DNA of 64,000 nucleotides, taken from IMG/VR virus record IMGVR_UViG_3300044295_000323, positions 897 through 64,896 of that record. One strand, 5' to 3'. The notes under the pieces were generated by a model. That model searched no databases. It worked only from the letters and a program-made list of their open reading frames with translations, and was not told the origin of the DNA. This DNA is from a virus (lineage: Duplodnaviria > Caudoviricetes). Made by a program: the position numbers and the translations under genes. Each line of letters begins with the position of its first letter. Positions within the stretch are counted from its first letter, which is position 1. Below are positions 1 through 64,000 of the stretch, one piece after another.

Positions 1-47
1 CCGAGTCCCTTCGTCACGGTGACGTTATACAGAATCCGCTCAGCCAT
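1..47 (-). CDS. 5' part of a gene running off the window edge (MAERILYNVTVTKGL...)
   Basis: ATG overlaps the stop of the 47..754 gene (TAATG); frame is open to base 1. Confidence 0.5.
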   Translation of the reverse strand, partial: MAERILYNVTVTKGL

Positions 48-754
48 TAGCGGCCCTGTCGCATCTTCAGCGGACCGAGGTCACGGTTCTGGTTGCTCGG
101 CACCCACTCCGTGACACGGAGGCGAGCCTGCACCATTTCACCGCTCGGACCCTGGGCTTCCGTACGCCAGGTGCCGTCGCTGTTCCGGAACGCCGAGGCG
201 CCCAGTTCAGCGGCCTTGTACGCGGCCTTCTTGTCCACGCCGTTCGCGATCTGCGCCTTCGCGTAGTTCACGTCCGTGCCCTTGTAGCCCAGACGAACCG
301 TGATCACGGGGTTCGTGCCGAGCATCTTGGCTAGCGCGTGGATGTTCTCGTTGAAGTCGGCCGTGACTTCGGTCGCATCGATCGACGCCAGGAGCTGGCA
401 GAACGGGTAGGTCTTCGGACCCGCGATCAGCTCGCCCGTCTTCCAGTTCTTGGGCTGGAAGCCGTTGGTGTAGATGTCCTCGAACACGCCGTAGCTGTCA
501 CCGCCGCTGTTCGCCTGACCCGAACCGTCATCAACGATGGCGATGCGGTTGACGAAGAAGATCGGATTGCCCTTCTTGTCCGTCAGCATTTCCTTGGTGT
601 CCTTGTTGGTCTTGACACCACCCGACACGACGCGCACCCTGTAGTAGCCCGGCGTGGGGAGCGGACCGTCCTGGCCCTTTTCGCGACCCTCGGTCACCGA
701 CTTGGGATCGAAATCGAACGAATCATCGTGGAACTGCACATCCTGCTGCAACAT
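47..754 (-). CDS. putative ssDNA-binding protein (DUF669-like)
   Basis: PLPTPGYYRVRVV N-terminal pattern; directly follows the Sak4-like ATPase, as in exonuclease-Sak4-SSB modules; SD AAAGG. Confidence 0.5.
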   Translation of the reverse strand: MLQQDVQFHDDSFDFDPKSVTEGREKGQDGPLPTPGYYRVRVVSGGVKTNKDTKEMLTDKKGNPIFFVNRIAIVDDGSGQANSGGDSYGVFEDIYTNGFQPKNWKTGELIAGPKTYPFCQLLASIDATEVTADFNENIHALAKMLGTNPVITVRLGYKGTDVNYAKAQIANGVDKKAAYKAAELGASAFRNSDGTWRTEAQGPSGEMVQARLRVTEWVPSNQNRDLGPLKMRQGR

Positions 755-859
755 AGTCGTTACCTTTTCTCTGTCTCGTTTGTTGTTTACTTATGTAAGA
801 GCCCCTCGCCCCTACACTACTTAGGATGCCGCCTCGTTGTTGAGGTTACATCCTAATCT

Positions 860-927
860 TGGTTGCAGGGGGCCGGTCTTTCACCGGCATCGTCCTTCCC
901 TGGCCTGTCGCCAGCCAACCCCCCTGC
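860..927 (-). ncRNA. tRNA-like structure lacking a D-arm, in the SSB leader
   Basis: 7-bp stem GCAGGGG/CCCCTGC stacked on a 5-bp arm GCCGG-TGAAAGA-CCGGC; 3' end AACCA; inner hairpin CTGGC/GCCAG. Confidence 0.4.
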
Positions 928-933
928 TTGAAC

Positions 934-1932
934 TTACACTTTGAGACGCTGGGTTGCCAGCGCCAGGTCGTTTACCCGGGCCTTGCGTCCGTCGGCCAGA
1001 GCCTGGTAGAACTTTAACAACGCATCCCCCGGCGTGTCGGCCGAGAAGAACTGCGGGAACGTGTCGTCGACGCCACGAGTACACGCCGTGTACTTGACCA
1101 TCGTGTTGCCCTGGGGCGAGTAGTGAGGACGGGTGTAGATGCGGTAGTCGGAATCCAGATCGTCCACGTTCTTACCCGTGTGCGCGTCGGTCACCTTGGC
1201 CTTCTTCACGGCCGTCATGCAGTGAACCGTATTGTTGAAGTTGCGCTGGATCGAGCCCGTGAGCGCCTTTCCCACAACTTCTGGCCCAATCAGAGATTCC
1301 TTATTGAAATCTTTTTCAGGGTTATTGTCACTTTCATGCGCTGTCCAGAGGACGTATCCCACTGGAAGGTTCTTCGAGCGCTGGAGGCACTCCAGGAGAG
1401 TTCGCTGGGCAACGTTATAATGGCTTGGAGGATTTCCACCAAACGCCGTTCCAGGTCCGCTTTCGAGCTTGCCAGTCTTGGGGTCAACGACTCCTTCGAC
1501 AATACGGATTGGACTGTCCTGTCCGATCTTTTCGCCGCGGCCACTCCTCTCGGCCAGCCCACCCTGGACATTGCCCATGATGTAGGCGCCGGCCACCGAC
1601 AACCCTTCAAACACATAGACACCGATGTTCGTAATGTCGTTCCCAAACGTCTGGTCGCTGTACCCCAGGGGCCTCAGTTCGCCCTTGTGGTCTGGCCACC
1701 AGCCCGACGTTAGCTTCTGCATCGTATCCTGGGGCCAGGGCCGTGTGCCGAACTCGCACACTTCTGCCACGCCCGCCTCGATCAGGTGCTCGTACGTGAG
1801 GGCTGACCCGTCGCCCACGACCACCCGCGCCTTCTGTCCTGTCGTCTTATACACATGCTCGATCAATCGAGCGCATGCCTCAGACTTCCCTGTCGCCGGT
1901 CCACCGTATACGCAATCAAAAACTTTGCTCAT
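934..1932 (-). CDS. Sak4-like / AAA_24 P-loop ATPase (ssDNA annealing)
   Basis: Walker A VYGGPATGKS, YVFEGLS Walker-B-like, LWTAHE motif; sits between exonuclease and SSB. Confidence 0.7.
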   Translation of the reverse strand: MSKVFDCVYGGPATGKSEACARLIEHVYKTTGQKARVVVGDGSALTYEHLIEAGVAEVCEFGTRPWPQDTMQKLTSGWWPDHKGELRPLGYSDQTFGNDITNIGVYVFEGLSVAGAYIMGNVQGGLAERSGRGEKIGQDSPIRIVEGVVDPKTGKLESGPGTAFGGNPPSHYNVAQRTLLECLQRSKNLPVGYVLWTAHESDNNPEKDFNKESLIGPEVVGKALTGSIQRNFNNTVHCMTAVKKAKVTDAHTGKNVDDLDSDYRIYTRPHYSPQGNTMVKYTACTRGVDDTFPQFFSADTPGDALLKFYQALADGRKARVNDLALATQRLKV

Positions 1933-2212
1933 TCGCATCTCCTACACTTGTATGATGCGCCTCCCAGAAGATGGTTACATTCTTATATTCGGGCCACAAG
2001 CTGATCCCAAGTGGCGTATAACGGGCATGTCGATCGCTCGTGATGTAGAACCGCAGATTGCCTGTGATGACGCCGGCGTTACGCATGTCGTGACACAGTT
2101 GCTTGAAGTCCTCGAAGCTCCCAGCGTAGAGACGCACCGGTGGCTCCCCATCGACGAGTAACGAGGCGGCGTAGTCGGCGGCGAACTTTTGTTCCCAGTC
2201 CTTAATCGTCAT
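1916..2212 (-). CDS. small protein, A-domain-like paralog family
   Basis: MTIKDWEQKFAADYAASLLVDGEPPVRL resembles the N-terminus of 59269..59631; overlapping gene junctions. Confidence 0.55.
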   Translation of the reverse strand: MTIKDWEQKFAADYAASLLVDGEPPVRLYAGSFEDFKQLCHDMRNAGVITGNLRFYITSDRHARYTPLGISLWPEYKNVTIFWEAHHTSVGDANEQSF

Positions 2213-2456
2213 CGTCGGGGTTCCATCGTAAGTCGTAGGGTTGGAGTTTGCGCATACCCCACACAATAAGTGTACGGTTTTCAATCTCTACGCGCACGAA
2301 GTTCCACAGACTGTTGGTCGTCTTCCCTCCTAATCTTTCTACAACATTGTCACCGCTTCGAAGAACCGGTGGGATGTAGCCCTTGGTCAACAAGGCCACA
2401 GCACACTTGGCCTTAATCTGCTCCAGAAGTTCGGACGCCGTGGGCTCAGTATTCAT
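2202..2456 (-). CDS. small protein, A-domain-like paralog family
   Basis: N-terminal helix LLEQIKAKCAVALLTKG; SD GGAG. Confidence 0.5.
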   Translation of the reverse strand: MNTEPTASELLEQIKAKCAVALLTKGYIPPVLRSGDNVVERLGGKTTNSLWNFVRVEIENRTLIVWGMRKLQPYDLRWNPDDDD

Positions 2457-2676
2457 GATCGTCTCCCGGGAACTGGACGCCATCTGGGGATAATCTTTGG
2501 CGCCCGTAGAGCAGAACCCCACGATGTTGGTAGAAACGACTAAAGTTTCCGTCGACCAGCACACTCTTGGCATCCCAGCCGATGTACGCATGCTTAGGCA
2601 ACTCTTCTCCCATCAGCAACTTGGTGGCAAACACGGCATCGAGCTTCTTCAATACGTCCTCTTTACTCAGTGTCAT
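2446..2676 (-). CDS. small protein, A-domain-like paralog family
   Basis: SKEDVLKKLDAVFATKLLMG helix, then PKHAYIG strand and HRGVLLY; SD GAGG. Confidence 0.55.
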   Translation of the reverse strand: MTLSKEDVLKKLDAVFATKLLMGEELPKHAYIGWDAKSVLVDGNFSRFYQHRGVLLYGRQRLSPDGVQFPGDDHEY

Positions 2677-3763
2677 GGTGATCGATCCTCGGTTGGAACG
2701 TGTCTTGGTCAGGCTGCTGTCCTTCCCAGCACATGCCCATATAGGGGCACGCGTAGCCCCAGCCATACTTCAAACAAGCGTCAGACGACCGCTCGACCAG
2801 CCGGCCCAGCAGCGTCTGATATTCCTGGGAGTCGGCGCCGTAGCTCTTGGCACACTCGCTCAGCTGCGCCAGCTTGTCGGCCCACTTGATCTCCGCATCG
2901 ACGGTGGCGTCCTTCGTTTGCAGTAGCTGATTGGGCGGCGGATACAGCGGGCCCGTGGTGCAGAACTGATCCTCGATATCTGTTCCCAGCCAGTCGAAGA
3001 ACTCCGCGTCGTTCCAATGGTAGAGATAATACTTGGCGCTACCGGCCCCCGGGTACTTCTTATGCACGATGCCGCCCTTTGCCCACGCCCGGGTCCACGC
3101 TGAGCCCCAACCTGAGCCGTCCTTCTCGTTCTTGCCAATCAAGAGTCCCTCGTACTGGATGCCCAGCACGGGCTCCTTGGTGCGCTCCACTAGCGCCTGA
3201 ACGTAGAGATGAGTCTGATCGCTGTTGCGATACCGATCCACCCAGTTCGCATCCAAGGAACCAATGGTCTTGAAGTCCACAATCAGCAGGTGCCCGTCGC
3301 TCTTGCGGCGCCAGATCTGGTCCATTCGCAGTGACTGGGCGACCATGGGATGCATCGACCACTGCCACTCCTGTTCGGACGACACGCGCTCGAAGTCCTG
3401 CGAAAGCTGGGTCCAGCGATGTTGCATCCAGCCCTTGACGGCCCGGCGAATTACGGTCTTCCACACGGTCTGCCGCGCTTCGTCCAGGCCCAAAGGTTCC
3501 GGCATAAAGGGCTGCTGTGTCAAGAGCCACGCTTCCCAGTCTTGGCCCTGGATTGCCAAGTCGAGGGCGCCATGGATGAGCTGGCCCCTCACCTTGACAA
3601 ACCCCGCATCCTCCTGGTCATCGCGTGGGCTAATACCGCCGACCTGATCGTCCAAGTTGTATTCGGGGTGTAGTTGATGATAGCCACGGTACCGCTTCAT
3701 CTCGCACAGCTTGCGAGTCGCCACAGCTGACCGGCTGATAAGAATGGGTGCGCTTTTAGCCAC
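2663..3763 (-). CDS. Cas4-like / RecB-family PD-(D/E)XK exonuclease
   Basis: GQLIHGAL, LRMDQIW, IVDFKT, QTHLYV; N-terminal Cys plus C-terminal C-x8-CPYxxxC Fe-S-type cluster; GTG start with SD GAGG. Confidence 0.8.
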   Translation of the reverse strand: MAKSAPILISRSAVATRKLCEMKRYRGYHQLHPEYNLDDQVGGISPRDDQEDAGFVKVRGQLIHGALDLAIQGQDWEAWLLTQQPFMPEPLGLDEARQTVWKTVIRRAVKGWMQHRWTQLSQDFERVSSEQEWQWSMHPMVAQSLRMDQIWRRKSDGHLLIVDFKTIGSLDANWVDRYRNSDQTHLYVQALVERTKEPVLGIQYEGLLIGKNEKDGSGWGSAWTRAWAKGGIVHKKYPGAGSAKYYLYHWNDAEFFDWLGTDIEDQFCTTGPLYPPPNQLLQTKDATVDAEIKWADKLAQLSECAKSYGADSQEYQTLLGRLVERSSDACLKYGWGYACPYMGMCWEGQQPDQDTFQPRIDHHDTE

Positions 3764-4139
3764 AGATGTCCTCGATGTATTCGTCAAATGAGTATGGGCA
3801 GTACATATCAAGCATGCTTTCTGCGAGGTCGGTCTCCCAGACCTTGATACCTGTGGCACCGATTAGTTGGTTCCAATTTGATGGCACCCCCACTATGTCT
3901 GGAATAGCAGAGGCCGACACGTAAAATGACGAGAAGTCGCCCGTTCGTGTCATGAACATCGGCTCTACCGTGATCGTATCGTTGCCGATCATGATCTTAA
4001 GACATTTGCCCACGAGCCCGCGTTCTTTCTTCAAGACGGCCCAGACCGCTCCGCCCACTAAGAGTCCACTAATTTTGACTCCAGTTTCCAGCGTGGCTGC
4101 GACTGCGGCCGCTTCAAGCAGTTGTTGACACTTGCCCAC
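3756..4139 (-). CDS. small protein, A-domain-like paralog family
   Basis: LLEAAAVAATLETG helix, then ISGLLVGGAVWAVLKKE; GTG start with SD AAGGA. Confidence 0.5.
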   Translation of the reverse strand: MGKCQQLLEAAAVAATLETGVKISGLLVGGAVWAVLKKERGLVGKCLKIMIGNDTITVEPMFMTRTGDFSSFYVSASAIPDIVGVPSNWNQLIGATGIKVWETDLAESMLDMYCPYSFDEYIEDICG

Positions 4140-4491
4140 GTCTTCGCTTCCTTTCTTGCTTCCGCTTGTCTCGGTTGGCCTTGACGGGCCCGCCGGCAAC
4201 GGGGCGCCTATCAAAGGGGATCACGTCTTCAATGACTCGGCGCTTCCATGTACCGTTCTCCACTAGCCGAATACCCCACTTTGGGGCCGCTGTCACAAAG
4301 TACAGCCTATACTTGTCCCCTAATTCATAGGGTCTAGCCGGAAAGTTCGGGAGGTTCAACATCTCGGCCAGTTTTAATCCGACGTCGATATCAGTTCTTC
4401 CGCTACTCCAGAACTTCAATTCAACGCCGCCGATAATCTCAGCCATGATGGCCGCCTTCAAAAACTCTAGCGCTTCCTCTGCGGTCGCCAC
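4114..4491 (-). CDS. small protein, A-domain-like paralog family with basic tail
   Basis: TAEEALEFLKAAIMAEIIGG helix; DKYRLYF...WGIRLV matches DKKLHVF...WGIRVV of 58985..59272; start could be 4545. Confidence 0.55.
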   Translation of the reverse strand: MATAEEALEFLKAAIMAEIIGGVELKFWSSGRTDIDVGLKLAEMLNLPNFPARPYELGDKYRLYFVTAAPKWGIRLVENGTWKRRVIEDVIPFDRRPVAGGPVKANRDKRKQERKRRRGQVSTTA

Positions 4492-4592
4492 GCGCCGAGC
4501 TGTGCGATCAGCGCGACCGGCCAGCACAGGATCCACATTATCCATCCCGGCCCCCTAGGTTTCCACTCGCTTGGTTGATTTTCCTCTGCCAT
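4467..4592 (-). CDS. 41-aa membrane peptide (not in ORF track)
   Basis: MAEENQPSEWKPRGPGWIMWILCWPVALIAQLGAWRPQRKR; SD GAAAGG. Confidence 0.45.
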   Translation of the reverse strand: MAEENQPSEWKPRGPGWIMWILCWPVALIAQLGAWRPQRKR

Positions 4593-4668
4593 GTCGCCAC
4601 CTTTCTACATATGAGATGGCGCAGGCGCGTGAGACGTTACCTCCTCTCCCCTGTGTAAAACAGGGGTG

Positions 4669-4696
4669 AAAAGAAGAAAGCCGGCGCTGGCCGGCT
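4669..4696 (-). terminator. intrinsic terminator
   Basis: AGCCGGC-CAGC-GCCGGCT followed by TTCTTCTTTT downstream of the helicase. Confidence 0.75.
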
Positions 4697-4730
4697 CCTT
4701 CCCAATTACGATTCTGTCGTGTGTTGGTCA

Positions 4731-5705
4731 TTATTGTCCGTTCGTTGTGGGGGCCGGTGTTGGCCCCGTTTGTGCAGTCTGCCCATAGAGATGGGGGAAG
4801 TACTTATGAATACGACGAATAGCCGACGAGCGCGAACAGTCGAGCCGCTTAGCTACAATACTTGCCAGCGCATTCTGGCTCGGCTTGCCTCCGAGCTTGA
4901 GCCGCTCAGCATCGATGATCAGCTTGTGCTGCACATCGTCCGCCTCGGGCTGGATGAACACCAGTCCCGTCTGCGGGTCCTGGAAGACCGACTCAATGGT
5001 CTGCCCTGTGGCGCGACCTTTGAACATTAACCGTTTCTGTGTGAGTTTCATCACGACGTCCATGCGGCCGGCGACATATGAGGATCCACGCCCCTGGTCC
5101 ATCATGTCGTCGTCGCCGCTCACCGTCATCATGGAGTCCTTACGACTATGACTCAGCAGCATAATGGCCGACGGCCGGCACGCGTCCACAAGGTGAGCAA
5201 TCACATTCCGCATGGTCGTCGAATCGTTTTCGTCCCCGCCGTGTACTTCACGGAGGGTGTCGATGATCGTCAACACTGGCTTGATCGCGGCGATGGATTG
5301 CTTCAACCATGTGAGCTCGGTCTGAGCCGGATTGAGGATATTAAACGGAAACTCGGGCACCTGGTACATGTCCGCAATCCACAGGTTGCTCCCGCCCCCG
5401 TTGACAAACTTGATGCGCCCGAGACGGTCTGACCATTCTTCACGGGGCGTATCGATCTGGAGGTAGGCGACGGGCCCGGGGAGTCTGATGTCATAGCCAC
5501 ACCAGTCTTCCCGGCCGTCCACGATGGCCTGCGCCATCGACAGAGCGAGAAAACTCTTACCGGTCTTTGGTTTACCGAAGACGTTGATCAAGCCACCAAC
5601 GGGAATGAGCTTGTCGATGACCCAGGGCTGGGGGGCTTTGGGTAACGCGAGGTAGGAATCTGCGGGAACGAAAAACGTGGCTGGTTCAGTGACGGGCTGG
5701 GTCAA
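4731..5705 (-). CDS. RecA-fold replicative helicase (AAA_25 / RepA-like)
   Basis: Walker A FGKPKTGKS, IIDTLR Walker B, GDENDS, LLSHSRK, GRGSS motifs. Confidence 0.8.
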   Translation of the reverse strand: MTQPVTEPATFFVPADSYLALPKAPQPWVIDKLIPVGGLINVFGKPKTGKSFLALSMAQAIVDGREDWCGYDIRLPGPVAYLQIDTPREEWSDRLGRIKFVNGGGSNLWIADMYQVPEFPFNILNPAQTELTWLKQSIAAIKPVLTIIDTLREVHGGDENDSTTMRNVIAHLVDACRPSAIMLLSHSRKDSMMTVSGDDDMMDQGRGSSYVAGRMDVVMKLTQKRLMFKGRATGQTIESVFQDPQTGLVFIQPEADDVQHKLIIDAERLKLGGKPSQNALASIVAKRLDCSRSSAIRRIHKYFPHLYGQTAQTGPTPAPTTNGQ

Positions 5706-5764
5706 GATTAGGCTCCTAGGGCTGAGATGCCAGCCCTAGGGCCCCGGTTACACCGGCTGCAGTT

Positions 5765-6184
5765 CTAGTCATGGTTTGGTTTCCTCAGCATGAGACGATC
5801 CAGGCGCCACCTCCACCACGTACGGCGCGGCACGAACTTGGCGCAATAACGGCTGCTCCGTGAGTCACCACATTCATGGTACCGTCTCCACTCAAACCAC
5901 GTTGAGTAGTCCCACTCCGTGATACCTCTGACGTAGCGGAATGCGGGTCTGTCATTTGGCCTCATCATGCAGCGCCATTCAGATGGGCCCATCTCCAGAG
6001 CTAAGGCGGCCCAAATCCGCTGCTGTAGAGTGTACCGGAACCGAAGATCGCAGTCCCTGCAGGCATTGGTCGGTGTACCCGTGAGGGTTTCAGATGTGTA
6101 GAACGCGAGGCGTTTCGCCTTGGCCCGTGAGGTCCTGGCCCAGAGAGCCAAGACCACCACGGTGCCTATCGTGAGTGTCCACAT
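5765..6184 (-). CDS. Cys-rich protein with N-terminal TM segment
   Basis: hydrophobic N-terminus, CRDC and three further Cys, C-terminal RRTWW. Confidence 0.55.
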   Translation of the reverse strand: MWTLTIGTVVVLALWARTSRAKAKRLAFYTSETLTGTPTNACRDCDLRFRYTLQQRIWAALALEMGPSEWRCMMRPNDRPAFRYVRGITEWDYSTWFEWRRYHECGDSRSSRYCAKFVPRRTWWRWRLDRLMLRKPNHD

Positions 6185-6185
6185 C

Positions 6186-6617
6186 TTATTTGCCCAACGT
6201 CTTGGTAGCGCCAAGCGCCCTCATTGCGTTAGAGTACGCCGCCATCTGAGCCACGTTGACTGCGGTACCAGCCGTCTCGTTAGCGTCTTCCTCTCCGTCC
6301 ATCACGAGAACGGCGAGGGCGGCGGTGAGTTGATCCAGCTGGGCGCGGATGGACTTGAGCTCCTCGGCGGCCATCCTGGCCAGCTCAGTCTTGGAGAGCC
6401 GGCGCCGACGCTCCTCTTCCATCTGCCGCTGCTGCTCCATGTACTGCTTGAGCATTTTCATGGTGTATTCTGCGTCTCGTCGTTCGTTCATACGATCCTT
6501 CCACGCTTCGGTTGTTGTCTTGACTTTCATCCAGTCGCCGCCCCCGGCGCCAGTAGGCCAGAAGGGGCCCTGCGTGGGGTCATAGGAAACGTACTGCGGA
6601 TTGTAGATGTTACTCAT
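6186..6617 (-). CDS. coiled-coil hypothetical protein
   Basis: SD GGAG before MSNIYNPQ; heptad-rich. Confidence 0.55.
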   Translation of the reverse strand: MSNIYNPQYVSYDPTQGPFWPTGAGGGDWMKVKTTTEAWKDRMNERRDAEYTMKMLKQYMEQQRQMEEERRRRLSKTELARMAAEELKSIRAQLDQLTAALAVLVMDGEEDANETAGTAVNVAQMAAYSNAMRALGATKTLGK

Positions 6618-6885
6618 CTGTGCTGCTCCGGTGCCCGACGTGGTAAGACTTGCACCGGACGCACCAATAGACGTCGATGGGCCGGTCGGATACGATGTCG
6701 TTACGCTCTTCGTACCGCTTAAGTGATCGAGCTGCCGCCTCAGCCAGCCCCTCTGAACGATGCCGCTTTTTCCCGACGCAGCCTCGGATGACTTTGGCTG
6801 GGAACTTGTGTCGGGTCTTGATGAACTTTCCGAACCACAAGAGTCCTGCACATGGAGCTCCTGTTCCGACGATGGTGTTGTACAT
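6610..6885 (-). CDS. small Zn-binding phage protein
   Basis: CVGKKRH...VYWCVRCKSYHVGH pattern. Confidence 0.6.
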   Translation of the reverse strand: MYNTIVGTGAPCAGLLWFGKFIKTRHKFPAKVIRGCVGKKRHRSEGLAEAAARSLKRYEERNDIVSDRPIDVYWCVRCKSYHVGHRSSTDE

Positions 6886-6889
6886 GACA

Positions 6890-7258
6890 TTACCTAGTCT
6901 CCTTTCGCTCAAACTTTGCCTTAAGTTCCTCGTACTTCTTGCGATCCTTTTCCTTCTTGGCGTCTTCGCGTTTCTTGATAGCCGCTGCACGAGCCGCCTT
7001 GTGCTTCTCTTGTTCTACCTCTTGCTGCTGGATGAATCCACGGATTGAGTTCAGGCGAACCTGAATCGGCACGTCGTCCTTCACGATCACCACCGAGTGC
7101 CTGCCATGCGGCATTTTCAAATGGTGGTGCCACTTCATGAGCTGCCGAAGTTCCTCGTCCGTGATGTGCTCCCAGTCTGAGATGCTGTCAACGATCACCG
7201 CCGACGAACCGTAGTCTGTGTCGGAATCGTACACGGCAAGAATCTTAACGTCCGGCAT
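6890..7258 (-). CDS. hypothetical protein
   Basis: SD AAGGAG; ends EKDRKKYEELKAKFE. Confidence 0.65.
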   Translation of the reverse strand: MPDVKILAVYDSDTDYGSSAVIVDSISDWEHITDEELRQLMKWHHHLKMPHGRHSVVIVKDDVPIQVRLNSIRGFIQQQEVEQEKHKAARAAAIKKREDAKKEKDRKKYEELKAKFERKETR

Positions 7259-7259
7259 C

Positions 7260-7391
7260 TTACTCTCCTTCCTCTCTCTGATGCTTCCAGTTGAGTTTGT
7301 GTTTCACCTGGGTACGCCGGTCCCGGTGGGCCCGAGTGGGCTTGGGGATCGGCGCCCGTGGCAGCTTCGGCTTCTTCGTTGGCTTCTTCAT
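7260..7391 (-). CDS. 43-aa basic peptide
   Basis: ATGA overlap with upstream stop; PTRAHRDRRTQVKHKLNW. Confidence 0.55.
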   Translation of the reverse strand: MKKPTKKPKLPRAPIPKPTRAHRDRRTQVKHKLNWKHQREEGE

Positions 7392-7669
7392 TTGGCGGCT
7401 CGCAAGTGCCACCAGCGACGGGGCTTTTCCTTTGGCTCCCAGAGTTTCCCCTCTGGGCCGCAATCGTAACCCGTCTGGCGGTGTGTTTCGCACTTTACTG
7501 CCTGACCCTGCTCTTCCATTTCTCCTGTCAAAAGGTTCACGCTCTTTGTGATGCGGTACCCGCAGTCGTATTCTGTGTAGTAGCCCTTGCGTCGGTGCTT
7601 ACAGTCTTTGCAGAACTTGAGCGGGTACCCCCGAGTTAATGTTTCGTATGCTTTATCTATGGCGTTCAT
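7388..7669 (-). CDS. Cys-rich protein (CxDC...C...C...C, RRWW tail)
   Basis: FCKDCKH...DCGPEGKLWEPKEKPRRWW. Confidence 0.65.
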   Translation of the reverse strand: MNAIDKAYETLTRGYPLKFCKDCKHRRKGYYTEYDCGYRITKSVNLLTGEMEEQGQAVKCETHRQTGYDCGPEGKLWEPKEKPRRWWHLRAAK

Positions 7670-7968
7670 TCCTGGGTTCCTCGTTGTTGACGAAGCGCTT
7701 CTCGTTGATCACGACACTTCATCAGCTTCTTGTTCTTGTCTGCCAGCTCCCCCTTCAGCCGCTCGATCTCGGCTGAGAGGGTGGTGAGCTGGGCCAACAC
7801 GGCATCAATGGCCGCGACTTCCTCGCGCCATTCCTCTGCAAATATCTCGTCCCCAAGCGCCACCGGCTTAGCAAGATCGCGGGCCAAAACAAAGCGCCGA
7901 TCCTTCAGCACCTTGATGGCTGTTTCCGTCTGCTGGCCTGGCGTCTCCGGCTGCTTGATCTCGCTCAT
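7666..7968 (-). CDS. coiled-coil hypothetical protein
   Basis: SD AAGGAG; ATGA overlaps. Confidence 0.6.
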   Translation of the reverse strand: MSEIKQPETPGQQTETAIKVLKDRRFVLARDLAKPVALGDEIFAEEWREEVAAIDAVLAQLTTLSAEIERLKGELADKNKKLMKCRDQREALRQQRGTQE

Positions 7969-8234
7969 TTGGACTCCTTCGGCTCCGGTAATGGAAACAG
8001 AACGGGCTTTTGTGCTTCGCGCACGAATTGCCGGAATTGACCGACCGATACACACCACACCTGCCACTCGCTCCCGAAGTTGGCGTCTTGGAAACACAAC
8101 GGCCGCACGTCTGGAACTTCACGCCTGATAACAAGTTGATCAGTCTTATCGTTGGCTACATCTGTCTTTCCTGCGACAGCGTTATCACAGGCCGTAGCCA
8201 ATAGCGCCAACGCGACCATTACCAACATTCTCAT
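7965..8234 (-). CDS. putative lipoprotein
   Basis: MRMLVMVALALLATAC lipobox signal. Confidence 0.6.
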   Translation of the reverse strand: MRMLVMVALALLATACDNAVAGKTDVANDKTDQLVIRREVPDVRPLCFQDANFGSEWQVWCVSVGQFRQFVREAQKPVLFPLPEPKESK

Positions 8235-8380
8235 GGCTGCTCCCTCACAACTGTTGCCGTCCGGCAGAAGTGACAGAATTTCACTCGCTTCTCCTGCCTG
8301 GTCAGTTCGCGGAAGATGCCCCGACGATGGCAGCAGGGGCATTGCGTGACCACCTGTTTCATCCTGGCGCTGAGGGTCAT
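8231..8380 (-). CDS. 49-aa Zn-finger peptide (not in ORF track)
   Basis: CPCC...CHFC; ATGA overlaps at both ends. Confidence 0.55.
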   Translation of the reverse strand: MTLSARMKQVVTQCPCCHRRGIFRELTRQEKRVKFCHFCRTATVVREQP

Positions 8381-8574
8381 GGCTGCTCCTGTGCGGAAAT
8401 GTTCTGCTCGATGGCGTCTTCCAGTCCCTCGAAGTTGATCTTCAGGTCGATCAGAGACGCAAGCAGGTCTTGACGCCTGCGATAGCGGGCCTCAAGCGCA
8501 TCCAGCGAATCACGCACGTCGTCGATAAATGGCTGCACCGCAATCGCGGGCTCGTATCGCTTGCGCTTGCTCAT
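8377..8574 (-). CDS. hypothetical protein
   Basis: SD AGGAG; ATGA overlaps. Confidence 0.55.
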   Translation of the reverse strand: MSKRKRYEPAIAVQPFIDDVRDSLDALEARYRRRQDLLASLIDLKINFEGLEDAIEQNISAQEQP

Positions 8575-9296
8575 GGCTGCTCCTGTGGGGCCGGTGCGGA
8601 GAGAGGCATCCAGTGCGTAGGCTCTGACGGCATTGCCCCCGCAGGTGACCACCAGCACGCATCACATGCTGACCACCATACGACCCGACGAATACATTGT
8701 GCGTGTTGCCCAGACGCGCCTTCCGCGTAATTCCATGCCGCTAGGATCTCAACGCCGTTTTCCTTCTTCGCCGTCTCAATCGGCTGCCAGCCCGTGGCCT
8801 GTCCGCTCCCCTGTGGGGCGGCAGAGAGGGCGGCGTCGAGGCCGCATTTACAAACGGGCCACATGGCGACAGTCGTGCGTCCTTCTTTCTCGGCGCGTTC
8901 GTAAGCCAAAACTGGGCAATCATCGTCATGCCGCGCTCGGTATCGCGTCAGCAGGGAGGCGTCTGGGCTCCCCTGTGGGCGGGAAGGGCGGGGCCGTGGT
9001 GAGCTGTCAACATCTCCCGACCCCTCATCAACTTGCTCGCTCTCAGGCGTGCGCTCGGCCTTCAGCTTCGCCAGTTCCGCTTCGGCGACTTCCGCCCGGT
9101 GCATCCACTCAATCAGGCGTTCCCCTTGAGCCAGCGACTTGTTGCCGCAGTCAGCTTGCACGGCGGTGATAAGGAAATCACGCGCTACGGCGTAATCACC
9201 GATGTGGCCGGGTTCGCGCACCATTCGCGCTACCGCGTCATCGAGTTTGATTCTGGCCTGCTCCACCGTCTCTGCCTGTGGGGGTGTCTGGGACAT
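8571..9296 (-). CDS. DUF551-like domain protein
   Basis: GWQPIETA...PTHWMPL C-terminal domain; HxxxC...CKCGL. Confidence 0.7.
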   Translation of the reverse strand: MSQTPPQAETVEQARIKLDDAVARMVREPGHIGDYAVARDFLITAVQADCGNKSLAQGERLIEWMHRAEVAEAELAKLKAERTPESEQVDEGSGDVDSSPRPRPSRPQGSPDASLLTRYRARHDDDCPVLAYERAEKEGRTTVAMWPVCKCGLDAALSAAPQGSGQATGWQPIETAKKENGVEILAAWNYAEGASGQHAQCIRRVVWWSACDACWWSPAGAMPSEPTHWMPLSAPAPQEQP

Positions 9297-9300
9297 ATCG

Positions 9301-9420
9301 TTACCTACCCTTCCGCTCTGGTCTCGCCATGTACGCCACAAATACCAATCCCGCCAGCACGATCACAAGCGAGCCAATATCTCGGGCGTGATGATCCAAG
9401 AAATCCCACATGCTCATCAT
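9301..9420 (-). CDS. 39-aa membrane peptide (not in ORF track)
   Basis: IGSLVIVLAGLVFVAYMA TM segment; SD AAGGAG; ATGA overlap. Confidence 0.5.
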   Translation of the reverse strand: MMSMWDFLDHHARDIGSLVIVLAGLVFVAYMARPERKGR

Positions 9421-9734
9421 GATACTTGCTCCTTGGATGCCGCCAGGGTCATGGCGGGTTCGGGCGCCGAGGCTTTCCGGGGCGCCACCTCCACATAGAC
9501 GATGTGCTTGCGGACGGCCACTTCCCCGGCCACCTGCTTGGACTTCTTCAAGACGCCGGCGAGGTTAGCGGCCGCGTACTTGGACCCCATATAGATCGGC
9601 AGGACCTGGCCCGGCTGAGCTTTCTTCAAGGCCTTAACGACCTGGTCGAGGCGCGTCTTGTGCTGGTGGGCGCGCTTGACCCGGGGGATCGACGCAATAG
9701 GCTGACCGATGGACATCTGTGCTTTACGGCTCAT
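9417..9734 (-). CDS. basic hypothetical protein, possibly DNA-binding
   Basis: Lys-rich; SD AAGGAG. Confidence 0.6.
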   Translation of the reverse strand: MSRKAQMSIGQPIASIPRVKRAHQHKTRLDQVVKALKKAQPGQVLPIYMGSKYAAANLAGVLKKSKQVAGEVAVRKHIVYVEVAPRKASAPEPAMTLAASKEQVS

Positions 9735-9751
9735 CTCACACTCTCCTTAAG

Positions 9752-10168
9752 TTAGATCTTCCCGATTAAACGGCGGCGGGTAAAGTCCGCCACGACTTTG
9801 GCTGCGTTCGACGACGCCCGAGTGCAGGGCGCCGGTTTGAAGCGGTCACGGTAGGACTGCTTCTGGTTGTAGCGATAGATACACCACTGCCCCTTGAGCA
9901 TGTCGGGCAGGACTTTGACACCCGCATCTTCTTCTACCTGAGTGGTGGCTGGTCCGCGCACGGAGTACTGCAGGCCCTTCATGACGCGCTTTGACTTGCC
10001 GGTGGCCTTGGCATAACGTAAGACCCACCACTGGTCCGCGCATCCTGGGATGCGCTGACGCCATGAGCAATGCCAGGTGTCGCTGTCAGTGAACTGGCGC
10101 CACTCCCCGAGTGACTCGAACTCCGCTGGGATCCGTGGTAGCTGGTCCATGTATTCGTTGGTTGTCAT
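9752..10168 (-). CDS. Trp-rich early protein with C-terminal helix-LxG motif
   Basis: ends NAAKVVADFTRRRLIGKI; SD AAGGAG. Confidence 0.65.
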   Translation of the reverse strand: MTTNEYMDQLPRIPAEFESLGEWRQFTDSDTWHCSWRQRIPGCADQWWVLRYAKATGKSKRVMKGLQYSVRGPATTQVEEDAGVKVLPDMLKGQWCIYRYNQKQSYRDRFKPAPCTRASSNAAKVVADFTRRRLIGKI

Positions 10169-10253
10169 GTTCTCCTTCCCCTTTCATCTCGTCTAAGGCC
10201 CCTTTGGGCGGGTATGTCAGAGGGACCCTTATAAAGGGTCCCTGACATACCTA

Positions 10254-10649
10254 TTAGGTTTTGTCCCGATCTTCTTTCTTATCAACACTTACGGGTGTTC
10301 CACTTTCCGTTTCATCAACTTCGGTGGAATTGTTAGTAAGTAATTCAATCTCCTCCTGGTCGCTGGCCGCCCGGATGTCCTTCACATCCTCTGGGAACTT
10401 CAGCTCGATGCCGTTGTTGCCCCATCGCACGGGCCGGTGCTTACGGACGAACTCAGCGGCGGCCGCCCTGAGGACCACGGGCAAGGGCTGGAAGGTCGAC
10501 TGGCTGATCTTCATCAGCTTCTCGTGGATCTTCTTGGGCAGGCGGTAAGTGACTTGGACGGTCGGGCCCATCGAGGACTTGCCCCGCTTGCGGCCTGGCC
10601 GAGATTTCACCACGTCGTCGAACTCTGGGTAGTTAGGGTCGTATGCCAT
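10254..10649 (-). CDS. ribbon-helix-helix transcription regulator
   Basis: VQVTYRLPKKIHEKLMKIS...LPVVLRAAAAEFV RHH pattern; extended -10 TGGTATACT just upstream; long hairpin 10211-10251 downstream. Confidence 0.65.
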   Translation of the reverse strand: MAYDPNYPEFDDVVKSRPGRKRGKSSMGPTVQVTYRLPKKIHEKLMKISQSTFQPLPVVLRAAAAEFVRKHRPVRWGNNGIELKFPEDVKDIRAASDQEEIELLTNNSTEVDETESGTPVSVDKKEDRDKT

Positions 10650-10679
10650 AGTTGTTAGATAGTATACCACCCCCGGACG

Positions 10680-11069
10680 TTACGGATAATCTGTCCCACT
10701 GTTTGACAACAGCGCCAGTTCGGAATCTTCGAACTCGCAGCACTCGAACCTCGACAGCGCCACCACGGCCGACACCACCGCGTCCCACGTTCGGTAGCGG
10801 TCGTTCAGGATGAACCAAGGGCGGGAACCCAGGCTGGTGGCCCGCTTGTCATCCCGTATCACGATGTAGTAGAACTGGGGCCGGCACAGAATCCAGATAT
10901 TAGCGTTATTGTAGCACAGCCCATCCGGGCCCCCTTTGCTGTAGTACCACGCGTACTTGTCCGTATACGACTCCTGCCATTCGAATTGCGAGCGCCACGG
11001 TTCCGGCATGCGCCACTGCCGGCGCTTGGGCTCCGTCGGTTCGTCAACGGTGATTGTGTCAAGAGCCAT
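10680..11069 (-). CDS. Trp/Tyr-rich early protein
   Basis: SD AGGAGG; TWDAVVSAVVAL helix near the C-terminus. Confidence 0.6.
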   Translation of the reverse strand: MALDTITVDEPTEPKRRQWRMPEPWRSQFEWQESYTDKYAWYYSKGGPDGLCYNNANIWILCRPQFYYIVIRDDKRATSLGSRPWFILNDRYRTWDAVVSAVVALSRFECCEFEDSELALLSNSGTDYP

Positions 11070-11071
11070 TA

Positions 11072-11503
11072 CTAGGCACCTCCTGTCAGTCGAGCGGCAG
11101 CAACGGCCGCCATAATGGACTTCTCACTCGTGAGCCACTTGGTTGCTTGCCACTCCCCTTGTTCGAGCCAGAGGACTTTGTAGCGATCCTTGGGCCCGTA
11201 GGCGTGGCCCATGAGCCAGATGCCGTTATTCCAGACGACAGTGTTTCTCTCCAGCCTTGTCCCGTGCTTCCAGAACCACGTCCCGTCGCCTCCTTCGGAC
11301 CACGCGTTGAATGTCTTCCGAAGACCTGGCGGGCGAGCCGGCTGACGTGACTTGATCACTGACGCGTCAGAATTCCATGGTGGTTTTGTCACAGCTTGCG
11401 CCACTATGCGTGACGTAATCTGCTGCTGGAGTTGCTTTACAGCAGCGAGCTTGCCAAGCACGATGGTCTTCACGTGCCGTGAGACGAAGGACTTGGTCGC
11501 CAT
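11072..11503 (-). CDS. Trp-rich early protein with C-terminal helix-RLTG motif
   Basis: ends SEKSIMAAVAAARLTGGA. Confidence 0.65.
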   Translation of the reverse strand: MATKSFVSRHVKTIVLGKLAAVKQLQQQITSRIVAQAVTKPPWNSDASVIKSRQPARPPGLRKTFNAWSEGGDGTWFWKHGTRLERNTVVWNNGIWLMGHAYGPKDRYKVLWLEQGEWQATKWLTSEKSIMAAVAAARLTGGA

Positions 11504-12234
11504 TAGCGCACCAGCTCCGTCTTGCCGTCGTGAACGAAGCCGCCCTTGACACCCTCGGCCATACGGGCATTAGAGCCCTTCCACCGCAAGCCCACCACCA
11601 CGCCCTCAGGATCGAGAAACCGCAAGTCGTCCTTGTCCCCGTCGACGACCCGGAGCCACTTGCCCTGGACCTTCAACTTGGCCGGCAGCTTCCCATCCCG
11701 CCGCACATTGAAGACGACAGCCATGTTGATGCCGAACTGCAAGCAGTGTGCCAGGTCAGCCTTGGTCGTCTTCTCGCTCACGCTGTAGGTCAGGTGGTAG
11801 TTGTCGAGCACCCGGCGCCGGGGCACGGGGAGCTTGGTGTAGTCATAGAACTGCACCGTGGGATTCAGGTTGGCCAAGCTATGGGCCAGACCGGGCCGAT
11901 CGGAGAGCAGGTTCGGCCGGACCGCCAGCTTCTTGTGCGTCTTGGCCAAGGCCTTGATCTCCTTGTCGACCTTCGCGACGAAGCCCTTGTAGTCAGTCAT
12001 GTACTCCTGGGTCCGACGCGCCCGTGCCTTGACGCTGGCAGGAAACACATTCATCCCCGTCTTAGCCAGACAGACGTCGGCACACGTGCCGGCCATGGCA
12101 CACATGGTCGGTAGTGTCTTGCCCAAGACGAGCCCCGCTTCCGTGGCCGGGCTCAGGTTCAGTCCCACGGTTTTCCAGCCCCGGGCCTTGGACTTGTCGA
12201 GCTTGTATTGTGAGGTTGTCAAGTAACTAGCCAT
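11503..12234 (-). CDS. GP88-like phage protein
   Basis: LSPA...C-x5-C-x3-CL, QFYDYTK, NYHLTYS, DGDKDDLRFLD, VVGLRWKG. Confidence 0.7.
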   Translation of the reverse strand: MASYLTTSQYKLDKSKARGWKTVGLNLSPATEAGLVLGKTLPTMCAMAGTCADVCLAKTGMNVFPASVKARARRTQEYMTDYKGFVAKVDKEIKALAKTHKKLAVRPNLLSDRPGLAHSLANLNPTVQFYDYTKLPVPRRRVLDNYHLTYSVSEKTTKADLAHCLQFGINMAVVFNVRRDGKLPAKLKVQGKWLRVVDGDKDDLRFLDPEGVVVGLRWKGSNARMAEGVKGGFVHDGKTELVR

Positions 12235-12550
12235 CGTGATTACTCCTTTTCCAGATCGTACGTTTACGTTTAACTTCGGGTGTTGGGGCGTCTTCAGGGT
12301 CGAAGAGTCTGTTCATGCCGATGTCATTCTTGCAGAAGGCTTCACCAAGACCCCCATAATGCGCGCCGGCTTTGTTGCCGCACAGCGGGCACGGACCTAC
12401 GGCTGCATTGACTTCGTCCCAACAGTCAGAATCGTACAGACTCTCCTCTCCACGCAGAATTTTTAAGAGCGCCTCCATGTGGATGATCCACTCTTGTTTC
12501 TCTTTCTTGTAGTCTGGTGGTTTCTTCTTTGCTTTGCGCGTATGGGCCAC
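12227..12550 (-). CDS. hypothetical protein with CPLC-H-C motif
   Basis: CPLCGNKAGAH...FC. Confidence 0.55.
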   Translation of the reverse strand: MAHTRKAKKKPPDYKKEKQEWIIHMEALLKILRGEESLYDSDCWDEVNAAVGPCPLCGNKAGAHYGGLGEAFCKNDIGMNRLFDPEDAPTPEVKRKRTIWKRSNHDG

Positions 12551-12580
12551 TTCTTTCCTCCTGGTTTCAGGGCCACATGG

Positions 12581-13390
12581 CTACTTGCCCTCGCCTGTCA
12601 TGCGAAAGATGGCACCCTCGGCCGCCAACGTCGACGTGTCCACGTCCGGCAGTTCGATCGTCGTGCGCTCGGACTTCTTGGGCTTAGTGTCTACTCGCCC
12701 CACGATATCCTGTGGTACGTAGGCGCGGAACTGCGGCACCACCTTGATGATCTGGTTGACCGTCTTGTAGGTGTCGAGCAGCTTGGACACATCAGCCTGG
12801 ATCTTCTCCCACCGATCACGAATCTGCTCGGCCTCATCCATGAGCTCGATGTGGCGAGAGAGTTCCGTCACGCCGGGCAACTGCGGATAGGCCTGCCGAA
12901 TCGATTCAAACATGGCGACCGTGATCTGTGGTGTGGACAAGCGGTTGTCTGCCACCGCCGAACATGGACGTGAGTAGGCTGCGTGGGACGCCGGCGCATG
13001 CAGGAAGTCCTGGATGTGCGTGTAGCGATGGTTGTCCCGGCTGGGCGGCTTATCCCATCGGACGCCTTCCTTCTCGCGAGCCAACAATCGACGGAGCTCC
13101 GATGCTGTGTAGTCGTTCGACAGGTAGTACTCGGTGGACTTCGGCACAAAGATCTTCTTGGTGATGACGATCAGCCGCTCCTCTTCACCAAACAGATCGA
13201 GCCACCCCTTGGGGATCTTGTCGTAAAGATCCACGTGGGGGTACATGGACAGCCGGCTGATGAGCTCCGACATGTCCACGTTGGTCGTGTTGTTGTAGTC
13301 CGGCAGCTGCTCTTTCAGGGCGGTGGCGGTCATCTTCACCACCTGCTCGTCCACTCGCCGACGGACGTCTTTTGAAATCGTGACAATCAT
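12581..13390 (-). CDS. Nmad5-like protein with C-terminal helix-RMTG motif
   Basis: LLDTYKTVNQIIKVVPQFRAYVP resembles the Nmad5 signature; ends DTSTLAAEGAIFRMTGEGK; SD AAGGAG. Confidence 0.55.
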   Translation of the reverse strand: MIVTISKDVRRRVDEQVVKMTATALKEQLPDYNNTTNVDMSELISRLSMYPHVDLYDKIPKGWLDLFGEEERLIVITKKIFVPKSTEYYLSNDYTASELRRLLAREKEGVRWDKPPSRDNHRYTHIQDFLHAPASHAAYSRPCSAVADNRLSTPQITVAMFESIRQAYPQLPGVTELSRHIELMDEAEQIRDRWEKIQADVSKLLDTYKTVNQIIKVVPQFRAYVPQDIVGRVDTKPKKSERTTIELPDVDTSTLAAEGAIFRMTGEGK

Positions 13391-13403
13391 GTGTGACTCC
13401 TTT

Positions 13404-13961
13404 CTAGAGTTCCAACTGGAACGGTTGTGCGGTCCGAAGCTGATTGGCCAAACGCTTACGCTTCTCTTTCTGCGCTGAGTCCAAGCCAGGGTTGACAATC
13501 GCGGCGGCCTTCGCGACAAACAGCTTGTCATAGAAGTACAAGTGACCGTTCCGCAGTGCCTGTCCATCCAACGTGCCTATGTTATTGTGGTACGTGCGCT
13601 GGATGGAGTTGATCTGCGGCGCAGACAAGTTCTTGCCCAGCAAGTAGGCAGCATTGTCGGCCGCGCATAGGTCCTTCAACGCCTTGATCTGTTCCGGCGC
13701 TAACGTCTTGGGGTTCACCGAGAAGTAGGTGTCGTAGCCACGTAGGCCCAAATTGAGGGTGGCGCTCAGACGATGGGCGATCTTGTAGGCTTCACCCCGG
13801 CCCACACTATAGCCCTCTTCCAGCATCTTGATCACCGAGGAGCGAATCCTCGGTGAGAGTTTGCCGCCGTCAAAAACGGCGCTAGTGATGACGAGACCGG
13901 GCGTGCCGGCAAGTGCGCTCCATGCGAGTTGCTGTTCTCTCTCTTTATCCATTTTGATCAT
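13404..13961 (-). CDS. hypothetical protein
   Basis: 185-aa ORF tightly packed in the operon. Confidence 0.6.
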   Translation of the reverse strand: MIKMDKEREQQLAWSALAGTPGLVITSAVFDGGKLSPRIRSSVIKMLEEGYSVGRGEAYKIAHRLSATLNLGLRGYDTYFSVNPKTLAPEQIKALKDLCAADNAAYLLGKNLSAPQINSIQRTYHNNIGTLDGQALRNGHLYFYDKLFVAKAAAIVNPGLDSAQKEKRKRLANQLRTAQPFQLEL

Positions 13962-14232
13962 CCTTTCCTGTGAGTCTCCACACGATGTACTTCCGCTTGA
14001 GTTCTCGAAGCGTCTTGGCTTTCACGGTGCACATGGGATCTTTGCCGTTTATGTATTCAAGCTCCCAACGATACGCCATTTTTCTGCGTTTCTGATGCAG
14101 CCACATCCAACACACAAGGTTGGGGTTGTCAGTATAAGGTCCAAAGAACCAGTACTTTATGGCGGTTCCTTGCATCCGCACTGGCCGTTCATGAATAATC
14201 GAGGCAACGGCCCTATCAAGTCGCGTGATCAT
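13945..14232 (-). CDS. Trp-rich early protein with helix-RLTG motif
   Basis: ends TLRELKRKYIVWRLTGKDDQNG. Confidence 0.65.
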   Translation of the reverse strand: MITRLDRAVASIIHERPVRMQGTAIKYWFFGPYTDNPNLVCWMWLHQKRRKMAYRWELEYINGKDPMCTVKAKTLRELKRKYIVWRLTGKDDQNG

Positions 14233-14621
14233 TCTTCACACAGCTCCTTTCCCGCCAACCTATAGGCGGCGAACTTCGCCTTAAGTTGGTGTAGTTCCGT
14301 GGCTTCAATCGACCAGTCTTTAGCCGAGGCCCCATACACTGTCCCGTTGCGCACGACAATGGACTGCCACAGCTTCCACCCGTTCTTCGTCAGGGCCAGC
14401 CGGTAACAGCCAGAGTTCTTGTCATTCCAGTGCCACGACCAGTTGTCTGCATTCCACGTCACACGCTGGACTTCATTGATAGGGTCTTTGGCAAGCACTT
14501 TGTTGGGGATGAACTGTGGGAACCACTTGGCCACCACCATCTCGGCGCTCCGTGTCCGAGGCTGATACGGTGGGGGACACACCTGGTCGTAGTGCTCCCC
14601 ATGTCTATTTTTACTCGGCAT
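14229..14621 (-). CDS. Trp-rich early protein with helix-RLAG motif
   Basis: ends ELHQLKAKFAAYRLAGKELCEE. Confidence 0.65.
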   Translation of the reverse strand: MPSKNRHGEHYDQVCPPPYQPRTRSAEMVVAKWFPQFIPNKVLAKDPINEVQRVTWNADNWSWHWNDKNSGCYRLALTKNGWKLWQSIVVRNGTVYGASAKDWSIEATELHQLKAKFAAYRLAGKELCEE

Positions 14622-14952
14622 CCTTCACCTTTCCTGTCAGGCGATAGTAGGCGATACCCTCGACACACGGACGGATCGAACGGGACCACCCGGTGTTGAG
14701 ACCCACCCATGTCCCAGAACGCTTATCGGTGTCGTCCCAGGCCCACGCTCGCCACTCCACGCGATTCGGGCCAGAGATGCAGGCGATCTGGATGTTCCAG
14801 CCGCCGATGTACCACGCCATATAGTCATCGTTCCGAACTTCAGTCGCCGTAACAGCGTTGGAAAAGAGACGCCTGACAAGGGCGTCTCTTTTTTGTTGGG
14901 TATAGCGTCGATGCTTGAGGTCGTTCATGTTGTAGCACCTGCTACTTTCCAC
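14611..14952 (-). CDS. Trp-rich early protein with helix-RLTG motif
   Basis: ends SIRPCVEGIAYYRLTGKVKDAE; start may be 14928. Confidence 0.65.
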   Translation of the reverse strand: MESSRCYNMNDLKHRRYTQQKRDALVRRLFSNAVTATEVRNDDYMAWYIGGWNIQIACISGPNRVEWRAWAWDDTDKRSGTWVGLNTGWSRSIRPCVEGIAYYRLTGKVKDAE

Positions 14953-14961
14953 GCCGCATGG

Positions 14962-16257
14962 CTACTTCTCCTCGTGGATCGAGAAGGGGACGTGCTCGCC
15001 GTAGCCGGGCACGACCTGGGACGAGACGCACCACACCACGGGCACATCCACCGGACTGCTCGTGCTGAAGTCCGTGTAGCCATCCGTCAGGCAGACGATC
15101 ACCTCGACGTCTTGCAGCTTCTTCGCAATCCACCGGAAGCCCGCTTCCATATCGGTGCCACCGCCGGAGTAGAACTCCAGCTTCACCTCGTCGCCCTGCG
15201 CCGGCACGAACTCCAGGTGCTTCTGGACCTGGGTGTCCACATAGAGGACATGCACCTTGCTGGGGTTGCACTGCTCAATGATGCGTGCCATGTGGCCGGC
15301 GTAGTGCCGCAGTTCGATCTCGGAGATCGAGCCCGACACGTCGATCTGCAGGCAGATCTCGCCCATCATGGGCGTCTTGCCCACCCACGGCAGGTAGTGC
15401 TCGGTGTAGCGACGGTTGCGCTTGGCCCACGTGGACTCTGACCGGGCGAACGAGGTCATGTAGCGTTCGAGCTTCTCGTACCACGGCACCTTAGACTCGA
15501 TCAGTTCGGCCGCCCACTTGCCAATGGCACCGGGCAGCTTGCCCTGCATCTTGGCCGTCTGGGTGGCCTGCGCGATAGCGACCTTCATCTCGGCCTCCTG
15601 CTGCTTGGCCTGATCGGCCGTCATCGGGCCGCCCTTCTGCACCAGGTCACGGCCCACCCCGCCGATGGCCTGCCCGTGTCCGGGGCACTGGCAGGGTTGC
15701 CCACCCTTGCCGTGCTTGTGCTGCTTGGACTTCGACTTGCCCTGGCCCTGCTTGGACTGCTGTTGGCCCTGGCCCTGACCATCTTGCCCGCCATCGCCGT
15801 CCTGGCCTCCGCCCTGCTGCTGGTCGCCCACTTCGCCGCCGCACTGGGCGCACTTCACGGGCGGCAGTTCGTTGTAGATCTGGTCGGTCGTCTTGTCCTT
15901 GCTGCCCGGCATGTCGATGCCGCCCTCGATCATCTTGCCGATGCCGTCCTGCTTGAGCAAGTCGTTGATGAACGCATCGCCGGCGATGTTCCACTTCAGC
16001 TGGTGCCGATGGCCGAGACGTCCGGCGTGCTGGCACACCACGTGCATGACCTCATGGGCGAGGAGGAAGATCACTTCTTCCACGTCCATGTTCTCGATGA
16101 ACTTGGGGTTGTAGTAGATCTGTCCCCACTGATCGACGGCCGCCGTCGGGCACCACGGTTCGGTGACGGCGACGAGGGGACGTCTCAGCAAGATCGAGGC
16201 GAAGAACGGGTGCTGAAACACCATGTGCGCCTTAGCGCGTTCGAGAACTGTTGCCAT
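14962..16257 (-). CDS. metallopeptidase + VWA domain protein (DUF2201-like)
   Basis: HEVMH zincin motif, Gly/Gln linker, MIDAS DVSGS, GGGTD, LTDGY. Confidence 0.85.
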   Translation of the reverse strand: MATVLERAKAHMVFQHPFFASILLRRPLVAVTEPWCPTAAVDQWGQIYYNPKFIENMDVEEVIFLLAHEVMHVVCQHAGRLGHRHQLKWNIAGDAFINDLLKQDGIGKMIEGGIDMPGSKDKTTDQIYNELPPVKCAQCGGEVGDQQQGGGQDGDGGQDGQGQGQQQSKQGQGKSKSKQHKHGKGGQPCQCPGHGQAIGGVGRDLVQKGGPMTADQAKQQEAEMKVAIAQATQTAKMQGKLPGAIGKWAAELIESKVPWYEKLERYMTSFARSESTWAKRNRRYTEHYLPWVGKTPMMGEICLQIDVSGSISEIELRHYAGHMARIIEQCNPSKVHVLYVDTQVQKHLEFVPAQGDEVKLEFYSGGGTDMEAGFRWIAKKLQDVEVIVCLTDGYTDFSTSSPVDVPVVWCVSSQVVPGYGEHVPFSIHEEK

Positions 16258-16311
16258 TGGATTACGCTCCTTCCTGAACACTGACGTTGTTGTTATTCAC
16301 GTTTCCCACTG

Positions 16312-16497
16312 CTACCACATAACTCCTTGTCCGGCGAGGTAGAAGAACCACGCCGCGAATCCGAAACAGACTAATGCGATCCACCCGGTGCCGATCCGAC
16401 CCAGCATCATGTTGTCTGACATGAGGAACATCCACGCGTAGAAGTTCCAGCACCACACCAGACCGCACGCGACTTGTGACCACTTACTCCACGACAC
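16312..16497 (-). CDS. small two-TM membrane protein
   Basis: two hydrophobic segments; SD AAGGAG. Confidence 0.55.
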   Translation of the reverse strand: MSWSKWSQVACGLVWCWNFYAWMFLMSDNMMLGRIGTGWIALVCFGFAAWFFYLAGQGVMW

Positions 16498-16897
16498 GCG
16501 TGACTCCTTTCTTCTGTGTAGCCGATGCTACAGGCTCAAACTCGCCGGTCAACTTGAACACCGTCATGATCGCCACCACGTCTTCATCGGTGCGGCAGGC
16601 GACGTTCTTGGTCCCAGTACCGACATGATCAACAAGTCGAAGGACCCACCGGCGCCCAGTTCGTGAACCTTCCACTGGGCCTAGTACTCCTGGAGAATAG
16701 TCACTACTCCAGGTACGGAACTCGTCCGCCGTGGTGATGAAGATCCCCAGCTTTATATCGTTTTGCCGGCGATCACCCGGTTCTCTGTAGATCTGCCACC
16801 AGTCCCTAGCAACTGGACCGGGGGAGGTCAGGGGTACCGGAATCGGTACCCCTGAGTTGGTCGTCCGAACGATGCCATCTGGATTAGAAGATGACAT
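16484..16897 (-). CDS. early protein with helix-KLTG motif
   Basis: TDEDVVAIMTVFKLTGEF near the C-terminus. Confidence 0.6.
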   Translation of the reverse strand: MSSSNPDGIVRTTNSGVPIPVPLTSPGPVARDWWQIYREPGDRRQNDIKLGIFITTADEFRTWSSDYSPGVLGPVEGSRTGRRWVLRLVDHVGTGTKNVACRTDEDVVAIMTVFKLTGEFEPVASATQKKGVTRVVE

Positions 16898-17909
16898 CGG
16901 AGTTCTTCACCGTCCAGTCGATGAAGGCCTTGTTAGAGCGGAGCTTCTTGTCCCGCACCAGCGCGTCCTTCACGCACAGCACGCTGAATTCCTTGGGCAT
17001 CCGCGCCATGTAGTCGAGGACGAGGTTAAAGTTGGCCGGCGTGGCCTTGTTCGCCAACGCACCCGAGATGGCGTACTGTGTCGCCGGGTCGGTCGGGACC
17101 TTGGCCTTCTGCGGATTCTTCAACACCTCGTCCAAGTCCGGGAGGTTCATGTAGATGCGGCGGAAGCCGATGTACTCGGCGGCCGCACCCTCGCCCACCT
17201 CGCCCGCCACGTTGCCCATGTAGCAGGCTTCGTCGAGTGTGTCCGGAATCAGGCTGACCTTCTCCCAGCTACGGGGCGTCGGATTGCTGCTGCGGTTCGG
17301 GTCGAAGTCGAACAGCAGGTTCGGCTTGAAGCGCAGGAACTGGATCATGTCGGTGGGCAGGCCGTTCGGCTGGGCGAAGCCCTCAATCCAGTCGTCCAGG
17401 TTCACGTCGAAGTGGAGCATGCGGACGCGGTTGCCAAGCTTCGTCGACAGGCGATTGGCGCCCGACTTGTCCTCAGTGCGGTTGCCCGTGCAGACCACGT
17501 AAAGTTCGTCCGTGAGCTGCAGGTCGCCGACCCGCTTCTCCAACAGCAGGCCCGAGAGAACGTTCTGCACCGGCATTGTGCTGTCAGTGAACTCGTCCAA
17601 GATCAGGCTCGCCGGCCCCGTCCCCTTGCGGATGTTGTAGAGGATGGACGGCGGCACCCAACGCACCGACTCGCCACTCAGCTCCGGCAGCCCGAGAAAG
17701 TCGCACGTGTCGAGGTGGCTCGGGTGCATGAACAACTGGCGCTCCTTGGGAATCGCCTTGCCGTCCGACGCCACGAGTTCCTTGATCGCGTCCTTGGCCA
17801 CGCTCGTCTTGCCACCGCCGGGCGCGCCGGTGATGAGGAAGCGGACTTCGTGACCACGGGGAGCCGCGAACTGGGCGGCGAGGGACTTCTTGATTTGAGT
17901 GTAGCGCAT
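16884..17909 (-). CDS. MoxR-like AAA+ ATPase
   Basis: Walker A GAPGGGKT, Walker B LILDEF, TGNR sensor, LGNR, PTPRSW; VWA partner downstream. Confidence 0.85.
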   Translation of the reverse strand: MRYTQIKKSLAAQFAAPRGHEVRFLITGAPGGGKTSVAKDAIKELVASDGKAIPKERQLFMHPSHLDTCDFLGLPELSGESVRWVPPSILYNIRKGTGPASLILDEFTDSTMPVQNVLSGLLLEKRVGDLQLTDELYVVCTGNRTEDKSGANRLSTKLGNRVRMLHFDVNLDDWIEGFAQPNGLPTDMIQFLRFKPNLLFDFDPNRSSNPTPRSWEKVSLIPDTLDEACYMGNVAGEVGEGAAAEYIGFRRIYMNLPDLDEVLKNPQKAKVPTDPATQYAISGALANKATPANFNLVLDYMARMPKEFSVLCVKDALVRDKKLRSNKAFIDWTVKNSDVIF

Positions 17910-17985
17910 GGTGTGATTCTCCTCAGTCGTGGGGTTTCTTTATCGTAGGTCTCCCACGGTCCTACGCACAGCCAGTAGCACCATG

Positions 17986-18306
17986 CTACTGGTCTGTATC
18001 TTGTGGACACCCGGTAAGGAGTTCCGCCACAAGGGCGGCCCTCAACTCATCCCAGGTATCAAATCGTTGAACAGGCCTATCCGAGTTGTAGTAGCGCAAC
18101 CACAAAGGTTGTGCAGGATAGCCAATTTGCTCTTCGTCTTGTGCCACTTTTATGCCGATCTGCACACCGACGTTACCTATGTAGCCACGATAGTTTGTCC
18201 AATCACCATTGGCATCATACCGCTGTCTGTCGAGCGTGCGGTAGAATCCCCACTCATTGAGCTGCTCTATGACGGTGTCGAGTTCTTCCGGTGTTAGGGC
18301 TGGCAT
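17986..18306 (-). CDS. early protein with helix-LLTG motif
   Basis: ends TWDELRAALVAELLTGCPQDTDQ; SD GAGG. Confidence 0.6.
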   Translation of the reverse strand: MPALTPEELDTVIEQLNEWGFYRTLDRQRYDANGDWTNYRGYIGNVGVQIGIKVAQDEEQIGYPAQPLWLRYYNSDRPVQRFDTWDELRAALVAELLTGCPQDTDQ

Positions 18307-18572
18307 GTGTCGTCCTCGTTGTCTTCGATTCCCAAGTGAAAGAGTAGCACACGGCGGACAAGTTCCTCTTCGGATGTCAGGCCGATGCTGCACACATTGC
18401 TCGTATCGTAGGATGTGTGCGTGGCGCATACGTCGCCCTGGGCAGTTCTCAGAATCCACCACCCTGGACCGGTGTTTGTTCCTGTCGACGCCCACATGGT
18501 AGTCCCACGTGTGGTATTGCGCTCGGGAATTTTCTTGAGTTGTAGCTTTGCTACAAGTTCGTCCAGCGTCAT
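18294..18572 (-). CDS. early protein, weak motif variant
   Basis: SEEELVRRVLLFHLG; SD GGAG. Confidence 0.55.
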   Translation of the reverse strand: MTLDELVAKLQLKKIPERNTTRGTTMWASTGTNTGPGWWILRTAQGDVCATHTSYDTSNVCSIGLTSEEELVRRVLLFHLGIEDNEDDTCQP

Positions 18573-18576
18573 GGCG

Positions 18577-18945
18577 TTACGATCTCCAGAATTGCCACCA
18601 CCGCTTGGGTGCAGGGTGGACTGGGGGGCGCGGCTCGAACCACTGACCTTCGATGTTGCACAGGTAATCCATGTTGTGCCCATTCCGCAACACCGAACAG
18701 TACTTAAACGAGTGTTGTGTTTGCTTGGGATTTCTGCATTCGTCGAAATTAGCTATGCCGCGTAGAGTACACAGCGCCTGCCGGTACCAATGAATGCAAT
18801 CCACGCAGCGCTTCTCCTCGACGCCGTGTTCGAGCAAGTAGATGATGCGCTCCTGGGTGCGGCGCTCATGGAGCTCGCGCACTAATTCCTTGACGAGCAG
18901 GCGCGGGAAGAATCGCAGTAAAAACGCACGTTTGAACTTCTGCAT
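18577..18945 (-). CDS. Cys-rich protein (CxDC..., KRWW tail)
   Basis: CVDCIH...LCNIEGQWFEP...KRWWQFW; paralog of 7388..7669. Confidence 0.65.
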   Translation of the reverse strand: MQKFKRAFLLRFFPRLLVKELVRELHERRTQERIIYLLEHGVEEKRCVDCIHWYRQALCTLRGIANFDECRNPKQTQHSFKYCSVLRNGHNMDYLCNIEGQWFEPRPPVHPAPKRWWQFWRS

Positions 18946-19064
18946 TAGACTTCTCCTGTCAGACGCCACGCCACGAAGCGGGCCTCGGCCTCTTTCAGGC
19001 CCACGTTGTTGGCAATCTTCACTGTATTTGCATAACCGGGGTAGCCCAAGTAGATGCGCCACAC
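18945..19064 (-). CDS. 39-aa peptide with helix-RLTG motif (not in ORF track)
   Basis: MWRIYLGYPGYANTVKIANNVGLKEAEARFVAWRLTGEV; TAATG overlap with the next gene. Confidence 0.55.
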   Translation of the reverse strand: MWRIYLGYPGYANTVKIANNVGLKEAEARFVAWRLTGEV

Positions 19065-19113
19065 ATTTCGTTAATATGGAGTGGGAATTTCTTCCAGACG
19101 TCGCCGCCTAGTG

Positions 19114-19147
19114 AACGAAAGCCCCAGGTATGGAAGATACCTGGGGC
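19114..19147 (-). terminator. intrinsic terminator
   Basis: GCCCCAGGTAT-CTTCC-ATACCTGGGGC then TTTCGTT. Confidence 0.6.
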
Positions 19148-19187
19148 CTTGACGGTCGTTCGTGTCGTGCTTCATCTCATGTGCTCC

Positions 19188-19667
19188 TTAGACGTGGTAA
19201 GTCAGCGTCTTACGACCGCTGCCCTTGCACGCGGGACACGGTTCGTTCGCGTTGTCGGCACTGTGCCCGAGTCCATTGCACGCCTGGCACTTGGGGGCCG
19301 GCACCTGCGGACTCACGATCTCCGTGTTCGGGGGCGCGGCGTGGAACCCAATGCGCACCGACTTGGACTTGACATTGCGGCTGCCGCTCGGGGTCTCACC
19401 CACCTCGTCATCCTCGGCGCTCATGTGGCGTTTCAAGTTCTTGAGCATAATGCCCGCCCCCAACGCGGACCCCTCGGCCCCCTTGCGCAGGGCCGGCATC
19501 ATGTCCCATAGGTAAGCGGCCAAGATCAGGGCCGTCACGACTATGCCCAAGATCTGGGTGGGATAGTCCATGCCAGCCTGGCGCAAGATCCATCCGACCT
19601 CGATGCCCCCGCCGACGACGATGGTGAGGTCTGCGATCAGCGCCACACCGGTGAAGAATGTTTTCAT
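19188..19667 (-). CDS. two-TM membrane protein with DnaJ-type Zn finger
   Basis: CQACNGLG and CPACKGSG repeats; SD AAGGAG. Confidence 0.65.
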   Translation of the reverse strand: MKTFFTGVALIADLTIVVGGGIEVGWILRQAGMDYPTQILGIVVTALILAAYLWDMMPALRKGAEGSALGAGIMLKNLKRHMSAEDDEVGETPSGSRNVKSKSVRIGFHAAPPNTEIVSPQVPAPKCQACNGLGHSADNANEPCPACKGSGRKTLTYHV

Positions 19668-19714
19668 ACGTGTCTCCTTTTCTTTTTGCTACGTTGACCA
19701 GGATGTAGCACCTG

Positions 19715-20026
19715 CTACACCTCTGTGGGAGATTCACCTGTTAGACGCCACACGGTGAACCATTGATACACTTGCATCCAGTCGTCCGTCATGGGAGATG
19801 CTTGTATTATTTTATTCGTGGCTTGGTCTGTGGTGTAGAGGGCCGCGAATGAGCGATCTGCCGACAGCCAAATGAGAGACTCCCCGTTGGTAGTCGCCTT
19901 GGCAATGAAGATGCGCCACGAGATGTCGGTAAACCTTTCGTTGTTCGTGGCCCACCGAAATTCGGACTCCCGCCCAGATAGGGCACCCACCGGGATGGGA
20001 TAATCCGCTAACTTTCTTAAGGCCAT
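19715..20026 (-). CDS. early protein with helix-RLTG motif
   Basis: ends DWMQVYQWFTVWRLTGESPTEV. Confidence 0.6.
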   Translation of the reverse strand: MALRKLADYPIPVGALSGRESEFRWATNNERFTDISWRIFIAKATTNGESLIWLSADRSFAALYTTDQATNKIIQASPMTDDWMQVYQWFTVWRLTGESPTEV

Positions 20027-20340
20027 GTGAACTCTGGGTAGGTGAACTTCAGCCACACCACGTAGGCAATCAGGTCCCGGTCGGTCTTGAACGATTTGTC
20101 CTTCGGGGTACTGGCCCCCTCAAAGAAGATACGTATGACCCACTTCGCCCCCTTGATCGTGGCCCGATCGCTTTTCGCCAACGGCTTCGAAACCATCTTG
20201 TAGTGTTCGACGGTCGTGATGTAGATGCGGGGGCCGCCGAACGTGGCCTGTTTTGTCAATAACCACCAGCTCCACGTAGCCCACGTGGTGGGGATGGGAA
20301 ACGTGCCCGTGTTGATGTGGTCTCGTTTAGCGTCGGCCAT
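20017..20340 (-). CDS. Trp-rich early protein, motif variant
   Basis: TDRDLIAYVVWLKFTY. Confidence 0.55.
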   Translation of the reverse strand: MADAKRDHINTGTFPIPTTWATWSWWLLTKQATFGGPRIYITTVEHYKMVSKPLAKSDRATIKGAKWVIRIFFEGASTPKDKSFKTDRDLIAYVVWLKFTYPEFTWP

Positions 20341-20473
20341 AGTCCCACCAGTTCTCTTGTTGATGGGTCGTCGCAATCGCTACAGTCCCAAGGCCTTCCA
20401 GATAGGGGTCAGCTCGATATTTCTTGAACCAATAGAACCAGCCCCATTTGTAGCGTTTCCACTTTGGCTTCAC
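20327..20473 (-). CDS. 48-aa Trp/Lys-rich peptide (not in ORF track)
   Basis: MKPKWKRYKWGWFYWFKKYRADPY...; SD AAAGGAG; GTGA overlap. Confidence 0.5.
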   Translation of the reverse strand: MKPKWKRYKWGWFYWFKKYRADPYLEGLGTVAIATTHQQENWWDYGRR

Positions 20474-20772
20474 TTGTGTGCTCCTTTCTTCAAACGTGGC
20501 GCCAGGTTCTGGCAGAGACGACTGGCCCTTAACCAGCGGTCTAACGTGTAGCGTGTGCTACAGGTATCGATCTGGCGATAGATGCCCAGCGTTAGGTTGG
20601 ACGTGCCCCGTGTGGGTGTCGTCTTCATCATCTTGGTGTGCAGATGGGGGCCCGAGAGATTCTTCCATAGTCCGAGCTTCCCATATTGGAGCTCCCGCTT
20701 CAGTGCGACCAACTGCCACTTCTTGGCGTTGGCCTTGGGCCCTTGGGCAATGAGCGAATAACGCATCAGCAT
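20470..20772 (-). CDS. early protein, weak motif variant
   Basis: TRYTLDRWLRASRLCQ; SD AGGAG. Confidence 0.5.
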   Translation of the reverse strand: MLMRYSLIAQGPKANAKKWQLVALKRELQYGKLGLWKNLSGPHLHTKMMKTTPTRGTSNLTLGIYRQIDTCSTRYTLDRWLRASRLCQNLAPRLKKGAHK

Positions 20773-21113
20773 GGGGCAACTCCTGTCATGATGAGGACGG
20801 CGAGATCTGCAAGGGCATCCTCGGGGCGGCGTCGGCCACAATAGGGACCATTCATATAGTTGCGCGCACCGTTCTTATCGGGGGGCCCGAGCTTGTGAAT
20901 GAGCCACTCTCCGTTGCGCATGTTGTAATCGTCGGACTTATTGTTCTCATCTTTGCAGAACACGAGCAGGTATTCACCATCGGGTGATCGCCACGACGCA
21001 TACCAACTTCCCGGTCTCGCGTAATGATCGTTCCACCAGTCGGTGCCAAGAACGTCGAACTCCTTGGGCAGCTCTTTCGGCACAGGCACTGGCAACGCCT
21101 TTCGTCGGCTCAT
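20766..21113 (-). CDS. Trp-rich early protein with helix-IMTG motif
   Basis: ends RPEDALADLAVLIMTGVAPC. Confidence 0.65.
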   Translation of the reverse strand: MSRRKALPVPVPKELPKEFDVLGTDWWNDHYARPGSWYASWRSPDGEYLLVFCKDENNKSDDYNMRNGEWLIHKLGPPDKNGARNYMNGPYCGRRRPEDALADLAVLIMTGVAPC

Positions 21114-21466
21114 AGAATAGTCCCCAGCAAATTGGCCCGCACAACTAGGAGATTGATGTGGTCTAGGCTACGGACGGGCACAGACTCTATATAGTCGCCC
21201 TCTTCGTTGGGCCTTAAGAGATAGAGACTGACAGTCCATGTTGAGGTATCACGATCCACGTAGAGGTTACCGACACCCTTAACTTCCCGATTCGCGTTGA
21301 AATAGATGCCGCTACAGGGTGGCGTTGCATTGCACCTATAGAACTGCGGCAATTCGTGGTGTGGGCACGAGATGTAGACATCGAAGCCGCGCCGATGGAG
21401 CTCCAGGGCCCACCGACGCGCCTTCCGAACGTGACGTTTCGCTTTCATCTTTTGTTGAACCTCCAA
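21110..21466 (-). CDS. early protein with helix-NLLG motif
   Basis: ends SLDHINLLVVRANLLGTIL. Confidence 0.6.
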   Translation of the reverse strand: MEVQQKMKAKRHVRKARRWALELHRRGFDVYISCPHHELPQFYRCNATPPCSGIYFNANREVKGVGNLYVDRDTSTWTVSLYLLRPNEEGDYIESVPVRSLDHINLLVVRANLLGTIL

Positions 21467-21517
21467 ATGGAGACCCAGGGGTAGGAAGCTTCCACCTCCT
21501 ACCCTAGGGACTACACT

Positions 21518-21778
21518 CTAGGCCGCCACGTCGACCTGCTGCTCCTCCTTGCTGCTGGGAAAGGGCTTGCCCGTGTCGTCGCAGTTGATACGCCGCCGGT
21601 GGTTGATGATCGCACCCTCGCTGTGCTGCGTCACGCGGCGCTCGTCCTTCTTACCGCGCTTGGAACCCCGGCTGTGCGCCCGGAGCTTGCCCGTCTTGGG
21701 GTCCTTCTTGCTGAAGTAACGGGCGATGGCGCCCCGCTTGCCGGGATTACCCTGCTTGATCTTGTTCGCCTTCGGCAT
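21518..21778 (-). CDS. highly basic small protein
   Basis: SD AAGGAAGGAG; Lys/Arg-rich. Confidence 0.65.
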   Translation of the reverse strand: MPKANKIKQGNPGKRGAIARYFSKKDPKTGKLRAHSRGSKRGKKDERRVTQHSEGAIINHRRRINCDDTGKPFPSSKEEQQVDVAA

Positions 21779-21795
21779 TGCTGGTGTCTCCTTCC

Positions 21796-22080
21796 TTAGT
21801 ACTTGCTGTTGATTTGCGGGATGGCCGTGGTCATCTGGATGCGCAACTGGCCCACAGTCAAGTTGCACACCTGCGGAAACTCCGCGTTATCGAGCTCGAT
21901 GCAGATGACCGCGTCCGCCTTGACGGCGCGGTCGATGTTGATCTGCGCGGACGACGAGGGGCCAGGGGTGGTGTCGTCGTGGGCGTAGGGCCCGGGGTCC
22001 CGACGCCCATGAACGCCACTGTCACAGGCCGCCGTCACCGTGACGGCCATGACAATAGCAATAATCGACTTCGTGTGCAT
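21796..22080 (-). CDS. putative lipoprotein
   Basis: MHTKSIIAIVMAVTVTAAC lipobox; SD AGGAGG. Confidence 0.6.
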   Translation of the reverse strand: MHTKSIIAIVMAVTVTAACDSGVHGRRDPGPYAHDDTTPGPSSSAQINIDRAVKADAVICIELDNAEFPQVCNLTVGQLRIQMTTAIPQINSKY

Positions 22081-22137
22081 CGAATGGAGCCTCCTGAGCT
22101 CCGTGTGTGTAGCACCTGCTACAACCTTGTTGGGCGT

Positions 22138-22476
22138 CTACTCTTCTGAGACGCCAAAGATTTTGCTGAGATACAGGTTTCGACACTTTGCGAGGCTCTT
22201 ATGGTCGGCCTCAATACGCACATTGCCTCGTGAAGAGCCCATAATCCACTTGTTGTTGTAGTAAAAGACTTGGAACCAGTTGTACCCTTGTTGTTTCACA
22301 ACTTCCCAGATGCCATACTTGAAATCAGGGTCCCACTCCTTCGGTTTATAGGTCCACGACAGGTGGCCGAAGTGGGCTTGAAGTTGTTTCGGGAGTAGCT
22401 TGGTCTGTGGCTTCTTGATGCTGATGCTGCGGCGTTTACGCGTTTTCATTCCCATTCTCCCAAAATTCGATGCCAC
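22138..22476 (-). CDS. Trp-rich early protein, motif variant
   Basis: ends SLAKCRNLYLSKIFGVSEE; start may be about 22456. Confidence 0.6.
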   Translation of the reverse strand: MASNFGRMGMKTRKRRSISIKKPQTKLLPKQLQAHFGHLSWTYKPKEWDPDFKYGIWEVVKQQGYNWFQVFYYNNKWIMGSSRGNVRIEADHKSLAKCRNLYLSKIFGVSEE

Positions 22477-22515
22477 TCTGGACTCAGGGTGAGGAATTCA
22501 CTGGGAAGCTTCATT

Positions 22516-22815
22516 TTAGACCCACTCTCCCGTCAGCACTAGCGCGGCGATTTCGGCCTTCATTTGCTCTGGTGTCTCGGTCGCGATGAAGAGTCTGCTA
22601 CCACCAGTGCCATACCCAAATCGAACAAGACGCCATTTGCCATAATGTCCGTAGTTACCGCGCCAGCGCGGACTCAGCAAGTAGAAGCCGCGTTGGCTGT
22701 CGTCGTGCTCGTCGGTATACCACCAGCGCCCACCGTCGACTTCACTGCTGCCTTTCTTCCACGCCGCGGTGTCGGCGAGACACTCGGGAAATGTATCAGA
22801 TGCGACAACGCTCAT
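22516..22815 (-). CDS. Trp-rich early protein with helix-VLTG motif
   Basis: ends TPEQMKAEIAALVLTGEWV; SD GGAG. Confidence 0.65.
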   Translation of the reverse strand: MSVVASDTFPECLADTAAWKKGSSEVDGGRWWYTDEHDDSQRGFYLLSPRWRGNYGHYGKWRLVRFGYGTGGSRLFIATETPEQMKAEIAALVLTGEWV

Positions 22816-22892
22816 TCGATTTCTCCGGTCAAGCAATGGAGGATCAGCGCCCTGGCCATGGCTTCACGATGGGCAATAGTCGGACTTGCCAT
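22812..22892 (-). CDS. 26-aa peptide that is essentially the helix-LTG motif (not in ORF track)
   Basis: MASPTIAHREAMARALILHCLTGEIE; ATGA overlap with 22516..22815. Confidence 0.5.
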   Translation of the reverse strand: MASPTIAHREAMARALILHCLTGEIE

Positions 22893-23039
22893 CGCTTCGT
22901 GTGACGGGATAGGTGGTTTTCATCAGGATAGCTCCTAAGTTTGTAGCACCTGCTACAACAGCGGACAGAAGGCACGGCACACACGAATACACACCACTAC
23001 ACTACGCGTTAAAAGATGCTGACGGGGACTTCGACGATA

Positions 23040-23264
23040 CTACTGGCGAACGATGGGATAGTCGCTGAGGTGCCACGCGAACGCGGCCAACACGACGACC
23101 AGGGTACCCATGATCGCGACGAGCAACTGGATGATGTCCATCGGCCGGCCAAACGCGCCAAAGACGACGGCGAGCATGACAAACAGATAGACGAGCATCC
23201 AGATAACTGATCGGCGCCACTGCACGAGGGCACTGGCGTGGCGGAGATTAAGCAGGTCTGACAT
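23040..23264 (-). CDS. two-TM membrane protein
   Basis: two hydrophobic segments; SD GAGG. Confidence 0.6.
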   Translation of the reverse strand: MSDLLNLRHASALVQWRRSVIWMLVYLFVMLAVVFGAFGRPMDIIQLLVAIMGTLVVVLAAFAWHLSDYPIVRQ

Positions 23265-23266
23265 GC

Positions 23267-23554
23267 TCAATTCCTCACGATCCAGAGCAACACCACCACC
23301 AACCAAAAGGCGAGTGGTGGTGTAGCAAGTGCTGCACACCAGCGTTTCCACGTGTATTTCTTCTTCGTGAACGGGGTCATGGTCAAGATGCTGACGATGG
23401 CGTTCACCGCAAACCACGCGGTGGCCGACAACTGCGGCAACTCTGGCATCAGGAGGTTGATCTTCCAGATGAACCAGGACTCCCACATCATGGAGAGCAG
23501 GCCAAACAGTGGTAGCACGAGTAACGCCACCAACAGGCTGAAGATTTCTAACAT
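23267..23554 (-). CDS. multi-TM membrane protein
   Basis: three hydrophobic segments; SD AAAGGAG. Confidence 0.6.
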   Translation of the reverse strand: MLEIFSLLVALLVLPLFGLLSMMWESWFIWKINLLMPELPQLSATAWFAVNAIVSILTMTPFTKKKYTWKRWCAALATPPLAFWLVVVLLWIVRN

Positions 23555-23673
23555 AGGGACTCCTTTCGTAGGTGTGTCCCCATGTGCCGTGCCTACTATC
23601 CACTGTTGCTGATAGGTAGTATGCAACCTAGAGGACCCGAAATGTAGCAGATGCTACAGGTGGATTTCTAACG

Positions 23674-23874
23674 TTAGTGCAACAACTGACCGAACAGGAT
23701 ACGCTCCCCTTCTCGCGGGGCGCCCATTTTGGAATACATGGTGAACGGCATGGTGGCCACGGTGGTCTCGTGCTGCACCATTGCCGCCGTGAGGGACTCG
23801 GCCGCCGTGACGCGGACGTGCCGGCCCTCGTTCAACTGCTCGACCTTGACGACGACCAGTGAGGTTTGTTTCAT
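23674..23874 (-). CDS. hypothetical protein
   Basis: SD AAAGGAG. Confidence 0.6.
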   Translation of the reverse strand: MKQTSLVVVKVEQLNEGRHVRVTAAESLTAAMVQHETTVATMPFTMYSKMGAPREGERILFGQLLH

Positions 23875-23998
23875 CTTTGGAGCTCCTTTTACTGGGCTCT
23901 AGGCTGGATACTACCTACCCGCAACGGTGTAGCACGTGCTACAAACGGACGCGATGGGCACAATGGGAGACACCCCTGGCCTTGGGGTTTAATGGTGA

Positions 23999-24256
23999 CT
24001 AACGGGTGAAGTAGCGGTAAAGCTCGCGCTCACGGTCGACATTCGACACGTGCTGCGCGTCACTGAGCTTGGTTGCCCAGTGTTCGACGTCGAACGTGTC
24101 CCCGCGTTTGATGGCGCGGATGCACGCACGTTCTTCGGCCCTGACCTGGCGCTGGCGCACACGGTCATCGGCCAGGTGTTCGGCTTCAAGGACCATGCGG
24201 TCGAGGATTTCTGGCAGGTAACGGTCGCGGGGATTCTCGGACGTGGATTTCATCAT
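23999..24256 (-). CDS. hypothetical protein
   Basis: SD AGGAG. Confidence 0.6.
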   Translation of the reverse strand: MMKSTSENPRDRYLPEILDRMVLEAEHLADDRVRQRQVRAEERACIRAIKRGDTFDVEHWATKLSDAQHVSNVDRERELYRYFTR

Positions 24257-25050
24257 GGGACTCCTGACGTGGGGATGCCCCCTATTGTGCCCACCTAGCC
24301 AGTTGTAGCACGTGCTACAGTTGTGGATAAGTAGGTGGCTAGCGCGGAGAATTGATCTTCTGAAGTTAGTTGCCTAACTCCGACTCTAAACTCCTCTCGG
24401 AGTTGGAAGGAAGGTTGTCACGATGCCGACTCACACTGTCGCTCTTAGTAGGGATTACAGACGATGCTTGACTCCCAACAGCTACGTTAATGCTGTCCCT
24501 GTCCGCTATGCCCACACGACGCATTGCCGTATTGCTCGCCTGATACAGATGTGGAGGGCGCTACAGGATTATGTGGGACGTCCCGATAGTCTGGGCGTCA
24601 CGTCCTGCTAAGGCGCTGGATTACGGCGCCTATTCCTAGTCTCATTCTCTCGGCCCTCTGGTTGTTACGAGGGTTCCTTTGCCCACTGGCGCAGTTGCCG
24701 CATCACCGGCCCTGCCGTGGTCGCCTTTCGCCATTTGTTGCGAGTGATTCTCAGACTGTAGCAGGTGCTACAGTGGATACCAGACTCTCGGCAAACTATG
24801 GGACACAAGCCACGCAACGACAGGCATTATGGGTTAGCCTGCTACCACGTGGGTTATAGGCGAGAGTAGGGAATAGCACGTTTCACAACGTCCCGATATG
24901 ATGTCCGATCGTCGCCTTTGGCCTAACCTGCAAACTGTAGCAGATGCTACAAATTTGGCTTGTGGCTAGACTTTGGGGCTCCTGGATAGCAGAGCATAGC
25001 TCCGCCCTCTGGCCCAATGTCCCGTATTTAGTTGACAAAGATCACGTATG

Positions 25051-25104
25051 TCTGGTTTCGCCGTTTCCGGCTCATCAGTAAGGGTAATTCACCCTTAGAC
25101 CAGA
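25051..25104 (-). ncRNA. type III hammerhead ribozyme
   Basis: UCUGGUC | stem I UAAGGGU/ACCCUUA | CUGAUGA | stem II GCCG-GAAA-CGGC | GAAA-CCAGA; all core nucleotides present; GUC cleavage site. Confidence 0.9.
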
Positions 25105-25140
25105 GGTAAGGCCGGGGTTTGCCCGGCCTTACCTTGTGTG

Positions 25141-25620
25141 TTACTTGGACTGCTTGACCGCCCGGAGTTCGGCGCGAATGGCACGCATGATGCCTTCGGC
25201 TACCTTCAGCGAGGCCGCATCTGTCGGATAGGCCGCATTCCACGCCTCACGCGAGGTATCGACGCTGGACACTGCTTCGTCTGCGGCCTGCTTCTCGTCA
25301 TTCTCGGCGCCGATCGCAGTCCCGTCCGCCTTGAATCCCGCATACTTGAGAATGCGGTAGAAGGACGTGCGGGCGTAATCGACGGACGCACCACGCTCTG
25401 AGACCATGTAGCGCCCCCATGCGTCCTGTGTGAACTTGCGAGCGGCCTTGTCCGCTACAAGTTCGGGCGTGAGAAACGCCTTAGCCGCCGTCGCCAGCGT
25501 CTCATCCGTCTTGGCAATCAGCGTGGCAGCGTGTTGTAGTGCCGTCATGTTGAGCTGAATGGTGCCAATGGTGACGATCATGTCTGAAGTGGCCTGAGCG
25601 GTCGTATTTTCGGTATTCAT
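25141..25620 (-). CDS. first gene of the leftward operon, Ala-rich hypothetical protein
   Basis: SD GGGAG; followed by a 12-bp hairpin (25105-25133) and the ribozyme. Confidence 0.7.
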   Translation of the reverse strand: MNTENTTAQATSDMIVTIGTIQLNMTALQHAATLIAKTDETLATAAKAFLTPELVADKAARKFTQDAWGRYMVSERGASVDYARTSFYRILKYAGFKADGTAIGAENDEKQAADEAVSSVDTSREAWNAAYPTDAASLKVAEGIMRAIRAELRAVKQSK

Positions 25621-25736
25621 GTGATTCTCCCTATCTGTAGCAGTGCTACCGGATAGGCACCATGCCTATCAGGGTAACTTCGCGCCTGCTTACCGCGCGT
25701 TTGAGTTGTCAAAGAACGACGATGCCGACAAGCATA

Positions 25737-25771
25737 TACAAGCGCCGTGCCAACACGCTAAGTTGTTGATT
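25737..25771 (-). promoter_or_regulatory. sigma54-like promoter with adjacent IHF box
   Basis: TGGCACG-GCGC-TTGTA (GG-N10-GT, one mismatch at -12) preceded by AATCAACAACTTA (matches WATCAANNNNTTR). Confidence 0.5.
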
Positions 25772-26330
25772 CTAAAGAGTTTACCCACTTGGCACAGGTA
25801 TGCTTTAGACCAATTTACCGTGTAAAAAGGTAATTGGTATATGTCATAACTACATCCCACAGGAAGTTCAACGAATTGGATAGGAAATCCAAACGGTTGG
25901 ATCCGTAGCTGGTGGGGGCGCCCTACCCCTCGCCTCGGTCACTTGCCCTAATAGGCCAGATGCCCTAGGATCGCTGGCCGGGGCACCTTTTGCCCCTAGG
26001 GGCCACCCCCGGCGGGGGGAGAAAAAAGGCCCCAAAATTTTCCAGCACCCCCCAAATTTCAGCGTCCGGTGCGCCTAGAGCCCCCATCCAGAGCTCCCAG
26101 GGGTAGGAGGTCTGCCCTACGAGCTCATCGCCCCCAGAGGCTCCTAATGGGCCCTGGGGCCGGCGCCCACAGAACGGGCGCCCCTCGCCACCGTCTGCCC
26201 TAGAAATCTTATATAGAGTGAGCTTCCCACCTCGGGGGCTTCCAAACGGGGTGTTCCATCCCAATACCTATAAGGTATGTACTGAAATATGTGACAGAAA
26301 CACCCCCCCAAATCTCGCTATCTGCCCTAT

Positions 26331-26423
26331 TATCAACAACTTACAGCCATCTACCCTGGAAATCTATTTTGACACGTTCCATTTTCATCTGACACACCAA
26401 GGAAAGAGGCTAAATTGTTGATT
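26331..26423. promoter_or_regulatory. two further IHF consensus boxes
   Basis: TATCAACAACTTA at 26331-26343 (+) and AATCAACAATTTA at 26411-26423 (-) in an AT-richer noncoding stretch. Confidence 0.55.
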
Positions 26424-26555
26424 TTAAACGACTTAGGGGCGTTTTTCAGCCCCCTAAGTAGGTGTTCCAGACCCCGTTCCACGCCATTTCACCCTGAAAC
26501 ACCCCCAAAATGGGCCGTTTTTGTAACCTCAGGCCAACGCCGGCGTCCAAGAACT

Positions 26556-26816
26556 ATGACGCCAGCCCAGATTCGACGTGCGGCCAGGGATCGCCAACGT
26601 CTGAGACGCCGACGGGTCAAGGAAGCCCAGGAACAAGGACTGCCGGCCCCCCAGATGAAGCGTGGGCGGCCACGTAAGTTGCGCGAACTGACGGAAGAAG
26701 AGGCCAGGGACGCCAATACCGCCATGGTCCGGCGCTACCGAAGTCGCAAAGCCTGGGCGATTAAGATGTGGCGCAAGTTCGAGGGGTCCAAACTGGCCCG
26801 GAAACGCAAGATCTAG
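26556..26816 (+). CDS. small basic protein with AT-hook-like motif
   Basis: KRGRPRK; Arg-rich. Confidence 0.5.
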   Translation: MTPAQIRRAARDRQRLRRRRVKEAQEQGLPAPQMKRGRPRKLRELTEEEARDANTAMVRRYRSRKAWAIKMWRKFEGSKLARKRKI

Positions 26817-26825
26817 CCCTAGATC

Positions 26826-26854
26826 TTGACTTTGACCACAAGATGTGGTAGTCT
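26826..26854 (+). promoter_or_regulatory. sigma70-type late promoter 1
   Basis: TTGACT-17bp-TAGTCT with extended TG; nearly identical to 31891-31919. Confidence 0.75.
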
Positions 26855-26989
26855 AGTTGAAGCTTGGGGTGAGGTGGATCCTGTGCTGAAGCTGGCCCCT
26901 CCCACCTCTCCTCCCAGCCGCCCGGCGCGGTTGCATTCCCCTCCCCCAAGCGCCCCATTCGGGGCCATTTTTCATGAGGAGCGTTCCAT

Positions 26990-27559
26990 TTGGCCCTTAG
27001 GGGTGAGAAGCAACTCAAGGCGCGGGCTGCTAAGATGCTCGAAGCCAAGATCTTGACCGGTAAGACCAACGCCGAATTGGCCAAGGACTTCGGGGTCGGG
27101 CCAGAAGTCGTGCGTCGAGCTCTCACGTTGGCCGAACGGGCCGAGATCGTCGTCAAGTTCGAAGACAAGCTCTATAACGACCTCTTGCCGGCCAGTTTTG
27201 AGGCCGTCCAGACGGCATTACAGGGCGGGGGCGACGTCGCGTTAGCCAAGATCGGGCTCCAGGTATTGACGGGAACCCAAGTATTGCGCCCCACGGCCCA
27301 GCGCTCAGCGATCCAGGCGCAGGAAGACGACGAATTGGCCCTCTATGTGGCCGCCAAACGGAAACAGGCCGAACTTCAGGCCCGCACAGTAGAGGCCGAA
27401 TATGTCCACTCGACAGTTAATGAGGCAGAAGGCACGAGAAATCTTCTTCCAAGCCATGGACCCGCGACGTTTGTCGAGGAAGGAGCGCCGGAAGACGGTG
27501 AAGATGGCGCTGAAGACCCTCAAGTTGACGCTCCAGAAACAGACCTCAATAGGAGCTAA
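26990..27559 (+). CDS. putative terminase small subunit
   Basis: N-terminal HTH (TNAELAKDFGVGPEVVRRAL); lies upstream of TerL; SD GAGGAG. Confidence 0.55.
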   Translation: MALRGEKQLKARAAKMLEAKILTGKTNAELAKDFGVGPEVVRRALTLAERAEIVVKFEDKLYNDLLPASFEAVQTALQGGGDVALAKIGLQVLTGTQVLRPTAQRSAIQAQEDDELALYVAAKRKQAELQARTVEAEYVHSTVNEAEGTRNLLPSHGPATFVEEGAPEDGEDGAEDPQVDAPETDLNRS

Positions 27560-27780
27560 TGACGATGTTTGATCACTACACCGACTCGTATATGAATGGA
27601 CACTTCCGGGTCGCCATTGACTCGAAAGAGCTTCCCAACGGCGAGTGGGAAGCCTCGTATACGTCCCCCTGGGGCGAAACGGTGACCGCCACGTCGACCG
27701 ATCAGATCGACGCCCATCGTCAGTGCGCAGAGAAGGTGCGCGAGGGCGTTCTCAAGCGCGAGATTCAGCTCGGCCGCTAG
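27559..27780 (+). CDS. hypothetical protein
   Basis: SD AGGAG; TAATG overlap. Confidence 0.6.
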   Translation: MTMFDHYTDSYMNGHFRVAIDSKELPNGEWEASYTSPWGETVTATSTDQIDAHRQCAEKVREGVLKREIQLGR

Positions 27781-27786
27781 TTCCCT

Positions 27787-29445
27787 GTGCCCCCTAGAAA
27801 ACTCTCTAAGCAAGAAGAAGTCCTCAAGGGGCTTCCTACAACGACGTCTGACCTCGGATTCCTGCCCTTTAAGGACGTCATCGAGGATCCGATGCTGATG
27901 AAGCCCCTGTGGGACCAGCTCTCGGCGCCGCAGCAGGTGGCGTTGAAAGCGTTCTATGGGCTCCCACTGGAGGGCCGCGAGCTCGACATTTGGGCCATTT
28001 TCCAGGACTCCTGCACCTACGATCCCCTTGGGTACGTCACAGATATCGTGCGAGTACCCTACACGCCCAAAGAATACTCACTCCTGGTGGGTATTCTTGG
28101 GCGGCGTTCGGGGAAATCAAGCCAAATCACGGCCTTTGCCACCCTCTACGAGATCCTCTTTGGGGGTCACATGAAGGACGTGATGAAGGGCCAGGACGTA
28201 GTAGTGCCGTATATTGCGCAGGACTTGGCGACCGCGAAGGCCAACATGGTCTTTGTGGCGCTGATGGCCCAGCAGGTACCCCTATTAGCTAAACAGATTA
28301 GCTACTTCTCGCGGGATCGCATCGAATTTAAGAACGGCATTGTGATGTTGCCAGAACCCCCCGCCATCAAGACCGGTCGTGGCTTCGCCATGCCGATCGT
28401 CATTGGCGACGAGGTGGGGTTTTGGTACAAGACGGCTGAAGCGGCCAACCCTGACGTTGAGGTCCAGCGAGCTGTCCGTCACGCCCAGGCCCAGTTTTCC
28501 AGGGCCAAGCAGTTCCTGATCTCGACGCCCTATACCGAAGAGGGCTTGCTGTGGAAGTATCACCGGGCCGGCACCGCCGGCGCCAAGACCTCGCTCGACA
28601 AGCGCGACCAATTTGCTGACGTTCTGGTGTTGCAGGCGTCGACGGCCGCGATGGAGAACCCCAGGATTAGCCGCAAGCGCCTGGTCGAACTCCAGATGGA
28701 AGACCCTGACGCCTTCATTCGTGAGTCGTTAGCGCGGTTTGTCTCGTCGATTAATAGCTATTTTCCGGCCGAGTTGATCCACAAGGCCACGATGCAGAAC
28801 AAGGCCGAGCGGACCCGCGCTGAAAACGAAGACAGCGGAATGTTGCCTAATTATGTGGCGGCGATGGACCCGGCGTTCCGACATGACGACTTTGCCTTCT
28901 CGATCTTCCACGTCGACAAAGATGGAACCGTAGTCCAGGACGTCCTCAAGGTCTGGAGCCCTAACGAGAATGGCGGCCAACGCCTCAACCCGGGGGACAT
29001 CTTGGCCGAAATTGGCGCGATTTGCCACAACTGGAACATTGGCGTCGTCTATAGCGACCAGTATCAGTTGGAATCACTCCAGCAGATGGCCCAAACCTAC
29101 AACTTCTCCATCATCGGCAAGGACTTCACGGGGGCGAGTAAGGCCAAGATCTATGGCTCGTTGCTCCACCTGATGAGAACGGAGAAGATCAAGCTGCTCG
29201 ATAAGCCGGTCATTATCACGCAGTTGACGCAACTTCAGAAGAAACTGGGCGCCATGAACACCGTACGCATCAGCGCCCCGAACGGAAAACACGATGACGT
29301 GGCTAGCGTTATTGCTCTGGGTGCTTCTGTGGCCCTAATGCATCGTCCCGACATCAAGCTCGTCAAGAAGGAGCCCACGTTATTTGACTTGGGTATGGAT
29401 TGCATCCGGCGCCGGCGTCTGGAAGCAGAAGAGGTGTGGACTTAA
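27787..29445 (+). CDS. terL: terminase large subunit
   Basis: GRRSGKS Walker A, IGDEVGFW Walker B, ISTP, AMDPA and KHDD nuclease aspartates. Confidence 0.9.
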   Translation: MPPRKLSKQEEVLKGLPTTTSDLGFLPFKDVIEDPMLMKPLWDQLSAPQQVALKAFYGLPLEGRELDIWAIFQDSCTYDPLGYVTDIVRVPYTPKEYSLLVGILGRRSGKSSQITAFATLYEILFGGHMKDVMKGQDVVVPYIAQDLATAKANMVFVALMAQQVPLLAKQISYFSRDRIEFKNGIVMLPEPPAIKTGRGFAMPIVIGDEVGFWYKTAEAANPDVEVQRAVRHAQAQFSRAKQFLISTPYTEEGLLWKYHRAGTAGAKTSLDKRDQFADVLVLQASTAAMENPRISRKRLVELQMEDPDAFIRESLARFVSSINSYFPAELIHKATMQNKAERTRAENEDSGMLPNYVAAMDPAFRHDDFAFSIFHVDKDGTVVQDVLKVWSPNENGGQRLNPGDILAEIGAICHNWNIGVVYSDQYQLESLQQMAQTYNFSIIGKDFTGASKAKIYGSLLHLMRTEKIKLLDKPVIITQLTQLQKKLGAMNTVRISAPNGKHDDVASVIALGASVALMHRPDIKLVKKEPTLFDLGMDCIRRRRLEAEEVWT

Positions 29446-29729
29446 TGGCAGCGAAGAAAGCTGATCTCAGCGAAGAACTCGTCCTGCTCGTTAAAGAAAT
29501 GATGAAGCAGCAGGCCGAGGTGTTGAAAGTCGCTATGGAAACCCAGAAGTCCCAGGCCGAAGTCCTCAACAAGTGGATTGGGATGTTCACGCCCCAGGCC
29601 CAGCCCTATAAGTCCACCACCGAAGACGAACGTGCCAAGCTCCGCGAGGAGATGGACGCGGCCCAGTGGGAGCCTGTAACGGCCCCGATGTTCCCCGATA
29701 CTGACGGAGACCTGTTCAATGGAATCTAG
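29445..29729 (+). CDS. hypothetical protein
   Basis: between TerL and portal with overlapping junctions. Confidence 0.6.
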   Translation: MAAKKADLSEELVLLVKEMMKQQAEVLKVAMETQKSQAEVLNKWIGMFTPQAQPYKSTTEDERAKLREEMDAAQWEPVTAPMFPDTDGDLFNGI

Positions 29730-31881
29730 TTTCGCCGCCCCTGTAGACACGAGCGGCGTCCCCACCCCAGGCGCCACCGCAGGGCCCGTCCCAGATCAGC
29801 AGATCGCCACAGCTGGGCGCGTCGAGTCTGACGCTCAGCTCGTTAGCGAGATCTACAATAAATATGATCTCCGGCGTCAGATGCGTCGTCCCTATGAGGT
29901 GCAGTGGTATCTGAACGCGTCTGCCCTCCGAGGCTTCCCTGACGTCAGGTGGAACGCCGAGCTCAACCGCCTGGAGATCAAGCGAGAGCCGGCCCATCGG
30001 AAGCGCCATCGCATCAACCACATCAAGCCCAAGTATGTGGCGCGAGTCGCCAAGTATACGAAGATTCCACCGAATCCCACGGTGGTGCCCGCCACGTCGG
30101 ACCGCGAAGACATCTTTAACGCCCGCGCAAGCCAGAAGGTCCTTGAATACTACACCCGGAAGGGCCAGTTGCGTCAGAAGTTTATGTCGGCCATGCAGTG
30201 GGTGCCGCTGACAGGCAAGGCGTTCTGGTGGCTCCATTATGACGACAACCAGATGAGCTTCTCCCCGGTGGAGCTCGATGGTGAGCGTCGGCCCATTATG
30301 GGCGAAGTGGAGTGTAGTTTCGGGAGCGCGTTCGAATTTCTGCCGGCCGACCCTGGAATTGAGCTCCTGGCGGACCAGCCCGAGATTCATCGCGTCCGTC
30401 TGGAGCGCTGTTCAGATATTGAGAAGCGATATAACCAGCTTCCAGGAACGATCGCCAAGGAGTCGAACAACAACGACTTGTTCTTCTACCAGCGCCAAAT
30501 CGCCGACCTTGGCACTCGTCAGCAGGGAATCGCCTCGCGTTCGGCCCAGTCCATTGCCGAGAATGACTCCACGAACGACGGTTATGCGCTCGTCATCGAG
30601 ACGTTCACCAAGCCGTGCGCCAAGTATCCCTTTGGCCGCTACGTGGTGGTGGCAGGGAAGAAGCTGCTGAAGAAGCAGGACTCGATCCCGGGCAACTTCC
30701 AGGCGGTCCACAAGAACCCCTATCCGTGCGTCGAATTCTCAGACGACGCGGCGCCGGGACAGTTCTGGCCGGACGCCTTCATCGAGCGCCTGGTGGGACT
30801 GGCCAGCGAATATAACGAGTATCGGTCGAAGATGGCGGAGAACATGGCCATGCACTTCTTCCCCAAACTCGTGGTACCGAAGCAGCTCAATCTCGCGGCC
30901 GACGCCTACACGTCCGAAGCGGGCGAGCGTCTGGATGTGAACTGGATCCCTGGCATTCAGATGCCATCATTCCTGCAGCCCGCCAGCGTCATCGGTGACG
31001 CCTGGAACGTCCTCAATACGATCCGTAAGGAGATGGACGACATCACGCTCATCTACCCGACGGCCGTGGGCGGCGCGGGTGGAACGAACAGTGGCTTCCA
31101 GGCCAATTTGCTCCAGGAGGCGGCGGACCAGGTCCATGGGCCCTCTATCGCCCGGAACGCCATGGCGTTAGAAGAAGCCTATATCAAGATCCGTCACTTG
31201 ATGAAGATCAGCTACGACATCCCGAGGTTGGTGTCGATCGCGGGCAAGAATAACATTCCCGAGGTCTACGAATTTAGCTCTAGCCAGATCGACGAGCAGG
31301 CCGACGTTCGTATCGAGCCCGATACGATGATGCCCATGCTGAGGTCTGCCCGTGTGGACATGATCCGGGGCATGTACCAGGATGGCCTCTTTGGCGATCC
31401 GCAGGATCCCGCCACGAGAAAGCGCGTCCAGGACATGATCCGTATGGGCTATAGCGACTTCGAGATCGATCGCGATCAGCGTGACCAGGAGCAGGCCCAG
31501 TTGGAAAACATCCAAATGGGGCGCGGTGAAGAGTTGCCGAAGCCGCAGCCGTGGGAAGACCACAAGATCCACTGGGAGCTCCACACCGACTTGTTCAAGT
31601 CGCCCGAGGCCCAGCAGTGGTCCGACCAGCAGCGTCTCTCCGGCGCCTGGCATGCGATTGTGCATCTTTCATATATCAGCATTCCGGACGCGTTGCAGAT
31701 GGCCGGCGAGTTTGGCCTGGCCATGAAGCTCCAAGAGCTGCTCTCACTGCGCCAGGCGGGCATGCCCGTTCCGCCAGCGCCCCAACCCCAGCCCATGGCC
31801 CCACCCCAGGCCCCCGGGGGCGCAGGAGTCCCCCCTCCAGGAGCTCCTCCCCCCGGTCCTCCCATTGGGCCCCAAATGTAA
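29719..31881 (+). CDS. portal protein
   Basis: 720 aa after TerL; INHIKPKYVARVAK, FWPDAFIERL, Pro-rich tail, WEDHKIH typical of P22-like environmental portals. Confidence 0.8.
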   Translation: MESSFAAPVDTSGVPTPGATAGPVPDQQIATAGRVESDAQLVSEIYNKYDLRRQMRRPYEVQWYLNASALRGFPDVRWNAELNRLEIKREPAHRKRHRINHIKPKYVARVAKYTKIPPNPTVVPATSDREDIFNARASQKVLEYYTRKGQLRQKFMSAMQWVPLTGKAFWWLHYDDNQMSFSPVELDGERRPIMGEVECSFGSAFEFLPADPGIELLADQPEIHRVRLERCSDIEKRYNQLPGTIAKESNNNDLFFYQRQIADLGTRQQGIASRSAQSIAENDSTNDGYALVIETFTKPCAKYPFGRYVVVAGKKLLKKQDSIPGNFQAVHKNPYPCVEFSDDAAPGQFWPDAFIERLVGLASEYNEYRSKMAENMAMHFFPKLVVPKQLNLAADAYTSEAGERLDVNWIPGIQMPSFLQPASVIGDAWNVLNTIRKEMDDITLIYPTAVGGAGGTNSGFQANLLQEAADQVHGPSIARNAMALEEAYIKIRHLMKISYDIPRLVSIAGKNNIPEVYEFSSSQIDEQADVRIEPDTMMPMLRSARVDMIRGMYQDGLFGDPQDPATRKRVQDMIRMGYSDFEIDRDQRDQEQAQLENIQMGRGEELPKPQPWEDHKIHWELHTDLFKSPEAQQWSDQQRLSGAWHAIVHLSYISIPDALQMAGEFGLAMKLQELLSLRQAGMPVPPAPQPQPMAPPQAPGGAGVPPPGAPPPGPPIGPQM

Positions 31882-31890
31882 AAGTGACGA

Positions 31891-31919
31891 TTGACTTTAG
31901 CCACAAGATGTGGTAGACT
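31891..31919 (+). promoter_or_regulatory. sigma70-type late promoter 2
   Basis: TTGACT-TTAGCCACAAGATGTGG-TAGACT. Confidence 0.75.
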
Positions 31920-32078
31920 TTTTTATACAACTCCCCAATATGTAGCTGACAGTGCTATGTATTGGTGCTCCGTGGCAACCCCGCCCCGGGGCTCTTACTG
32001 TCCCACTCGCCAAGATTCGCAGAATCAGCCAGTGCGTAGCTAGTACGCCCGTTCGGGACCTAGCCCTCTGCAACCTCA

Positions 32079-33119
32079 ATGTCAGTGACAAACGTCGTTA
32101 CGGCCCCTGATTCGATTCAGCCAGCGACCATCGACTTTCAGGCCCTCCGGGCAAAAGCGATGGAGCATCCAGCGGGAAATGAAGTGGAAGCGGTTGCATC
32201 ACCCGAACCCACCCCGGCGCCCGCTGTTAGTGATCCGGTAGCCCAGAGCACTCCCCCGGAGCAGGCTCCTCAGGCAGTAGACGCGGTAGCCCAGGCCAAA
32301 ATCCTGGAACTCAGCGACACGGACCAGATTCGAGTCAAAGTTGATGGCAAGGAAGAGATCGTCAGCGCGAAGGACTATCGCGATGGCATCTCACGAGAAG
32401 CCGTTTTCACCAAGCGTATGCAGACGCTGGCCGAGCAGCGGCGTGAAGCCGAAGCTCAGTTAGCCGCGCAGTACGCACAAGTGCAGCGAGAAGCAGAAGC
32501 GATCGCGTTGGCCAAACAGCAGTTTGCCGCGCAGTTCGACGCTCTGCGAACTCCAGCGTCTCAGTCCGTAGCTCCGCAGACAGCGCCCCGTGCGCTGGAC
32601 CCGCAGGAGCTGGCCACTCTGGGTGATGTAAATTCCACGATCGAACAGAAGCTCGAAGCGATTCGCAACGAGCAGAAGTCGCAGCAAGAGGCGTTCGTAC
32701 GAGCGCTTGGCGAGGCGAGCCAGCAGGTTCAGACGCAGGCCCAGCTGCAGCGAGACACGATTGATTTTACGAATCACCTGCAATCGGTGATGAGTAAGCC
32801 TGAGTACCAGGTGTTGAATCGCGTGAGCCCGTTTGCAGAGGAGATTGTTCGGCAGAAGGTCGCCGCGATGGAGCCCCGCTCCATGGCAGAAGCGAAGGAC
32901 TTCGCCGACACGTATGTCCGGGGCTGGTATCAGGACGTGACGGCTGCGATGGTGGAATCGGCTAAACGGCAAGAGGTCGCAAAGGCCCAGGCCAGACTAG
33001 AACCCCCACAGGGTTCGGCACCCCCGCCAGTTGCGCAATTCAAGCCCGGCGATGCGTTCCGCAAGGACGGAAAGTTCGATTGGGCGGCTCTTCGAGCCCG
33101 CGCTGAGGGGATGCTCTAG
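32079..33119 (+). CDS. capsid scaffolding protein
   Basis: RVKVDGKEEIVS...FTKRMQTLAEQRR scaffold pattern, coiled coil, precedes MCP. Confidence 0.75.
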   Translation: MSVTNVVTAPDSIQPATIDFQALRAKAMEHPAGNEVEAVASPEPTPAPAVSDPVAQSTPPEQAPQAVDAVAQAKILELSDTDQIRVKVDGKEEIVSAKDYRDGISREAVFTKRMQTLAEQRREAEAQLAAQYAQVQREAEAIALAKQQFAAQFDALRTPASQSVAPQTAPRALDPQELATLGDVNSTIEQKLEAIRNEQKSQQEAFVRALGEASQQVQTQAQLQRDTIDFTNHLQSVMSKPEYQVLNRVSPFAEEIVRQKVAAMEPRSMAEAKDFADTYVRGWYQDVTAAMVESAKRQEVAKAQARLEPPQGSAPPPVAQFKPGDAFRKDGKFDWAALRARAEGML

Positions 33120-33179
33120 TTAGGAAGTCTTCCCTAGGAAGCTTCATCTCCCCGGACACACGTCCAGAAAGCTACTCTC

Positions 33180-34415
33180 ATGGCATTCGATTACACGGCA
33201 GCGACTCCTATTCTGAAGGAAGTCTACCTGCCGGCGTTGCAGGAACTCCTGAACAACGCCACTCCGCTCCTGTCCGCGATTGAGAAGGATATTACCCCGG
33301 TTGAGGGTGGTAACTTCGTCATCGCGATCCACCGTACCCGCAACAACGCGGCCGCCATTGGCCGTGCGGAAGGTGGCACGCTCCCGACCGCTGGAACCCA
33401 GGGCTATGCCCGGGCGATCGTGCCGGTGAAGCAGCTCTACTCGCGCATCAACGTGTCGGGTAAGGCAATCGCCAGCACGCGTTCCAACAAGGGTGCCTTC
33501 CTGAAGGCGCTGGAGTCGGAAATGCAGTACGTCATGACCGACACCAAGCGCGGTCTGAACCGTCAGCTCAACGGCGACGGTACGGGCGCTTTGGCGTACT
33601 GGACCGGTGCGGACAACACCACGCCGGCGACCGTGGACGACAACCTGGGCAACGGCACCACGCACCTCCCGGTGGGTAGTGTCACGTGCGACTTGATCGA
33701 TACCGACAACTCCACGAAGAACGGCGACTCGATCGTCATTACGCGTGGCGCGGTGGGTACGTCGACCACGTCGGTCAGCTGGTCGGGCTCGGTGTCGAGC
33801 TCGGGCGACGGTGACTATCTCGTCCTGGAAGATACCCTGGGCTACGAGATGACCGGTATCCAGGCTGTCATCAACGACGCGGACCCGGCGCTTCTGAGCG
33901 GCGGTCTCCACGGCCTGACCGTGGCGTCCTATCCTGATTGGAAGGCCGTCGTGATGGGTTCGGATTCTTCGCAGGAAGACCTGACCTTCGTCAAGATCCA
34001 GCAGCTCATCTCGCGCATCGTCAACGAATCGGCGTGCGACGAGAGCGACCTGAAGATGTTCCACTGCCACCCGGCGGTGCGCGACACCTACGTCAAGCTG
34101 TGCCAGGACGAGCGCGTTTTCTATAACGTCATGAAGCTCGATGGCGGCTGGGAAGCCGTGACCTACAACGGCAAGCCGATCGTGGCGGACAACCAGTGCC
34201 GTCGCAACGCCCTGTTCCTGATCAATCCGTCGAGCCTCTCGCTGATGCAGATGGCCCCGCTGGACTTCATGGACAAGGACGGCTCGGTGTTCTACCGCAT
34301 GTCGGGCGGTGACGTCGACGCGTACGGCGCCACGGCGTTCGTGTACCAGGAACTTGGTTGCAAGGTTCGTAATCAGAACGGCGTGATCAAGGGAATTAGG
34401 GAGGTCTGGTCATAG
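33180..34415 (+). CDS. major capsid protein (HK97 fold)
   Basis: 411 aa; ILKEVY, AEGGTLP, NRQLNGDGTG, GIQAVI, YNGKPIVAD; strongly biased codon usage. Confidence 0.85.
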   Translation: MAFDYTAATPILKEVYLPALQELLNNATPLLSAIEKDITPVEGGNFVIAIHRTRNNAAAIGRAEGGTLPTAGTQGYARAIVPVKQLYSRINVSGKAIASTRSNKGAFLKALESEMQYVMTDTKRGLNRQLNGDGTGALAYWTGADNTTPATVDDNLGNGTTHLPVGSVTCDLIDTDNSTKNGDSIVITRGAVGTSTTSVSWSGSVSSSGDGDYLVLEDTLGYEMTGIQAVINDADPALLSGGLHGLTVASYPDWKAVVMGSDSSQEDLTFVKIQQLISRIVNESACDESDLKMFHCHPAVRDTYVKLCQDERVFYNVMKLDGGWEAVTYNGKPIVADNQCRRNALFLINPSSLSLMQMAPLDFMDKDGSVFYRMSGGDVDAYGATAFVYQELGCKVRNQNGVIKGIREVWS

Positions 34416-34425
34416 AAATTTGGAG

Positions 34426-34454
34426 TTGACTTTCTAGCTCAGCTGTAGTACACT
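34426..34454 (+). promoter_or_regulatory. sigma70-type promoter of the HNH gene
   Basis: TTGACT-17bp-TACACT, 6 nt before the GTG start. Confidence 0.6.
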
Positions 34455-34460
34455 GAGCTA

Positions 34461-35051
34461 GTGAAGAAAACATCAAATCTTTCTCCAGATCAACTCATTG
34501 AGCTTCGGGCCAAGCGTGCAGCCTACATGCGTAGGTACAACGCAAGGCCCGAGGCCAAACTCCGAAATAAAGAACGCAATCTACGATACAAGTCACAAAG
34601 GCGGGAAAAGTTAGCAGCACAAGAAAGTGCCCGCTATTATGCGAACCACGAAAAGGCTCTAGAGTACAGACGCCAATATCGACATTCCCTAAGTCCAGAA
34701 GAAAAAGCCAGGCAACAACAGATCCGAAAAGAGTGGGCCCAGCAAAATCCTGATCGAGTCGCAGCGTCTTACCAACGACGTAAACACACCGATGCGTATC
34801 GGTATAAGGCCACAGAACAAAAGGGCAAACGTAAAGCTCGGGTTTCTGGAGCGCGTATCGAACGAATCAATTGGCGTCAGGTGTGGTCCACGTTTGACGG
34901 CACGTGCAATCTTTGTAAGAAAGAACTCCGCATCGGAGTTCACACCTACCACTTCGATCACATTGTAGCGTTGAGCCGAGGTGGCGCACACAGCACAGAC
35001 AATCTTCAGATCGTCCACGCAAAGTGCAACCTTTCCAAAAATCGCTACTAA
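34461..35051 (+). CDS. HNH homing endonuclease
   Basis: CNLC...FDHIVALSRGGAHSTDNLQIVHAKCN; AT-richer than flanks. Confidence 0.85.
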   Translation: MKKTSNLSPDQLIELRAKRAAYMRRYNARPEAKLRNKERNLRYKSQRREKLAAQESARYYANHEKALEYRRQYRHSLSPEEKARQQQIRKEWAQQNPDRVAASYQRRKHTDAYRYKATEQKGKRKARVSGARIERINWRQVWSTFDGTCNLCKKELRIGVHTYHFDHIVALSRGGAHSTDNLQIVHAKCNLSKNRY

Positions 35052-35104
35052 CCCTACTGGCCTAGATGTGAAGCTATCCGCTGGGCTGTTAATAGGAGCA
35101 CACC

Positions 35105-35506
35105 ATGGCAGATATTTCGAAGCGCATTAAGACCCCCCGGCGTGAACGTGGCGACTACGCCCTCAAGACCGCCGCGTACGATCTCAAGAACAGCGAGTCC
35201 GGTTCTGTGTTCCAGTGGGACTCGACGACCGCGTTCAACTTCAACCTCCCCCGCGTACGCCCCGAGTTTAAGGGCGTCTTCTTCGATTTCGTCATCAATA
35301 CGGCGGCGTCCAGTGGCACCGGCCACGGCGTCTCACCGGATTCCAATGACAAGATCATCGGTTGCGGCCTGACCGCAGCGGATAACAAAGACGTCTATTT
35401 TGCCACGGCGGGTGACGCCGTGGGCAACGGGTTCCGCCTTGTGTCCGACGGCCTGGATGGTTGGGTCATTTTCCACCTGAACGGCACCCTCAGCCGCGAA
35501 GCCTAA
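35105..35506 (+). CDS. putative capsid decoration/minor head protein
   Basis: beta-rich, LVSDGLDGWVI; follows MCP; SD AGGAG. Confidence 0.5.
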   Translation: MADISKRIKTPRRERGDYALKTAAYDLKNSESGSVFQWDSTTAFNFNLPRVRPEFKGVFFDFVINTAASSGTGHGVSPDSNDKIIGCGLTAADNKDVYFATAGDAVGNGFRLVSDGLDGWVIFHLNGTLSREA

Positions 35507-35519
35507 TGTAGAGCCTCCG

Positions 35520-35545
35520 GGGGAGTGAGGAAACTTACTCCCCTT
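35520..35545 (+). terminator. hairpin/terminator after the head genes
   Basis: GGGGAGTGAG-GAAA-CTTACTCCCC followed by a pyrimidine run. Confidence 0.5.
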
Positions 35546-35570
35546 GACTCTTTCCTTACGAGGCTTCTAC

Positions 35571-36134
35571 GTGGACAATCCGCAAGACTTCCAAGACAAA
35601 CTTCATAACGCGTTTGATGGGCGACTGCGCCTCCGATGGTCTAACCAACGAGGCGAGTACCAGATCGAACAACGTGTGGCCCGTGGCATTGTGAACTTTC
35701 CGGCGCCCGATGACCAGGACGAGCAGATCCGTCTCAAAGACGGCTACTTCTACGTCATGAGCATTCGCAACGGGGATCGCATGCCGTGTCCAAAGTGCCA
35801 CCACACGCTGAAGGTCCCCATTCGCGAAGTTCGAGAGCTCAAATGTGGCGCGTGTGAGGCCCGTGGCCAGGACTATCGCGTCATTGCTGGCTACTACCCG
35901 CTTGATGATCAGCTCCTGAACTACCTCAAGATGATCGACCCTCTGCGCGGCGCCTCCAAAGAGATGCGCGCCCGGATCGACAAGCACAACGCCGAGTTCA
36001 CCGATAAGCAGCGGGACAAGGTGTTGACGCAACTGCGGGACGCGGCCGCAGACGACTTTACCCGCATCGCGGGAATCCCAACCACAAGCGTGAGCAAGAT
36101 CATGCCGGGCACCGAAGGGGTCCGGGGAGCCTAA
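35571..36134 (+). CDS. hypothetical protein with Zn ribbon
   Basis: CPKC...CGAC; GTG start with SD GAGG (track start 35544 lies on the hairpin). Confidence 0.6.
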   Translation: MDNPQDFQDKLHNAFDGRLRLRWSNQRGEYQIEQRVARGIVNFPAPDDQDEQIRLKDGYFYVMSIRNGDRMPCPKCHHTLKVPIREVRELKCGACEARGQDYRVIAGYYPLDDQLLNYLKMIDPLRGASKEMRARIDKHNAEFTDKQRDKVLTQLRDAAADDFTRIAGIPTTSVSKIMPGTEGVRGA

Positions 36135-36137
36135 GCT

Positions 36138-36500
36138 ATGAGTGACGCCAAATTTTTCATGCGGAAGACGCCGTATACGACGGAGCAGTTGACCGTCTCG
36201 AACGTCGTCAAGCAGTTGACGAGCGCCAAGGTTTTGAATACCGCTGGCGCCGAAGACGATGGATCGTCGCCGGCTCGGTGGGCCGTGACGTTTCCGGCCG
36301 ATGCAGTCCAGGTCGAGTTGATGGACTCCAACGGCATCTATTACACGCTGGACGGCTCCACACCCTCAAGTACCAACGGTGGCCGATTGAGCGTCATGGG
36401 CGACATGATCATCGTAAGTGGCCGCACTAAGATCGCCAATCTGAAGATGATCCGCGTCGGATCAGATTCTGTTGTGAACGTGACCTACTACAGGGACTAA
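36138..36500 (+). CDS. putative virion protein
   Basis: IYYTLDGSTPS...G motif; structural context. Confidence 0.55.
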   Translation: MSDAKFFMRKTPYTTEQLTVSNVVKQLTSAKVLNTAGAEDDGSSPARWAVTFPADAVQVELMDSNGIYYTLDGSTPSSTNGGRLSVMGDMIIVSGRTKIANLKMIRVGSDSVVNVTYYRD

Positions 36501-36504
36501 TCGC

Positions 36505-37191
36505 ATGAGGCAGCGTACATCGATCGGTATGACGATTCTGCTCTTGCTGGGTCTCTCCGTTTGGAGTGACGCGCAGAGCGTCGTCAGAAGTTCCATCACG
36601 AGTTTAACGGCCGGCGTCACGGGCACCTTGCCAGTGGCCAATGGCGGCACCAACAGTTCCACGGCCCTGTCTGGGTCGTCGATCGTCATTTCAAACGGCA
36701 CCGGAATCGTGCAGGGCTCAGCCGGTACCACGACGACGGTGCTCCATGGTAATGCGTCTGGGGCGCCAACCTACGGGGCGGTGACGCTCACGACGGACGT
36801 GACCGGCACGCTCCCAGTATCGAATGGCGGCACCGGTGTCACCTCCGCGTCTGCTCTTAGAAACTTGTCGACGGCGGTCTCCGCCCTGTCAGACGGTGCC
36901 ACGCCGGCACTCGATGCCTCGCTCGGGAACGTCTTCACGTTGTCGGCGGCCGGCAATCGAACGATCGCCGTTCCCACAAATCCCACGTCGGGGCAGAAGA
37001 TCATCATCCAGCATTATGCGAGTGGTGCGGATCGCACATTGTCGCTGAATACGGGCGCTGGTGGGTTTCGTTATGGCACTGACATTACGGGCCTTACTGC
37101 AACGACGTCTGGAAAGACGGACTACATCGGCGCCATTTATAACGCCACGGATTCCAAGTGGGACGTGGTGGCCTATGTGAAGGGGTACTAA
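36505..37191 (+). CDS. tail-fibre-like protein with N-terminal signal peptide
   Basis: two VTGTLPVxNGGT fibre repeats; C-terminal LDASLGNVFTL...GQKIII domain; MRQR-hydrophobic-SDA/Q leader. Confidence 0.65.
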   Translation: MRQRTSIGMTILLLLGLSVWSDAQSVVRSSITSLTAGVTGTLPVANGGTNSSTALSGSSIVISNGTGIVQGSAGTTTTVLHGNASGAPTYGAVTLTTDVTGTLPVSNGGTGVTSASALRNLSTAVSALSDGATPALDASLGNVFTLSAAGNRTIAVPTNPTSGQKIIIQHYASGADRTLSLNTGAGGFRYGTDITGLTATTSGKTDYIGAIYNATDSKWDVVAYVKGY

Positions 37192-38078
37192 TGCGTCGCC
37201 TAGTGGCCATTTCGCTCATCTTCCTCCTGACCATCTTCACGGCGCCGATGCAGGCGGCGCTGACGGTGGACGTGCTCTTGGTTGCCGGAGGCGGTGGTGG
37301 GGGTAAGGGCAACGCCGGTGTCGGGGGTGGCGGCGGGGGTGCTGGCGGCGTCAAGGAAACCAGCGGTGTTTCTGTGTCACCAGGCGCGTACAGCGTCGTG
37401 GTGGGCATGGGTGGTGCTGGATCAAGCACGAATAATGTGGTCGGATCAAGCGGCACAGATTCAACGTTCACGGGTGCAACCACAGCTGTCGGCGGGGGTG
37501 GTGGGTGGACGTACGATCAGGGCGGCGGCACCACGAGCGGCAACGGGGGATCCAGTGGTGGTGCAGCGTGGTGGGGCGCGCCAGGAACGGCAACGGCTGG
37601 CCAAGGTAATCAGGGTGGCACGTCGGTTTTTGGGGACAATGGCGGTGCGGGTGGTGGCGGTGCCAGTGCCACAGGCGGCGCCGCAGGCAGTACAGGCGGT
37701 GCCGGTGGCGCCGGCGTGTCAAGCAGCTATAGTGGCTCGGCCACGACGTACGGTGGTGGCGGAGGCGGTGGTGGCTCGACGGGTGGCGCAGGTGGCAGTG
37801 GTGGTGGTGGAGCCGGGGCTACAGGTGCCGTCGCCGGTACCGATGGGACGGCAAACCGTGGTGGCGGGGGCGGTGGTGGGTATTCGACAAGTAATGGTGG
37901 CGCGGGTGGCTCTGGTATCGCGATTATCCGGTATCTGACCGGCACGTTGACGGCTACTGGCGGCACCATTACGACCTCTGGCGGCTACACAATCCATACG
38001 TTCACCTCAAGTGGCACATTTACGGTGACAAATAGTGCGAAACATCGCATGTTCCTTCTTTTCCCAGGGGACGAGTAA
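37191..38078 (+). CDS. glycine-rich tail/receptor-binding-type protein with signal peptide
   Basis: LLVAGGGGGG...GGAGGSGIAIIRY...YTIHTFTSSGTFTV; leader MRRLVAISLIFLLTIFTAPMQA. Confidence 0.7.
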   Translation: MRRLVAISLIFLLTIFTAPMQAALTVDVLLVAGGGGGGKGNAGVGGGGGGAGGVKETSGVSVSPGAYSVVVGMGGAGSSTNNVVGSSGTDSTFTGATTAVGGGGGWTYDQGGGTTSGNGGSSGGAAWWGAPGTATAGQGNQGGTSVFGDNGGAGGGGASATGGAAGSTGGAGGAGVSSSYSGSATTYGGGGGGGGSTGGAGGSGGGGAGATGAVAGTDGTANRGGGGGGGYSTSNGGAGGSGIAIIRYLTGTLTATGGTITTSGGYTIHTFTSSGTFTVTNSAKHRMFLLFPGDE

Positions 38079-38390
38079 ATGAAGTGGATGGTCGCCGTTC
38101 TCTTGAGTAGTTGCCTTGTAGCGCCGGCATTCGCTCAAGAGCCCCTGACGCCGATTGAAAAAGAGCAGCTCGCAAGGGCTGCTCTTTTAGCTCAAGTCGA
38201 CACCTTGACGCAGGAGTTGGCCAAATGGCGGCGTGAAGCCGCCGATTTGGCCATTCGCGTCAGCCAGCTGGAAGTCGTCCTGCAACAGAAACTGAATGCC
38301 CAGTATTGGGCCGAGTTGAAAGCGTCCATCGAGGCCAATCACCCAGGGCAGACCCTGAACGAGAAGGGTCAATTGGAGACAAAGAAATAA
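38079..38390 (+). CDS. coiled-coil protein with signal peptide (fibre chaperone-like position)
   Basis: MKWMVAVLLSSCLVAPAFA/Q then heptads. Confidence 0.6.
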   Translation: MKWMVAVLLSSCLVAPAFAQEPLTPIEKEQLARAALLAQVDTLTQELAKWRREAADLAIRVSQLEVVLQQKLNAQYWAELKASIEANHPGQTLNEKGQLETKK

Positions 38391-39328
38391 TGCGTACCTT
38401 CAAAGATCTCCAAGACGTGGTGCTCGATTGGATGGCCGACTCGGATAACACCGGGCTCTTGCGAACCCTGGTGTCAGACGCCATCAATCGCGCCCACCAG
38501 AATCTGCTCAATGACGATCGGTACGATTTCATGCTGTGGCCGCGTACCGAAACCATCAGCGTGGTCGCCAACACGAAAGCGTACGCGCTGCATCCCCGGT
38601 TTGGCCACCCGTTGTTTTTCTACAATCCCACGACAGATGAGTACTTGGAAGAGGTGGCCCCGAAGGGCCTCCTGGAATCTGGTGAAGACTGGCAGGACGG
38701 CCAGGTTAGTGAGCCTGAACGGTTTATGCTTACTGGCCTGCAGAAGCTCCTCACTCAGCCCACAGCTGCTGGTGTCGTTACTGTTACTACTACGGGCGGA
38801 ACTGAGTCTTCTGCAAATTCTGTCGTTGTTACGGGAACCTACAATGGCGCAGTGGTTAGTGAGACGCTATCGTCAGGTTCAAGCTGGTCCACCCTTACCG
38901 GCACTCAGTCGTTTGATGTCATAGAAGACATCACCAAGGTTGGTGCGACATGGACTCGCACCATCACCGCGACCTGTAACGCCCAGACAATCTTGACACT
39001 AGGCGCCTCTGACTATGGGGCTCAGTACCGGGTGTTTGAGCTCCTGAGTAGCCCTACGCAGAGCGCCACCGTCCAATACCGCTTCTACAAGCAGCCGCGT
39101 CAGCTCGTGCGTGATAACGACATTCCCGACCTGCCCATGGGCTTCGACGACATCTTAGTCTATGGGGCGCTCATTGCTATGCATGGCTACACACGAGCCA
39201 CCGATGCCGAGATGACATGGTGGGCGAAGCAGCAGAAGACGCTGATTGACACCATGCAGGAAACTTACCGCTCGACACGTTCCATGGGCGGCCGACCGAC
39301 GTTTGTTCGCTACATCCCCAGGGTCTAA
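38390..39328 (+). CDS. head-tail adaptor / tail tubular A-like protein
   Basis: MRTFKDLQDVV...AINRAHQ, DIPDLPMGFDDILVYGAL; precedes the gp10-like gene. Confidence 0.65.
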   Translation: MRTFKDLQDVVLDWMADSDNTGLLRTLVSDAINRAHQNLLNDDRYDFMLWPRTETISVVANTKAYALHPRFGHPLFFYNPTTDEYLEEVAPKGLLESGEDWQDGQVSEPERFMLTGLQKLLTQPTAAGVVTVTTTGGTESSANSVVVTGTYNGAVVSETLSSGSSWSTLTGTQSFDVIEDITKVGATWTRTITATCNAQTILTLGASDYGAQYRVFELLSSPTQSATVQYRFYKQPRQLVRDNDIPDLPMGFDDILVYGALIAMHGYTRATDAEMTWWAKQQKTLIDTMQETYRSTRSMGGRPTFVRYIPRV

Positions 39329-41514
39329 TGGCTGATCTCTACCAGGAAATCACCGAATTCAGCGGCGGCGTGCAGTCGTCGGCAGCGGCAGATCGTATCC
39401 CGTTGAACGCCACCCCGTTGGCGATCAATACCGCGTTTCGGAATATTGGCTCGAAACAAGCCAATCTTGGGACGCGGCCAGGTCTCGTGACGATCAACTC
39501 GACCGCGATTGCTGGCAGTCCGGCCATTCAGTTTCAGCGACTCTACGCCTATGATGCGGGGAGCTCGTTCTATAACTATTTGGCCCTAGTAACGAACACG
39601 GGCCGTCTCTACTTTAAAGACACGTCTGACACACTGACGTCTGAGCTCACACCGCCGGCCGATTTCCGTGGCACCGCGAGCCATCTCTTTGCCACAGGCG
39701 ACAGCCTGATCGACGGCACCGTGATGAACAACCGACTATTCTTAGTGGATCAGAATAGCGAACTGCGCAGTCTGTTGAACCAGACCTATAAGCCGTGGGG
39801 CTTGAGCCCCTTGGCGACGTGGACCGCAGCTGGCGCTGCCTCGGGCATCAACGCGATGCCCAACGAGACCTACGACGTCTCGATCACGACGTATGATTCA
39901 GCGACGGGTGCTGAGTCGGCCATCGCCACCTACACGTCTGTCGCGATCGGCGGCGCGAATCGCCGTCTCAAGATCGACATCACGCCCACGAGCACAGAGT
40001 CCGCCACCTACTCCCACTGGCGCGTCTACGTTCGGCGCCAGACGACCCAGGCGGATCTCTACAAAGTCTCGAATCTCTACAACGCGGCCGGCACCCTGAC
40101 GATTACGGACAGCAACATCCCGATCGCCACCACCACCATCTATGCGGACTTGAGCTCGGCGCAGATCGCCGCCCTGACGACCGTGGCGCCCAGTGCGGCT
40201 CAGTATGGGCTGCCGCCGACGGACATCCGCTACGTCTGCACCTATGGACGTCGTCTCATTTGTGCGTCGGACCGGAACGTCTACTGGTCGCTGATCGACA
40301 AACCGGATTCGTTCCCGACGACGGCCTTCGAGCCCATTGAAACGGGCGAAGGTGATCGCATTACGGGCGTCTATCCGTTTAGCTCCGAACTGTGCGTCGT
40401 CACCACGACGACCTCAACCTGGGGCATCTTTGGATCCGATCCAGAGACGTGGGTCATTCGCCCTATTGACCATAGCGTGGGAAGTGTTTCTCATCTGTCG
40501 ATCACAGAGTATGACGGCAAGCTCGCCTGGTGGTCGTCCGAACGTGGTCCGGTCTTCTTTGACGGCGAAAAGCTGAGCTTCCAGGCACTTGACGATCTGG
40601 GTGTCCAGGCCGTCGTAGGCGACATTGAACCGTCGTCGATGAGCAAGATCTACGGTGGCTATGACCCGCAGGGACAGCGCATCCTGTGGTCGGTGGCGCC
40701 CGTGGGCACGCTGACGCGTCTGACGCGACTGATCCCCTACAACACCAGGATCCAGCGGTTTGAAGCCTCCTATTGGAATCCTATGGATGTCTCCTCGATG
40801 TCGATGGGCTATCTGGCCGATGGCACCCAGCGGCTCTTTGTGGGCGGCTTTGGCGGTCAGTTGTTCTACTTCGACAAAGACACGATGAACGATGGTGTTG
40901 TGAGCGGCACGTCTACGCAGACGTTTACGCCAAGCACGTCTACGATCACCACGATCGACGGGACGGGGTTTGACACCACGGGCGCCGGTCTGGCCGAGCG
41001 CTACGTCGTGGTGTGCGATAGCGACAACCGCCCGATGGGCAAGTCGCGCATTAGCTCGAACACGTCAACGGTGCTAACGCTGGCGAACGGTATCAGCGGC
41101 CTCACGGCTGGGCGCTCCCATACGGCCTATATTGGGGGCCCCGACATGCGGCTCTATACCAAGTGGCTCGATCTGGAGCAGACGTTCAATCGCAAGCGCT
41201 TTGACCGCCTCTACTTGCAGGCGCAGAGTAGCGGCGACGTCAGCGCGGCCTATGTCGCGACTCAGGTCGACTTCATTAACGAAACACTGGCACCGCAGAA
41301 TCCGTTCCAAGTCTCGGGGGCGTCCTGGGATTCGGCTGTCTGGGACACCTCTCAGTGGGCCGGCGTGGGTCAGCTCAAGAAACGCATATTTATTGGTCGT
41401 ACCGGCCAGTCCTTGCGTGTGTCCATGTTTCACTTCAAGCCCGATGTGGACTTGACAGTGCATACGATCGGTGTGTTAGCGAGACAGCAGTCGGAGCGAT
41501 ACTACGGTGACTAA
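39328..41514 (+). CDS. tail tubular B / P22 gp10-like stabilization protein
   Basis: EFSGG...LGTRPG N-terminus, VYWSLIDKPDSF, GDRITG, WDSAVWDTSQW; beta-propeller-like. Confidence 0.7.
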   Translation: MADLYQEITEFSGGVQSSAAADRIPLNATPLAINTAFRNIGSKQANLGTRPGLVTINSTAIAGSPAIQFQRLYAYDAGSSFYNYLALVTNTGRLYFKDTSDTLTSELTPPADFRGTASHLFATGDSLIDGTVMNNRLFLVDQNSELRSLLNQTYKPWGLSPLATWTAAGAASGINAMPNETYDVSITTYDSATGAESAIATYTSVAIGGANRRLKIDITPTSTESATYSHWRVYVRRQTTQADLYKVSNLYNAAGTLTITDSNIPIATTTIYADLSSAQIAALTTVAPSAAQYGLPPTDIRYVCTYGRRLICASDRNVYWSLIDKPDSFPTTAFEPIETGEGDRITGVYPFSSELCVVTTTTSTWGIFGSDPETWVIRPIDHSVGSVSHLSITEYDGKLAWWSSERGPVFFDGEKLSFQALDDLGVQAVVGDIEPSSMSKIYGGYDPQGQRILWSVAPVGTLTRLTRLIPYNTRIQRFEASYWNPMDVSSMSMGYLADGTQRLFVGGFGGQLFYFDKDTMNDGVVSGTSTQTFTPSTSTITTIDGTGFDTTGAGLAERYVVVCDSDNRPMGKSRISSNTSTVLTLANGISGLTAGRSHTAYIGGPDMRLYTKWLDLEQTFNRKRFDRLYLQAQSSGDVSAAYVATQVDFINETLAPQNPFQVSGASWDSAVWDTSQWAGVGQLKKRIFIGRTGQSLRVSMFHFKPDVDLTVHTIGVLARQQSERYYGD

Positions 41515-41818
41515 TGAAGACCGGGTCTATTTTGACCGCCAAATCCCCTCGACCCAGTACGAGTATGTAGACGCCTATTTTCCGGCCGCTGATACCGATA
41601 TCAAGATCCCATTGAGTCGCCTTCGCCTCGATAATCCTGAGGAAATTCGATGGCTTGACATTTCTCCAGGAACGGTGTATAGTGGTGGTGTAGACACTGT
41701 GGCCCACGTCTACAGATCTTCTGGCCCTTCCCGGGGCGCCTTCACTAGTAGCGCCATTGTCCTGCGATCCACGGTAGCCGGTTACCGGACCAGGCTTCTC
41801 CTCTTCGTTGAACGATAA
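41507..41818 (+). CDS. hypothetical tail protein
   Basis: overlapping junctions within the tail module. Confidence 0.55.
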   Translation: MTNEDRVYFDRQIPSTQYEYVDAYFPAADTDIKIPLSRLRLDNPEEIRWLDISPGTVYSGGVDTVAHVYRSSGPSRGAFTSSAIVLRSTVAGYRTRLLLFVER

Positions 41819-42564
41819 TGAAAAAGCTACTCTTTCTTCTGACTCTGCTGGCGCCCGTTCCTGTGTGGGCCCAGATCTCCATCCCCAATACGTTCAATCC
41901 TGGTGACACGATCTATTCGAGCCAGGTCAATGCCAATTTTACGGCGCTCGGTTCCGATAGTTTGAATCGGACGGGTGGGACCATTACTGGCAACATTACA
42001 GTTTCTAACGGCATCACGATCGATGGTATCGATCTGAGTGCCTATTTGGACCAGAGCGTCAAAGTGGCGGCGACACCGACGTTCGCGGGCCTGACGATCA
42101 GCGGCACGGGTGCCTCGAGTCTGGACATCGGCGGCGGTCTGAATGCCGGCACGGGCAACGTCGCCATCATCAGCGCGACGGGCAAGATTCCCGCGTATTC
42201 GTCCACATATTTCACGTCGACGAAGCTGACGAACTACTCTGAGACCAAGGCGGCCCCGTCGATTTCCTCGAATACGCTGACGCTGGATCTGTCGACCGCC
42301 TCTCACTTTGTTGTCGCGTTGAACGCCAATATTACGACGCTGACGATCTCCAATGCCCCAACGTCAGGTGACGCTGGATCGTTTGTCCTAGTCTTTACGG
42401 CTGATGGATCGGCCCGCACTGTGACGTGGCCGGCGAGTGTGAAGTGGCCGGCAGGCGTGGCCCCGACGCTCACTTCTACGAACAACAAGAAAGACTTCTT
42501 CACCTTTGTCACCTATGACGCCGGGACCACGTGGTACGGCTTTGTGGGTGGGCAGAACTTCTAA
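41818..42564 (+). CDS. tail-fibre-like protein with signal peptide
   Basis: MKKLLFLLTLLAPVPVWA/Q; NTFNPGDTIYSSQVNANF anchor-type motif; C-terminal domain paralogous to 36505..37191. Confidence 0.7.
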   Translation: MKKLLFLLTLLAPVPVWAQISIPNTFNPGDTIYSSQVNANFTALGSDSLNRTGGTITGNITVSNGITIDGIDLSAYLDQSVKVAATPTFAGLTISGTGASSLDIGGGLNAGTGNVAIISATGKIPAYSSTYFTSTKLTNYSETKAAPSISSNTLTLDLSTASHFVVALNANITTLTISNAPTSGDAGSFVLVFTADGSARTVTWPASVKWPAGVAPTLTSTNNKKDFFTFVTYDAGTTWYGFVGGQNF

Positions 42565-43532
42565 TGCAGACAGTATTAGCCTTGACGCTGAGCGCCGCTC
42601 TTGTCTGGGCGCCCATTGATCAACTCACCAAGCTGCTCCTGGCGCAGACGTCATTCACGATGGTTTATACCGGGACGGCGTCTGGATCCTGGACGCCCAC
42701 CACTGGTGCCACGTTAGATTTTGGCCCTGGTACCTACTCCATCACGGTGTCAAAGGCGGCCACCCTGACGTTCGACGCGGTCGCCGCAGGTGGTGGGGGT
42801 GGTGGCACGAACACCACGGGCGCTACACCCGGCGCGGGTGGAGGCGGTGGCGGGGCCATTAGTCGTGGCAACAGCATCGCCATGGCCCCGGGCAACACCT
42901 ATACGCTCATTGTGGGCGCCGCTGGCTATGGTGGCGGTGCAGGAGTCGCAGGCGGTGCCGGTGGCGACACGAGTTTCGTAAATGCTACCTCTGTGACTAC
43001 GTATGTGTATGTCGGTGGTGGTAGTGCTGGTCAGGGCGCAGACGCCTCGGGTCTGACAACGCCAGGTGGTGCGGGTGGCACTGTGAGCGTGGGATCTGGT
43101 GGTGTCGCTGGCGGCGCAGGTGGTAACGGCAACCCGGCCGGCGGTTCTGATATGTACGGCGCCCAGAATGCCAACGGTACGGGCGGTGGTGGTGCCGGTG
43201 GTCCAGTTTCGACGAGCACCACACCAGGCCAGGCGGGCTACGGTGGTGCCTCTCCAGCAGCTGGTACGTCTGGTACGGGCGGTGCGGGTGGCTACAGCGG
43301 CGACACCATCAGCATTGCCGCCACAGCCGGTACATCAAGTAGTGGCGCAGGTGGTGGTGTTGAAGTCGCGGCGGGCGGCATTAACGGCGGTGGTGGTGGT
43401 GGTGGCGGCGGTGGTGCCTCGATCGCTGGTGGATACTACGGTGGCGGGGGCGGTGGAGCAGGTGGTTCAGGCGGCGGTGGTTCAGCCTCAGGTGGTGCCG
43501 GCGCAAACGGCCGAGCCCGATTTACGAAATAA
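42564..43532 (+). CDS. glycine-rich tail protein with signal-like leader
   Basis: MQTVLALTLSAALVWA; AVAAGGGGGG...YTLIVGAAGYGG paralogous to 37191..38078. Confidence 0.65.
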   Translation: MQTVLALTLSAALVWAPIDQLTKLLLAQTSFTMVYTGTASGSWTPTTGATLDFGPGTYSITVSKAATLTFDAVAAGGGGGGTNTTGATPGAGGGGGGAISRGNSIAMAPGNTYTLIVGAAGYGGGAGVAGGAGGDTSFVNATSVTTYVYVGGGSAGQGADASGLTTPGGAGGTVSVGSGGVAGGAGGNGNPAGGSDMYGAQNANGTGGGGAGGPVSTSTTPGQAGYGGASPAAGTSGTGGAGGYSGDTISIAATAGTSSSGAGGGVEVAAGGINGGGGGGGGGGASIAGGYYGGGGGGAGGSGGGGSASGGAGANGRARFTK

Positions 43533-43543
43533 TAGGAGCAGAC

Positions 43544-43942
43544 ATGACGCAGTTTCAGGACGTAATTAATGAAGCCGTGAAGGCGATTGTTGTGACTTCC
43601 ATTGGCGCGATCGCCCCCCTGGTGGTGGCCATTGTCGTCAAGATCTTCCAGAAGTTCCACATTGAACTGAGCGAGGTGCAGGAAGTGAAGATCCGTGGCG
43701 CCGTGCAGAACATCTTGCTGGAAGTGGAAGAGTGGGCCTCGCATCGTCTGAAGGCGAACTTCGAAGTCACTTCGGGCCAGAAGTTGGAACGGGCGGTGGA
43801 AGCCATCGTGACCAAGTTCCCAGGCATTGACGACGAGGAAGCGACCAAGCTGGTGCGCGAAGAGCTGCCCAAAATTGGCCTCGGAGCCGTCAGTTTTTTA
43901 GCCGAGGCGGCCAAGGCCGCGACCCAGAACCCGAGCAAGTAA
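43544..43942 (+). CDS. putative holin (LL-H-like)
   Basis: N-terminal TM, then AVQ..VEE...GQKLERAV pattern; near endolysin. Confidence 0.6.
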   Translation: MTQFQDVINEAVKAIVVTSIGAIAPLVVAIVVKIFQKFHIELSEVQEVKIRGAVQNILLEVEEWASHRLKANFEVTSGQKLERAVEAIVTKFPGIDDEEATKLVREELPKIGLGAVSFLAEAAKAATQNPSK

Positions 43943-44172
43943 TGCCGGAGCCCAAGCCTCCCGTCAGTATCCAGGCCGATGAGCAGCTGAAGAAACTGCT
44001 CGCCGACCTTCCGTCCACCGGGCGCGGGATCGTCACAGCCACCGTTACGAACGACGGGGCTCAGATCGATTTCGCGACCAAGATCAACTCGCACTTTACG
44101 TCGTCGGCCTATTGGCAGAAGCCCCGTACGGGGGCTGCTACATGGGGCGCCAGAGCAACCGTGCAATGGTAG
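43942..44172 (+). CDS. hypothetical protein
   Basis: TAATG overlap; within the lysis cluster. Confidence 0.55.
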   Translation: MPEPKPPVSIQADEQLKKLLADLPSTGRGIVTATVTNDGAQIDFATKINSHFTSSAYWQKPRTGAATWGARATVQW

Positions 44173-44179
44173 TCGAATC

Positions 44180-44425
44180 ATGCCCAGTAGCCCCGTCACC
44201 CGTGAAGAGCTCATTGCTCACCTAGATCCGATCAAGAGCGACGTCCAGGAAATCGTGACGTTGTTGAGGGAACAAAACTCTGCCATATCGGACACCAAGA
44301 CCGAAGTGGCGGTCTTAAAAGATCGTCAGCCCACACGCCAGGCCATGGCGTGGGGCGCCGGTGCGGGTTCGTTCGTGGCCGCCCTCGGCATGCTCTTGGA
44401 CTATCTGCGATTCCACTCCAAATAA
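44180..44425 (+). CDS. coiled-coil + C-terminal TM protein (lysis-associated)
   Basis: heptads, EVAVLK, C-terminal hydrophobic helix. Confidence 0.55.
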   Translation: MPSSPVTREELIAHLDPIKSDVQEIVTLLREQNSAISDTKTEVAVLKDRQPTRQAMAWGAGAGSFVAALGMLLDYLRFHSK

Positions 44426-44868
44426 TGACGCCCTTTCAACTCGCCCAGCGGTACGTTGGTATTCATGAGCTCATTAAGGGTGATCATCCCCTGATCCAGT
44501 GGTGGTTGTCCCTGTGTGGCTTTCCCATGAACGTCACCGATGAAGTGGCGTGGTGTAGCGCCTTCGTTAATGGGATGTGCTGGGAACTGAGACTCCCCCG
44601 GTCGAAGTCAGCAGCGGCCCGCAGTTGGCTCCAAGTGGGAACGCCCATTAGCATTAGCCAGGCCATGCCGGGCTTTGACGTTGTCGTCTTAAAGCGCGGT
44701 CAGGGTCAACAGCCTGGGCCCGATGTGATCAATGCTCCGGGTCACGTAGGCTTCTTCGCCGGCATGGAAAACGGCAAGGTGCTCGTCCTGGCCGGGAATC
44801 AAGGGAACGCTGTGAGCGTCCTCGCATTTCCCCTCGGGGACGTCCTGGGCATTCGGCGGGTGAGCTAA
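44425..44868 (+). CDS. NlpC/P60-CHAP endolysin (TIGR02594-like)
   Basis: DEVAWCSAFVN, AARSW, GHVGFF, LAGNQ. Confidence 0.85.
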   Translation: MTPFQLAQRYVGIHELIKGDHPLIQWWLSLCGFPMNVTDEVAWCSAFVNGMCWELRLPRSKSAAARSWLQVGTPISISQAMPGFDVVVLKRGQGQQPGPDVINAPGHVGFFAGMENGKVLVLAGNQGNAVSVLAFPLGDVLGIRRVS

Positions 44869-44870
44869 CC

Positions 44871-45338
44871 ATGAATCAGATGCCCATGTACAGGCCCCAG
44901 AATCGGGACGCCCAGGCGCCCCAGCCCGGGCCACAGCCGCAGACGCAGGAGAACAACGGCGGCCCCAAGGGTTTCGGGCAGCCGGCCGCCCCCAACCGGA
45001 TGAGCCAGCCCCCGCAGGGCCGCTCTCCGCAACCTCCCCAGGGTCCACCCCCTGCGCAGACGCCCGGGAACGGTCAGCCCCCCAATCTGTATCCACCGCA
45101 GATGCCGCCCAACCCGGCCTATCAGCTGTGGTCGAACCGCAATAGCTTGAGTCCCGATCAGCTGATCACACAAGCCTTTGTGGCCTACACGGGCCAGCCC
45201 CCGACGCCCGAGCAGATTCAGATGTTCATGCAGTCGGCGTCCAATACCGACGATCTCGTGCAGCAGCTTATCAACTTGCAGCATCCGGGCCAGCCCTCGA
45301 TGGTGCAGCAGGCCGTCAATCCCAACCCACAGTTCTAG
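44871..45338 (+). CDS. Pro/Gln-rich protein
   Basis: low-complexity ORF leading the ejection-protein block. Confidence 0.55.
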   Translation: MNQMPMYRPQNRDAQAPQPGPQPQTQENNGGPKGFGQPAAPNRMSQPPQGRSPQPPQGPPPAQTPGNGQPPNLYPPQMPPNPAYQLWSNRNSLSPDQLITQAFVAYTGQPPTPEQIQMFMQSASNTDDLVQQLINLQHPGQPSMVQQAVNPNPQF

Positions 45339-45341
45339 CCC

Positions 45342-46001
45342 ATGGCACAAGACGATTATCTGAATCAGGCGATTCTCGGCGGTAGCAGCTTCTGGGATCC
45401 TAACCGTCGCAAGGATCCCTTTAGCACGGACCCGAACGACATCGTCAAGGATCCCAGCTACGGAACGCCGCAGATCCAAAAAGTAGAGGATCGTGAGTGG
45501 CAGTCTCACGTGGATCCCTTTACGGGGTTCACGCCGAAGCACGCCATGGAAGGCTTTGACTTCGCCCGCCTGCAGGATCCCAACAAGAGCGCGAAGGATG
45601 CGTTTGCATGGCTCGCCCAGCAGGCGCCCCCGCCCCCCACGGACAACAAGGACGCGTTGGGCGTGTGGTTCAACACCTATATCAAGCCCGGCATGCAGAA
45701 GCTCGGCCACAACGTCACCGATGTCCAGGGTGACAAGTTCCGCTTTAACAACTGGCAGGGCGACTTCTGGGTCGACTACGGCCGTGGTGCCGGTGCCCCT
45801 GGGGGCGCGTTGGCGTGGCAAGCCGACTATGCCAGTGGCGGTCCATCGAACCAGGCCTACAAGCAAACGCAACAGGCGATCTTGACGCCGCAGCAGACGC
45901 AGACGAAGACGGCCGGTGTCCCCCAGACGTACGGGCAGGGCACGGACTTGAGCAACTACTACGACTACCTGGGCCAACTCCTGAAGCCTGAGGAACGCTA
46001 A
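45342..46001 (+). CDS. putative internal virion protein
   Basis: context and codon usage. Confidence 0.5.
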   Translation: MAQDDYLNQAILGGSSFWDPNRRKDPFSTDPNDIVKDPSYGTPQIQKVEDREWQSHVDPFTGFTPKHAMEGFDFARLQDPNKSAKDAFAWLAQQAPPPPTDNKDALGVWFNTYIKPGMQKLGHNVTDVQGDKFRFNNWQGDFWVDYGRGAGAPGGALAWQADYASGGPSNQAYKQTQQAILTPQQTQTKTAGVPQTYGQGTDLSNYYDYLGQLLKPEER

Positions 46002-47110
46002 TGTACAATCCCGACGAAGACCGCAATCCAGGGGACTATGTCCCGCCTCCGGCCGGGCAGTCTGACGAGACGCCCAGTAATCACACCGCTGAGCGCCAGG
46101 TGAATCCACGCTGGAACGGTGGCTCCCCGCCCGCCTCGGCGCTCCCCACGGGCCCCGATGGGAAGACAACCCATGGCTGGGTGTGGACCGGCTCTGACGA
46201 ATACGATCCCAACGGCAACTGGACGCAGGTTCAGGGCAAGGGTATTGGATTTGGCAACTACAACGTCGGTGGTGGGCCGCCCAAGACCGGTGGGAACACC
46301 AATACCGGCGGCAACACCTCTCGCCCTGGTGGCGGGACGTCTGGTCTCGCGGGCGTGCCCCAGAGCTACGGCGGCCAGTCGATGTTCTCAGGCAGCGTCC
46401 CCACGCTCGATGATGCCATTCGTGAGAGTAAGAAGCTGGCGCCGGCTCCCACGATTAGCCCCTATGCACAGTTCCAGGCGCCTCAGGCGGTCGGCCTTGA
46501 TCAGCGGAACCAGATCATGCAGGCGGTGTTGAACAAGCCGCAGGTCATGGATCAGCGCACGCAGGATCAGCTGTTCGAGCAGCAGAAGGAGTTGCAGAAC
46601 TCCTTGGCTCAGCAATCCCGTGAGCGGGCGGCCCAGACAGGAGCCGGGCGCGGTCTCCAGTCCAACGGTGGCTATGCAGCCGCGACCAACGCCCAGATCG
46701 AGGGGGACTTCGGGCGCAACTTGCTCCAGTCGCAGCGCGACATTGCGGTGAAGGCGGCGGATCTGAATCGTCAATCAGAGCTGGCGGCTGTCCAGATGCA
46801 GGAAGCCTTGAGCCAGGGCGACTTCAATCGTGCGGCCCAAGCCTACCAGGTCCAGCTTCAGGCGCAGAACCTCTACGACGAGCTCCGGTTTAAGGCAGCG
46901 GAGTTTGACCGGGGCAACGTGGCGCTCGCGGCCCAGAATCTCATGGCCGGTCGTCAGCAGAACATGGCTGAAGGGGTCGCGTCGTTCCAGCAGTACCTGG
47001 CGCAGCGGCAGATGGAAGAGCAGATGCGCCAGTTCAACGAACAGATGGGCCTCAACTGGAGCAAGTTCGGGTGGGACCAGATCATCGGCGCCACGGGTCA
47101 GTTTAAGTAA
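46001..47110 (+). CDS. putative internal virion/ejection protein
   Basis: Gln/Ala-rich helical; GAGRGL; MRQFNEQ. Confidence 0.55.
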   Translation: MYNPDEDRNPGDYVPPPAGQSDETPSNHTAERQVNPRWNGGSPPASALPTGPDGKTTHGWVWTGSDEYDPNGNWTQVQGKGIGFGNYNVGGGPPKTGGNTNTGGNTSRPGGGTSGLAGVPQSYGGQSMFSGSVPTLDDAIRESKKLAPAPTISPYAQFQAPQAVGLDQRNQIMQAVLNKPQVMDQRTQDQLFEQQKELQNSLAQQSRERAAQTGAGRGLQSNGGYAAATNAQIEGDFGRNLLQSQRDIAVKAADLNRQSELAAVQMQEALSQGDFNRAAQAYQVQLQAQNLYDELRFKAAEFDRGNVALAAQNLMAGRQQNMAEGVASFQQYLAQRQMEEQMRQFNEQMGLNWSKFGWDQIIGATGQFK

Positions 47111-47122
47111 AGGTTCCCAACG

Positions 47123-48667
47123 ATGGATGAATTCTATAAGCAGTATCTGCAGCAGATGCAGAATCAGAACAAGTGGAGCTCGCCACAGAATCTGATCAAC
47201 CTGGCCACCCTGGGACTAAGCGGCATCAGCGGCCTCGCGTCCGGTAACGCAGCGTCCCGACAAGCTGACCAGAGCGCGGACCAACTCGCCTACCAGCGGG
47301 CCCAGGACGACTACATGCGGCGCCTTACGGCTCGCACAGGGCTAGAGTCGGCGATCCGTGGCCAGCTTGACGACAGGTCGGCGAGTGCGGTAAACTTCCT
47401 GAACGGCTCCCCTCTGGGCGCCGAACAGGACTTTGCCAACAAGTACGCTCGTCTGCGCGGGCTGAGCTCGGCCGTTGAGAACTTCCAGCCCTCAGCGCCG
47501 ACCGACCCCAACATCTTGCGGTCGTATAATCCCGGCCCCAACCTGTTGAGTGCCTTCACGAGCCAAGACTATCGCAACAGCATCAGCCCAGAAGCCACCG
47601 CTGCCTCAATCGCGGAACGACGCAAGGCGCTGAACGCCGTCAATCCCGATTACCAGTTTGGTTCGATGAGCGCCTATGGGCTCCCGAATAGCCAGGACGC
47701 CGCCGTCGAGCAGTCACGTCAGGGCTTCGCCTCGGATCGCCTGTCGCGTGAAAACCAGCTCTATCAGCTGCTGGTGAACCAGATGCAGGAGGCGAGTAAG
47801 CCGCTGTATCAGGGCTCCCAGGCCGACCCAAGTCAGGCGCAAGCGGCCGCGCAGCCCGAGAAGAAGAAGGGCTTCTGGTCCAAATTGGGCTCAGCGTTGC
47901 TGCCCATCGCGGGTGTCGCTTCGAACTTTCTCCCCGGTGTTGGTCCTATCCTGGGCACGGTGCTGAGTGGCGTGGGGGGTGCAGCGGGCGGCGCCCTGAG
48001 CGGTGGCCTCAAGGGTGCCATCCTCGGGGGCGCCTCTGGTGCAGCCGCCGGATACGGCCTCAACAAGGCCGGCCTTGGTATGGATGGCCATCAGCTCAAC
48101 AATGCCATGAGTGCGAAGAGCCTCCCGGTGGGGAACTTCGTCTCCCCTAGAGTAGACGGCACGCTTCCAAACTTGATGTCGTCTCCGATCTCTCAGCTCG
48201 TTGGCGGTGTTACGGCCTCAGCCCCTGGAGTGAAAAGTGGGGGTGGGGGCTACAACGGCCCCTCGATGGTGCCGCCGTGGCAGACGCCTCCGCCAGCCTC
48301 GCAGCATCCGTTCCCGGCGCCCGTGCCGAGTCACACGCCTGGTGCGTATCAGCCTCCGCAGATGGCGCCTCAAGCTTCCCATGGGCCGTCTCCGGTCCAA
48401 GCGGCGGTGTTGCAGGGTGGTCAGCCCCAGGCAGCTCCTGCGCCTCAGGACGGCCTCTCGCCCCTGATGCAGGATCCCAAGACGGGTAGCGTCCTGCGTG
48501 TGGCTCCGAAGGACATCCAGCGCTATATGTCGATGGGGTGGCGTCAGCTGCCTCAGTCGCCGTCTCTGATGCAGAGCATCATGAATACGCCGGGGTTCCG
48601 TAACTTCAGCTCCACCCTGGGCAACGACACCCGGGGCGCGATGCGCGATCTTGGCATTCGACAGTAA
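47123..48667 (+). CDS. putative DNA ejection protein
   Basis: glycine-zipper hydrophobic segments (KKKGFWSKLG...GGAAGGALSGGLKGAILGG). Confidence 0.55.
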   Translation: MDEFYKQYLQQMQNQNKWSSPQNLINLATLGLSGISGLASGNAASRQADQSADQLAYQRAQDDYMRRLTARTGLESAIRGQLDDRSASAVNFLNGSPLGAEQDFANKYARLRGLSSAVENFQPSAPTDPNILRSYNPGPNLLSAFTSQDYRNSISPEATAASIAERRKALNAVNPDYQFGSMSAYGLPNSQDAAVEQSRQGFASDRLSRENQLYQLLVNQMQEASKPLYQGSQADPSQAQAAAQPEKKKGFWSKLGSALLPIAGVASNFLPGVGPILGTVLSGVGGAAGGALSGGLKGAILGGASGAAAGYGLNKAGLGMDGHQLNNAMSAKSLPVGNFVSPRVDGTLPNLMSSPISQLVGGVTASAPGVKSGGGGYNGPSMVPPWQTPPPASQHPFPAPVPSHTPGAYQPPQMAPQASHGPSPVQAAVLQGGQPQAAPAPQDGLSPLMQDPKTGSVLRVAPKDIQRYMSMGWRQLPQSPSLMQSIMNTPGFRNFSSTLGNDTRGAMRDLGIRQ

Positions 48668-48676
48668 GAGGTACCG

Positions 48677-49552
48677 ATGAGCTTTCTTGACATTCTTGGC
48701 GGACTCGCCGGCGGTCTGAACTCGGGCTTGGGCCAGGTCCAGGCTCGACAGGACGAGCAGCGCAAGCTGGCCAATATCGACAAAGAAGCCCTGCTGCGTC
48801 AGTACCAGGAGAAGCGTCTCCAGGACGCCCAGGACCTAGCTGAAGCGCAGGCCCAGTACGGCGCGATGGAAGACGGGGTCGAGCACGATCCTACCGATCC
48901 CGTATTGGGGCATCTGGTCAAACGTCTGGGCGCCGCCGCGTTCATCAAGGGTCCCAACGGTGGGCTGATGAAGAAGCAGCGGGCCGCTGATGCGTTGGCC
49001 GAGATCAACCTTGCTGAAGCGCAGAAGAACCAGCCCATCAACGCCCTGAAGCGCGAAATGGAAGCAGGCGACCTGGGCCGGCGTCAGGCTCTCATTAAGA
49101 GCTTGGAGTCGCAGTTCGGGCCCGATTGGCAGTCCCAGCTGGCCAACCCCAAGATCCCCCTGGACAAGCGCCAGGCCTGGGGTCAGCAGCTGTTTGGCAA
49201 GAATGATGCCCTCTACAGCCCACAGGAACGTCTCCAATATAGTGATGTGGTGGCGGCCGCGCATGAGAATGCGATGGCAATGGCCCCGTATCGTGCCGCT
49301 GGCGCCCAGGCGTCTTTGGCTCAGGCTGGTGACGTCTCGATCAACAACAAGCAGAAGTACGAAGATCAGTTTGACAAACTGACCGAGAAGAACATGAAGA
49401 TGATGATGCTGAAGATGAACAACTTGCCGGAATATCTGCGGTTGCGTTCAGCATTTGTGCAAGAACAGATGGGGCCAACTGGCCCTGCCCCTGCAGCGCC
49501 CCAGTCTGGCGGTCGCATCGTCTACGACGTCAACGGTAATCCGATTCGCTAA
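48677..49552 (+). CDS. putative DNA ejection protein
   Basis: MSFLDILGGLAGGLNSG N-terminus; helical. Confidence 0.55.
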   Translation: MSFLDILGGLAGGLNSGLGQVQARQDEQRKLANIDKEALLRQYQEKRLQDAQDLAEAQAQYGAMEDGVEHDPTDPVLGHLVKRLGAAAFIKGPNGGLMKKQRAADALAEINLAEAQKNQPINALKREMEAGDLGRRQALIKSLESQFGPDWQSQLANPKIPLDKRQAWGQQLFGKNDALYSPQERLQYSDVVAAAHENAMAMAPYRAAGAQASLAQAGDVSINNKQKYEDQFDKLTEKNMKMMMLKMNNLPEYLRLRSAFVQEQMGPTGPAPAAPQSGGRIVYDVNGNPIR

Positions 49553-52215
49553 TGCCAGTCATCATTCGAGATAACCAAGGCCGGGAACATGAATTCCCGG
49601 ACGGGTTTGATCCACAGCGTGCGGCCGCTATTGTGAGGGCCTCCACCGGAGGGCAGACCCCCGGTCCCGCTCCTACGCCGGCGCTCCCAACGACGACACC
49701 GGACGCAGGCCCTGCGGAGGCTGAAGGTCTGCCTAAGGATCATACCATGTTGGAGACCGCCTTGGGCGTCCTCAACACGGTCCCGCGTTTGATCGAGGGT
49801 GGCGCCACCAATGCCATGCAGGTGGCCAAGGGCAAGAAGTCGTTTGGTCAGGGCCTCTTGGATACCGCCAAGGAACTGAACCCCTACAGTACGACGACGG
49901 GCGAGACGCCGCTCGCTGAGCTCGGCATGGAGCCTGGCCTAGCGCGGACGGCCCTCGGCTTCGGGTTGGACATTGCGGCGCCTGTGGGCCCTGTTGGTGC
50001 CGCTGCGGGTCTGGGCGCCAAGCTGCTCGGGAAGGGCGTCGGCAAAGCGGCGATGAAGGTGGCGCCTGAAGTCTCCGGCAAGGTGGTCAAGGGCTTCAAC
50101 GACGCGTTCGTGCTCTATCCAGGGCTGGATACGTTCGTGGGCAAGTCGGGCCTGACCGCGCAGGATCGCCTGCGCTTGAACGAGTCTCAGATCCACGCGG
50201 CCCACGCGGCCGTCAAGAACGAGCTCGCCAAGATCTTCGCTGGCATCCAGGATGCGGACCGGGCCAAGATCGCCGACTACATGAACGATCCGGTGACGTT
50301 TGCGCTCTCCGACCAGACGCACCTTGATGCGGCGTCGAAGGCCAAGACGTTGCTGGATAACCAGTTCGCTCGCGAAATCGAGAAGGGCGTCCAGCACCGT
50401 TGGAAACTCGGTGATAGTGGCGAAGTGTTGTTGGACGATCAGCTCAAACCGATCTCAAACAAGATCGACAACTACTACCCGTGGGTCATGCCGGCCCGCG
50501 ACGGGCGCAATGTGCTCGAAGTCAACGCGCTCCCGACAGCTAACCGCTTCAACAAGGCGCGTACGCTCGAAGACTGGGCCGCCGCCAAGGACGCGGGCGC
50601 CGAAGTTGATCCCATTCAGGCCATCAGCAAGCGTATTAACGTGGGTGAGCGTGCCGCGACGAACGCCGGATTGTTTGAAGACATGGCGAAGGAGTTCGGT
50701 GTCGAGCTCAAGAAGGGGGCCCGTCTGCCCCAGGGCTATCGACGCCTGAATCCGGATCGACTCCAGTTGGTCGACTTGGACAAACTGGATGCGCTCCAGG
50801 GCGTTGTGTTGCCGAATGAGATTGCGGACGCACTGGAAAAGAATCACGTCATCTTCAAGGATCCCCAGGGATTTGGGGCCTTGTTGAAGAACATCAACCA
50901 GGGCTTTAAGACGGTCGTTACCTCGTGGAACCCAGCCCACCATGCCAATAACTTGCATGGCAACATGGCGCTGATGGCCATGGGTGGTATGACGCCGCAG
51001 GGCATTGCTCGCGCCTATAGCCCGGGCGAGCTGCGAAACTTGACGACGCTGTTGGGCGATCCGCTGAAGCCGACGCCCCAGAACGTCCTCGATACGTTGC
51101 GGAACCAGAAGCTAGTCCCCAATATGACCGTTGGGGATGCGCTCGATGCCGCCAAGAAATATAACCTGTTTGGCTCCAGCGAGGCGAGCATCGACCTGGA
51201 GCGTGCGTTGGGCCATGACAAGGGAGTCATTGGGCGAATCACCGATAAGGCTCGCTACAACTCCAGTCGCTACATCGAAGATCCAGCCAAGTGGGCGCTC
51301 TTCAAGGACCAGCTCCTGAAAGGTAAGTCCGCCGAACAAGCCGCGATTCACGTCAAGAATCACCTGTTTGACTACGCAGAACTGACGGACACGGAGAAAG
51401 CCATCCGCGATTACGGCCTCATGCCCTTCTACACCTGGATGCGGAAGAACCTTCCGCTCCAGGCTCAGAAGGCAACTGAGGGTAGCCTGGGTCTGGAAAG
51501 CCTCAACCCGATGGCGAAGCAGACGTTCCGCCGTCTCAACCTCACGTACGATTTGCCGAACAAGTTGAATCCGGCCCAGGAAGGGATCCAGGACCCCCAG
51601 TGGATGCGCGAGGACGGCTATGTGCCAAACCCCCTGGCGCCCGAAGGGGAAGACGGCTCCCGGCAGATGGTTCGGCTGGCAAACCCCAGCCTGGATCTGA
51701 ACAAGCTGAGCCCGAACGCGCTGGCCAGCCAGTTGGGTCCTATTCCTAAGACGTTGATTGAACTGGCGACGGGCCGAGATCTCCGGACGGGGAAGCAAGT
51801 CCTGGGAACGCCCGATGGCTACGTGGCCGCGAATCCTCTTAGTGCTGTGTTGGAACAGGCGCGCATGAAGGGGGCTCCACTGGGGCCGCTCGCAGCCGGC
51901 GCCCAGTCCACCATCGACGGCAAGGTGATCCAGCCCGAGGCGATCGCGTTCGCCCTCAATCATATTCCCCAGCCGTGGGTCCCCTACCTGCAGCGGGTGG
52001 CGGGCGATCCTGGCGAAACGATCGGGACCAAGATGAATACGCCCATCGGCAAGAAGGTCATGAGCTTCGTCCTTCAGGGGCTCGGGCTGACGATGCGCGA
52101 CATTACGCCGGAACAGCAACTCCAGATTTTCCAGAAACTTATGGACAATCTGACCGATAAGCCCATCAAGAACGAGATGATTAAGGCGACGGGGGCAGCT
52201 CTGCGTAACCAATAA
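49552..52215 (+). CDS. large internal virion protein
   Basis: 887 aa; HEFPDG N-terminus; FDYAELTDTEK...MPFYTWMRKN as in large polyvalent-type virion proteins. Confidence 0.65.
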   Translation: MPVIIRDNQGREHEFPDGFDPQRAAAIVRASTGGQTPGPAPTPALPTTTPDAGPAEAEGLPKDHTMLETALGVLNTVPRLIEGGATNAMQVAKGKKSFGQGLLDTAKELNPYSTTTGETPLAELGMEPGLARTALGFGLDIAAPVGPVGAAAGLGAKLLGKGVGKAAMKVAPEVSGKVVKGFNDAFVLYPGLDTFVGKSGLTAQDRLRLNESQIHAAHAAVKNELAKIFAGIQDADRAKIADYMNDPVTFALSDQTHLDAASKAKTLLDNQFAREIEKGVQHRWKLGDSGEVLLDDQLKPISNKIDNYYPWVMPARDGRNVLEVNALPTANRFNKARTLEDWAAAKDAGAEVDPIQAISKRINVGERAATNAGLFEDMAKEFGVELKKGARLPQGYRRLNPDRLQLVDLDKLDALQGVVLPNEIADALEKNHVIFKDPQGFGALLKNINQGFKTVVTSWNPAHHANNLHGNMALMAMGGMTPQGIARAYSPGELRNLTTLLGDPLKPTPQNVLDTLRNQKLVPNMTVGDALDAAKKYNLFGSSEASIDLERALGHDKGVIGRITDKARYNSSRYIEDPAKWALFKDQLLKGKSAEQAAIHVKNHLFDYAELTDTEKAIRDYGLMPFYTWMRKNLPLQAQKATEGSLGLESLNPMAKQTFRRLNLTYDLPNKLNPAQEGIQDPQWMREDGYVPNPLAPEGEDGSRQMVRLANPSLDLNKLSPNALASQLGPIPKTLIELATGRDLRTGKQVLGTPDGYVAANPLSAVLEQARMKGAPLGPLAAGAQSTIDGKVIQPEAIAFALNHIPQPWVPYLQRVAGDPGETIGTKMNTPIGKKVMSFVLQGLGLTMRDITPEQQLQIFQKLMDNLTDKPIKNEMIKATGAALRNQ

Positions 52216-52271
52216 GGGTGTGTAGCATCTTACTTAATGTGGGTAGATCTTTACCCATTTTGGGAGACGGG

Positions 52272-52706
52272 ATGCCTCAGACACACGAAGAGCGGCTCAC
52301 ATATCAACGACGGAAGCGTCGGGAAGTGGGCGACCGATACACGAAGAAGTACGAAAAGACCCCTAAAGGCTTCGTCATGCGCGCCTACAGAAACATGCAA
52401 TCGCGTGTCACTGGGGTGCAGACCAAGAAAGCTCATCTGTATAAAGGTCTTACTCTCCTTGATCGCCAGGAGTTTTATAGCTGGGCTTTGGATGACTCAG
52501 AATTTCGTCGGCTCTACAAACGGTGGGTTGAGACAGGCTATGAGCATCGTCTGACCCCCTCGATCAATCGGATCGATTCCAACAAAGGTTACACGCTTGA
52601 CAACTTAGAGTGGGTTACGCACTCCGTCAATTCGTCACTGGGGGGTGCGAGCAGTAAGCGCCGCCACGTTCGTTCACTTCTTGAGGTCTATGAACATGTC
52701 GGCTAA
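52272..52706 (+). CDS. His-Me finger / HNH-like endonuclease
   Basis: PSINRIDSNKGYTLDNLEWVTHSVNS. Confidence 0.7.
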   Translation: MPQTHEERLTYQRRKRREVGDRYTKKYEKTPKGFVMRAYRNMQSRVTGVQTKKAHLYKGLTLLDRQEFYSWALDDSEFRRLYKRWVETGYEHRLTPSINRIDSNKGYTLDNLEWVTHSVNSSLGGASSKRRHVRSLLEVYEHVG

Positions 52707-53445
52707 CAAGCTTGAATCTATTCTGATTGTCCCGGATTGCCACATTCCATACCACGATGCGGCTGCGTTTGAGCTGATGCTTAAGGTAGGGAAGGATCTC
52801 AAACCGAAGCATCTCTATACGATTGGGGACTTTGTTGACTTCTACACGGTGAGTAGTCATTCGAAAGACCCCAACCGTACGATCCATCTGGCGGACGAAC
52901 TCAAGGCCGCCGAAAAGGAATTGGACCGCTTGGATCGCCTGGGGGCCCAGAACAAGGTCTATATCGGCGGCAACCACTGTGATCGCCTGACGCGCTACTT
53001 GCAAGATAAGGCGCCAGAACTCTTCAATGTGGTCAAGATCCCCGATCTTTTGCATCTGAATGATAGGGGCTGGAAGTATGTACCGTATAAGGCCCACACC
53101 AAGCTGGGTAAAGTCCACTTGACCCACGACGTGGGCACGGCTGGACGCAATGCGATCTTCAAGTGTCTGGACACCTACCAACACTCCGTCATCACTGGAC
53201 ACACCCATCGATTGGCATATGTGGTTGAAGGGAACGCCGTTGGCGAGTTCAAGCTGAGCGCCCAGTTTGGCTGGCTCGGGGACGCGGCCAAAGTGGACTA
53301 CATGCAGGAAGCCAAAGTCCTGAAAGATTGGGCGTTAGGTTTTGGCGTGGGCTACTACGAGCCGCTCACTGAATACGTCTATATGACCCCGGTACCCATT
53401 GTCAACCACACGTGCGTGGTCAATGGGAAGTTGTACAAAGTCTAA
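52696..53445 (+). CDS. calcineurin-like metallophosphoesterase
   Basis: DCH, GDFVD, GNH, H, GHTH motifs. Confidence 0.85.
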   Translation: MSANKLESILIVPDCHIPYHDAAAFELMLKVGKDLKPKHLYTIGDFVDFYTVSSHSKDPNRTIHLADELKAAEKELDRLDRLGAQNKVYIGGNHCDRLTRYLQDKAPELFNVVKIPDLLHLNDRGWKYVPYKAHTKLGKVHLTHDVGTAGRNAIFKCLDTYQHSVITGHTHRLAYVVEGNAVGEFKLSAQFGWLGDAAKVDYMQEAKVLKDWALGFGVGYYEPLTEYVYMTPVPIVNHTCVVNGKLYKV

Positions 53446-53501
53446 CCATCATTGTCAACAACTCGTTCGCAGCCCTAGGAAAGGTCTATCGAGGCTAATC
53501 C

Positions 53502-54341
53502 ATGCCCGTAACTAAACTTCCACCCAACTCCCTGCTAGAGGAGATCAAGCGCTACCTGGAACAGATGGCCCAGCCCGGCCTGAACGACTCTGTGCCCGTG
53601 GCCCAAGGCAAAGGCTTCGTCAGCGGTGCCCTCCAGTCGATGATCCCCAGTGAAAAGGATCAAGTGCTCCCGATGCCCATGGCTACGGTCGAGGAGCCAA
53701 TGATGGTGGCCGGTAAGCGTATTCACTCTCTATTGAGAAACCATCCCATCGACCAACTCCAACGCATGATCGATCAGGGATACGACGTTGAAAACGTCTG
53801 GTTTCACGGCACTAATTTTAGAGCAAATAGCGGTCTTGCCACTGATAATGGTGATCCTCCTGGTTTGTGGGATTGGCCAGCTAAACTTTCAAATCCGCAC
53901 GATCCTAAAGGATTTTCTCATATTAAGCCGAGCGGAAGTGGGGTAAATGGGCCTGGAATTTACCTGACAAATCAGCCGGCAGAAGCTGATGAGTATGCCA
54001 AGTGGGGCGGCCACATCTATCCTGTTGTCACAAAAGGCACTACCAAAGTAGTGAACCGCATGGATGAAAATCAACCGGTGTTCGACGGAGGTATAAGAGG
54101 CATACCTCTTGGTAGATCTTCCGATCCAGGAACAGACAGTCTTCAGTATCATGGTGGGCCGGATTACTTAGTGACCCCGAGGTGGGAAGGTGATTCTTTG
54201 CATAAAATTGTGAGGGCACCTAAAGACGTCAGATCAATCTTTGCCAAGTTCGATCCCACAAAGTCTGACCACGCGGATCTCTTGGCGTCGTTTCTTGCAG
54301 CACTCGGCGTTGGAATGGGAGCACATGAGCGCAAAGACTAA
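53502..54341 (+). CDS. ADP-ribosyltransferase-like protein (ART-PolyVal type)
   Basis: WFHGT, GPGIYLT..PAEADEYA, GHIYPV, VRSIFAKFDP. Confidence 0.6.
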   Translation: MPVTKLPPNSLLEEIKRYLEQMAQPGLNDSVPVAQGKGFVSGALQSMIPSEKDQVLPMPMATVEEPMMVAGKRIHSLLRNHPIDQLQRMIDQGYDVENVWFHGTNFRANSGLATDNGDPPGLWDWPAKLSNPHDPKGFSHIKPSGSGVNGPGIYLTNQPAEADEYAKWGGHIYPVVTKGTTKVVNRMDENQPVFDGGIRGIPLGRSSDPGTDSLQYHGGPDYLVTPRWEGDSLHKIVRAPKDVRSIFAKFDPTKSDHADLLASFLAALGVGMGAHERKD

Positions 54342-54720
54342 AGACCCCCAGTTCGTGATCGTCAAAGCACAGCCTGACGTCCCAGTTAAGGGGCTAGAAG
54401 TGTGGGGCTGTGAATGGGAAGACGCGCACTGGGATAGTGGCGAATATGAAAAGGGGCAAACTAACCATCGTCCCGTCAACTACGTCAGCGTAGGTATTCT
54501 ACTCAAAGACGATGATGTAGGGTTTGCCGTTGCAACTGACATTTGTGAGACTGGTACCTTTCGTGGAATCAATTTTGTCCCGACGAAAATGGTCGTGCGA
54601 AAGTGGCGGATTGGGAAGCTGGCACCCTCAAATCGACAAAGTCGGTCGACGCCCACGTCTCCAGCCAGTCACTTGAAATCGACTGAGACCATTTCAGATA
54701 CGCAATCCGAGCCAAGTTAA
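54325..54720 (+). CDS. hypothetical phage protein
   Basis: WEDAH...SVGILL...FVPTKMV; SD GGGAG. Confidence 0.6.
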   Translation: MSAKTKDPQFVIVKAQPDVPVKGLEVWGCEWEDAHWDSGEYEKGQTNHRPVNYVSVGILLKDDDVGFAVATDICETGTFRGINFVPTKMVVRKWRIGKLAPSNRQSRSTPTSPASHLKSTETISDTQSEPS

Positions 54721-54778
54721 AGCCGTCTTCCTTGGCCATGCCGATAGCTGAGTTACAGTGTTGGCAAAGCAGCTCCCT
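54692..54778 (-). pseudogene. endonuclease VII-type remnant
   Basis: RELLCQHCNSAIGMAKED...LARIAYLK matches the EndoVII C-terminus; the N-terminal CxxC and DHxH are missing. Confidence 0.55.
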
Positions 54779-54852
54779 ACGATGCGTACGAGCTTTTGCT
54801 GCAGGCGTTGTGTTTCTCGTCATACTGATAGTTTACCATAGGAAGCCCCATC

Positions 54853-55215
54853 ATGCCCGACATCGACAACCGATTCCTCAAGCCCCCAGTCCTAGGCTAT
54901 AACGACCGGCCGCAGCTCACCCAGGTCAAGCCTGACACCCCGAGCCAGGATGATTTGCAGAAAATGATCATGCAGATCATGATGGACCGGACCCAAGTGG
55001 ATCCGAGTAAACTGAATCCCGACGGCCAGTCCCAGTGGGACGCCGTGCAGCAATTCCTGCAGATGATGCATGAGCACATGCAGGGAAACCCAGAGATCGC
55101 CGGCAAGGTTGGCGGCAAAGCCCTGACGATGCTCGATGTGTTGAAACGGCAGAGCCCGCGTCCGGCCCTGGTTGGTAGCATCCCGCCCAACGTTCCGTTC
55201 AAGCCACAGCAATAA
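54853..55215 (+). CDS. hypothetical protein
   Basis: SD AGGA; last gene before the convergent terminator. Confidence 0.6.
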   Translation: MPDIDNRFLKPPVLGYNDRPQLTQVKPDTPSQDDLQKMIMQIMMDRTQVDPSKLNPDGQSQWDAVQQFLQMMHEHMQGNPEIAGKVGGKALTMLDVLKRQSPRPALVGSIPPNVPFKPQQ

Positions 55216-55244
55216 GAAAGGGCCCTTGCGGGCCCTTTCGTTTT
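55216..55244. terminator. terminator between convergent operons
   Basis: GAAAGGGCCC-TTGC-GGGCCCTTTC-GTTTT. Confidence 0.85.
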
Positions 55245-55248
55245 GATG

Positions 55249-55608
55249 CTAGTTGTCTTTGACCCACCACTTCTCGCCGCCGGACCACATGAACCAGTTG
55301 GTGCCAGGGACGGCCGGCGTGAAGTACGTGTTAGCGAACCTAGGTTCGAGACGTTGGTCGTAGATGCCCTTTGTGGGCTTGACCCACGTGATGACGAATT
55401 CCTTGCCTACGGGTCCTACGTACTCAGCTTCACCAATATATTGCTTAGTCTCGAAGTCGATCAATTGAATATGACCGCGCGAGTTGTAGTAGTGCCCAAG
55501 GTTCTCCTTGAAACTACTCATCGTTGGTGACGGGGTTGGTTTAGCTGCACCCACGCCAGTCAGAATCAACTCGGCTACGAAGGCCTGTACTTCGGGGTTA
55601 GACTCCAT
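55249..55608 (-). CDS. hypothetical protein
   Basis: SD AGGAG before MESNPEVQ. Confidence 0.6.
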   Translation of the reverse strand: MESNPEVQAFVAELILTGVGAAKPTPSPTMSSFKENLGHYYNSRGHIQLIDFETKQYIGEAEYVGPVGKEFVITWVKPTKGIYDQRLEPRFANTYFTPAVPGTNWFMWSGGEKWWVKDN

Positions 55609-55975
55609 GGCCGTACTCCTGGCACTCGTCGCCCGGGTCACGGTGGCTTGAGCAGTCAAACGCTGGGGCAGCGTTTCGTCGCCGCATGTAGCTGAGCTGG
55701 AGAGCGCAGTACATGAGTCGATCCATATAGCTGTCGAGTAGCGCTTCGTTAGCCGGAGTCTTGCCAGAACGTTCAAGCTCACGGATCCGAGCATTCTTAA
55801 TCCCCACCATGACTTTGAATACCGTATCCACGTCCACCCCCGATTCTGCGGCCGCTTCTTCAAAGTTGCTGTACGGATTGTCGTTGCGGGCATAGTCATG
55901 GCCTTTCCGCGCATGGAGTGCCCGCATGTCGTCAAGCAGGGCGTCGAAGTCTGGGTTGTAGCTATTAGAGTTCAT
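55598..55975 (-). CDS. DUF1599 / Nmad1-like protein
   Basis: LHARKGHDYA...NF...IKNARI...NEALLDSYMD..MY. Confidence 0.7.
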   Translation of the reverse strand: MNSNSYNPDFDALLDDMRALHARKGHDYARNDNPYSNFEEAAAESGVDVDTVFKVMVGIKNARIRELERSGKTPANEALLDSYMDRLMYCALQLSYMRRRNAAPAFDCSSHRDPGDECQEYGHGV

Positions 55976-56132
55976 CGTCTGGGTCCGGTTCTAGCAGCTC
56001 CCGCTGCCCTTCTTTAAACGCTTCCCGATAGGTAATCTCATACAGCTCCTTCACTTGATCCTGGATCTTGTGAGGGAGCTTTCTGTTTTTGAGCTCCGTG
56101 AGGAGGGCTTCCAGCAAGAGGGGTGCATTCAT
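55965..56132 (-). CDS. 55-aa hypothetical protein (not in ORF track)
   Basis: MNAPLLLEALLTELKNRKLP...; TAATG overlap with the polymerase stop. Confidence 0.55.
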   Translation of the reverse strand: MNAPLLLEALLTELKNRKLPHKIQDQVKELYEITYREAFKEGQRELLEPDPDDEL

Positions 56133-58702
56133 TACACTTCAACCTTCCGTACCGTCCTCATGCCCCCCGGATTGCCATCTGGAAAGGACCGCTTACTCGG
56201 CTCCGTATCCATCTCGCAATCCGCCCAGTTGTAGCCACGATCAACTTCACAGCCGATCCGTAGACCCCCTAACTCTACCACAGGTCGCGTCAGGGTTTCA
56301 ATCAGGAATTCTGTCGCCTCATCTGCCATAGCTTCTGGAACCTCAAGGAGATAGCCGTCATGAACGGTGACGTTCGCCGGCATGTAGTCTGCCCACTTGG
56401 ATGTCCCAAGGATGAGCAAGGTGTCGCGGCAGAACGAGCCCGCGCAATTCTGTGGAATAAAGGCTAGGGCCCGTTTGGAGTCCTGTCCGAGTTTGAGCTT
56501 CGGCTTCCCACTGTCGTCATAGAGAATGTTGCCGGCGTCATCGCGCTTGAACGTGTACACGTCGTGGAAGCGGTGACGATAACCCCAGGGACTCTGAAGT
56601 ACCCCTTCGCGCTTGGCTTGTTCGCGGGTACGTTCTTGCCACGCCTCCAGGGCGGGCATGACCGCAAAGATCTTCTTCTGAATGGCCTTTGCGGAGCCGA
56701 TCGTGGGGAACAACTCCGGGTTAGTCATGTGCATCAGATAGGGATCTCCACCGTAGAGCAGGAGATATACGGCCGTCTTGAACTGGTTATAGAGCCCCTT
56801 GTGTTCGTCTTTGGTGCGCTTGATGTTCTCGTCCGTAAACGCCCAGCCTAGTTCCTGACAACACAGATAGGCGTGGATCGACTTCTTAGCTACCGCCGTG
56901 AAGTTGGCGTCCCCAATCAACTCGCCTGTCACCACCGCTTCAATCGACGTGGAGTCAGCTTGGACGAAGACGTGGCCAGGACGAGCCACAATTTGGCGGC
57001 GCGCCTTCTTTGCCCACTTGTTGGACTCGCGTTTGCCTACGTTCTGCAAATTGTAGTTACGGGATGCGAGGCGCCACGTGGACGGCGCATTCACATACTG
57101 GGTATGAATTAGTCCAAGATCATCTGGCACATACATATAGGTGCTCAGGGTCTTGGCCACCTGGCTGTATTTCAGGACTTCCCCATAAATCGGATGCTGG
57201 CTTCCAAATTGCTTAGCAAGTCGTGCGAGATGATTCTTGTCCATCGTTGCCGACTTCGTCTTGTGGTTCCAGCCGAGCGGGTGCTTGAAGTACTTCGCGT
57301 ACGTTTGGAGCTGATCCGACGAGCCGAGGTTGAATTCCTGGAGGACATCATAGACTTCTTTCTCGCCCCTGATCACCTGGGTGACGGCGCCGTGACACGG
57401 ATTCTTCTTGCCGCCCTTCAAGTGCTCGGACTTGTTGGGCATGGGCTGCTGACACTTCGAGCAGATCTTGATGTCTGCCGGCACCATCACGCGGTCAAAC
57501 TCGCCCTCAGTGGGCATCGTCGACACACGCTCCCGTGGCTGGAGCTCACGCGGCACCATCTTCGCTGCCTCACTACGCAGCTTGGCCTTCTCGCGCTCCA
57601 TCTCGTCCCGCAGCAGCGTCTGATAAGGGATGTCGATACGGTTGCCCCGAAGACCCGCCTTGCGCAGGATCGGCATCAGTTGAGTGACGTGACGCTCGAA
57701 CAGCGGCCACTGGCCGTAATGCTCAAGATCCCGCCGAATCCCCAGGAAGTTTTGCAACGCCACGTCCGCGTCCATCGCCGCGTATCGGGCGAAGTTGACA
57801 TCATTCAAGTGTTTCCACGGCATGACGTTGGTGTAGAACGATGAGACCCATTCGAGGCCCTTGGGCAGGTCGGACTCCAGGATGTGCCAAGCGTCCTGCG
57901 CGTCCCAAATGGTTCCTCGAACTGGGAATCCCTCTGCTTCTAGACGAGGGACGTCGAAGGCAAGACAGTTCCATCCCACCTTTGGGTGGTCGCTGGCCAG
58001 GAGTGCCCGGATGCCGTCCAGGAATTCACGATTCCATGGTACAGAGGCTCCAGTGTGTGGCTGATTGGAGAACGCGATACGAAGCATCGCCCCTTCTGGG
58101 ACGCCTTCCTGATCATCGTCCTCAGCTCGGAGGCCCTTGGGCGTGTACTGGGTTTCGATGTCGAACGAGATGGGGTCTTTGGCGTCGAGGACTTTTTGGA
58201 CATAGTCATTCCATTCCTTGGGAGTCTTGGGGTCAAGCAGGTAGTTGTCACGATAGCGTGTGACGACGCCGCCGTTCTTCACGGCGTGTTGAATGTCACG
58301 GACCCAGACAGACTGGAACCGCGCTGGTTTGTTCAAGAGCTGGGAGCCCGAACCCTGGCCGTGACGAGCCACCAGGTCGTGGATACGCATCGTGGAGATC
58401 ACCGTAGCGGGCGACCCGGGCCAGCTCATCACAGCTTGAGTGCGGCCGCGCCACCGGAAGAGATCGCTATTTTGGGTCACCAACGTCATGGCCATCTCGC
58501 CCATGGTCACGATTGTGTGAACGTCGTTGGCCACGGGGCGCACCCCGGGCTGCAGGCGCCACGACTCCTGGGGAATCGTCACGATGGTCTCGGGGTTCTC
58601 AATGCCGGCCCGCTGCCACATGCGCGTCCACATGGCGCCCTTGGTGTCGTCTTGAGGGCACACGACGACAATGCCCGGATCCCACAGCATTAGCGATGGC
58701 AC
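56132..58702 (-). CDS. polA: family A DNA polymerase with degenerate N-terminal UDG-like domain and 3'-5' exonuclease
   Basis: Exo I FDIET, Exo II WNCLAFD, Exo III YAAMDAD; TWRLAS..NLQN; motif A ADSTSIE, motif B FKTAVYLLLYG, motif C VHDG. Confidence 0.9.
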   Translation of the reverse strand: MPSLMLWDPGIVVVCPQDDTKGAMWTRMWQRAGIENPETIVTIPQESWRLQPGVRPVANDVHTIVTMGEMAMTLVTQNSDLFRWRGRTQAVMSWPGSPATVISTMRIHDLVARHGQGSGSQLLNKPARFQSVWVRDIQHAVKNGGVVTRYRDNYLLDPKTPKEWNDYVQKVLDAKDPISFDIETQYTPKGLRAEDDDQEGVPEGAMLRIAFSNQPHTGASVPWNREFLDGIRALLASDHPKVGWNCLAFDVPRLEAEGFPVRGTIWDAQDAWHILESDLPKGLEWVSSFYTNVMPWKHLNDVNFARYAAMDADVALQNFLGIRRDLEHYGQWPLFERHVTQLMPILRKAGLRGNRIDIPYQTLLRDEMEREKAKLRSEAAKMVPRELQPRERVSTMPTEGEFDRVMVPADIKICSKCQQPMPNKSEHLKGGKKNPCHGAVTQVIRGEKEVYDVLQEFNLGSSDQLQTYAKYFKHPLGWNHKTKSATMDKNHLARLAKQFGSQHPIYGEVLKYSQVAKTLSTYMYVPDDLGLIHTQYVNAPSTWRLASRNYNLQNVGKRESNKWAKKARRQIVARPGHVFVQADSTSIEAVVTGELIGDANFTAVAKKSIHAYLCCQELGWAFTDENIKRTKDEHKGLYNQFKTAVYLLLYGGDPYLMHMTNPELFPTIGSAKAIQKKIFAVMPALEAWQERTREQAKREGVLQSPWGYRHRFHDVYTFKRDDAGNILYDDSGKPKLKLGQDSKRALAFIPQNCAGSFCRDTLLILGTSKWADYMPANVTVHDGYLLEVPEAMADEATEFLIETLTRPVVELGGLRIGCEVDRGYNWADCEMDTEPSKRSFPDGNPGGMRTVRKVEV

Positions 58703-58983
58703 TCCTTTGGAAAGCGTTGATAGTGATAGTGATCGGCCCCGGACTCTTCCCGCGTCACGACTAGGAAGTCGTAATCACTAGGTTCCACAATATAAAGTGG
58801 GATGCCATGGAAGTTGCGGACGTAGGGAGCCACATCTTTGTGGATAAAGAGGCGCTCCCAGTGTGGAAGCAAGTGCAGGCTGGACTTCAGGGCGATCGAC
58901 TTACTCAGGTCGATCCTCAGGGGGTCACCCCCTTGGAGCTTGAATGCTGTAATTTCGCTCAGCAAGTAGTCGTGATAGGTCAC
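58690..58983 (-). CDS. small protein, A-domain-like paralog family
   Basis: YLLSEITAFKLQGGDPLRIDL...NFHGIPLYIV; start may be 59019. Confidence 0.55.
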   Translation of the reverse strand: MTYHDYLLSEITAFKLQGGDPLRIDLSKSIALKSSLHLLPHWERLFIHKDVAPYVRNFHGIPLYIVEPSDYDFLVVTREESGADHYHYQRFPKECHR

Positions 58984-58984
58984 A

Positions 58985-59272
58985 TTAGCTAGGATGCTCC
59001 AACTCGTCTGGGGTTTCACTCATGTCGTCGAGGCCGATCACGACACGGATGCCCCAGTCGTGGCAGTCGGGCTCCTCAAACACATGGAGCTTCTTGTCCG
59101 GCGTGACCTCGAACATGATGTTCGGAATCTCGATGCCACGAGACCTAACACCCATCTCGTTCAGTAAGATTCGATAGGCTTCCTTGCCAATGTCGACGTA
59201 GTTGATGGGATCGGTGCCCCGAGTGATGGTCGCGGCCGCAACCGCCGTCTTGATCTGTTCGCTAATGGTCAT
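58985..59272 (-). CDS. small protein, A-domain-like paralog family
   Basis: SEQIKTAVAAATITRG..INYVDIGKEAYRILLNE; SD AAGGAG. Confidence 0.6.
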   Translation of the reverse strand: MTISEQIKTAVAAATITRGTDPINYVDIGKEAYRILLNEMGVRSRGIEIPNIMFEVTPDKKLHVFEEPDCHDWGIRVVIGLDDMSETPDELEHPS

Positions 59273-59631
59273 TCGTGGGACTCCTTTGATACACGCTTCC
59301 AGAGTATGCTGCTTTCGTTAAGAGACTTCTTCACCGCCGGAAGATACACGTCCTTAAGGACAGATCGCATCGCAGCATTGTAGTCGATCTCTCGTAGAAC
59401 AAATTCAATAGATGCCTCGTCCTCTAGACTTGGCGCTACTGGGATGCCTTTCCACATCACGAGTTCGTTCTCAATGCAACCTCCGAGTGGAACCTCTTCG
59501 TTGAGCATCCGCGTGTACGCCTGGTACATCTGTGGCGACATCTGGATGGTGAACGGCTTCTCGTTGCCATGAATGAGAATGGCGGCCACGTGGGCCGCCT
59601 TCATCTGGGTCTCTAGTTCGTCTCGTGTCAT
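59269..59631 (-). CDS. A-domain-like protein with C-terminal copy of the capsid N-arm
   Basis: IQMSPQMYQAY...WKGIPV; DYNAAMRSVLKDVYLPAVKKSLN similar to MCP DYTAATPILKEVYLPALQELLN. Confidence 0.65.
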   Translation of the reverse strand: MTRDELETQMKAAHVAAILIHGNEKPFTIQMSPQMYQAYTRMLNEEVPLGGCIENELVMWKGIPVAPSLEDEASIEFVLREIDYNAAMRSVLKDVYLPAVKKSLNESSILWKRVSKESHE

Positions 59632-60071
59632 GCGATCACCAGGGAGATCTCGGTCTTTTCCGTTGACCGCTTCGCCGGATTATATTCGGTGAGGCGGATG
59701 ACCCACCAGTTGCCCCACGGCCAGCGACTAAAGTGGACTTGCGGGAACTCGGAGCGTAGCCAGTTTTGCAGCAGCTCATGACACGCCCAATGAATCTCTA
59801 CGATGCGCTTCGAGCCTGTCAGCCGGTCGCTCACGCGCATCGCCAAGACCTGGTCCTTCAACGCGGCCTTGAATCCCGGGATGTTGATACCCAACTTGAG
59901 GGCTTCCTTGGACGCATCCCCCAGGAGTGACTCCTGGGGGATGATCTCGCGAATCTGCCCCTCCTTGCCTTCCTTGATCAAGCGTTCGCGTTCGGTCTCG
60001 TCCCACTCCAGATCTTCTTCAATGTCTAGGTCAGTGCGTTCCCAGATTCGAACTTCGGGTTCCTTGCCCAT
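59628..60071 (-). CDS. hypothetical protein
   Basis: SD GAGG; ATGA overlap. Confidence 0.6.
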   Translation of the reverse strand: MGKEPEVRIWERTDLDIEEDLEWDETERERLIKEGKEGQIREIIPQESLLGDASKEALKLGINIPGFKAALKDQVLAMRVSDRLTGSKRIVEIHWACHELLQNWLRSEFPQVHFSRWPWGNWWVIRLTEYNPAKRSTEKTEISLVIA

Positions 60072-60079
60072 AGCGCCTC

Positions 60080-61975
60080 TTAGATCTCGCAGAGTCCCCC
60101 GACGCAGGCGAACTCCGAATTAACGGTCGTAATGTCTTGCGTCTCCTGAATGAGATGCAAGTCCAGGGCCGTTGGTAACAGCGCCAGCCGGCGCTCATAT
60201 TCGTCCTTGGTAATCTCTTCGTAGGGCGCCAAGGGATAGATATTGGTATCCTTCGGCAGGAAGCTCAGACCACCAATGGCGTCCCATGACATCCGCAGGA
60301 AGGACGTCACCCCCACCCATTCATCTGGATGGACGTAGATGGTGCAGGAGGGGTTGTGTTCTGTCCAGCATTTCTTCCACATCAGCCAATAGGAGAGCTG
60401 GTCCAGGGCCGACAGTTGATCCCGCACGATGGCTCCATCGGGACTCTTCACCGGGAGCTCCACCACCCACTGTTGGGCCTCCTCTAGTGTGCCTTGGGCG
60501 GTCTCGGGAAATACCGGCAACCCACGGTCTCGAAGATGCAGGCCAATAGGGGAGCGTGCAGCAACACGCAATCGGCGAACGTAATACGGAGCGTACCGAG
60601 CGTGAATACCTGAGCTAGTATCCAGGAATTGAGCACTGTTGCCACTAGGCTTATTGCAAGTAACGGCCGCGCTTGCCGCCACGCCAAGCAAAGCTGCCCA
60701 GCCCTTATTGACTTCGACGGCCACGTCTTTGAGGTGCCCCAAAAGACGAGGTGTAGTATGCGGGTCGCACAAGAGGGGACAATCGCAAGCCCCAGTAATA
60801 TCAACACCGAGCAAGCGTTCCTCGTCACAGTTGGCCTTCCACTCAGGGCTCAAATAGCTGAAGTTAGTCAACGTACTTTGGATCGTCCCCAGAATCGCAG
60901 CCAGGTTGACCTTGTGTTCGAGCGTCTGGGTCGTGTCATCAGGGCGCGCCACTGCGATCGATAGGTTGCAGAACTGACGCGGGCGCAGGATGATCTCCCC
61001 ACAGGGGTTAGTGCCAAAGTCGTCCCGCACGGCCCGTCGTTGAGGGACGGCGCCGTCACGCCGAAACACACCGGGCTCTCCCGTGCCGTTGCCGGCCAGT
61101 TGGGCCATCCACGAAAGGAGATCGCTGTCCTTGACGGGGCCCGTGGCGACCATGCTGTTGTTGGCCATGGCCAGCTCTGGCATCACTTCCCAGAATTTGC
61201 CGTTCTTGGCCGACAGCATCTCCTGATCGTCGGCGTCAAACAGGGCTATTTCGGCCGCTCGTCGTACGCCCCCAACCTGGACAATAGACCCACACATTGT
61301 CGCCAGTCGATGGACGTCAAGCGGGCGCAACGCTTGACCCCGTCGAGCCCGGATGATATCCCAACTTTTATCAAGAAGATCACGGAGGGGCTTAGGCCCT
61401 GAAGCTCGACCACCCTTGGTGTGGAGCCATTCTCCCTCAGGGCGAATCTGCGAATAGTCGTACTGCCGCTTGACCCCATCAAGCGCATCTACGAGCCGCT
61501 GCTTAAACGCGTCAGCCCACCCTTCTGTCGAATCATCAATGACATAGATGTCGTCCGTATGGGAGTCAGTGTCCTTTACTTTGGGCCACTTCTGGATGTG
61601 GACCTTCTCAACCGAGTACCCCACACCAGTGCCTTGCATGAGGATGTACAGCAACTCCGCAAGGTCGCGGGGAGCTTCGAGTACGGTATACGCGCAGTTG
61701 TACGCCCCAACGTTACAGCGGTCGAGCGAAGGGCCCGCCATTTGGACAATCCGCATCGACGGCAATACGTCCCGACGAAGAATCGCATCGTGAAGGTTGG
61801 ACCAGACTTGGCCTGGAATTTTCTTGGCGCCGGGCGCTTTTTGGAGCCACTGAGTGACGCGGGACGTGACTTCGGCCCACGTTTCACGCCGGCTCTTTTC
61901 CGGGATCCACCGCGCATACTTGTCATAAAGGGTTAGCTCCGTAATGAACTCTGCACCTTTGCAATCTCGCTTCAC
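60080..61975 (-). CDS. nrdJ: class II (adenosylcobalamin) ribonucleotide reductase
   Basis: LPSMR, YNCAY, GTGVG, VRRAAEI, GTNPCGEI, KPSGN, C-terminal CVGGLCEI; no beta subunit gene seen. Confidence 0.9.
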   Translation of the reverse strand: MKRDCKGAEFITELTLYDKYARWIPEKSRRETWAEVTSRVTQWLQKAPGAKKIPGQVWSNLHDAILRRDVLPSMRIVQMAGPSLDRCNVGAYNCAYTVLEAPRDLAELLYILMQGTGVGYSVEKVHIQKWPKVKDTDSHTDDIYVIDDSTEGWADAFKQRLVDALDGVKRQYDYSQIRPEGEWLHTKGGRASGPKPLRDLLDKSWDIIRARRGQALRPLDVHRLATMCGSIVQVGGVRRAAEIALFDADDQEMLSAKNGKFWEVMPELAMANNSMVATGPVKDSDLLSWMAQLAGNGTGEPGVFRRDGAVPQRRAVRDDFGTNPCGEIILRPRQFCNLSIAVARPDDTTQTLEHKVNLAAILGTIQSTLTNFSYLSPEWKANCDEERLLGVDITGACDCPLLCDPHTTPRLLGHLKDVAVEVNKGWAALLGVAASAAVTCNKPSGNSAQFLDTSSGIHARYAPYYVRRLRVAARSPIGLHLRDRGLPVFPETAQGTLEEAQQWVVELPVKSPDGAIVRDQLSALDQLSYWLMWKKCWTEHNPSCTIYVHPDEWVGVTSFLRMSWDAIGGLSFLPKDTNIYPLAPYEEITKDEYERRLALLPTALDLHLIQETQDITTVNSEFACVGGLCEI

Positions 61976-62406
61976 TGTCGCACCTTCCCATATCGTCCAC
62001 GGCCCCGACGTTCTCTGTCATCTGCGTTATCGGCGGGGGTTCCTAGTCGCAGATGCGCTGGATTCACACAGCTTGGGTTATCACATGAATGCAAGACATG
62101 CCATTCATTCGGCTCTTGCACGAACAACGTATAAGACACTCTATGCGCTGTTAGACACTGACCTTGAAAAGAAAAATACCCGTACCCTGCCGGATGTTTA
62201 GACGCGTTCCAATTCCAACACATCGAGGTCTTATCAACTTTCTTCAAGAACCGAACGCGTACTTTTTCGAGTGCTTCCGCTGTGTATGGTTTCGCATTCG
62301 CCTTTTGAAAGCGCCGTGTCCACTTCTTGCGATGTGTTCTAACTTTGTCTGGATTCGCCTTGCGCCAACGAGCCGTTCTAGCCCGAGCTGCTTCCTCACG
62401 AGTCAT
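61972..62406 (-). CDS. HNH homing endonuclease
   Basis: CWNW...GYG...AHRVSY...HSCDNPSCVNPAHLRLGT..DN. Confidence 0.85.
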   Translation of the reverse strand: MTREEAARARTARWRKANPDKVRTHRKKWTRRFQKANAKPYTAEALEKVRVRFLKKVDKTSMCWNWNASKHPAGYGYFSFQGQCLTAHRVSYTLFVQEPNEWHVLHSCDNPSCVNPAHLRLGTPADNADDRERRGRGRYGKVRQ

Positions 62407-62419
62407 GCCTATATGATGC

Positions 62420-62460
62420 AAAAGAAGAGGACCAGGTTACGGCGAAGTAACCTGGTCCTC
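62420..62460 (-). terminator. intrinsic terminator
   Basis: 14-bp stem GAGGACCAGGTTAC/GTAACCTGGTCCTC then TTCTTTT. Confidence 0.8.
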
Positions 62461-62500
62461 AGTGCGCAGCCTCGTTTAGCTCTTATCTGCGCCGGCTAAC

Positions 62501-62557
62501 TTAACACTTACAGGGGGCCTTGCCACAGCTCTTGCACTTGCCGCCTTTCTTGGCCAC
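62501..62557 (-). CDS. 18-aa Cys/Lys micropeptide (not in ORF track)
   Basis: MAKKGGKCKSCGKAPCKC; very strong SD AAGGAGGTGA. Confidence 0.55.
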   Translation of the reverse strand: MAKKGGKCKSCGKAPCKC

Positions 62558-62572
62558 TACGCATCACCTCCT

Positions 62573-62761
62573 TTATTCAGGGCCGAACCTCGGGGTCCAG
62601 CCGTGTCCCTTGAAGGAGATGCCGCCCAGGGAGTAGATCTGCTCCATCTTGACGCCGCACTTCGGGCACTGGACAACGTCCGGCTTCTCTTTGACGGTGC
62701 AGATAAACTCGACTTCACCGTCGCACTCTGGCGTATCGCACTTGTAATGGTAGGTGGGCAT
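62573..62761 (-). CDS. FmdB-family Zn-ribbon protein
   Basis: MPTYHYKC..C...CPKCG...ISFKGHGW. Confidence 0.8.
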   Translation of the reverse strand: MPTYHYKCDTPECDGEVEFICTVKEKPDVVQCPKCGVKMEQIYSLGGISFKGHGWTPRFGPE

Positions 62762-63063
62762 TAGAGCTTCTCCTCGATGTAGCCCGGCGTCCCGCCCGTA
62801 TGGTGTGTGGGCGCCTGGCCTTTCAACTGCTTCTTGTAGTTCCGTATCCAGTCAGCTCGAAGCATCGCCAGCTCTTTGTCGAGCATCTTGACGAACTCTT
62901 GCTCGTCTGCCTTTGCTGCCATCAAGGATGTGTACTGGACGCGTCCGTACATATGAATCACGTTGTTGGTGCCGCTCTCCGTGCTGGTCGTGAGACGATC
63001 AGAGTGAAACACTCTGATCGTCGGCACCATCCCGAGCATGACCATAAAGGTTCGTCTGAGCAT
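62761..63063 (-). CDS. protein with RRxF leader and capsid spine-helix-like segment
   Basis: MLRRTF; YGRVQ...FVKMLDKELAMLRADWIRNYKKQLKG. Confidence 0.6.
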   Translation of the reverse strand: MLRRTFMVMLGMVPTIRVFHSDRLTTSTESGTNNVIHMYGRVQYTSLMAAKADEQEFVKMLDKELAMLRADWIRNYKKQLKGQAPTHHTGGTPGYIEEKL

Positions 63064-64000
63064 TAGAGTAACCGTCCTTGCAGGATGAACCCGCGCTCGA
63101 AGCTCGTTGAGAGAATCTCGTTCGCCTTCATACGTACAGGAATACGAATCGGGGCACCAGCGTCAAACTGGGGCCGGATGATCTCACCTTCAAAGGCCCG
63201 CATGACCGGAATGGCCCACGACTTGGGCGACCCATAAACGATCACCTGGAACTCCTGCCCCTTGATCATATGATCGCAGCGCAGGGTGCCATCCGCGTTC
63301 GCGGCCAGGATGCGCTTGTCACGCCACCGTTCTCCACCATGGAAGATGTCCCAGCCGTTCTGAATGTCCTGCGGAATCACCGAGCAGAAACGGGGCACCT
63401 CAGCAAACCCGGGCATGGTGCTGATCGAGCCATTCCAGAACACCCCGTTAGAACTCATATAGTTCCAGGCCTGATGCGTCGAGAGGGCCATGGCGGCCAT
63501 CAGACACAAGGCTTCGACATTGTTCTCTTGTCCAACGGTGACTCCCGGACCGGGGCCCGCTGGCTCTGACTGCCACGCCGGCACCTTCTTGTTGGGAATC
63601 GTCTCGTAGCCAACAGCCATAATGTGGCCAATCTTGTTATGAGACTCGCCCCCACGGTAGCCATGCACGATCTGGACGTCCAGCGCGTACTTGTCGAACG
63701 CTTCGGGCGTCTCACCACCGTAGTCGTCATTCGCGGCCGAGGTGCCCTTGATCGTGTCGTTGGGCAACAAGGTGGCGTAGTACTTGAGATCCGCCGGATC
63801 AGGAATACCGTTCTGCCACGACTCGTTGCAGACCTCGTTCAAGGCGATCAGATCCAGACCCACATTACGCTGCACCTTGGCCACCTCGCGCAGGTGACCT
63901 TCGATCATCGCCCGGTTCCAGCTGTTCATGTCGCCGCGAGAGTGATGGACTTTTAGTCCTTCTGCGCGACAAGCGCGAAGGAACTCGGTGAGCTGCACGT
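63063..64000 (-). CDS. 3' part of a possible clan-A glycoside-hydrolase-like protein (truncated by the window)
   Basis: NEVCNES acid/base-like motif, later WQSEP nucleophile-like motif; frame is open to the edge. Confidence 0.45.
   Translation of the reverse strand, partial: VQLTEFLRACRAEGLKVHHSRGDMNSWNRAMIEGHLREVAKVQRNVGLDLIALNEVCNESWQNGIPDPADLKYYATLLPNDTIKGTSAANDDYGGETPEAFDKYALDVQIVHGYRGGESHNKIGHIMAVGYETIPNKKVPAWQSEPAGPGPGVTVGQENNVEALCLMAAMALSTHQAWNYMSSNGVFWNGSISTMPGFAEVPRFCSVIPQDIQNGWDIFHGGERWRDKRILAANADGTLRCDHMIKGQEFQVIVYGSPKSWAIPVMRAFEGEIIRPQFDAGAPIRIPVRMKANEILSTSFERGFILQGRLL

Follow-up and report, generated by a model that had tools for sequence, protein, structure and literature searches.

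Why would a small protein encoded among the replication genes of a phage end in a segment that resembles the start of the phage's own major capsid protein (MCP)? The locus that raises this question lies in a 64,000-nucleotide stretch of DNA, hereafter the window, which comprises bases 897–64896 of a 64,896-bp viral record that has direct terminal repeats and is rated complete. The sequencing runs that contain the region around the small gene are freshwater metagenomes. An earlier note on this DNA had pointed to positions 59278–59389 as a copy of the MCP N-terminal arm (N-arm) at the C-terminus of a replication-module protein, with 15 identities in 35 columns and one gap by manual count.

The structural module of the genome occupies about 26–55 kb on the plus strand and encodes a P22-like portal, a scaffolding protein, the MCP, and an SU10-type adaptor. 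The MCP (P0001, 411 aa; 33180–34415, plus strand) matches the major head protein family phrog_14242 at E 1.4e-61 and Pfam SU10_MCP at E 8.9e-6, and tblastn with it recovers annotated MCPs of actinophages. Its relatives at 78–86% identity are found in 22 IMG/VR contigs, and distant relatives (27–29% identity) are annotated MCPs of Arthrobacter and Microbacterium phages. The scaffolding protein (P0003; 32079–33119, plus strand; phrog_3927, E 4e-4) has a conserved C-terminal motif in which G331, D334, W335, L338, R341, and A342 are invariant across 8 sequences.

A minus-strand block at 55–64 kb carries a family A DNA polymerase (56132–58702; PF00476, E 7.2e-27), a class II ribonucleotide reductase (RNR; 60080–61975; PF02867 and PF21995), an HNH endonuclease, and small ORFs. 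The small gene in question, P0002 (120 aa; 59269–59631, minus strand), lies between the RNR and polymerase genes, together with its conserved neighbor orf147 (59628–60071), ORF95 (58985–59272), and ORF109 (58690–59019), all on the same strand. Two terminator-like hairpins, both consensus matches only, bracket the run HNH-RNR-orf147-P0002-ORF95-ORF109-polymerase: one with a 14-bp stem upstream of it on the minus strand (62427–62460) and a bidirectional one at the junction of the minus-strand block and the structural module (55216–55239).

P0002 has the marks of a real gene. Its ORF forms an ATGA overlap with each of its two neighbors, and its GC content by codon position (0.58/0.34/0.63) is coding-like. 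It shows no differences in contigs from three other studies, in which rare variants are invisible; of these contigs, one (X2) covers the whole stretch, one (X4) reaches to 59808, and one (X5) covers 59279–59522 and 59552–59863. In X2, all 32 listed substitutions and 2 insertions fall within 58707–58890 (ORF109) or 59664–59676 (orf147). ORF109 is hypervariable between samples over its 3′ two thirds, with identical flanks.

BLASTP of P0002 against the MCP aligned residues 83–117 (59281–59385, minus strand) with MCP residues 4–37 (33189–33290, plus strand), giving 15/35 identical and 24/35 positive residues with one gap (31.6 bits, E 3e-6 for the pair). This is exactly the count obtained by hand, and the match falls inside the segment first reported. 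The Smith-Waterman score of 69 was reached by none of 5000 shuffles of either partner, corresponding to a Gumbel p of about 5e-6, so that the match also withstands the comparison with shuffled sequences that the earlier note had proposed. The two segments are 26.2 kb apart on opposite strands, in agreement with the 26 kb given there. Their DNA was described as diverged around a kept core; we counted 56/102 identical bases (55%) and 13/34 at third codon positions, and the identical residues use the same codon in 8 of 15 cases. The DNA of the copied segments is saturated with changes. An RNA-level explanation, in which the two genes would have a common 5′ mRNA element, was set aside in view of the low identity (55%) at the DNA level.

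When 98 crude window genes were compared all against all by BLASTP, P0002 and the MCP ranked first among non-self pairs, with a database-level E of 5e-4; taken alone, the pair is marginal, with an experiment-wide expectation of about 0.02–0.05 by our own scaling. P0002 pairs with the MCP in this comparison and not with the scaffold P0003, and no scaffold family in Pfam or PHROGs matched it. Searched with P0002 in six frames, the whole genome returned only P0002 itself and the MCP N-terminus (E 4.1e-4). Against family profiles the likeness is confined to the same region: P0002 matches phrog_14242 at profile positions 7–37 only (E 0.14) and a full-length MCP family HMM at positions 6–38 only. 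We considered whether P0002 and a second small protein discussed below, P0020, are themselves capsid proteins and rejected this, as neither gave a full-length match to the family profile, which spans N-arm, E-loop, and P- and A-domains over about 400 aa.

To look beyond the window, we took loci by polymerase alignment, obtaining 17 metagenome and 2 viral loci with related polymerases. Two of these carry the N-arm segment. The first, L055, has a polymerase 68% identical to that of the window and the same cluster of small genes: a homolog of orf147 (48% identical, in the same position), two 91-aa paralogs, and one 95-aa paralog. Behind its second 91-aa gene, the +1 frame runs on for 39 codons, and its stop overlaps the ATG of the next gene. 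This tail aligns with residues 2–39 of the window MCP (score 66, 0/3000 shuffles, p 1.8e-5) and with the P0002 tail (p 2.2e-6). In the +1 frame the GC3 of this tail is 0.66, versus 0.32 in the other two frames, and by this measure the +1 frame is its coding frame.

The frame change into the L055 tail occurs at CTT TGA C, with CTTTGAC exactly at the junction. As described in the accessible text of PMC12421855, the +1 site of prfB, which encodes RF2, consists of the slippery codon CTT, the RF2-specific stop TGA, and a C, with AGGGGG three bases upstream. The L055 junction has the same slippery codon, stop, and following C, and GAC is the first +1 codon in both; it differs from the site in that account (PMC12421855) in its upstream hexamer, CGGGTG, which lies three bases upstream and matches the consensus AGGGGG at only 4/6 positions. 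A one-base insertion in the T run would give the same junction sequence.

The second locus, L054, has a polymerase whose C-terminal part is 60% identical to that of the window. Two genes downstream of the polymerase is a free-standing 58-aa ORF that aligns with the MCP from its first residues (score 59, 0/3000 shuffles, p 2.5e-5), and an 80-aa ORF upstream of it is unrelated to the family to which the N-terminal domain (N-domain) of P0002 belongs. An ortholog of the 58-aa ORF, 93% identical, is unchanged over the 27-residue core, all 4 differences lying among the 31 flanking residues. The L055 and L054 modules were compared with the window MCP and other MCPs rather than with the MCPs of their own phages. 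A scan of genome contigs for the MCPs of the L055 and L054 phages yielded one short MCP contig in a MAG only. The N-arm module is thus fused in frame in the window, placed in the +1 frame in L055, and free-standing in L054; as read from these three arrangements, it is separable from the protein that carries it.

We then searched reciprocally with profiles in a six-frame peptide set from all loci analysed (9,260 peptides, 684,547 residues). An HMM built from the P0002 and L055 tails alone found, below E 0.06, only MCP N-termini (E 2.1e-8 to 1e-4; window MCP 9.5e-6) and the L054 ORF (E 0.0019). In the other direction, an HMM of 12 MCP N-arms gave 49 rows in MCP-length peptides and, outside MCPs, only P0002 (E 7.2e-8), the L055 tail (5.8e-5), and L054 (0.008), with the next row at E 4. 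Among the 98 window proteins, a full-length MCP HMM matched P0002 at E 1.4e-6 and P0020 at E 9.6e-5, followed by the next at E 0.35.

A chance likeness between amphipathic helices could be argued from the marginal standing of the original pair after all-against-all correction. It could also be argued from a match of similar strength to an unrelated giant protein: the only hit to P0002 among 1.84 billion representatives was a 5,929-aa repeat adhesin-like protein, which we take to be spurious, its score being summed over 8 weak repeats of which the best single HSP reaches 30.8 bits. Coincidence would have to explain independent replication in L055 and L054, reciprocal profile searches with clean gaps to noise, and composition-keeping shuffles that never reach the score for P0002, L055, or L054. 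With the replication and the reciprocal matches we consider chance to be excluded, any residual probability being very small. The evidence supports the view that the P0002 tail is a true copy of the MCP N-arm maintained by selection.

The residues kept in the modules follow the constraint on the arm itself. The N-arm is almost invariant in 23 close MCPs, and its core is near-invariant in 12 MCPs ranging down to 27% identity, among which L12, E14, V15, Y16, and L24 never vary and K13 and N25 hardly do. All three modules keep K13, L24, and N25. P0002 keeps L12, K13, V15, Y16, L24, and N25, with D in place of E14; the L055 tail keeps the same six residues, with S in place of E14; and L054 keeps K13, E14, L24, and N25. 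The 15 identities of P0002 include 6 of 9 conserved positions, an overlap that is not significant alone (p 0.12). Positions 27–28 read SS in all three modules and AT or DT in the 12 aligned MCPs, and a one-residue insertion relative to the MCP is common to P0002 and the L055 tail. Each module retains MCP-identical residues that are lost in the others. From the common SS and these module-specific residues, we infer that the 5′ end of an MCP gene was captured once, long ago, and that the copies then diverged under constraint on the same core, and the tail of P0002 would accordingly descend from the MCP gene.

Copying in this phage group is not limited to the N-arm that was first noticed; judged by similarity, it extends to the region of the MCP that we take to be its spine helix. 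Residues 83–156 of the MCP (33426–33647, plus strand) are predicted to form a strand and a long helix (101–123), and we regard the latter, which lies behind a predicted E-loop hairpin, as the spine helix from predicted secondary structure only, the model having a pLDDT of 33. P0020 (100 aa; 62761–63063, minus strand) resembles this region over its residues 35–100 (62764–62961), with 18/74 identities by BLASTP (E 3e-5), and 1/2000 shuffles reach the score (p 3.4e-5). Aligned with the MCP family by hhalign, it gives E 2.3e-4 at a probability of 44%; on the MCP HMM it covers positions 85–132 only; and in phmmer the matches to MCPs have E values of 0.28–2.4, yet every match is an MCP in the same register. 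On these figures P0020 is weaker evidence than the other copies.

A stronger case of the same kind comes from L055. The first of its 91-aa paralogs (L055 91a), a paralog of P0002, has a last stretch of 32 residues that aligns without gaps to MCP residues 99–130, with 12/32 identical and 22/32 positive (E 6e-6, p 2e-5). P0020 and L055 91a do not align to each other, and both keep F107, E114, and D121, which are invariant in the MCP family. The seven other small proteins of the slot showed no similarity to the MCP (p values of 0.10–0.72); the value for ORF95 is 0.18.

The first roughly 80 residues of P0002 form a domain that belongs to a family of its own, together with ORF95, the L055 paralogs, and an 89-aa ORF of a further locus (L048). 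An HMM of 6 members without P0002 found P0002 as the best non-member among the 98 window proteins (E 1.1e-4), and an HMM of the 4 non-window members found P0002 at E 0.0038 and ORF95 at E 0.013, with the next at 0.82; pairwise BLASTP of P0002 and ORF95 gave E 0.017. ORF109 was not recovered by the non-window HMM, and its membership is therefore tentative. Neither ORF95 nor ORF109 has an MCP-like tail.

The AlphaFold model of P0002, built on a 7-row alignment, has a pLDDT of 60.8 and is fair over residues 1–47; it renders the tail as a long helix (pLDDT 33–49), which suggests a helical state. The MCP model (pLDDT 33.4) is too poor to place the N-arm, and a PDB profile search with the MCP found only 7f38_A, covering MCP positions 216–359 only. 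Prediction of a complex of the MCP, scaffold residues 230–346, and P0002, run without controls, scored 0.00 in two runs, a result that speaks neither for nor against binding.

The part of P0002 in front of the tail had also been described as A-domain-like. Foldseek with the P0002 model against PDB and BFVD gave nothing at E 0.001 or better, all matches being at 0.33 or worse; on a second look, 5/10 of these low-scoring rows are capsid or encapsulin shells. With VIA-align (48,161 chains), which works independently of Foldseek, the Che8 MCP ranks first (Z 4.7, rmsd 4.2, 77 aligned) and the CUS-3 MCP third (Z 4.1), and capsid or encapsulin shells account for 10/20 of the listed rows aligning model residues 1 to about 78, all with Z below 5. 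The matched chain ranges in Che8- and CUS-3-type shells are ones that we take to be A-domains. Of the Atlas structure rows, 2/5 for P0002 are MCP-family clusters, and 0/10 for ORF95 are MCP-like, so the structural likeness was not reproduced in the paralog. The description has weak support from recurring, low-Z matches to HK97-fold shells and none from sequence, where direct comparison gave p 0.13 and hhalign of the small-protein family against the MCP family gave nothing significant. The further claim that the order of the parts is permuted relative to the MCP presupposes this A-domain likeness, and sequence comparison lends it no support.

Among relatives, the small genes come and go. In most of the polymerase-related loci, the RNR adjoins the polymerase or has ThyX between them, some have a single 89-aa ORF there, and the gap holds 0 to 4 small ORFs overall. 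A six-frame search with P0002 in 22 records with MCP relatives found the MCP N-terminus in 22/22, the only other row having E 6.7, and the one complete relative (G015, MCP 82% identical) is without such a module. Given their absence in G015 and the adjoining RNR and polymerase genes of most polymerase relatives, the small genes are, by comparative evidence, dispensable; on the same kind of evidence they occupy a variable slot of the RNR-polymerase operon, and their distribution is patchy. Transfer of the fragment by one mobile endonuclease was considered and found no support, the three HNH endonucleases (two in the window and one in L055) being mutually unrelated.

Database searches returned little beyond these loci. 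No relatives of P0002 were found in GenBank phages, IMG/VR, 5.8 billion near-length proteins, or metagenome contigs; none of P0016 or P0020 in IMG/VR; and none of the L054 ORF in GenBank phages. Searching proteins of near lengths with profile A8 recovered only the L054 ORF, its 93% ortholog, and apparently truncated or frameshifted MCP calls, and profile A3, representing the N-domain family, recovered only family members and close relatives.

What might such copies do? The two functions put forward in the earlier note, mimicry of the scaffold/assembly interface or of an epitope sensed by the host, are still the leading candidates. We hypothesize that P0002 is an accessory protein of the RNR/DNA polymerase block whose C-terminal 35–40 residues came from the 5′ end of the MCP gene, and that selection has preserved this tail as a free copy of the helix in the MCP N-arm. 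The tails would act as stand-ins in trans: the N-arm copy would dock where the MCP N-arm docks or is read, at the spine-helix/P-domain face or the scaffold C-terminus, and the spine-helix copy would dock on the MCP N-arm. The small N-domains would thereby be tethered to the inner face of assembling capsids, with the outcome that small proteins are loaded into the head or that assembly is modulated. Docking is suggested by the finding of copies of exactly these two helices on small proteins, and the conserved C-terminal motif of the P0003 scaffold also counts for it. Several observations count against it: the genes lie in a DNA-metabolism block, an unusual place for assembly factors, rather than with the structural genes; the module is dispensable, as G015 and most RNR-polymerase junctions indicate; the free-standing L054 module has no cargo to tether; and the tail and MCP models are poor. 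An accessory function would be equally consistent with gene position, dispensability, and patchiness. We hold only tentatively, as the leading possibility, that the tails dock on the MCP or the scaffold at the inner N-arm/spine-helix site. In a more specific version, which we think improbable, the N-arm and the spine helix would be own-capsid tags on small early proteins, each binding, on assembling MCP, the other half of the interface to which it belongs. The carriers might then be built on an A-domain-like fold, loading into heads would deliver the small proteins to the next host, and in L055 the tag would be added by a prfB-type +1 frameshift, such that the proportions of tagged and untagged protein would vary with the RF2 level of the host.

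The same small proteins might instead show the inner helices of the MCP to a host factor (for instance a defence sensor, a protease, or a chaperone) that senses unassembled MCP and would be occupied without being triggered; coming from a replication-gene operon, they would be made before or alongside the MCP. Their place in a variable accessory slot of the RNR-polymerase operon, near homing endonucleases and ORFans and patchy among relatives, agrees with this, as does the hypervariability of the neighboring paralog ORF109 between identical flanks. So does the free-standing L054 peptide, which fits such imitation better than a tether. The changes at E14 in 2/3 modules and at positions 27–28 in 3/3 could separate binding from activation. 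In addition, the accessible part of PMC13728456 names MCPs as repeated triggers of defence systems such as CapRelSJ46, Thoeris, and CBASS. Against imitation, the timing follows from gene position alone, and no phage-encoded capsid-fragment decoy was found in the accessible portions of the literature. We also know of no sensor of the MCP N-arm or spine helix. On balance, we regard imitation of the MCP toward a host factor as doubtful, a degree below docking in our estimate. Less likely again is that the segments are relics: pieces of the MCP gene captured by illegitimate recombination in a recombination-prone region, persisting as C-terminal extensions because an amphipathic helix is tolerated or serves a generic role, for example in oligomerisation, that is unconnected with the capsid. 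Such an origin would suit the homing endonucleases of the window and L055, the 0 to 4 small ORFs among relatives, the out-of-frame L055 tail, and the lack of relatives of P0002 and P0020 in very large databases. A relic would not be expected to keep the residues that are invariant in the MCP family while third codon positions are randomised. Nor would it be expected to leave three N-arm modules, beside polymerases 60–68% identical, as open frames with coding-type GC3, to pass through the divergence of the L054 ortholog with every change outside the core, or to retain two different MCP helices independently. Part of the probability falls to none of these readings.

For HK97-fold capsids, mimicry of an inner-face interface has a precedent on the scaffold side, which satellites use to redirect helper capsids. 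The nearest known parallel is CpmB of SaPI1, whose C-terminal helix copies the scaffold side of phage 80alpha and reaches the inner face of the MCP at the N-arm, according to the accessible text of PMC5644958. The likeness to the proteins described here is that of a small accessory protein with a C-terminal helix copying one side of the capsid-scaffold interface. In contrast to CpmB, which copies the scaffold side, P0002, P0020, and L055 91a copy the MCP's own helices; and CpmB is a satellite gene that hijacks a helper phage, whereas P0002 and P0020 are the phage's own and lie among replication genes. The binding and effect of CpmB are shown by structure and genetics in that source (PMC5644958), and P0002 and P0020 are known from sequence alone. 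On the defence side, the accessible part of PMC13728456 describes the MCP as a frequent immune trigger that phages answer with small early accessory proteins. The known counter-measures to capsid sensing that it covers are sponges, binders, and escape mutations, and not copies of capsid fragments (PMC13728456).

Two better-known arrangements offer partial parallels, each with a clear difference from the modules described here. Encapsulin cargo-loading peptides and the capsid-targeting sequence of T4 internal proteins are short terminal peptides that direct proteins to the interior of an HK97-fold shell. They resemble the present tails as short terminal peptides on otherwise unrelated proteins; unlike those tags, which are not known to derive from the shell protein, the tails of P0002 and P0020 are MCP-like, and the L054 module stands alone. 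The T4 vertex protein gp24 is a full-length MCP paralog of gp23. It likewise reflects intragenomic duplication of capsid protein sequence, whereas here only segments of 30–70 residues are copied, on or in small non-structural proteins far from the structural module.

In the accessible literature we found no account of a phage protein bearing copies of helices from the phage's own MCP, and the capsid-helix copies suggest a way of binding or imitating the capsid protein that would be undescribed. Such modules can be brought to light by screening the proteome of a phage with a profile of its own MCP. If the tails bind the MCP or the scaffold, they would be natural minimal peptides addressing the capsid interior, with a bearing on assembly control and cargo loading. 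Should they turn out to be decoys, this would imply a host sensor that recognises those inner helices of unassembled capsid protein that are most conserved. Either way, they offer short, defined peptides with clear candidate partners.

At the L055 locus, one of the metagenome loci with related polymerases, the frame junction that leads into the tail resembling the major capsid protein (MCP) N-terminal arm lies at L055:3607-3613, within 3590-3622, and reads CTT TGA C. With CGGGTG three bases 5′ of it, this junction is arranged like the prfB +1 frameshift site, although the Shine-Dalgarno-like element is weaker in L055. Each strand of the 10.5-kb locus contains a single CTTTGAC heptamer. The conceptual +1 product is 130 aa and aligns with residues 70-120 of P0002, the small protein encoded between the ribonucleotide reductase (RNR) and DNA polymerase genes of the window, with one gap. 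The junction could equally be a one-base insertion within a T run.

Two 35-aa gene calls, P0009 and P0010, are similar to the MCP N-terminal arm throughout and contain nothing else. Their source contigs measure 11,347 and 2,156 bases, and in one of the two calls the invariant E14 is replaced by T. These may be cut MCP calls or additional free-standing modules.

ORF109, a tentative paralog of the N-terminal domain of P0002, differs from the window sequence in contigs from two other studies, with 28 substitutions and 3 inserted bases within 184 bases (window 58707-58890); the variant protein is P0016. In the same contigs, approximately 770 bases toward P0002 are without differences. The variable stretch has the look of a mosaic segment, or of a rapidly evolving one, within the paralog adjoining P0002.

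The RNR of several relatives (L055, L058, L060, L062 and L063) is 870-900 aa long, compared to 631 aa in the window. In L055 (gene at L055:2-2218), the approximately 200 additional residues form a block at a site where the window RNR is uninterrupted, and this block looks like a putative intein. HNH endonuclease genes are found directly 3′ of the MCP gene (window 34461-35051), upstream of the RNR gene (window 61972-62421) and, in L055, between the RNR gene and the small-ORF cluster (L055:2206-2694); a comparison of these three endonucleases found no relatedness among them. The window and the L048-type relatives share a conserved small zinc-ribbon protein (CxxC...CxxC). In the window its gene (62573-62761) adjoins that of P0020, a protein with an MCP spine-helix-like region, and in the relatives it is encoded 5′ of the RNR gene (L048:105-287). 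The left arm of the window encodes a DUF2201 metallopeptidase/VWA-like protein near an AAA_5 ATPase (14962-16281 and 16884-17909).

The 3,749-base contig L072 (RFSE01000339.1) encodes an MCP 84% identical to that of the window and was binned in a 'Proteobacteria bacterium' MAG. This placement is probably a binning artefact and uninformative on the host. The feature-based Atlas neighbors of ORF95, a further paralog, are mostly Actinomycetota proteins, and the distant relatives of the window MCP are actinophage proteins.
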